From Diadema antillarum (taxonomy: Eukaryota), in NCBI RefSeq assembly GCF_040938485.1, contig NW_027271939.1, positions 62,001 through 126,000 of the forward strand: a stretch of DNA of 64,000 nucleotides, read 5' to 3'. Below, piece after piece: positions 1-64,000 of this stretch. How positions within the stretch are numbered: position 1 is the stretch's first letter; every line of letters begins with the position of its first letter. The notes under the pieces are model-generated. The model made no database searches. It worked only from the letters and a program-made list of their open reading frames with translations, and had not been told where the DNA came from. The position numbers and the translations under genes are program-made.

Positions 1-171
1 ACAACGCTCTCCCCCCCCCCCCCCAAGATTCGATAGTCGAACACGTAAAATGTTAGACAAGTTTCTGCGCTCTCTTGGTCGAAGCTTTGTGTCATACTAT
101 GTGGACCTCGTGTGTGATGGACAAAAAACAACAACAAAAACAAACAAAACACAAAACGTCCCCATATCAAG

Positions 172-380
172 CATAACTTATTCATCCAGGGTAGCTTCTT
201 CAGTTTTGCCACTGCTTTACTAGAGGGCCAAGGCATTATTACCCCATTTATACACCTGGGTCGAGAGGGACATTGTGGGTAAAAACATCTTGTCCAGGGA
301 CGTAAGCACTGGGCGGGAATCGAACTCGGATCCTCCGATTGGGAGTCGAGAGTCTTATCCACTATGCCACAGCGCCCACA
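172..380 (-). mobile_element. tRNA-derived SINE
   Basis: Minus strand has a Pol III A-box TGGCATAGTGG (359-369) and B-box GAGTTCGATTCCC (315-327), followed by a non-tRNA body containing GACCCAGGTGTATAAAATGGG. No cloverleaf 3' half, so not a tRNA gene. Confidence 0.75.
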
Positions 381-1160
381 CTTACGTTTTCCCAGACTCT
401 CTGTGCCTTCATATCCATCCCGTTTGAACATACAATCAAAGAAAAATACTTTTTTTTTTGGTCTTAATTACTCTAACTATACAAGGGGTCTAACATCTTC
501 GGTCTACCGGACCTTTGGCCTATCGGTGTGCAACAGTTGCAATTGTACTCTTAACAGTACTTATCTAAGTCATGAAATTTTCATTTTTGCTTGGCTTCTT
601 ATAGTTCTCAGATCTCTTTGCATACGCAGATACACCTTAGGGCCAACATATATAAAACAATAAGGAAAATAGATAACGAATGGGAAAAGAACGCATACTA
701 GGGGATATAGCAAATCCTTTGAAATACACATTAGGAGAACAAATCAAGTATACATGCTGCAGACAGAGTTGTTACTGGTAGTATAGAAATGTTGAAAGTT
801 TGGTAAAATAATGCGATTTGTGTATTATTTCAGAAAACTGCACAGTTGGGTCCTCAGAAGACAATATGGGGGAGGTAGTGGGAAAAGAAAGACATGAACA
901 TTATCCTATATATAATAAGTACCAAAGTCTTGCAGAAATGTGAGACTACGCAAAGATTGTGGGGACAGTATCAAAAACGGGTCATTTCTGCATGTGTTTT
1001 AGTATTGATTTGTAATTCTTTTTCCCTTTGCCCTGTCAAGTCGAAATGATAAAGTGCTCATCAATGTAAAGTGTTATGTTAGTCATCACACCTAATGTCT
1101 GTCTTTTTTCTACCCTATTTAACCTTTTATGGCGCTCCTTTTTTTTAAATCTCATTTTAG

Positions 1161-1812
1161 CTATGAAGGAATCAAGCAGGAACTAGAGTCTTCGACAAGC
1201 CGCACGGTAGTGGTCAAGGAAATGGCAGTCGCTATCCATGATTCCTATGATTATATTCCGTCGGGATTTCGTCACGTCATCTTTATTCGTGACCCACGGC
1301 GAGTGATACCGTCCTTTCGCAAGATGTTGCTGCATTATAAGGGAATGGATGCTGGTGATATCAGCTCGGATATGGAAGAAGTGCACGATGCGTACCCTAC
1401 CCTGCACTGGTATGGCGAGATGTATGCACTCTGGCAGTATATCCGGGAACACATCGACATAAACCCGCTGATCATCGACACGGAAGATTTCCTCGCCGAT
1501 CCTGCGACGTACCTGAGAAAGATCTGTGAGCTGATCGACGTCGAGTACAGCGACGACCTGCTTGAATGGGATCCTTCGATGGACGTTGTCAAAAAGTGGA
1601 AACAGGGTTGTATGGACGCTTACACGAACGGTACCCTTCCCAGTTCCCTGGCGTTCAAGAGGGCTTTCCACAGCTCCAAGTTTGCCCCCACGTCCAGTCC
1701 GATTCCGTCATTGGAAGATCTCACGCCTGATTGCGTCCGCATAATTGGTAAATGTCAGGCAATGTATGATGACATGTATCAGCATCGTCTAAAACCGAAA
1801 ATCTCTCAATAG
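1161..1812 (+). CDS. Terminal coding exon of a sulfotransferase-fold protein (type often annotated 'branched-chain-amino-acid aminotransferase-like'); 5' exons not identified
   Basis: Acceptor ctcattttag ends at 1160 and the frame is open to TAG at 1810-1812. Motifs VVKEMA, HVIFIRDPRRVIPSF (R-x-P..S PAPS 3'-phosphate-type motif), LIIDTEDFLADP and LLEW are present. GC is clearly above the flanks. Confidence 0.75.
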
Positions 1813-1823
1813 ATGTATATCTA

Positions 1824-1857
<34 letters not shown>

Positions 1858-2307
1858 ATAAAAACCTAAAATGGCATTAGGATAAAGCGTTTTTAGTCTT
1901 TAGTTAATAAACCCACATCTTTTCGTTTATTTTTTTTTTGTTTTAACAACAGATAAAGGGGGGTCTCGCCCGGTGCCACCCCGTCTGGATCCACCACTAT
2001 TTAGCTCTCTTTATACACACTCCCCATTGCAGTACAACCGACCACATCTCTGAATATTATCAAAAAACAAATTGTCTGTAAGAGCTATCCACATGTTTCA
2101 ATTCTGTTCCCCATGAACAGATGAATCCAATAATTTCTTTTTTCATTATTCATTTTTCATTGTCACGCTCCTTGGGCATTCCTTACAGTCACTCTCTCCT
2201 TTCCCACCGCTGTTGCACCTTCGATGTTTATTGGTGTTCACAAATGTGGTTAAGTTTATTTCGCTTGTACATGTCATCGTTTTGTATTAGTTTGCATCAT
2301 GTATACT

Positions 2308-2725
2308 GGTTACAGCTCGTTATTCCGAAGGTTCGTTATTCCGAATGTTTGTTAATCCGAAAATGGGATGAGGTTTGTTATTCCGAAGGTTTATTGATCC
2401 AAAAATTAAATCAGGTTCGTTATTCCGAAGGTTCGTTACTCCGAAAATGAAACAAAACTCGCTATTCCGAAGGTTCGTTAGGGACCCTATGTCATTTCGG
2501 ATAAGCGAGCATTCGGAATAGCGAACCCTATTTCATTTTCGGATTCACGAACCTTCGGAATAACGAACCTTCGGAATAACGCCACAAATGTTCGGATTAA
2601 CGAACCTCTTTTCATTTTCAGATTAACGAACCTCTAGGTATAGGGAATTTGTGTGTTTCGGATTAACGAACCTTCGGAATAACGAACCTTCGGAATAGCG
2701 AACCTTCGGAATAACGAACAGCACC
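2308..2725. mobile_element. Foldback-type MITE built of GTTCGTTATTCCGAAG subrepeats
   Basis: Left arm has tandem GGTTCGTTATTCCGAA units and the right arm has their reverse complement. Flanked by the direct repeat CATGTATACT (2298-2307 and 2726-2735), a 10-bp TSD. Confidence 0.8.
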
Positions 2726-2988
2726 CATGTATACTACCTGTCATGTCATCTTTATACATACAGGGCTCCATTGTATCTCATTCAGCAAACTGAATGGATA
2801 CACACCGTATTTTGTTTTCAAGAAAACATGAATACATGATATGTTGTCCCTCTTTTGTAGAATTTAATGAATGATATGTAATGAGTATACTAGCATTGTA
2901 CTTTCTTTGAGTTAATGTAGGCCTAATAAAAGACGAAAGTAAGTGAGGTTGTACCCAGAGAATTATATGTTCATGTTGCTAGAATATC

Positions 2989-3023
<35 letters not shown>

Positions 3024-4564
3024 GTTTACGTTTACATGAATATGTATATAACTTTTATAAAAAAAGGGCTGCAAGTATACGGTCAAGCCTGGCTCAAGTT
3101 GTTGCTCTTTGATTCTGTTTGTTTGATGTATCGATTCAGCTTATTTCCTATTATTTACTAAACAGAGGTATGTTTTATTGCAATCAAATGAAAGTTTTTA
3201 TTTGCTTTATGAATGTGCAGCATGATGACGTCGAAACCAACAAATGAAATTAGCCTAAAGGAAATTGCACTTTTTACACGTTTTCAAAAGTGAGTACTGG
3301 AGGATACTTGTTTTTCACTCTGAAAGTGTTTTACTTACCTGGTATTAATTCCATGTCCGGAATTGTTCAATATTCTATCTACCTCGTTATGATTACCTGG
3401 ACTCCAATGCTTTCTATGTTGGTGTAACGATAGCGTCACTTCCTGTAGTGCAAGAAACGCTATTCAAGGCGTAAGAGAGTACACTTTGCATTTTTTCTTA
3501 CTTTTCCACACGGCTCCTCTGCAGTGTATCAGATTAGATCGGTGATTTTGGTATCATCTAATATGAAAACACACTCCCTCCCATTCCCTTTCGTTGAAAG
3601 GTATCCTTTCCTGCTTTTGTTGTCGTCACGGATGATTTTAGTTGCGTCATAATTATAATACTATATTGAATCGATACGTTTGCAAGTTTTGGAAACTTTC
3701 CGACATTTTGCTGCTGGCAGTGTCCGTCTCTCTAATTTTTCTTTCCGTTTTTCTCCGTTTTGAAGATGTCCGTTTTTCTCCGTTTTGAAGATGGAATAAA
3801 TTAATCTCGATGTCACATAAGCAGACCGATTAAATGAAAGTTTGGATATTACCCTATTGCTCTTGTTTTGACACTGTTTATTCACATCAAGTGGCATACG
3901 CCATTTCATTGTCTTTCTTGTATCATGTTTTTCGATTAAAACTGCAGAATTGAACAATAAACAAGTTTGATAATTTTTGTATTTTGTGTGCCTTGTTGTG
4001 GTTGTAACGGTAGTTGCCCTAGTAGTGATAATATTCATGATAACAATTTGTTTTTGTTGTTTTCCTCAATTTCATAGTCAGCGTCGGATCTAGATTATTC
4101 TATTCTTCGCGAAAAATGGGACTGATAATTTTATAAGGCATCTCTATACACTCGTACGCCCGCGGCGGCCGCAGATTTTTTATTTTATTTTAAATCGTTC
4201 GTATGTGTCGGGGGAGGGGGTGTAGAGAGCTGCTGGCCGCAACGAGCTTGATAAGCGGGACGTAGAGGTAATGGTTCCATATTATTTTGTATTGTCTCAT
4301 TACACTGTAGAAAACTGTGTTTAAGCAAACATTTTTAACAAATTTAGATTAGAATTTTATATACAAAATGAAGAAAATACACGTACATTGTATATAGGCC
4401 AAAAATATAAAATGATATAAACGTTGGAAGAGTTAATTTGGAATGTTTGTTATATGTTTTGATAAGCAATTCCCTAACTGCCTTTTGTTAGATTTTCCAC
4501 TTGAGGCCAGCAATAGCATAAAGTAAGTGCGCATATTACAATTAGTATGTATGTATGTATGTAT

Positions 4565-4608
<44 letters not shown>

Positions 4609-4787
4609 AAATGTATATATGTATAGATATATATGTACATAATTCAATACACAGGGGCAACATAGTTAAAATTTCAATGATATAATTCAAAATATACTCT
4701 AAAATATCAAATTACTCGAAATGCATATTTCCAGGCAAACTGATTACGTTGCTTGAGACCCTTGGAAATGACTGTGGAATGAGTTTC

Positions 4788-4824
<37 letters not shown>

Positions 4825-5136
4825 TTGATTCACAACAGTAGTTCATTATGAAAACTCCGTGAGAGACATAGTTTTGACGAATTTTCGCCCATAGGGCTTT
4901 GTCAAGTCAATGGCAGATTTTATTTTGAAGCAGATATAAATCAAAATAAAAGATGCGTCGTCAGTAGTAGCGCGTCCATAAAAAAATGCCCACATACACA
5001 AGTAGCATCTTTTATTTTGATTTACATCTGCTTCAAAATAAAATCTGCCATTGACTTGACAAAGCCCTATGGGCGAAAATTCGTCAAATCTACGTCTCCC
5101 ACGGAGTTTTCATATTGAACTACTGTTGTGAATCAA
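4825..5136. mobile_element. Palindromic MITE with TA target site (Tc1/mariner-like)
   Basis: Near-perfect inverted arms of ~130 bp (TTGATTCACAACAGTAGTTCA... / ...TGAACTACTGTTGTGAATCAA) around a short spacer. TA lies on both sides and the element abuts a (TA)n tract. Confidence 0.75.
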
Positions 5137-5177
5137 TACTTTCTTGGACTCAGAGCAGAAACCTATTGCTGTTATTC

Positions 5178-5243
<66 letters not shown>

Positions 5244-6417
5244 TGCACGAGTGTTTGTGTGCTTGCTGTTTATTTGTTTTTATTTGCCAGTCTTTGCTTT
5301 GATACGAATCAAATCTCCGTATTGCCGCTATACTCACAAGTAGTTTACAGACTAAGTAATGATACAGATAAACTTACAAATCAAGTTTGAAACAAGACAA
5401 GAAAACACATCACTGGCATGTACATACATTTTGTTGTGTCTTCATTATTTGTGTGCTAGATAAGAAGGAGATATTGTCCATATAATATATTAATTATAAG
5501 GTATTACTATATCTTACCATATCCTACCTATACCGTATCATATCATGCACCAGGCCTATCTATACCTCCCTTCAATGTTTTGCTCTTCTCGAGGTACAAG
5601 TTGAATGTTTATTTCACAAACAATTCAACCAGTCAAGTACGTAATGAATATCTCGGTACAAAGAATAACTACTGTTACTAAGTTGCCACGAGGAAGAAAC
5701 ACATAATGATTAGGGCCACTTTGTGGCATCTTGCTACTGGGTATAACGGATTTCGGAAAGGACGAGAATCATGTCTCTTTTCTTGGACTAGATAAACTAT
5801 CACTTGCATCAACCTGTGTGAATGGTACCCTCCAATAATGTGCACTAGAAGGAGAACATGAAACCAGAAAACCGCGTGGTTATATCTTGAATCCCAAAAC
5901 TTCTCAATAGACCGGATTTACACTGAAGATTACAGAAAACAAAAATGTAAACTGCAGCAATGTCATCTGACATGTGTGTGTATATGTGTGTGTGTCTACA
6001 CTGACAATTATATTCGAAGTCAAGTGATTATGTCTCTTTTGTTTTCTTTTTGTTGTTATTGTTAGAAGCCTAGGCCTATACTAATATAAAAAGCTCGAAA
6101 GGGACCCAGCTAATATTTTGAGTGAAAAGGGAGGCTCGCTGCGATGGAGATAACAAGCGAATCTAAATCCCAGAGAGCTATATACCAATGATAACTCGCC
6201 TAAAACTGTCAAAAATGCAGGGATGAGGATGGCTGATGCAATGGTCCTCATTGTTCCCTCGCATTCGAAACCTGCCATAGCCTACTTACAATTCCCAAAG
6301 GCGATAACTGCCATATTTTCCAAACAACACTCAGATTCGCGACCGAGTTCGTCACAGTGAAGAACTTATTATGACGTAATTGATGAACGTCGATTGCAGG
6401 ACCTGGCCGCTTCAACC

Positions 6418-6459
<42 letters not shown>

Positions 6460-6464
6460 ACACA

Positions 6465-6718
6465 CAAATCAATAAATGATTCCAAATTGGACGACTGCCC
6501 GAGCTTCGGTGTAAACAGGGTCTAAGTTGATATCTTAATGTGTTGGCAGATATTATGGAACTTGAATTTAAGTTAGAATTGTGATTTTTCATTTGCTAAC
6601 TTGACGCCTCCGGAGGACTAGGTGATAAGGTTAAGTTGATGCCTTAGGATTCGAACCAGAGATCTAATGGCTTGCTGACTGTCTGTGGTCTTATATCCAC
6701 TGAGCCACGACAACGCCT
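6465..6718 (-). mobile_element. tRNA-derived SINE-like element ending at a (TG)n tract
   Basis: Minus-strand A-box TGGCTCAGTGG (6697-6707) and B-box GGTTCGAATCC (6647-6657). The 3' boundary is approximate. Confidence 0.55.
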
Positions 6719-7765
6719 CTTTCCTGTAGCCATAGGCTATTCTCTTAAATCCTCAAATCTTTATCTTTTATTCACTTTGTTGCGATTATATCAACTTGTG
6801 TAAATGTGTATATCACCCTTGTGATGAACAGGAGTATGACAAATGCTGAACTTATGTTACCTATAGCGACGGCCCATAAAATGCGTCACTGCTGTCTTAT
6901 GTCTTATATCCTCTGCGGTTAGAAACTTATGAAATGTTTCCTCTCTCCCAGCAGTATACCCTACATCTCTTTCCTTTGATGATGATATATTCGTGAACGA
7001 AAATGTTCCTGCCAAGGCGTGTGAAGCATCTTGGTGCTCGAGAATACTCGTCTGTCTGTCTGTCTGTCTGTCCTCTGTCCATCCGCATATCTCCCACACT
7101 CTCTCTATGAATAGCTATATCTAGCGATCTATCTGTTTTTTTCGCATTATTGGACTCCCTTCTCACACACATCAAGTCTACTTTCTTTTCACATCTTTCT
7201 TGGCTTTGACCGATTCAAATACTCCAGTATTCATCGCTGGAGATTGATAAAAGTTAAAGAGATGTTTGAATATATTGACTCTACCCTTACATACATGTCA
7301 TTTGTTCAGCTGTCTGCGATATACACAAATATTTCAAACAAAAATGTTGAGTTAACATATTTTTTATTCAATGATTAAACATGATTTTTCGTTTCTTGGA
7401 AATGAGTCAACATGGAACGGAAGTAATTATACACTCATCGGCCCACTTTCCTTTTCACGTCATTACGCATACATTCGCAAAGAAACAGTTATTACAACGG
7501 CACTTCAAAACTACATTCATCTGATGCAAAGAATAACACAAGGATTAATTTTGTTCTCAATGCATTTAGACATCAAGGCAGATGTGGTTTCACATTATAT
7601 TTTAGTGGGAGATCAAACGCGACAGAAGAAAAACTTTTGACATACCAGCAACAGAAGAGTAGTAGAATCTAATGGGTCAAAAATGAGCCAACCAGCAGTT
7701 TATAATTTCCTGTTATACAGAACTCTGAGCACCTAAATTAGTTTCACGAAATTAAAAAAGAGTAC

Positions 7766-8742
7766 TTATGGCATGAAGTCTTCGTTGACATTGGGAAAGT
7801 CGGTTCCAAATTCATCGTTTTCACGTTCTCCCATCTGTGTCGTTGGGGCATCAGTTGACATTTCATCCTCATCACCTTCGGGTTTCTTGCCACCTCGACG
7901 ACCAAACGGACCACCGCGGTTACCATGACGACCATCCTTGCCCGGACGTTGGAAGGGATGACCATTTCCTCCTTCGCCACGTCGCCCACCATCCCGTCCA
8001 GATTGATCACGACGGTCCCATCGATCTGAGAAAACGTTTTCCTCTTCGGTACGATTACGTTTGCAGGGGTGGTGACGACGACGAGATGGTCTACCAAATG
8101 GTGCATTCTCGATGCGAGTGTCATTGTTGTCTCCTTCTCCATCATAGTCTTCGCTGTCGTTGCACTTTGCATGGTGATTTCGGCGGTTTCCATAGCGACC
8201 GAACCTGAAAGGGAAGATACTGGTACCGTTGTTATCTCCTTCTTTTGATTCCTCACTCTCATTACGCCTTCCATGGTGATGTTGATGATGGTCATGATGA
8301 TGATGGCGTGAGTGATGCCTTCCGTGGTGACGACCAGGAAAACTTTCTTCACCATCAGTTTCATTGGCTCTATCTGATCTCCTACCACCACCAAAAGGCA
8401 TCGGTGACATATCCCCTTCCGGTCCTCCTTGTCGACCTCCCTCTCGTCTTCCTCCCTGTCCAAAGAACGGTTTACCACCTCTCCGTCTGAAGTCCCCTTG
8501 TCCTCCAAACTCATCTCCTTCACCTCCCTCTATGCCTTGTCTCCCTTGGCCGTCTGAGAACTGTTCTCCTGGTCGAGAACGACCCTCATTCCTACGACCA
8601 CCATCTCGTCGTCCGCCTCCACGCTGCTCTAGATTAACCTCAGTCTGGCTGTCACCGGGTCCTCCACGGCCACCAGGACGATCAGAAGGTCGACCCCGCC
8701 CTGGTCGGTTTTCTTGTCTGCCACCACTTCTTTGAGCATGCG
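7766..8742 (-). CDS. Trf: Transformer (185/333) gene A, exon 2
   Basis: Acceptor tttcattacag (AG at 8744-8743), phase 1. Joins exon 1 to give ...TISAHAQRSGG..., with Gly/Arg-rich then His-rich regions and TAA at 7766-7768; 343 aa in total. Confidence 0.92.
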
Positions 8743-9265
8743 CTGTAATGAAAGAATCGATCGATTCCACTTAGAATGATTGCAGGTGCTTTTAACGTAA
8801 TTAGGCCAACATTGTTATCAGGAAAATCGACGACAGTCTCTGTATAGCAAGTAATATGCCTCATCAGCATGCTCCAAGTTCGTATTTGTGTGCATTCTTA
8901 CTAAGACCAAAAAAAAAATACAAACAAACAAGTTGTAACTTTTGTGTCGTTTAATGCCATCACTCAATTCCAATGCTGATTGTAAAATCTATCATATCTC
9001 ACGTTCTGTTATTCACGTCTGTCCATTTGATCTTTTCCTTCTGTACAATTTCTGAGGGTAGTATTTTTTCCTTCACTGTGCATTGAATCAAAAGCTCGAT
9101 CAATTGAATTCACTATCTCAGTTTGAAACTGCAGTGCTCATTCATCAAAATCAGAATTACTTCTGGACATGTGAATAACAAGGAGAAATGGAACTCATTC
9201 AAATCTCTCCATAAGCTATCATGATTATGACATCATTATGTAGATGAAGAACAGGTTTGTCTTAC

Positions 9266-9320
9266 CTGAAATGGTCAACACAGCGAGAGCAAAAATAAGT
9301 AGTGTTGATTTCCAACCCAT
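9266..9320 (-). CDS. Trf: Transformer gene A, exon 1 (signal peptide MGWKSTLLIFALAVLTIS)
   Basis: tcatcaccATGG start, 55 nt, donor G|GTAAGA. Same length and phase as the other five leaders. Confidence 0.9.
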
Positions 9321-9445
9321 GGTGATGAAATTGCCGCCTCCTAATCTGATATTTTGGTCGGTACAGATCCTGTCTCTCCCCGCTTCTATCTTTCTTCTTA
9401 TCGGAAGGTGAGCCCGATGTCTGATGGAAGTGGCATTTTCTTTCC

Positions 9446-9570
9446 CTTATATACATCTTGTCATGAAATGTAAGCATCTCTGGTGCCTGACAGTACCGTG
9501 CACGTCCCCAAAACAACCACATGTCAACATAGTGAGTTATATACATCCGGCCGTGTGAGGGAGCGCCTGA
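9446..9570 (-). promoter_or_regulatory. Trf A proximal promoter (TATA plus conserved upstream boxes)
   Basis: TATATAAG at 9453-9446. GGTACTGTCAGGCACC and CGCTCCCTCACACGGCCGGATGT are shared with the other Trf promoters. Confidence 0.55.
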
Positions 9571-9857
9571 CACTCATAGACTGAATAGGAACAATGGTCT
9601 CTCAGCAATGCATATGCATTTTTTTTTTTGGAATAATATCTATTCACTTCCAATCAAATAATACAAAAAAAAAAGAATCAATACACTTTGGTATTACTCT
9701 ACAAACATAAACGAATGATTCTTTTAAAGATAACTGAAATAGTTATACATTTTGATGTTTCACAATAAAACAAAATCATGAAATGGCAATAGTACAGCAA
9801 TTACCGAAGAATTAAGAATGGAAGTATATTACATTTATTTGCACAAGCGAGCAAATA

Positions 9858-9902
<45 letters not shown>

Positions 9903-10574
9903 ACATACGTGGATGTTTCATTTTTCAATTCAAAATCTACGAATTGCATTTTTACAAAGAGATGGGTAATTATTCATAAAAAAATGAACCATATTTGTGA
10001 TCATGCAACGTTTTGTTATCAACTCTATAGCGATGTTCAAACGATGGATGCAAAAGTTATACCTTTGAGAAACAAAACAGACCTTTCACACTATCATATT
10101 TTTGTAATCACTGCGTTATACTAATAGTTCTCCTATCGAAGGTGGCCCTTTTCTTAAATATTTCTGGCGTAAAAACCGTACTTTACTAAACTACTGTTTG
10201 AATTTATATTATAGTTTTTATCATAATTATCACTATCACACTATCATTATGATATTACCTTCCCGTGCTTGGTTGAAATATAACTCGGCCTCAAGACGCA
10301 GAGACATACGCATATGTTTGTTTGTTTGTTTGTTTGCTTTTATTTCTGCATTCAATCAGATGCAATTTGAATGCAAACTTCAAAAAGTACAAAGACAAAG
10401 AATAACAAGTGCAGTGAAATAAATCGATAACATTACATAAATAGATACACATAGGTGATTGCATTGAGCAATGTAGATACACAGAAACATAAAATAAGAT
10501 ATACAGTATTTTTCAGTAAACAACAGAGATAATTGAATGCAGGAGACCACCATCATAAGCGATTAAGCTTGAAA

Positions 10575-10715
10575 TGGATGGAGGCCTCAATATATGTATA
10601 TGCACATATGTATATGCATAATATATGTATATGTATATGCATAATATACATATACATATGCATATATGTATATGCACAATATATGTATATGCACATAATA
10701 TATGTATATGCACAT
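10575..10715. repeat. Degenerate (TATATGTATATGCACA)-type minisatellite between divergent genes A and B
   Basis: Repeated atatgtatatgcaca/ta units are visible directly. Confidence 0.8.
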
Positions 10716-11580
10716 AATAAATGATTATATAATTGTTTAAGATGAGATGTGGTTGATATGGCAACAATCTGTAACGTGGTCTTCACTTTTAGTTTTCATT
10801 GTATTCTGTGCTACATTTCTTGTGCTGATGTAGTAGTGCCTCATCGGAAATCTTTTATCCCCCGACAGCGAAAACGTCTGCTACCACCAGCTACCGGATT
10901 GGGGTTATACCGTTCTTATTGTCTTTATTTTAATACGTAAATGTCGAAAATCAGCTATTTGTTATTCAGTCACAGGGAAAAACAATTTTAGTCATAAGAG
11001 AAATGAATAACATGAAAAGTCTTCAAGAGAAATCATAACTTTTGATAGCTCATGAGAAATTTTCAAGTGTATGTGGAATACTATTTTCGCCACAAGAATA
11101 TCTACAGTGAACAATGTCATTGATAATCCCGTTAAGTATGTTGTTGTTGTTGATGTTGCTGCTGTTAAGTTTTTTTTTTTTTCAATTATGGAAGATAATA
11201 CCTGCCTAAGAGTTGGCAATACACGGCAATTACATAGCTGACTGGATGAACATTGATTAGATATCTTGTGCAGTTGACGATCACTCTGTTCTACTCTACT
11301 CTTAATCCAGATGGAATCCCATTTCTTTATTCAATTTTTCACTTATGAATTTCTGGTCATTGTCTCTTTGTTTGCGTTTATTTCGTTGTAGATGTATCAC
11401 AAACACTTAAATATTGAGAATACACTGTATAGCTGTACATAATGTATTACCCTTTCTTTTTGGTATATACTAGGCAATGGCAACAAGGACTACCAAAATT
11501 TTCTTAATTTCAGGGGATCAACAATGAACGGGTCAAAGACTTTCGGAACACGCCAAACAATAACAGTAGGCGGAGCGTAT

Positions 11581-11720
11581 CAGGCGTTCACCAACACAGG
11601 AGGATGTGGTGTCTAATACCAACGGAAAGCCAACTCACTGAGGTGCCGCGTGGTGGTACTGGTCGACCCGCTACTCCAGGCACAGGTTGGAACGACACAC
11701 CCGCTCAAAATGTATAAAAG
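11581..11720 (+). promoter_or_regulatory. Trf B proximal promoter
   Basis: TATAAAAG at 11713-11720. CAGGCGTTCACCAACACAGGAGGATGTGG aligns to the conserved box of gene A. Confidence 0.5.
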
Positions 11721-11851
11721 TCCACTGAAGTGCACTCAATAGGTTACATTCTTGGGTCTGTCCTAGCAACTATAGACAGAGGGGGAGAGAAAGAAAGGAG
11801 TCTAAAAGAGGAGGAATTGAAAAGTTTGGCAAGTGACGAATTTTCATCAAT

Positions 11852-11906
11852 ATGGGCTGGAAATCACTTCTTCTCATCCTTGTCGTTGCTGCTCTGGCTA
11901 TCTCAG
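11852..11906 (+). CDS. Trf: Transformer gene B, exon 1 (MGWKSLLLILVVAALAIS)
   Basis: 55-nt hydrophobic leader with donor G|GTAAGA at 11907. Confidence 0.9.
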
Positions 11907-12818
11907 GTAAGAATAATTTCATGTACTTAAATCCTTCCGTTTTCATCTAACTTTGCGCATATCATTATTTCCAAAGAACACTGAAATCAGAGTACACCTT
12001 AATAATCGTAAAAAGAGAGGTGCAAACACGACTCAAATTGCCAGTAGGGAGTGCCTATTATAAACATTGTTAATTACGTAGCTGCAATTGGCACATATTG
12101 AAAAGAATCTAAAGCTTTGCAAATTTCTTACTCATATTCAGGGAACAATTAGAGAATTTAGATGCAAACACATATTCCATATGTATCAGTTTCAGATATT
12201 TAGATTTAATCTGCTAAAAAAATAATAATAACTGGAATAGACATAAGTATATATTCAAAACTAATTCTTGTTATGCAAACAGTGTAGTAGCATTGGAAAT
12301 ATTTCATTTCTCTCTATTTGCTGTTGAATTTACTTAAGAAATGTGAAAATGACATTTATCTAATCTGTTCTTAGCATTTACACACATAGATTCTATTCAC
12401 TACTTTTTTTAAAGATTTTGTAAATCACTGTCAATTATCTAAATGGGAAAGTTAATTCGTCGTTCTCGTTCGTTAACTAACTAGAACTAAATAACGAGGA
12501 TATGATATTGAATGCAGTGTAAAACAATACCCATTTATCATCATGATTATGGTGATCTAACTCAAGGTAATTGGATCGTTGGATTTGTGTTTCTATACAC
12601 CACAATGGCAGTAATCTATGTGTTGAATAGCTCTTTAGGCCTACGTGTTGGGTCTGTATTTGAAATGTAAAAGAATACAAAACAAACACTCACTCCTTTG
12701 ATGAAATTGATATTTTTTAGTATCTACATAAAATCTCACTGTGCATATTCATACGCATCCCTGTGATGACATTTCAATTCAAAATAAATGAATTTCTTAA
12801 ATACATTATCCTTCCCAG

Positions 12819-24880: not shown

Positions 24881-25863
24881 TGTGTGCACAGAACGGTCGT
24901 CGGGGTTCGGACAATAGACGAGGGCGGGGTCGCCCCTCAGATCGTCCTGGGGGCCGTGGAGGACCCGGCGACAGCCAGACTGAGGCGAATCTAGAGCAGC
25001 GTGGAGGCGGACGACGAGATGGTGGTCGTAGGAATGAGGGTCGTTTTCGACCAGGAGAACAGTTCTCAGACGGTCAAGGGAGACAAGGCGTAGAGGGAGG
25101 TGAAGGAGATGAGTTTGGAGGACAAGGGGACTTCAGACGGAGAGGAGGTAAACCGTTCTTTGGACAGGGAGGAAGACGAGAGGGAGGTCGACAAGGAGGA
25201 CCGGAAGGGGATATGTCACCGATGCCTTTTGGTGGTGGTAGGGGATCTGATAGAGCGAATGAAACCGATGGTGATGAAGATTTCCCTGGTCGTCATCATG
25301 GAAGGCATCACTCACGCCACCACCACCATCACCATCATCAACATCACCATGGAAGGCGTAATGAGAGTGAGGAATCAGAAGAAGGAGATAACAACGGTAC
25401 CAGTGTCTTCCATTTCAGGTTCCGTCACCATGGAAGCCGTCGACATCACCATGCAAAGTGCAACGAGAGTGAAGACTATGATGGAGAAGGAGACAACAAT
25501 GACACTCGCATCGAAAATGCACCATTTGGTAGACCATCTCGTCGTCGTCATCATCCCTGCAAACGTAATCGTACCGAAGAGGAAAACGGCATCTCAGATC
25601 GATGGGACCGTCGTGATCAATCTAGACGTGACGGTGGGCGACGTGGCGAAGGAGAAAATGGTCATCCCTTCCAACGTCCAGGCAAGGATGGTCGTCATGG
25701 TAACCATGGTGGTCGTCCATTTGGTCGTCGAGGAGGCTGGAAACCCGAAGGCGACGAGGAGGACATGTCCACTACCACTGAGCCAACAACACAGACCGGA
25801 GAGCGTGAAATTGATGAATTCGGAACTGACTTACCCGAAATCAATGAAGGGTTCATGCCATGA
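24881..25863 (+). CDS. Trf: Transformer gene D, exon 2
   Basis: Acceptor ends at 24880. Carries two more His codons than gene C; 345 aa in total. Confidence 0.92.
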
Positions 25864-26439
25864 GGAAAGTGAATCGTTGTTCTTGTTCTTGCTGTTATTG
25901 TGTGGTTTTTTTTTCAGGCAATTCTTCCCTCTCTTTTCCATCAAAATCTTATCCAAGAAAGCACGCTTGATTGGTTCTCGCATTAATACAAATCTTGTTT
26001 CACGCCGTGATTTGCGGCTTGTATTTTCACGTGCACTCACAAACAAAAAGCAAAGACAGAAATGAAATAATGTTTCCTTTCACCTTGAGTACAATGATTT
26101 TCAAATATGTCGGTGGCTGATGAATACCTGTATATTTCTAAAATGTATAATAAATGTCATCATGTATAAAGAATCACATAGAGTGTAATTGTGAGTCATT
26201 TTCTAAGACGTTTTAGTATACCCTTGACATTAAGAGTGAAATAGAAGGAGACAAGAAGATGGTGATAAAAAGTGTCATCGACAACTTACACACAATCTTG
26301 TGTGTGGGACTGAGAGATGGACCGACTACAGAACATGTTACGGCCAAATTATCAAGAGAGAGAGATGCGAAGAGTGGAGGGAGGCTTTGAAGCCACGATA
26401 TAGATAGATAAATAGATCTAAACTGATGAAGACTAAACG

Positions 26440-26470
<31 letters not shown>

Positions 26471-26925
26471 TCGGTTCTCTTTTAAGGAAAAGTTACGAAG
26501 ACGCATATATACTTTTGTAAGGGAACTTCAGTTTTCCAAGACTAGCTTATTTTCGAAATCATTTTCAAATATTGTACTTGGGAATCAATATAATGATATG
26601 GAATTCGTATTCACAAAGAAACAAATATGTACAAACAAGGAAGAAATAGCAGCTAATTTTCACTTAATAATGCTGCGTGATCATATAAATTCCTGTATGC
26701 AAAAAAAAAAAATTATGTAAAGACTTGGAACCAGTCGCATGTATGCAAAAATCTCTTACAATCACAGAATGCATACATGCAAAGAACTCATTGCAAAAAG
26801 GGATGCAATTTAGTACACTCTACAACTCTAACACACAAACACACACGTATTTGTGATACATTGAAATGGATACGTTGAAACGGGTGAATGAATATATATG
26901 CATATATATATATATGTATATATAC

Positions 26926-26961
<36 letters not shown>

Positions 26962-27999
26962 TGGCAACAGTGTAAATATATGATAATAGTATGATATACT
27001 ATACCTCCACGGTAAAGGGTAAATAAAGGACCCTTTTTTCTTAATTATTTCAGGCTTTCAAATTCCAAGCCTTCATTATTCAAATTGATTGTGACTCATT
27101 CATAGGATGTACATGGATTTATGTATATGGCTGTGACTGTTATTGTGTATGACGTGTGTAATTCAACAACCAAAGTCTGTACACTTTTGCACTGCCAGGC
27201 CTCTTTATTCAACAAAAAAAAAAAAGAGATGATTTTTGACGATTATTTCCGACTTAATTTGTTTGTTATTTTGATGACGTCATGTAATACATGTATACAG
27301 TCAGATCATTGATAGAAGAGAATGAGAAATCTTTGAATTTTTGGGTATGAAGAATTTCTAGGGGGTTGTGGATCAATCAATAAAATATTATTTCATGATT
27401 TTTAGCTGTAATTATCCTGAGCTGATACAGAGGTAGCAGTAGTAGTATTAGTATCAACATTGTCCACCACTTTCCCAGTGTTACATTAGACATAGTCTTA
27501 GTAATAATGATAAAAACCATAGTAATGATTATGATAACGATGATTACTATAGCCATCAGTTTAAAACTGTTACCAGACAGTCGTATTCAGTTATTTATTT
27601 TTGACTATTAAATTCGTTAATCCATTAATGAAAAAGAAAAAAAAAACACACACGCAAAAATCCTCGTCGCTTTTTTGCTTCCGTTTTCTTCATTCTGCAT
27701 TTTATTTCTCCATGCATACAAGTCATATTCTGCCAGTTTTTACGACATTCACTATTCTTCTTTTATCTTCTTTTTTATTATGTGCCAACCAAACTAGTTC
27801 TCTATCTAAGAATCTACGTATACTATTATGAATTATATATTGGATTATTTATTCATAACACCATAACTCTGTTCTCGGCGGGTTTTGAGAGTTGTTGGGC
27901 TGATCGTCATACCAACCTGGCTCACTTCATTGTTTCTAATTTTTTCGGCGGAACAATTTACTGGTTCTAAAGCCTGGAGCTTCTTTCACGTTCTCATGA

Positions 28000-28370
28000 T
28001 TACTGACTTTGTTTCCAGGCCCACCATCCATAGAAACTTTGAAATAATAGCTCTCTACGTTTAACTGACTTCTTTAATGGTGACCGCAGGTGGGTCCCAA
28101 CCAAGTTTCCTGTGTATCACACGACAATTGATTAGAGCGCCCTCCATTCATCGGCGCTCTCCCGCTGTCGCGCGGGCAACTTTTAACTTTTCCTTTGACA
28201 TAATCAACCAATTAGGGCGCGCGTCTACTATAAGCGGTGAAAACACCATGAAAGATCAAAGTGGTGCAGTCCTAAGAAACCTGTTGTCACGCTCGCTTAC
28301 GCCCACCGATTTCAGAGCTGTAACCCTATTGGTCGGCGGCTCATCTCTTTTAATCATCATCGACCAATTA
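28000..28370. promoter_or_regulatory. CpG-rich double-CCAAT module, copy upstream of gene E
   Basis: CCAAT at 28208-28212 and ATTGG at 28328-28332. Diverged from the C/D copies elsewhere, but both boxes and their ~120-bp spacing are kept. Confidence 0.45.
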
Positions 28371-29000
28371 TCTCAAGAGGCGTGGTGTTTTAACTTCATA
28401 AGATAATGCAACTGCAACGTATCATTACATGGTCTATTACTAATTCACACTGGGCCGCAAATCTGTTCCTCGCAGCCTCTGGTCTAATTTCTTTTCCTTC
28501 TTTTTATCTCTTTGCCCAATTCAACTTTACTATGCCAAAGTGGCTTTTGACTCTCGCAGTTACTATTCTTCATGTATCAACGATTTTCTCATTTGTCTTT
28601 ATGATGGTTTAATTTTTTACTGTTCAGATACAGATGAGAAGATGGTGAAAATTGGACACGAGATGTAACTGTCGCATGAATTAATTTCTTTTGGATGGAA
28701 CATATTCCATTACACCCCAAACTTGCAAAAATTCTGTAGTTTGAATAAGAACATGCAAAGATATCCAAAATATGGTTCAGCATTTAGAAAGTTTTTACTA
28801 TTACCACGCACTTGGATTGTGAGGTGCATAACTCACAATAATTCATAAAAGTGTATAACAAAACAAAACAAAACAAAAGGTTGAAATGACTTTCAGGAAA
28901 TATAACTCAGTTCTTCTAGAAAAAAACAACCAACAACCCCGAAACAAAAATGGCATTTTGATTTGAGGCATTTCACTTACACCGAAGCATATCAATGTGA

Positions 29001-30727
29001 AGCGGGGTTCCCACTATCGTGCGATCTACTACGAACGCCACGATTGGACATTCGTAACTGATCGTGAAAGTTTTGTTGAACTCGTCTGAAATTTCACGTT
29101 TGGATACGAGGTTATACGAGTCAATACGTGTTGGTTTGCTTGGATGCGATATGGTCACGATTGGTCTTTTTCAAGCAATACGATCTGTCACGATCTGGTC
29201 TCCCGTTCAAATACGATCTGATAGGATTGTCCCAATTGAGTCCATGATTGAACCCGATCTACCACTATCGTTACGATCGGGATCCCCGATTTGGTGCGTG
29301 CAGCTACGTTCTGATACGTTCCAATACGAATACTGCGATCTAATGCGCGTTGTTGAGAAAAGATACGATGTCTTGCACGATCGGGATCAAAATCGACCCC
29401 CATTTAAGGTGCGATTAGACCCGAATGGGAACATTATAGTCAGACTGACCATGGATTTCATTGTTTCCTCAACTTCTGCAGAGTGATTAGGCCTACTATC
29501 CACAACCATTGATGATGGCAAGGGTTGACATATTGAGGATGATGAGAACGTGACCTTTGCAGTATTGCGAATGACGATTAGGCCTACATTATTCATAGAA
29601 AGGAAACATCATCTAGGCCAGCCACAACCTCAGATAGTCCCTCCTCTAATTTAACCTAAAGAAATTAATAGATTATTGAATCGACGTGCTCATTCCCCCC
29701 CCCCAAAAAAAAAGAAGAAAAAAACACGCAAGATCAGATCATTGCCCCATCTTCTCAAGAAAAAAAAAAAGATCAAGACAAATGTTTACACCTTTCTGTG
29801 ATATACATGAAGAAAATAATTGTGTATGATGAAATTGAAGCTAGAAAAGAGGATGGGATCTTTTTGAATTCTGACATAATATGTATTATATACGCTCAAT
29901 ATGAAAAAGTTGGCCGAACTGATAGCATTGCTTGTGTGTTTGATTTCATATTCGCATTGTATGTATCATATGCACCTTTATTTCAAAATGTCGTTATCTC
30001 ATGGGGTATTGAAAGTTTGGTTGGTTTGGCTTGATTTATTGTTTTATTTCACAGTGTTTAAAAAAACCCGACATACACACAACAGAAAGGTAACTCCCCT
30101 AAAACAATGTCACTTAAAAAAAAAGTCTTACGCAAAATAATTTCGCAGGGGTATTGCTACACTTATTGACTAACTTCTATGTGGAAGATAATGACAGTGA
30201 CCTTTATAGTCATGCACGAGTGACCTGACATCCGCGACAATGGTCACTTTTCAAAAGTCACAAAAGTTACTTTTTTGTGGGGTATGTTCAACATTCAGCT
30301 TCTGACAGATGTTTCAGTGGAGTTGTTATTTTATATTTCATTGTGGCACTCCTCCCTTATTCAACCTCGCGGAATGCAAAATATATACGACTTGCGAGTA
30401 AAATAAGGGCAAATGTGCAAAATAAGCAGAAGGAAAGTGAAAAAGTCGATCCCGATCAACACGATTAAGAAGGACGATTAGATACGATTTGCTGCGTTTT
30501 GATACGATCCAAGACAATCTGATGCGATGGTCACGATCAAAAATCTATTGTGTTAATCGTAGAAAATTTTTGAACCGTTCAAAAATTTTCTACGATTAAC
30601 GCGATTGCCACGATTGACCTCAAGATCTGATACAATCTATTACGATCTGATAAGATCACCACGATTGCTTCACACTTGAGACAACGATTTCAATAGTGGC
30701 GCCAATCGTGATAGTGGGAACCCCGCT
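29001..30727 (+). mobile_element. Non-autonomous PIF/Harbinger-like DNA transposon
   Basis: TIRs AGCGGGGTTCCCACTATC / GATAGTGGGAACCCCGCT with 3-bp flanks TGA/TAA. The paralogous empty site is at ~38270-38290 (caatatga|atatgttcagtcc). Subtermini are rich in CGAT/ACGAT. Confidence 0.75.
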
Positions 30728-30874
30728 TAAATAAGTTCAGTCCTTACAAGAATTAAACACTCGGACCAGGAAAACAAAGGAAAGATCGATTATTGCTCTT
30801 ATCTTTTATAAAATCCACTATCGTCAAGTTTGTCTGCAATTATCACATGTAATTTTCCTAGCTACCTACATAGG

Positions 30875-31100
30875 AAGTCATGACCATAAACTCAAGTATG
30901 TAATCCCAACCGCGACCATATGTGTTCATATTTTCCTCCCCCCCCCCCCCCCCACCAAGCTGTTAGAACCTGGAACCATCTGCCAGAACCTGTGGTCGAG
31001 ATAACCAACACATTAACATTCAGAGAGGCTGCTCTTCTAGTCATCCGAGTGATGCAGCCTCCTGTTGGGTCACACATGCTATAAGCAAAGATGCATTTTT
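30875..31100 (+). mobile_element. 3' fragment of a CR1/L2-type LINE ORF2
   Basis: Translates to GSHDHKLKYVIP...(F)P-QAVRTWNHLPEPVV across a poly-C run, resembling the conserved CR1/L2 C-terminal 'SFFPRxxRxWNxLP'. Confidence 0.55.
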
Positions 31101-31494
31101 TTTTTCATTGCACTATGCTCAGTCACTTTTATTGTACATTAGTGACATTTGAAATCATCCTGTTCACCATGTCACCTCTCACTGATGCACGACACTTCTA
31201 CCATCCCGGGATAGTTACAAGGAGCTGCTGAAAGGGATTACATACTTCAAGGTTCAATGATTGCTGTGGCAACAGGGTTTTCATTAAAGTAGAAATGGAG
31301 ATTTAGAACTTTAGTCCACGTCATTTTTTTGAAGAAAAAACATCTACATTTTGCGTAGTACATCTGATTGTAATGTTCTTACGGTTGTTTTATAAATGGT
31401 GTATACGGAACGAATCATCTTTAATTCGCTGTGTAAGCTATTAGTTGCATTATTTTGCTTATTGCAATTAATATTGCTATTGATAAGAACTATC

Positions 31495-31701
31495 ATTATT
31501 ACTACTATTCTCTTTATCATTATCATTATCATTATCATCATTGTCATCATTATCATCATCATAATTCTTGTTACTATGTTACTACTACTACTTCTACTAC
31601 CTACTAGTACTACTACTACTACTACTACTACTACTATACTACTAATACTATTGCTACTGCTAGTGGAAGTAGCATCAGAAGTAGTAGTGTGTAGTGTAGT
31701 G

Positions 31702-31732
<31 letters not shown>

Positions 31733-31738
31733 AGTAGT
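31495..31738. repeat. Compound triplet microsatellite (ATC/ATT, ACT, GTA)
   Basis: Direct reading. Homologous tracts lie at ~15400-15560, ~21240-21420, ~27430-27550 and ~38590-38810. Confidence 0.9.
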
Positions 31739-33141
31739 AGATCGTAGGATTATTGGCAGAGCTTTCAATGTCATAACTTTCATTTTATTTTGCAAGTAGG
31801 CAAAGAGTAAAAATTATCATTCAGATTGACTATATTATTCATACCGGTAATTTGAATTTTTCGCTTGGCACAAAAATCAGTTGACTAACGATTAAGCAAA
31901 TCTTTCACTTTTAAAAAGGCACGTTCATTTCACACTTTGAAAACAACAAACAACAAAAGCAAACAAACAAACAATAGTGCAAATGCAAAAAGTTGATGAG
32001 AAAGACTAGACATCTGAAGATGTATTTCCAGGGAGTAGAAATATGAGAATAATTGTGATGAAGTCGTTGACTTTTGTGGTTGTCGTTGGTTGTACCTTGC
32101 ACATACTATCGTGTGCAGATGTGATGTCACCCACAGGACAGGAAATGACGGATCCAATCTGTTTGATGTCAGCACGAGGGTAGACCATCTCTGCTGGCAG
32201 GTATCAGGGCCAGATAATAATTAGTTTGGTTTTATTTAACGCTGTGCGGTGATTAAAGAGTTCAAGAGTTAAGAGTAAAAAGGAATAGAGAGATACAAGA
32301 TAGACAGGCAGTCACACGGACAGGAAAAAAAAAACCAGAAGGAGCAATAATTTCCCCATAATCATTTTTGTATAGCGCGCTAAAATTTCGATAGTTATTA
32401 TGGTTTGTTGCGTTTAGTCTTTTAACATAAAATCTTTACGAGAATCGGAGCTTTGGCTTTCCCTTCAGTAATCGTTTTATTCCCTGTCCAAATTCATTAC
32501 AGATGAAGTAGATGCCTGTCAAAAGATAAGTCAGTCCTCTCTAAGAACAAACATAGTAGCAAATAAGCAAAGAAACAAACAATTAATCATAGAGATTAAT
32601 CAACCGTGAATGATATGATCTTCTTCCAGCCCCCCCCCTCCCACAACCACAGTGAAATATTAATGTAAAAGCTTTTATAATCTTATTCAAGTGTAACATA
32701 TATTTCATGATGATATTATGGTCGACAGAAAAGGAAACCACAAAATTAAACATGCAAATCAAATCTAAAAAGATGACTGTTACTAAAAAAAAGACACAAC
32801 AAAAATTTGAAAAACCGAAACGTAACATTGGTATAAATAACAAATTAAAGAGAGCATTTAGTTATTGTCATTACGTTTTCCTTGAACAAGTGTAAAATTG
32901 AAATTTACGTAACTTTTTTTTCTTCTCAATTTCATGAAACTTTCTCTCTTCTTTTGGCTCGATTCTACTTATTTTGATGAAGTCATCTGATGACAATGGA
33001 GTGGAATGCATTCCATACTTTAGGTTTGCCCATTTTCAATCCATTGAACATAATGGATGCCCGTATATGTCAAGTGTGTTATTTTGTTTTGTTTTGTTAC
33101 GCCCTGCTCATTATCCCCGATTCGCTGAACAATGTATCAAT

Positions 33142-33266
33142 CGCTGCCTCACACAGCCGGATATGCTGTGGAATAGAACAGGAAAGACATCTCATTGGAG
33201 TAACACCGGTGATTTGGTACTACCAGGAACCGATTGGGACGCTTTTCAGCCCAAAATGTATAAAAG
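33142..33266 (+). promoter_or_regulatory. Trf E proximal promoter
   Basis: CGCTGCCTCACACAGCCGGATATG, GGTACTACCAGGAACC and TATAAAAG (33259-33266). Confidence 0.6.
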
Positions 33267-33376
33267 TCGACCAAATTGTCTGTATTCCTCAGATTTCTCG
33301 GGTTCGTGCTTTCACGAAAGAAAACTCCAAAGCAACGACTATAAAGAAAACTTGTCAAGAGAGAGATTTTATCACC

Positions 33377-33431
33377 ATGGGTTGGAAATCAACTTTGCTC
33401 ATTCTCTTTCTCGCTGCACTTGCTGTCGCAG
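33377..33431 (+). CDS. Trf: Transformer gene E, exon 1 (MGWKSTLLILFLAALAVA)
   Basis: 55-nt leader with donor GTAAGA at 33432. Confidence 0.9.
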
Positions 33432-33946
33432 GTAAGAATGATATCTTTATTTTACATCAGTCCCTTCTTTTTTCATATTATATATTCTCTTTTGCATATT
33501 CAAAGATTATAATAAGAAAGCTTAGATGATATTTCAATATGGAAAGATCACGTGAGAAGGTAAAGATTACGCGACACTGAAATTCAAAACTAATAATCAG
33601 AATGGTGTATGTTTGATTCTCCGCGATTAATCACATCAGTGATGAAGAACTGCCTAGCACAAAAAAGGACTTTATTTCAAAGTTAACTATGTTGAAACTT
33701 TATATGGCAATGGAGTTTACCACTATAACCCGTATCTCCTCACGCTGGATATTGAAGTTGATTTGAAAACAAGTTGTGTCTATGTTTCTACAGGTGAAAC
33801 ACTTCTGTTTTCAATACCTTTTTCTTTAGCAATATTTGTCCTAATATCATAGTGATACTCAGACAATGATGCTATAAATATCATAACGATGACAAACATG
33901 GATTTTATTTATGATAAACACCTGTCTTTAAATGCTTCTTTCACAG

Positions 33947-34923
33947 TGTGCGCACAGAACGGTCGTCGGGATCCAGACAATAGACGAGGGCGGGGTCGCC
34001 CCTCTGACCGTCCTGGTGGCCGTGGAGGACCCGGTGACAGCCAGATTGAGGTTAATCTAGAGCAGCGTGGAGGCGGACGACGAGATGGTGGTCGTAGGAA
34101 TGAGGGACGTTCTCGACCAGGAGAACAGTTCTCAAACGGCCAAGGGAGACAAGGCGTAGAGGGAGGTGAAGGAAATGAGTTTGGAGGACAAGCGGGCTTC
34201 AGACGGAGAGGTGGTAAACCGTTCTTTGGACAGGGAGGAAGACGAGAGGGAGGTCGACAAGGAGGACCGGAAGGGGATATGTCACCGATGCCTTTTGGTG
34301 GTGGTAGGAGATCTGATAGAGTCAATGAAACTGATGGTGACGAAAGTTACCCTGGTCGTCACCACGGAAGGCATCACTCACACCACCGTCACCATCATCA
34401 ACATCACCATGGAAGGCGTAATGAGAGTGAGGAATCTGAAGAAGGAGAAAACAACGGTACCAGTATCTTCCCATTCAGGTTCGGTCGCCATGGAAACCGC
34501 CATCATCACCATACAAAGTGTAATGAGAGCGAAGACTATGATGGGGAAGGAGACAACAATGACACTAGCATCGAGAATGCACCATTTGGTAGACCATCTC
34601 GTCGTCGTCATCATCCATGCAAACGTAATCGTACTGAGGAGGAAAACGGCATCTCAGATCGATGGGACCGTCGTGATCAATCTGGACATGATGGTGGGCG
34701 ACGTGGCGAAGGAGAAAATGGTCATCCCTTCCAACGTCCAGGCAAGGATGGTCGTCATGGTAACCATGGTGGTCGTCCATTTGGTCGTCGAGGAGGCTGG
34801 AAACCCGAAGGCGACGAGGAGGACATGTCCACTACCATTGAGCCAACAACACAGCCCGGAGAGCGTGAAATTGATGAATTCGGAACTGACCTACCCGAAA
34901 TCAATGAAGGGTTCATGCCATGA
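33947..34923 (+). CDS. Trf: Transformer gene E, exon 2
   Basis: Acceptor ttctttcacag ends at 33946; 343 aa in total. Confidence 0.92.
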
Positions 34924-35490
34924 AGAATTTGTAACGGTTTTTTTTTTCTTGCTGTAATTTTTTTCATGTAAATCTTCCCACTCTTTTCCATCAAAATCGT
35001 ATCCAAGAAAGCACGCTTGATTGGCTCTCACATTTATACAAATCTTGTTTCACGCTGTGATTTGCGGCTTGCATTTTCACGTACACTCACAAACAAAAAG
35101 CAAAGACAGAAATGAAATAATGTTTCTTTTCACCTTGAGTACAATGATTTTTCAAATATCTCGGTAGTTGATGAATACCTGTATATTTGTAAAATGTATA
35201 TTAAATGTCATCATGTATAGAGAATCACATAGAGTGTAAATGCGAATCAGTTTCTAAGACGTTTTATTATACCCTTGACATTAAGAGTGAAATAGAAGGA
35301 GACAGGAAGATGATGATAAAAAGTGTCATCGACAACTTGCATACAATCTTGTGTGTGGGAGGGAGAGAGGGACTGACTACAGGAGATGTTACGACCAAAT
35401 TAACAAGAGAAAGAGATGGGAAAAGTTGAGGGAGGCATTAAGCCACGATATAGATAGATTAATAGATCTAAACTGATGAAGATTAAACAT

Positions 35491-35530
<40 letters not shown>

Positions 35531-35895
35531 ATGTATGTTTGGTTCCTTTTGTAAAGGAAAAGTCACGAAGACGTATGTACTTTTGTAAGGGAACTTCAGT
35601 TTTGTAAGACAAGCTTATTTTCGAAATTATTTTCAAATATTGTACGTTGGAATCAAGACATGGTTAAAATGTACTTGTTACAAATAACAAATGACAGATG
35701 ACAATGGATATCTTAGCATGCTCTCAAAATGATACACCCAAACATAAATACCACATACATAATCATACATTTCGGAAAAGAAATCATTGCAAAAAGAGAT
35801 GCAATACAGTAACACTCTACAACTCTAGCACTCAAACACACACGTATTCATACAATGAAATGGATGAATAAATATGATATATGCGTGTGTGCAAG

Positions 35896-35928
<33 letters not shown>

Positions 35929-36404
35929 GGCAACATTGTAACTATATAATAATTATATGATATACTATAATTCCTCGGTAAAGGGTGAATGAAGGACTTT
36001 TTTTTCTTAATTTATTCCGGTTTTTCACATTTCAAGCCTTCATCATTAAAATTGATTGTGGCTCACTTGTAAAGTGTATATGGATTTATGTATGGCTGTG
36101 ACTGGTATTGTGTATGACGTTTGTAATTCAACAGCCAAAATCCGTACACATTTGCACTGCCCAGCCTCGTTACTCAACAAGAAAGAAAGAATTATTTTTA
36201 GACGGTTATTTTCGACTTTGTTTGTAATTTTAATGATGTCATGTAATACATGTATACAGTCAGATTATTAACAGAAGAGAATGAGAATTGTTGGGTATTT
36301 AAAATTTCTTGGGGACCTTGGATCAATGAATAAAACAAGATTTCATGACTTTTTTTTCTAATTTTTCGGCGGAACAACTGGTTCTAAAGCCTGGAGCTTC
36401 TTTA

Positions 36405-36630
36405 ATAATAATAATAATAGTGGCTACTTGTATAGCGCACAGGTCCACTTTTCAGTGCTCATGGCGCTTCAAAAAATGAAAAGATATCATATATTTACAT
36501 GCATAATATATTCAGACATTTCAACAAATAAGAAAATGGTAAACAAAAGCAAATATATACCAAATAAAGAATACAACATATACCATTAAAAATACAATAT
36601 TGATCCAATATTAACGACATACAGCAAAAC
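36405..36630 (-). mobile_element. Short retroposon 3' tail insertion (L2-like end with (TTA)n tail)
   Basis: Minus strand reads aagcgccatgagcac...gcgctatacaagtagccactattattattattatta. Absent from the paralogous site at ~27975-27995 (ggagcttctttcacgttctc). Confidence 0.55.
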
Positions 36631-36649
36631 GTTCACGTTCTCATGATTA

Positions 36650-37020
36650 CCGGCTTTGTTTCCAGGCCCTACATCCCTCGAAACTTGGAACAATAGCTCT
36701 CTCCGTACCCGACTTCTTTAATGGTGACCGCAGGTGGGCGCCATTCAAGTTTCCTTGTTATCACACTACAATTGATTAGAGCACCCTCCATTCATCGGCG
36801 CTCTCCCGCTTTCGCGCGGGCAACTTTTAACTTTTCCTTTGACATAATCAACCAATTAGGGCGCGCGTCTACTATAAGCTGTGAAAACACCATGAAATAT
36901 CAAAGTGGTGCAGTCCTAAGAAACCTGTTGTCATGCTCGCTTACGCCCACTGATTTCAGAGCTGTAACCCTATTTGTCGGCGGCTCACCTCTTTTAATCA
37001 TCATCGACCAATTATCTCCA
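36650..37020. promoter_or_regulatory. CpG-rich CCAAT module upstream of gene F (second box mutated)
   Basis: CCAAT at 36852-36856 is intact; the inverted box reads ATTTG (36972-36976) instead of ATTGG. Confidence 0.4.
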
Positions 37021-37417
37021 ATTATTAGAGGCGTGGTGTTTTAACTTCGTATGATAATGTAACCACAATAGATCATTACATGGTCTATTACTAATTCACG
37101 CTGGGCTGAAAATCTGTTCCTGGCAGGACTGGTCCTCCTTTCTTTTCCTTCTTATTATCTCCTTTTCCAATTCAATTTTACTATATCTAGGTGGATATTG
37201 ACTCTCGCAGTTAGTCTTCTTCTTCGTATCACCCATTTTCTCACTTATCTTTATTTCGGTTTAATTCGTTACTGTTCCGATATAGAAGATGAAAACTGAA
37301 CACCAGATGTAACTGTTGCATGAATTAATTTCTTTGGATGGAGCATATTCCATTATACCACGAAATGGCAAAATGTCTGTAGTCTGAATAAATCCATGCA
37401 AAGATACACAAAAGCAG

Positions 37418-37765
37418 AATAGAATTTTTCTCTTCAATGCTTAATATTTATGTTTAAACGTCGATCTCTTCAATATACATTTTTGTCTGATGTGTTTGTG
37501 GAAAATTCTTTCATCCGTCGTTATAATACTCGCCAGAGTAACCTCATCCATCAGCCATATGCAAGAACACAAACTACCTTAAATTCATTTAGAATAGTCT
37601 GTGTTAAAAAGTTTATAAGTTGCCCCGTAATATAATTCATTCCACTACACTGTCTCGATTCAAAATTTTGTGTAAAAGACATCTTTTCGACAGATTGAAA
37701 TTAGGTACATGAATGTAGAAAATGAGATGAGGTAGCCATGTGTGAAGTGTGCACGCATGTGTGTA

Positions 37766-37800
<35 letters not shown>

Positions 37801-38075
37801 CTGTGTGTGTGTGTTGTGTATGGGGGAAGTGGTATACGTGTACTTGTCTGCATTTATTATGTTGTATAATTTGTACATATGTTATACTCCATGTAAATAT
37901 GTTACACCTTGCCATATGCATACTGTACTGTAGTGCATTGTGTAAAGGGGCCCCGACCACAAGCTGTGCTTCACTGGGGTCCCAAACCTATCATTCTGAA
38001 TTTTTGCAGTTATGTCTTGTACTTTTGTTATGTTTGATTTGGTTTGAATAAACTGAAACTGAAACTGAAACTGAA
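37418..38075 (+). mobile_element. 3' fragment of an L2-clade LINE
   Basis: Translates to RYNTRQSNLIHQPYARTQ...SFRIVCVK, typical of the L2/Crack ORF2 end. AATAAA (38047-38052) is followed by an (ACTGAA)n tail. Absent from the paralogous E unit. Confidence 0.6.
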
Positions 38076-48076: not shown

Positions 48077-49059
48077 TGTGCGCACAGAACGGTCGTCGGG
48101 GACCAGACAATAGACGAGGGCGGGGTCGCCCCTCTGATCGTCCTGGTGGCCGTGGAGGACCCGGTGACAGCCACATTGAAGTTAATCTAGAACAGCGTGG
48201 AGGCGGACGACGAGATGGTGGTCGTAGGAATGAGGGATGTTTTTGAACAGGAGAACAGTTCTCAGATGGCCAAGGGAGACTAGGCGTAGAGGGAGGTGAA
48301 GGAGATGAGTTTGGAGGACAAGGTGGCTTCAGACGGAGAGGAGGTAAACCGTTCTTTGGACAGGGAGGAAGACGAGAGGGAGGTCGTCAAGGAGGACCAG
48401 AAGGGGATATGTCACCGATGCCTTTTGGTGGTGGTAGGAGATCTGATAGAGCCAATAAAACTGATGGTGACGAAAGTTTCCCTGGTCGTCACCAAGGAAG
48501 GCATCACTCAAGCCACCATCACCATCACCATCACCATCATCAACAACACCATGGAAGGCGTAATGAGAGTGAGGAATCTGAAGGAGATAACAACGGTACC
48601 AGTATCTTCTCATTCAGGTTCGGTCGCCATGGAAACCGCCGTCATCACCATGCAAAGTACAATGACAGCGAAGACTATGATGGGGAAGGAGACAACAATG
48701 ACACTCGCAATGAAAATGCACCATTTGGTAGACCATCTCGTCGTCGTCATCATCCCTGCAAACGTAATCGTACCGAAGATGAAAACGGCATCTCAGATCG
48801 ATGGGACCGTCGTGATCAATCTGGACGTGACGGTGGGCGACGTGGCGAAGGAGAAAGTGGTCATCCCTTCCAACGTCCAGGCAAGAGGGGTCGCCATGGT
48901 AACCGAGGTGCTAGTCCATTTGGTCGTCGAGGAGACTGGAAACCCGAAGGCGACGAGGTGGACATGTCCACCACTGACTCAACAACACAGCCCGGAGAGC
49001 GTGAAATTGATGAATTCGGAACTGACTTACCCGAAATCAATGAAGGGTTCATGCCATGA
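48077..49059 (+). pseudogene. Trf: Transformer gene F, exon 2 with premature stop
   Basis: Acceptor ttttacag ends at 48076. In-frame TGA at 48244-48246 where paralogs have CGA or CTA. The rest stays in frame to the normal TGA at 49057-49059. Confidence 0.88.
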
Positions 49060-51328
49060 AGAATTTGTAACTTTTTTTTTCTTGCTGTAATTGTTTTCAT
49101 GTAAATCTTCCCACTCTTTTCCATCAAAATCGTATCCAAGAAAGCAGGCTTGATTGGCTCTCACATTTATACAAATCTTGTTTCACGCCGTGATTTGCGG
49201 CTTGCATTTTCACGTACACTCACAAACAAAAAGCAAAGACAGAAATGAAAAAAATGTTTCTTTTCACCTTGAGTACAATGATTTTGCAAATATCTCGGTA
49301 GCTGATGAATACCTGTATATTTGTAAAATGTATATTAAATGTCATCATGTATAAAGAATCACATAGAGTGTAAATGCAAGTCATTTTCTAAGACGTTTTA
49401 TTATACCCTTGACATTAAGAGTGAAATAGAGGGAGACTGGAAGATGATAAAAAGTGTCATCGACAACTTGCGTACAATCATGTGTGTGGAAGGGAGAGAT
49501 GGACCGACTTCAAAACATGTTACGGCCAATTTATCAAGAGAAAGAGATGCGAAAAGTAGAGGAAGGCTTTTGAGAGTAGATATAGATAGGAAGATCTAAA
49601 CTGATGAAGACTAAGTGAGTGTGTGTGCGCGTGTGTGTGTTTGTGTGTGTGAATGTGTGCGTGCATATTTGTTTTTTTAAGGAAAAGTCTCGAAGATGCA
49701 TGTACTTTTGGGAAGCTTGAGTTTACTAAGACTAGGTTATTTCCAAAATTATTTTCAAATGTTCTACGTTGGAATGAAGACATGAACAACTGCAGGTCTA
49801 TCCACGTCAAAGAGTGACATAACCTTAGCACAAAACCTATAAGTGGGGCAAGAAATATCTGTAACTTGTTCCTCAAAATATGACAACCCTGATTTCTGAG
49901 ACTGTTACCGACAGTTTGCAATAAGAAACATCGCATTGATTTAATATCTGTGATGACAGGCTATTTTGCACTGAGTACAATAATGAACTTGTCGCTTTTT
50001 AACATAGACTGTCCAGTACTGTTAGTATAAATAATTTCGTTTAGAATACATGTCACCGTTGACCGCTTTTAGTCAATTCAATACTTCCTTTCCATGCAAC
50101 AAAGTGTTATACACAAAGCATAAATTAGTCTAATTAAATCGATTTCGCAAGATTTTATATTTACAAACAATAAAGTATATACAACGTAGATGTACGATGT
50201 AAAATGTACAATGACAAACAAAGCATACTTTGCAAAGATGACAAAGATGTTGATATATGGAAAAGATTGATCTATTGAAAAACGGAGCTTGTAAAACGTG
50301 AATCACTCGGTAAACAATATCTTAATACCACATTTATCCATTATCTATACAGCTGGAACATATTATGTTGAAATATATCATTACGTACATGATAATAGCA
50401 TATTGTAAAAAGTATTTTTATAATATATATGCAAATATATGCTTGTTTCAATAAGCATGTAAGAAAATGTACTGCATTCACCTCGACTATCGAGAAAAAT
50501 TTAAATACAGTGTACTGATCTTTTCAATGAAACGTTTGTGTTCCTTTGCAGCTAGATATATTTAAGTGAAAACAAGTCAACTATGCAATGTATTGATATA
50601 TCATATACATATATACTCACATAATATTCACGCATTTTATATTATTATGTGCATATATGAATGCATATCATAGTCTTGAATGATGCAATATGAAAGCGCT
50701 GTAAGTTTAAATTACTCTGGTGCTTCTTTTCTTTGTCTATTTCAATCATATTGCAAATTCTTAATTACGAGTACATACACACACAGACATACAAGCACCA
50801 ATAACATTTTTCAAAAAAAATTATTAATGTCTTCTTTTTTCTCCTCCCCGTGCTCTATCGAGGGCACATAAAGAAATAACAGCGAGCCGAAAAGCTTGGA
50901 AGTTTTGCAATAATTAATATTATGGCACAGTTTGAATTATGCAGTCTATTTTTTGCATGACTCCGAGACCCACTGATCACTAATGTCTTCTAAACTGGTA
51001 GCAACTATACGACAATTAAGTCATGATTATTTCAGATTGCGTTTTAAGAAATGTTGGCGACTTATTTCACCAACCAAATTATATTATATCAAATGTGGTT
51101 TTACGTTATTTTCTTGAGTATTAGGTAAAGACTATAGACAGGAGATGATTAAAAGATCTGAGTAAAACCAAAAGGTATGGGAACTTGAATTGCAGATTCA
51201 TTGTGACAGCTTGTATGGGAATAGAAGGTAATTGCTACTCGAGATACATTATATGACACGCAACTTGGAGCGACCGAATTAGGAAAGAATAGATTAACAA
51301 CAAAATTTCCCGTCATACCAAAAAGTCA

Positions 51329-51535
51329 TTAAAAATTGATACTGCGGAAGTCGGTAACGACCGCTTCAATATCCACTTCCTGCATGTCCTTGGTTGTGTT
51401 CAAACAACGGTACATGTTCTCATCGCCTGCATGTTGGTTTCTGGTCCCCTCAAACGGTTTACAGTTTTTACAGACTTTCGATTTTGCACGGACTTTAGGA
51501 TTTTTTTTTTTTTCAGTGCTGAAAGTGTTTGTCAT
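51329..51535 (-). other. Possible decayed hAT-transposase C-terminal fragment
   Basis: TFSTEKK...VRAK...CLNTTKDMQEVDIEAVVTDF loosely resembles the hAT dimerisation-domain end. No other support. Confidence 0.25.
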
Positions 51536-52135
51536 TGTTTTGATATCGAGTTCACATCATAAATAAATGACCTTGTTGGACTCCTAACCTCTTTTATGAG
51601 GAACTTAAAAGCAATATTATTTAAAGCATTTGATTATGATTAACAATTCATGATTTCTGGTGAATGACGATGTGGGACGTGGCATATGGTGCATGTTATG
51701 CGGCTCCAACACGCTCCCAGCCCCCAACCTGAACAGTGCACAAGTGGTTGAAAGCCTGGAAATTAACCCTTCGAACGTTTCTGACACTGAACTGCATGTG
51801 CAGAAGGGCAATTCCACAATAAAGTGGACATGACCATCAAATTTTCAAAATAGTCAAATCTCACTCATTTTGGTATCAAATGAAAGCTTAAGGACTGAAT
51901 TTATCATATCTGACCATCTTGTTAGAAAATTACATAATTAACTCAGCACGATTAAATTTGAGATAAATATCTGAAAAATGTAATGAAGTTAAATGGATGT
52001 AGCATGAGAAAATGAAAAAGGAGGTAAAAACTTTGCCTTTGTTTTCAGAGTTTTAGGATTGAACATCATTACAAATTCATCAAAGTGCAAGATTTTCTAT
52101 ACTTCAGCGAACATAGCAAATGCGATGATCAATAA

Positions 52136-54395
52136 TGTCACGGTGTTACAGTAAAAACTGATGTTTTTAGAATTGTTTGAAAATTACCAACACAAAAGGA
52201 ATTATTTTGATAGCCCAAATCATGACCACGTATAGCTACCATATACACATACTAAAATGATGGTAACTCATTTTGTTAATCAATTAAAGCTGATTAAAAT
52301 GTGTCACGGTGTTACAGTAAATTGTAACACCGTGACTGTAACACCGTGACTTGAATTGCAATAACACAGGACACATACCGGATTACCACTAACTAACTGT
52401 TGAAGTGACCATCTGATTTCTCTGTCACATTCACTCAAAAGATAGAGGTTTTTCAAGGATTGTTCATAACAAATGGGTCAAGCTTTATCCACAAAAATTA
52501 TCAATTGTACTTGTTGCCAGCATCATTCAATTCTAACCCTTTCTGTGCCAAAAATCTAGAACTGTGTTTACAATGCCGTGGGGTTTGATATACCAATCAA
52601 CACTCAGAGCACATGGAGGGTTAAAATGGAAGCAGTCCATTCACAGTGTGCCACCTACCAGATTTGTAACTAGAGCAAACATTTCTGAAGGTTTTGAACT
52701 TTTAATTAAGGCAACACTTTCAGTTTAGTTTATACCCTTTGTTTAATATTTTTATCATAATTAACCCTTTTATCACATGGTTTGACTCTTTTTTTTGTAG
52801 ACTCAAATAGCAGAAAAAAATTATTTTTTGTCCACAATGCTTTCTTTACTCTGCAAACTGCAATTATGGCTACACTGTTGACTATATATTTTCTAGCATT
52901 TCATATCCAAATGCCAAAGGTTCTGACAAAAAGGGGGCGGGAGACATATGTACAGTGTTGTATGCAACCATCAGAATTTTGTTCAATTTTATTTTTTCGA
53001 ATTGTAAAAAGTGCTCTGTCTTTCAAGAACAAGTTGATGTTGGATTCTGCCATAGGTTCCTTTTTTAAAAATCTTTTGAACAGCTGCTATATTCTAATGA
53101 TGAATGCCATGGACTTACAATTTGCATGAAAACTGATGTTAGTATTCAAAAGGTATCATATACTCGTCATTTGTCATGCTCTGTGCGTTAATCGCGCGTT
53201 TCAGTGTGTTCCTGTAACATGATAAACAGTCTGAAGTCTTGCTGCAGCTTCTCTGGTATCCTAAAGAATTACTTTGGGCATACTGAAGCTAGATCAATGT
53301 GTCCACCAAAAGTTAATCTCACTGGAATACTACTTTCCTGTGCAAGGTGCTGTGCGCAATCTTACAAGTTTCACCATAAAAAGAGCCACACTCACTGTGA
53401 TTTATGTGTATAAATGAGAATTTGCATTATAATCAGTTTTACATATGTTCATTTTCCAGTACATCTTAGAAAAAGAAGAACAATTGCGGTACATTTTGTA
53501 CCACACAAGTTGTTGTTTTTTTCATTGTTACTGAAATTGCTAAGTGCGTTCACCTGGCTTCGTGACCAAAGGTATTAAGATCAAAGTTTCAAATTTGTAT
53601 GTCATCTTTAAATATACAAATTGGACTTTTAAAGAGTAGTTGTAAACCCTAAAAGTTCACTCAGAAATATTTAACAAGCTTTCAATGACGATAGAGGGAA
53701 TTATGTCTCAAAACATAAAGTATATTTTACTGAAAGAGCAGAGTTTCTGACTGCAACGTGTACAATCGTATATGACATGTCACGGCGTTACAGTGCAATA
53801 TTTTTCTTTATTTTGTTGTTTTTGTTAATCTGTTATGATTTCAATCATGTTTTGTTTTATCTGGAAGTGTTATACTTTGATGTCAAACATTCATCATTCA
53901 TCATCATCTCATTCTGCCTAAAGGAGAAACACTATGAGTTGTAAGTAAGACAACAAGATTCTCCATAGGTTTTTTTACACACATTTCAGAGGTCACGGTG
54001 TTACAGTCACGGTGTAACGGTGCACTTATTTATAATCTATGTCATAATTTTCCTGTCAATTTATTCTTTAATCAAATTTTACTTTCTTATTATCATTGAT
54101 TCTCTAGTACATCCAACGAACAGATCCACTTATCAAAATGTTCATTAGTTTCATAGAGTTTGGTCAGTAAACAAAGTGCACAAAAACCCATGTCCATTTT
54201 GCGTCACGGTGTTACAGTGGTAATTAATTATCCATAACTCATTTACCCAAGCAATTTTTCTTTCTTTCTTTTCTTTTCAAAGTTGCTTATGATGATATGC
54301 ATAGATACACAATGAAAAATTGTTCTCAAGTGTTACATTTTGTTTGTTATTTACATTTGATGAGTGAAATTATACTCAAAAGTGTCACGGTGTTA
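52136..54395. repeat. Region with nine copies of the GTCACGGTGTTACA motif (probable DNA-transposon relic)
   Basis: Copies at ~52136, 52302, 52323 (rc), 52337 (rc), 53778, 53992, 54006, 54203 and 54383. Confidence 0.6.
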
Positions 54396-56089
54396 TCGTG
54401 GAATTGCGCTGAAAAAAAAATCCCCATTAGAACTTCCTGGATCAAAGTTTATGAGTATGTCATTGTGATTGGACCTATAGGGGATTTCACATGCTCGCCC
54501 ACTCTGTTTTTTGTTTTATTTACTTATCGCTATCAAGCCACATCATTCCTAGCTGGGGAACTGCTGCTTGTATACTTACAATCACGGTACAGTCCCCCGT
54601 GGAATGGTTTAATGATATCGGTTTGTCTCGATTGGTACGACAATCTATGCAAGTTTTGCTCTCTTCACAAGAAGTATTCACCAAGAGTTACCTCCTTTCC
54701 AAACGTGAACACTCATTTGCATCTTGTGGGTGGAGAATACGTGGAATCCGTTGACATCGTTTCTTATATACTAAAAAAAAAGAGAATTCAAACAAAAGAA
54801 TGATCTGTTTGTAAAGATCGCTTTTTTCTTTTCGGCTGGAGCAGCGATCACTTCCTGGTCTGATATAGTCCTGAAACGGCCATTCTACCTGGGATCAGGA
54901 TCACGTAAGTTATCCGACTATAGACTTTGATTCTATCTTAAGCGGGTTCCCTATATCACGACTGGCGCCACAATTGAAATCGTGGTCTTAATCGTGAAGC
55001 AATCGTGATGATCTTATCAGATCGTATAGGATTGTATCAGATCTTGAGGTCAATCGTGGCAATCGCGTTAATCGTATACATTTTTTTTTGACGGTTCAAA
55101 CATTTTCTACAATTAACCCGATTGACTTTTAATCTTGATCATCGCATCAGACCGTCTAGGATCGTATAAAAACGCAGCAAATTTCATCTAATCGTGATTC
55201 TTAATCGTGTTGATTATAATTTCATTAAATGAAGTTGTATTGTAGATTTTTCGATATTATCATACATTATGTTAATCATGTCATTATCAATATCTTATTA
55301 TTACCATTGTGCAGACACCCAAAACATGAGTAATTCCCCGTAATCAAAATGGGGTATCTTTTTAACGAAAACAAAAATTGAGCAAAAATGAAAAGGCAAT
55401 TATCATGTCTCCTCGTATTCACTCAACTCGAAGATTATACATATTTTGTATTCCGCGAGGTGGTAGCATCTTTAGATTATCATTTCTAAACGGTAAATTG
55501 TATGACTGTGTGGGCATTTTTTGCAAGGTACTTATGATTAATTTGTTTATAATTTCATAAAATGAAGTTGTATTATAGATTGTTCGATATTTTCCTACAC
55601 TTTGTTAATGATGTCATCAATAATATCTTATTATTACCATTGTGCAGACACCCATAACAGGAGTAATTCCCCGTCATCAAAATGGGGTATTTTTTTAACG
55701 AAAACAAAATTGAGAAAAATTAAACTGAAACTATATGTCTGCACGTATTGACTAACGTCAGTATAAAAATGAAAATGATTTCCTGAAACGTGCATGAGTG
55801 AGCACACATCAAAGGCAAATTGTCACTTTTTTAAAGTATACTAGAGTATATTTTGGGGTGGGGGTGGGAAGTTTTATGTTCCTGTGTATTGTACATAATG
55901 ATTAAGCGTTGTTGTTGTTTTATCATCCATCGTTTGACCCCTTCGCATCTATAATTGTGACATTTACATTTGTGTGTGTGTGTGTGTGGTTGGTTGAGCA
56001 CATAGGCGTACCCAGGATTTTTTAGAGGGGGGTGTTCAGTGGCGTACCGTGGGTCAAGATATGGGGGGGGGGGGCGCACCTCATGGAAG

Positions 56090-56214
56090 CAATATCAGAA
56101 TTGCATAAATGTACAATTAAATGCGAGCGAGCGGAGCGAGCGAGCTTGAAAATTTTGACATTTTACAGTCCCCAAACTGCCGTTTGTAGCTATATATGAT
56201 AATATATGTATATA

Positions 56215-56263
<49 letters not shown>

Positions 56264-57300
56264 CTTTGGAAATTAAGGGGGTTGCACCGGGTGCAACTGC
56301 TGGCAGTTGCTGGCAGTAACATCAGGAGAATGGCATAACGATTAAATGCGAGCGAGCGAAGCGAGCGAGCTTGAAAATTTTGACATTTTAAGTCCCCAAA
56401 CTGCCGTTTGCAGCTATATTTTTTCGCTCAAGAAATTAAAGGGAGGGGGCGCACCGGGCGCAACTGCTGGTAATTACTGACAGCAACATCAGGAGAATTG
56501 CATAACGATTAAATGCGAGCGAGCGAAGCGAGCGAGCTTGAAAATTGTGACATTTTACAGTCCCCAAACTGCCGTTTGTAGCTATATTTTTTCGCTTTAG
56601 AAATTAAGGGGAGGGGGCGCACCGGGCGCAACTGCTGGCAATTACTGACAGCAACATCAGGAGAATTGCATAACGATTAAATGCGAGCGAGCGAAGCGAG
56701 CGAGCTTGAAAATTGTGACATTTTACAGTCCCCAAACTGCCGTTTGTAGCTATATTTTTTCGCTTTGGAAATTAAGGGGGAGGGGGCGCACCGGGCGCAA
56801 CTGCTGGCAATTACTGACAACAACATCAGGAGAATTGCATAACGATTAAATGCGAGCGAGCGAAGCGAGCGAACTTGAAAATTTAGACATTTTACAGTCC
56901 CCAAACTGCCGTTTGTAGATATATTTTTTTCGCTTTGGAAATTAAGGGGGAGGGGGTGCACCGGGCGCAACTGCTGGCAATTACTGAGAGCAACATCAGG
57001 AGAATTGCATAACGATTAAATGCGAGCGAGCGGAGCGAGCGAGCTTGAAAATTATGACATTTTACAGTCCCCAAACTGCCGTTTGTAGCTATATTTTTTC
57101 GCTTTGGAAATTCGGGGGGGGGGGGGGGGGCGCACCGGGCGCAACTGCTGGCAATTACTGGCAGTAACATCAGGAGAATGGCATATAACGGTTAAATGCG
57201 AGCGAGCGAAGTGAGCCAGCTTGAAAATTTTGACATTTTACCGTCCAAAAACTGTCGTTTGTAGCTACATGTATACTTTTTTCGCATTGGAGGGAGGGGG
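56090..57300. repeat. ~168-bp minisatellite, 7 units
   Basis: (A/G)TTAAATGCGAGCGAGC recurs at 56116, 56341, 56508, 56676, 56845, 57015 and 57191, and the whole unit is repeated. Confidence 0.9.
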
Positions 57301-58229
57301 CACCCGGTGCCCCCCCCCCCCCCCTGGATCCGCCACTGGTAGTCAAGGGTGTCGGTTTATGTTCATGATTGGGGGAGGTATGACCAGCGAGGGGGCGTCG
57401 AAGTGACCAAGCGGGAGAAGGATGTCCAAAATCTGCACTTTATATAGAGCATCCCCTAATTTGTTTGTGTTTGTGAGTGTGTGTGTTTCATATGGATGGA
57501 AAAGTTAGGAAATAGCCAAGGTCAAGTCTTATTATTGGCAATGCAAGGCATTTTAATATAGACTAGTATGTAAAGCAACATTGCAAAATCACTGATCAAG
57601 CTTTGATAGCAAATGTGTACAACCTATCAAACATTGCGCAACATTGCAGCGACTCTTTTTGCCATTCCGATATTCTGAGTACACTGCGCACATCCTGCTT
57701 GTATTCAAAATGCCAACCAGGAATCACGCTGAATCACAATCTTTTGTCGTCTCCGGGCTTTTTGAACAATGTTATACCTCTTTAATTATATGGTTAAAAG
57801 AAATCTTAGAAAAATATCTTTTTTTCTTGATCATCCTTTCATGTCGATTTCAAAAGCAGTTTACTAACCCTTGAATTACCATTTTCGTAGGTTTTTTTCT
57901 TGTTTTTTCTTTTTTACCAGCGGATTGGGGGGGGGGGCACACGTGCCCCCCCCCCATGCCCCCGTAGTTACGCCACTGTTCCTAGACCTAGATATCTAGT
58001 GAATTTTAGGCGCAATAAAGTCATCCAACCACAATTTGTAGACTCACACTCAGTTATTTTTCAGTTTTAACTTCAGTCACTGAAAAAATTCATATCTACT
58101 ATTACTAAAGATTACGAAGTCCATGTGCTATTACTAATTACATTGAGTAGCAAGTAACTTGCTACTCCCAGAGCTTCCAGAGCTTGCTGCTTCCAGTAGG
58201 CTACTACACTGACTGTACTTCTTGGTAGT

Positions 58230-59369
58230 CAGTGGCGTATCTTAGGGAAAACGGCGCCCCTAATTTCTGAAAAAGTGTTCAACCGCAACCCCATCCCGGT
58301 AGGGACTTTAAAAAAGTCCTCATGATATGCTTTTTGAAGCACTTAAGAGGGGTCTTTTGAGGGTGATTTAAATGTAATAGGCAACCCTAAATTTTGATAT
58401 ATTTTGGCGAGCGAGCGCAGCAAGCGAGCCGAAAATTTTTATATTTCAGCTTTATACATAACATGGAATTCTTGTCATTTTTGGTTATTAAATCTTCGAA
58501 TTACAATTCTAATCATAGTGACGGCCTTATGGATAACGATTTATACCAACAGTGTCCAAAGCCATCCCGGCAGGGACTTTAAAAAAGTCCACATGATATG
58601 CTTTTTCATGCACTTAGAAGGGGTCTTTTGAGGGTGTTTTAAAAATGTAATAGATATTGAAGAATTTTGGCGAGCGAGTGCAGCGAGCGAGCCGAAAATT
58701 TTTGTATTTCAGCTTACAAAACATGGAATTCTTGTCATTTTTGGTTATTAAATCTTGGAATGACAATTCTAATCAAGATATAGTGACGGTCTTATAGATA
58801 ACGATTTATACCAACAGTGTTCAACCCCAATCCCATCCTGGTAGGGACTTAAAAAAAGTCCACTTGATATGCTTTTTCGAGCACTTAAAAGGTTTTTTTT
58901 TTTTTTGAGGGTGATATAAAATCTGATAAATTTTGATAAATTTTGGCGAGCGAGCCGACAATTTTTGTATTTCACCTTAAAAAACATGGAATTCTTGTCA
59001 TTTTTCGGTTATTAAATTTTACAATTCTAATCAAGATAAAGTGACGGCTTCATAGATAACGATTTATGCCAACAGACTTGGAAAAATACTCTAAATTACT
59101 ACGAGTGAGTGAGCCGAAATTTTTATATTTCCACGTCATCATTACGTTTTGTTCTTCTTATTTTTGGGGGGACAAATTTTGGCGAGCGGGCGCAGCGAGC
59201 GAGCCGAAAATTTTTATATTTCAGCGTTACAAAACATAGAATTCATGTTTTGTTTTTATCTTGTTTGATTTGGTTTTCTGCCTCCCCCCATTCTCCTTCT
59301 TCTTCTTTTTTTTTTCTGGTTTTTTTTTCACGTGCCCCCTTGCCCCCCCCCCCCCTAGATACGCCACTG
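58230..59369. mobile_element. Nested hAT-type MITE with ~270-bp internal tandem units
   Basis: Perfect 13-bp TIR CAGTGGCGTATCT / AGATACGCCACTG with an 8-bp TSD TTGGTAGT (58222-58229, 59370-59377). Confidence 0.85.
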
Positions 59370-61549
59370 TTGGTAGTTGATACTACTAACTTAGCATGCA
59401 ATGTGCCTATAATAGGCTGCAGCGCAGCATGCATTGTACACACATAATATTATGCATCATACACAATTTACGGTGAACATTATGCGCAATGTATCTTCGC
59501 GATTCGGTCAGAAAGCAAAGCAGGGATCGGGAATGTCTACTGTTTGCGCGTAAGCTTCGCGCGCGGTGCAGTAACGTAGTATTAACACGTATACTGTACA
59601 CGAGTTCTTTAGTGCGTATGATATTATGTAACTCCATAATGTATCATCATCCACACAAACATTAAAACAAGGAAGAGAGAGAGAGAGAGAAAATGAACGC
59701 AAAAGAAAGGAAAGGCGGAATTCAAAACGGAAATAAAAGCGGTAGAGACAGCTTTTGTTTCATTTGTCAACATCTAAACATTGCTGAAGAGGGGTGTTGA
59801 ATAGCTCAAACACCTCCCTTTTGCCCAAGGGAGGTGTTTGAACACCTTAAACACCCCCCTTTTGGCAAAGGGGGGGGGGGGTGTTTGAACACCCAAAACA
59901 CCCCCCCCCCCCCCCCCCCCTCGGTACGCCCTTGGTTGAGCACAATTTAGAGGAAAATTGCTACGGTCAACTCTCATTAACTGCAAAATCCATTTAGTTT
60001 ATAGGATTGTTATCAGATAATGCAACCAAAATCTAACAGCCCATGTCGAGTGAGCATAAGAAAGAGTAGTTGTGTCCTCGTTGAGTAAGCATGCACACTC
60101 TAAAGATGGAGCAAGAAATGCAAAATTGCACTCTTGATACTGAATAAGGAAGGGGTGGCATAATGGGTGAAAAAAATAACAGCACCATTGAAACATTCAC
60201 CAGAAGAAGAATGTTTCCCATATCCTGCAAAGATAACTTTTGTGACTTTTCAAAAGTCACAAAATTCTCTCATTATTTTTCACAGTTAGTTAGTCAGTAA
60301 GTGTAGAAATACCCCTGCGAAATAATTTTGCTTAAAACTTTTTGTTTGTTACAGTTATGTTAAACATTGTTGAATAAAACAATAAAGCAAGCCAAATCAA
60401 CTAAACTTTCAATTCTCTATGATATAACGACATTTTCAAATAAAAATGTATATGGTACATACACTGTGCTAATATGAAATCAAACACACAAGGGATACCA
60501 TCAATTCGGCCAAAGTTCTTATATCGAGCGTAGATAACACATTATGTTAGCATTAAAAAAGATCGCACCCTCTTTTTTAGCTTCAATTTCATCATATTTT
60601 CTTCATGTATTTCAGAGGAAGGCGTAAACATTTGTCTTTTTTCGGGGGAAGAGGGGGTAATGATCTGATCATGTGTATTCGGTGTATCTCTTTTTTTTGG
60701 GGGGGGGGGCTGGGAGGGGAAGAGTGAGCATGTCGATTAAATAATCTATTAATTTCTTTAGGTTAAATATTAGAGGAGGGGCAATCTGAAGTGGTGGCTG
60801 GCCTTAGTGCTGTTTTCTCTCTGATGATAACGTAATCGTCATTCGCAATACTGCAAAGGTCACGTTCTCATCATCCTCAACCTGTCAACCCTTAACATCA
60901 TCGATGGTTGTGGATAGTATAGGCCTATCACTCGGTAGAATTTAAGGAAACAATGAAATCCATTGTTAGCCGGACTATGATATTCCCATTTGTGTCCAAC
61001 CGCACCTTAAATGGGGGTCGCTCTTGATCCTGATCGTAAAATATATCGTATCTTATCTCAACAGCCCGCACTGGATCGCGGCATACGTATTGGAACTTAT
61101 CAGAACGTAGCTGCACCTACCAAATCGGGGATCCCGATCGTAATGATCGTGTTAGATCGGTACCAACCGTGGACTCAATCAGGGCAATCCTATCGGATCG
61201 TTTTTGTACGGGAGACTAGATCGTGACAGATCGTATGGCTTGAAATAGACCAATTGTGACCATATCGCATCCAAGCGTACCAACACGTATTTAATTTAAA
61301 ATTTGACACATTTTACCGTTATATTTGGATGATGTATATATGTATATAAAGTATTTCTTCTTCTTAATCAGTGTATTTCATTTCAGTTGTAATCATATGT
61401 ATAATCGATTTTGTTTGTGTAAAATCAGATTTTGAAAGAGAGTTATATTTGTAATAAATGTAATAAAGCCCACAATGTTTTCTTTGTTCCATGTTAAGAA
61501 AAACTATAATTATGTATCATTCTTAATTGTTTTGATGAAATGAATCATA

Positions 61550-62560
61550 TCCAGCTATCGCTAAGATATTTGAAAAGTATATCTAAAATTGAGTTACTGC
61601 ATTTTATCCAAAATTCGAGTACTGTCATCTCAGTATGGCTTTAGAAATAGACACTCCACATATTCCACAGAACCAGAATTAAATAAAATGCAATTCAAGA
61701 TCTGGAAAACAAAATCTTTACTTCATCCATCTCTATTGACCTGTCAAAAACCTTTGCTCTATCAATCATTCGATTTCATTGCATAAGCTTAACCATTCTG
61801 ATATTTGAATTTTGCCATAGAAGTTTGAAAGTTATTTACACAATCGCTAGAAATATTCTGTCATTAAATGTTTCACATCAGATTATAAAAGGTAAGATAT
61901 GAAGTGCCATAGGTTTCTATTCTTGGGCCCTTTCGTTTCTATGAAATCGATTTGGCAAATTGTTCTTAATTGCCGTTTGCTGATGACACGAATGTTTCTA
62001 TGTCCAGCAATAATTTACCATTATTATTTGATAACATGGACTACGCATTAAAGAAATTAGATTTATAAAAGCACGTACAAAACAAAATAATTTTTATTGT
62101 AGGAAAGGCTAAGCTTGTGTTATTTGGAACTCATTAGTGTAATGACAATGTTGTTATGAATCATAAAACTGATATCATTAAACGTGTAACAAGTAAAAAG
62201 TCATGCTTCATGACAAAATGTCTTAAAATAGTTACATTCATCTGTTGTGCAATTTACTGTCAGAAAACACTGGTATAGTTCGAAACGCAATTCTTATCTC
62301 ATCATGTGTTGAAAATATATCGTGGTGTTTTTTTTTTAATCCATCCAATTTGGGTATTGTTGAGTTACAGTTTGTTATTCTGAGACTCATTAATAGAAAT
62401 TCGATTCTTTTTTTTTAATCGTACACATCATGTCACGTTCTCGGATATATGTACCATATTTCAAGAATCCTAGTCCAGTTCTGGGAACAGTTTTGGAAAA
62501 CAAAAGTACAAAGGGTATTGTAACGTTTTTATATATCACATGGCACACTAACACTGAAAA
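61550..62560 (+). mobile_element. Heavily decayed CR1/L2-type reverse transcriptase
   Basis: Fragments QYGFRNRHST, IDLSKTF, SILGP and FADDTN lie in shifting frames. Confidence 0.6.
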
Positions 62561-62638
62561 CAGCAATTTCTATTCCTGTTAGTATCCCGTAATCTTTATT
62601 TTTATGATTTATCCGATTTAGGTTTCGGCGTTTACAAG

Positions 62639-62725
62639 ATGACCGACGTGCTACAGTCCCGTTCAGATGTCTGGGAAGGTATAGCGTCTATTCTAACTCG
62701 GAGTGCAAACTTTCTGGCACGCCTG
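62639..62725 (+). CDS. First coding exon of a probable PH-domain protein (MTDVLQSRSDVWEGIASILTRSANFLARL)
   Basis: Acceptor AG at 62620-62621, ATG at 62639 and phase-0 donor CTG|GTGAGT at 62726, compatible with the next exon. Confidence 0.55.
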
Positions 62726-63490
62726 GTGAGTTATCCTCCAATGCAGTTGCTACTACCAGGTTAAAATGTCACGTTTTGATTGCGACTTAAAGTCATATAC
62801 CTTTTGTATTACCATTCATTCACATGTAGCACATGTTTACCGTCTCCTTAAAGGGAAGGTATAGTTGTGATTGAGATCGGGATTCAGGTTTTAACTTGTT
62901 TTACGCTTTTGTAAAGACAGATATATCCAAAAAGTAGAATTGTTCCAAGCAGTAATGCTTAGTAATGCTTGTCCTCTGTTGATTTGCTTGACAACGGTCT
63001 CCTCCAACTGTATACTTAAAGATTTGTAGTCATGAAATATAATATGTATCATTCACATGATTATTTACTGATAACTCCTGTTTGTACATCCATGACTTGC
63101 GAATATATTTGATAATTCCACACTTATTTTCTTTAAGCACGTGGAGTAATAAAAGTTACTTAAACTGAAACTGAAAAACAAAAGAGGTCCTGATATAAGG
63201 TGTTACCCAGATTTTATCAGAACCACTTTGTTTTTACTTTGTTTGTTTGTTTGTTTATTTGTTTTTGATATCTCAGCCATTTCAAAACTGTTTTTTTAAA
63301 GAAATAAAAATTTCAGCTCTCTTAAAACTGTATGCTCTTTAATATTTTGTATAAGTGGATTCTAATCATCTCGCAAAAAGTTAAAAACCTGAATCCACAT
63401 CTCAACCAAAATTTTACTATCCTCTTGATAATATTTTTCTTGTGTGTCAGAATTTCTTCAAATTGTTGTTTTATTTCTTTTGTACTCCAG

Positions 63491-63741
63491 GAATTGAGAA
63501 GACCAGGATGGCAACTGCAGATGTACTTCCTCAAAGTAATATTTAATACGGACCTTTGTCTCCAATTGTACAAACGCAACGAGGTAGGAAGACGTCCAGA
63601 AAAAACGTACAAGATACGCAATTACACAACGAGGTTCGGTCTGCCGGAGTACGCCCGACATCTCATGAGGGAACGTGGCAGGGTGGTCACCATTCAGACT
63701 TCCGATCCTTTGTTTGAAGTTGTATACATTGTCTTCGAAAA
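63491..63741 (+). CDS. Second coding exon of the probable PH-domain protein; gene continues past the window
   Basis: Polypyrimidine acceptor tgtactccag (63490), open phase-0 frame ELRRPGWQLQMYFLKV...LQLYK...PEKTYKI...VVTIQT...VVYIVFE, donor AA|GTGAGC at 63742. Confidence 0.6.
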
Positions 63742-64000
63742 GTGAGCATGTAAAATTTGGCGTTTAATACATTCACTTGTTGATATCATCTTAAATGCAT
63801 TCGTCACGGCAAAGTAAGCCTACGTGGTTTAATATCAAATCGTTACTTATCAAAGGCGGCTTTGAACAAAGGCCGGCAAATATATACGTGTATAGAGTTA
63901 AGATAAATGAATAAACGGCAACGTTTTTTTAGGTGCGTTCATGCAGCGTTTTCACTCTTGATGTTGACTTTATTTTTTTTTCTTCACGAAACCCTGATAT

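What the first reader, a model, noticed from the sequence alone, without database searches (positions are those of the whole stretch)
7766..34923. Homogenisation confined to the exon-2 core while introns and leaders diverge
The introns of A (523 nt), B (912 nt) and C/D/E (515-522 nt) cannot be aligned by eye, and F's (607 nt without the LINE) aligns only partly. Leaders and the first ~10 codons of exon 2 also differ. From 'GRGRPSDRPGG' to 'KPEGD' the copies are nearly identical, including synonymous positions and including inverted gene A (seen). Purifying selection alone does not preserve synonymous sites. Recurrent ectopic gene conversion with sharp boundaries inside one exon is the simplest reading (inference), suggesting a targeted sequence-exchange zone.
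Basis: partly seen in the sequence, partly recalled or inferred. Interest (0 to 1): 0.7.

Follow-up and report, generated by a model that had tools for sequence, protein, structure and literature searches.

The report
Exon-limited gene conversion, urchin cluster
Six neighbouring sea-urchin (Diadema antillarum) genes for a secreted, disordered Gly/Arg/His-rich protein swap the middle of their second exon by ordinary homology-dependent gene conversion, so the old gene lineages stay alike there while introns and gene ends have drifted apart; it is a clear case of a known process.

Summary
The window is from Diadema antillarum and carries six two-exon genes (A inverted, B-F; F is a pseudogene).

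A and B are old lineages with positional orthologues in D. setosum. Against C-F:
- exon 1 is 67-75% identical;
- introns score near shuffled sequence;
- the first 41 nt of exon 2 have dS above 1.

From exon-2 nt 42 to about nt 870 all copies are 92-96% identical (dS 0.09-0.20), so they are similar but not "nearly identical".

Orthologue comparison shows that core synonymous sites evolve at about the intron rate (A-SetA core dS 0.12; intron 86-88% identical). Constraint on synonymous sites therefore cannot explain the pattern.

Evidence for exchange:
- PHI and run tests are significant.
- The two haplotype alleles of B differ at 5 of 912 intron sites but at 34 exon-2 sites, in blocks identical to other paralogues.

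Gene conversion is supported. A targeted exchange zone is not:
- C-type copies also recombine in introns and flanks.
- B's similarity runs past its stop codon.
- A's core has stayed orthologous since the species split.

No sequence relative was found outside Diadema. The genes resemble the SpTransformer (Sp185/333) family in architecture only.

The parts
7766..9320 (-). Gene A (inverted). Exon 1 is 9320-9266, the intron 9265-8743 (523 nt) and exon 2 8742-7766. The low-divergence core is 8701-7871.
   Evidence: Positional orthologue SetA in D. setosum.
11852..13795 (+). Gene B. Exon 1 is 11852-11906, the intron 11907-12818 (912 nt) and exon 2 12819-13795. The core is 12860-13687.
   Evidence: Orthologue SetB has an 878-nt intron.
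13169..13344 (+). Recent conversion tract inside B exon 2 (nt 351-526). It is identical to C-type copy h4 (0/188 columns) and 3/188 from E. It differs 15/188 from its own allele h2 and 19/188 from orthologue SetB.
   Evidence: (run test p 2e-5, Bonferroni 0.002).
18351..19904 (+). Gene C. Exon 1 is 18351-18405, the intron is 522 nt and exon 2 is 18928-19904. The core is 18969-19796.
24310..25863 (+). Gene D. Exon 1 is 24310-24364, the intron is 516 nt and exon 2 is 24881-25863. The core is 24922-25755.
33377..34923 (+). Gene E. Exon 1 is 33377-33431, the intron is 515 nt and exon 2 is 33947-34923. The core is 33988-34815.
40752..49059 (+). Pseudogene F. Exon 1 is 40752-40806. The intron is 7270 nt and carries a minus-strand LINE (ORFs 41039-44835 and 46893-47504). 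Exon 2 is 48077-49059 with an in-frame TGA at 48244-48246. The core is 48118-48954.
20481..20537 (.). (TG)n microsatellite about 575 nt 3' of C's stop codon. Equivalent arrays lie at 26439-26470 (D) and 35492-35538 (E). Homology between C-type units ends at these arrays.
14563..21501 (.). Segment holding one gene (C) in this haplotype. The other haplotype contig (C249:321943-350900) holds four genes here, giving 6 against 9 copies.

Best explanation
The window holds a tandem cluster of a gene family seen only in Diadema. The genes encode secreted, strongly hydrophilic (probably disordered) proteins with 21% Gly, 16% Arg and 6-8% His.

The A, B and C-type gene lineages are much older than the D. 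antillarum / D. setosum split. The middle about 830 nt of exon 2 has been repeatedly overwritten between paralogues by ordinary homology-dependent interlocus gene conversion, together with unequal crossing-over among the younger C-type units.

Conversion tracts must start and end in similar sequence, so they cannot enter the already diverged exon 1, intron, first 41 nt of exon 2, or A's tail and 3' flank. Those parts keep diverging and the edge of similarity stays sharp.

Shown here: the discontinuity, the near-neutral rate at core synonymous sites, recombination signals, and tracts of about 70-190 nt that differ between alleles.

Inferred: the mechanism (meiotic or mitotic germline conversion), and that the limits are passive rather than signalled.

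For A the last homogenisation predates the species split. For B and the G/H copies exchange is recent. There it makes alleles differ more in exon 2 than in the intron, so it homogenises paralogues while diversifying alleles.
For: 1. Size of the discontinuity.
- Exon-2 identity of A/B to C-F is 89-92%, against exon 1 at 67-75% and introns near shuffled scores.
- Core dS is 0.13-0.20, against head dS above 1 and A-tail dS of 0.75-0.9.

2. Orthologue comparison. D. setosum locus L031 is collinear with the window.
- A-SetA: intron 86-88% identical, core dS 0.119, head dS 0.13. Core synonymous sites therefore run at about the neutral rate.
- Core GC3 is 0.34, the same as intron GC of 0.28-0.35.

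3. Paralogue against orthologue differences.
- A core: 55 differences to C against 31 to SetA. A head plus tail: 46 against 3 (Fisher p 7e-5).
- B core: 53 to C against 70 to its orthologue SetB. B head: 17 against 5 (p 0.005).
- Tree path lengths give A-to-others over A-to-SetA of about 8 in the 5' part and about 2 in the core.

4. Recombination tests.
- PHI for the six genes is 0.353 against a null of 0.472 +/- 0.027, p<=0.0005, with a minimum recombination count (Rm) of 15.
- Run test: the B-h4 188-nt fragment has p 2e-5 (Bonferroni 0.002); hG-hH has Bonferroni p 0.013.

5. Alleles B and h2.
- Mismatches are 2/500 upstream, 0/55 in exon 1, 5/912 in the intron and 34 plus 27 gap positions in exon 2 (Fisher p 1e-8).
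- The first 320 nt of exon 2 are identical, and the differing sites match other paralogues in blocks.

6. Exchange is not exon-specific. Among C-type copies PHI is significant in the 5' flank plus intron (Rm 12) and in the 3' flank (Rm 9).

7. The haplotypes carry 6 against 9 genes. PMC13511894 states that this 1.75-Gb assembly keeps both haplotypes.
Against: - The AU test does not reject a B+h2+SetB clade in the core (p 0.19), so topological incongruence is weak. Most of the tree signal is in branch lengths.
- A's core is still a clade with SetA (97/95), so for A a single old event would be enough.
- There is no GC-biased-conversion signature.
- A and B share the same 5' limit (nt 41-42) in both species. 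A passive model explains this only if the limit was set before the A/B tracts were last renewed, or if the head is protected by selection.
- h2 has about 8 private exon-2 substitutions with no sampled donor.
- No de novo conversion event was observed directly.
Confidence: 0.8

Rival explanations
1. One ancient replacement only. A single event shortly before the Diadema species split (a long conversion or a chimeric unequal crossover) gave A and B their present cores. Nothing has been exchanged since, and the mosaic signals are noise or parallel mutation.
For: A, hA and SetA form a core clade (97/95). Core dS is nearly flat, 0.11-0.19 for orthologues and paralogues alike. The AU test does not reject B-type monophyly.
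Against: Alleles B and h2 differ 7-fold more in exon 2 than in the intron, in blocks identical to other paralogues. The run tests survive Bonferroni correction. B's core is closer to paralogue C (53 differences) than to orthologue SetB (70). SetB groups with SetC (95/90).
Confidence: 0.08
2. A targeted or programmed exchange zone. Specific signals at exon-2 nt about 41 and near KPEGD, for example the G-rich near-palindrome that starts the core, recruit or stop the recombination machinery so that only the core is exchanged.
For: The 5' change point is the same in A and B and in both species (nt 41-42). It sits at a GGGGCG..CGCCCC inverted repeat in B-F and SetA, which I read directly from the alignment. 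Pairwise incompatibility among informative sites is about 5-fold higher in exon 2 than in the 5' flank plus intron of C-type copies.
Against: B's similarity runs through the stop codon and about 320 nt further. A's 3' limit is graded, not sharp. C-type copies also recombine in introns and flanks. The inverted repeat is broken in A itself. Higher reticulation in exon 2 is expected because only there do all family members offer homologous donors.
Confidence: 0.06
3. No exchange. The core is similar because synonymous sites are constrained (RNA structure, codon use, low mutation rate), or because head, tail and intron mutate unusually fast.
For: The low-divergence core is seen family-wide, even in unlinked copies (c268 and c299 core dS 0.24-0.28).
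Against: Between orthologues the core evolves as fast as or faster than head and tail (A-SetA core dS 0.119, head 0.13, tail 0.05) and about as fast as the intron. GC3 equals background. PHI and the run tests detect mosaicism.
Confidence: 0.03
4. Assembly artefact. Mosaic exon-2 sequences arose from mis-joined reads in a multi-copy region.
For: Short-read Logan contigs shatter across exon 2. The assembly is uncollapsed (PMC13511894).
Against: The assembly is HiFi-based, with mean reads of 6.8 kb that are longer than a gene (bioRxiv 10.64898/2026.05.24.727502). The same head/core/tail structure is present in the independent D. setosum assembly. D/h7, E/h8 and F/h9F are identical between the contigs.
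Confidence: 0.02

Closest known systems
SpTransformer (Sp185/333) gene clusters of Strongylocentrotus purpuratus (PMC5491942, PMC8634487, PMC3091723)
   Same: - Genes under 2 kb with two exons. Exon 1 encodes an 18-19-aa hydrophobic leader and exon 2 the whole mature protein.
- A Gly-rich N-terminal part, a His-rich patch and a separate C-terminal part.
- Tight clusters with a peripheral gene inverted, and microsatellites beside the genes.
- Allelic clusters with different gene numbers.
- Introns more diverse than exons and falling into types.
- Significant recombination between leader, intron and parts of exon 2, with gene conversion proposed.
- The language-model feature search puts 'Sp185/333' and '185/333' clusters first, at 0.80 and 0.76, which is a lead only.
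   Different: - No detectable sequence similarity. An HMMER profile search of 1.84 billion representatives and a word search at E<=10 find only Diadema proteins.
- No presence/absence mosaic of elements: all cluster copies are 324-326 aa.
- No RGD motif in the five intact genes.
- The microsatellites are (TG)n, not GA/GAT.
- Trf genes are so far reported only from Camarodonta.
- Immune expression was not tested.
Concerted evolution by interlocus gene conversion with tract limits, for example the human fetal gamma-globin pair bounded by a (TG)n repeat, and the theory of sequence-dependent conversion and escape from it (Slightom 1980; Walsh 1987; Teshima and Innan 2004; cited from memory, not checked here)
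   Same: - Paralogue similarity is confined to a block with abrupt edges, and the flanks are much older.
- Conversion requires homology, so diverged flanks are excluded.
- Simple repeats lie at the ends of the homology units.
   Different: - Here many donors, including unlinked copies, share one core.
- One limit lies inside a coding exon rather than at a repeat.
- Conversion visibly diversifies alleles.
MHC class II B exon 2 and similar immune genes in which short conversion tracts shuffle variation (for example PMC3720538, title and abstract only)
   Same: Short tracts exchanged among paralogues within one exon raise allelic diversity, while the introns keep the locus identity.
   Different: The protein family is unrelated, there is no evidence here of balancing selection, and function is unknown.

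Membership tests
Interlocus gene conversion / concerted evolution | Paralogue divergence in the tract is far below that of the flanks, relative to an orthologue comparison | tested here: met
   A differs from C at 55 core sites and from SetA at 31. In head plus tail the counts are 46 and 3, p 7e-5.
Interlocus gene conversion / concerted evolution | Mosaic ancestry inside the tract (site incompatibility, unusually long identical fragments) | tested here: met
   PHI p<=0.0005 and Rm 15 for six genes. The B-h4 188-nt fragment has Bonferroni p 0.002.
Interlocus gene conversion / concerted evolution | Paralogues within a species are closer than orthologues between species | tested here: inconclusive
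   Met for B (53 to C against 70 to SetB; SetB+SetC 95/90). Not met for A (clade with SetA, 97/95). AU test p 0.19.
Interlocus gene conversion / concerted evolution | Allelic differences clustered in blocks that match a paralogous donor | tested here: met
   B and h2: 5/912 in the intron against 34 plus 27 gap positions in exon 2. In the tract at 13169-13344, B-h4 is 0/188 and B-h2 is 15/188.
Interlocus gene conversion / concerted evolution | GC-biased signature at silent sites (frequent, not obligatory) | tested here: not met
   Core GC3 is 0.33-0.36 and intron GC is 0.28-0.35.
Trf (Sp185/333) family | Small two-exon gene with the leader in exon 1 and the mature protein in exon 2 | tested here: met
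   Splice model agrees with P0001 and P0002.
Trf (Sp185/333) family | Sequence homology to Sp/He/LvTrf proteins | tested here: inconclusive
   No hit outside Diadema by HMMER profile or word search at E<=10. The feature search ranks Sp185/333 clusters first but below the 0.9 trust level. No Trf sequence could be obtained for a direct profile comparison.
Trf (Sp185/333) family | Gly-rich region, RGD motif, His-rich region, C-terminal region | tested here: inconclusive
   Gly 21%, a His patch and an acidic C-terminus are present. RGD is absent from A-E and present only in F and the c268 type.
Trf (Sp185/333) family | Mosaic element patterns (elements present or absent) in exon 2 | tested here: not met
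   All cluster copies are 324-326 aa with only small indels. Distant paralogues do carry a repeated block, 4 copies.
Trf (Sp185/333) family | Tight clusters flanked by short tandem repeats, with allelic gene-number differences | tested here: met
   Spacing is about 6 kb. (TG)n arrays lie at the unit ends. There are 6 against 9 genes.
Trf (Sp185/333) family | Immune-induced expression in phagocytes | not testable with these tools
   Only contig-level runs were available and no spliced joint was seen.

The most novel reading that the evidence does not exclude
The Diadema family is a very diverged homologue of the Trf (Sp185/333) immune effectors. That would place the family at the base of the euechinoids rather than only in Camarodonta. 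Germline conversion among paralogues would then be its conserved way of generating allelic diversity in the mature-protein exon, while leader and intron keep locus identity.
Probability: 0.3. Interest if true: 0.6.

Novelty: new member of a known kind. Interest (0 to 1): 0.45.

Why it matters
This is an unusually clean natural case of conversion limited to part of one exon. Three independent comparisons are available: two haplotypes of one animal, a second species with positional orthologues, and unlinked copies. It also shows that the same exchange that keeps old paralogues alike makes alleles differ. The gene family has not been described in the papers searched. It has the architecture of the sea-urchin Trf immune effectors, in a species hit by repeated mass mortality. 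The process itself is well known.

Tried and rejected
- Pfam scan of exon 2: no family.
I used the own-genome search instead.
- AU test for incongruent topology: not significant.
- GC-biased-conversion signature: absent.
- Sequencing runs: only Logan contigs were available, fragmented over exon 2. There was no spliced joint and no usable expression evidence.
- Homology to SpTrf: the profile search and word search were blank outside Diadema. The Atlas hit is only a lead.
- BLASTP self-comparison of protein C reported no internal repeat. I saw the two NESE..NN.T..PFG.. blocks by eye only.
- I considered and rejected synonymous constraint, hypermutating head or tail, and mis-assembly (see rivals).
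- Spliced proteins were never joined.
- The N run at 38676-38805 was left untouched.
Full report
**Source and gene models.** The window is G000:C1051:62001-126000. The genome is the uncollapsed 1.75-Gb Diadema antillarum assembly. Contig C249 has the length (835,719 bp) of the contig that carries the D. antillarum protein P0001. PMC13511894 describes a 1.75-Gb, 2,964-contig assembly that retains both haplotypes.

Six paralogous genes are present: A (minus strand) and B-F (plus strand).
- Each has a 55-nt first coding exon encoding MGWKS... plus a hydrophobic leader, ending CAG|GTAAG in phase 1.
- Each has a 977-983-nt second exon.
- NCBI models P0001 and P0002 use the same junction.
- F has an in-frame TGA at 48244-48246 and a LINE in its intron.
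- The mature proteins are 21% Gly, 16% Arg and 6-8% His, with GRAVY about -1.9 and six N-glycosylation sequons.
- Pfam finds nothing.

**Checking the observation.**
- A and B against C-F: exon 1 is 67-75% identical, intron alignments score near shuffled controls, and A's 3' flank is unalignable.
- Exon 2 of A/B against C-F is 89-92% identical.
- C-F align with each other throughout (introns 86-98%).

| Part of exon 2 | dS (Nei-Gojobori), A/B against C-F |
|---|---|
| Core (GRGRPSDRPGG to KPEGD) | 0.13-0.20 |
| First 13 codons | above 1 |
| A's tail | 0.75-0.9 |

C-F among themselves have core dS of 0.09-0.15. Core nucleotide identity is 92.1-96.3%, so "nearly identical" overstates it.

The 5' change point is at exon-2 nt 41-42 for both A and B and for their D. 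setosum orthologues. A's 3' limit is graded, at about nt 794-870. B remains alignable through its stop codon and about 320 nt beyond.

**Is the core similar because silent sites are constrained?** D. setosum locus L031 carries a minus/plus/plus trio that is collinear with window 3-20 kb. Its exon 1, head and tail sequences identify it as orthologues of A, B and a C-type gene.
- For A-SetA the intron is 86-88% identical, the upstream 500 nt are 88.6% identical, core dS is 0.119, head dS 0.13 and tail dS 0.05.
- Core synonymous sites therefore evolve at about the intron rate, and head and tail are not fast-evolving.
- Core GC3 (0.34) equals intron GC.

The large head, tail and intron divergence between lineages is therefore real age, and the small core divergence is recent shared ancestry. 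Counts of differences show this directly.
- A: in the core, 55 differences to C against 31 to SetA. In head plus tail, 46 against 3 (p 7e-5).
- B: in the core, 53 to C against 70 to its own orthologue. In the head, 17 against 5 (p 0.005).
- In trees, the ratio of A-to-paralogue over A-to-orthologue path length is about 8 in the 5' part and about 2 in the core.

**Direct signs of exchange.**
- PHI is significant for the six genes: 0.353 against 0.472 +/- 0.027, p<=0.0005, with a minimum recombination count (Rm) of 15. It is also significant for 15-23 copies.
- A GENECONV-style run test gives a 188-nt B-h4 fragment at p 2e-5 (Bonferroni 0.002) and hG-hH at Bonferroni 0.013.

The clearest evidence comes from the two haplotypes. 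Window 1-14563 matches C249 at 95-97%, and window 21501-55613 matches it at 99.3-99.9%. The alleles B and h2 compare as follows.

| Segment | B against h2 |
|---|---|
| Upstream 500 nt | 2 mismatches |
| Exon 1 (55 nt) | 0 mismatches |
| Intron (912 nt) | 5 mismatches |
| Exon 2, first 320 nt | identical |
| Exon 2, whole | 34 mismatches plus 27 gap positions |

Fisher's test for exon 2 against the 5' segments gives p 1e-8.

In window 13169-13344, B is identical to the C-type copy h4 (0/188) and 3/188 from E. It is 15/188 from h2 and 19/188 from SetB. Over the same interval h2 is 2/188 from the G-type copy wG. In the next 73 columns h2 matches C-type copies, while B matches A. These are short tracts (about 70-190 nt) from different donors. 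wG/hG and wH/hH show the same excess of exon-2 differences.

**What is not supported.**
- A's core still forms a clade with SetA (97/95), so A has not been re-homogenised since the species split.
- The AU test does not reject B-type monophyly in the core (p 0.19).
- Among C-type copies recombination is also significant in the 5' flank plus intron (Rm 12) and the 3' flank (Rm 9). Pairwise incompatibility is about 5-fold higher in exon 2. That is expected if only exon 2 has donors throughout the family.
- Inter-unit homology of C-type units ends at a (TG)n array about 575 nt past each stop codon.
- One haplotype has one gene where the other has four, which implies unequal crossing-over.

I therefore read the sharp limits as a passive result of homology-dependent conversion next to old, diverged sequence. 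I do not read them as a targeted zone. The shared nt 41-42 limit, which sits next to a G-rich inverted repeat, remains the best argument for the rival reading.

**What family is this?**
- Word search finds only "uncharacterized protein" entries of D. antillarum and D. setosum.
- An HMMER profile of ten members, searched against 1.84 billion representatives, finds two proteins, both from D. antillarum.
- The own genome holds at least 24 closely related copies plus more distant paralogues, some with a block repeated four times.
- The architecture matches the SpTransformer (Sp185/333) family as described in PMC5491942 and PMC8634487. That literature reports recombination between leader, intron and exon-2 parts, introns more diverse than exons, and allelic clusters with different gene numbers.
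- A language-model feature search ranks Sp185/333 clusters first and second, but at 0.80 and 0.76, below the level at which such hits can be trusted.

Membership is therefore open. The resemblance is in how the locus works.

**Limits of this work.**
- No expression evidence could be obtained.
- Spliced products were not joined, and exon 2 was searched by reference.
- The masked N run at 38676-38805 was not touched.
- The gamma-globin and conversion-theory papers are cited from memory.

**Verdict.** This is a real and well-supported case of exon-limited interlocus gene conversion in an undescribed, Trf-like sea-urchin gene cluster. The kind of process is known, and the "targeted zone" reading is not needed.

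Noticed in passing
window 14563-21501 vs G000:C249:321943-350900: The haplotypes differ in gene number. This contig has one gene (C) where the other has four (h3-h6), giving 6 against 9 cluster genes. From D onward the two contigs are 99.3-99.9% identical.
   Followed up: partly
window 7266-7765 (3' of gene A, minus strand): The 500 nt after A's stop codon are 98% identical to D. setosum. A's intron is only 86-88% identical and B's 3' flank 82%. This is an unusually conserved 3' UTR or flank of unknown role.
   Followed up: no
window 20481-20537, 26439-26470, 35492-35538, 14658-14703: (TG)n microsatellites lie about 570-580 nt after the stop codons of C, D and E, and about 860 nt after B's. 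Alignments between C-type units stop at these arrays. This recalls the repeat-bounded units of SpTrf clusters.
   Followed up: partly
window 40807-48076: F's intron holds a minus-strand LINE with long open frames (529 and 738 aa, 41039-44835; a further 203-aa ORF at 46893-47504). Of the original intron only about 130 nt at the 3' end and a 35-nt patch still align with C-E.
   Followed up: partly
G000:C1051:139574-140530(-) and 146154-147122(+), L020 and L018: Two more family genes (G inverted, H) lie 14-20 kb past the window end. Their tails are strongly diverged (dS about 1-1.9) but their cores are homogenised (dS 0.17-0.19). The alleles wG and hG differ at 4 of 55 exon-1 sites while the intron is 99.2% identical.
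   Followed up: partly
L026 (G000:C1051:50935-54471) and L029 (C1051:30330-33812): Distant paralogues lie upstream of the window. One is a 446-aa frame with a block of about 40 aa (CNESGES..NNGT..FPF..) repeated four times. The other is a 302-aa frame with a long His run.
   Followed up: no
window 18963-18985 and equivalents: The core begins at a G-rich inverted repeat (GGGGCG, 4 nt, CGCCCC) that covers the GRGRP codons. It is intact in B-F and SetA and broken in A.
   Followed up: no
window 1129-1812: An ORF of 227 aa gives a weak sulfotransferase match (PF13469, E 3e-6). It is probably an exon of a neighbouring gene.
   Followed up: no
G000:C808:1106839, C299:1805729, C268:577197 / C663:652171: Unlinked family copies on other contigs still share the low-divergence core (dS 0.24-0.28), while the c268 tail is saturated. 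Exchange, or its legacy, therefore reaches beyond this cluster.
   Followed up: partly
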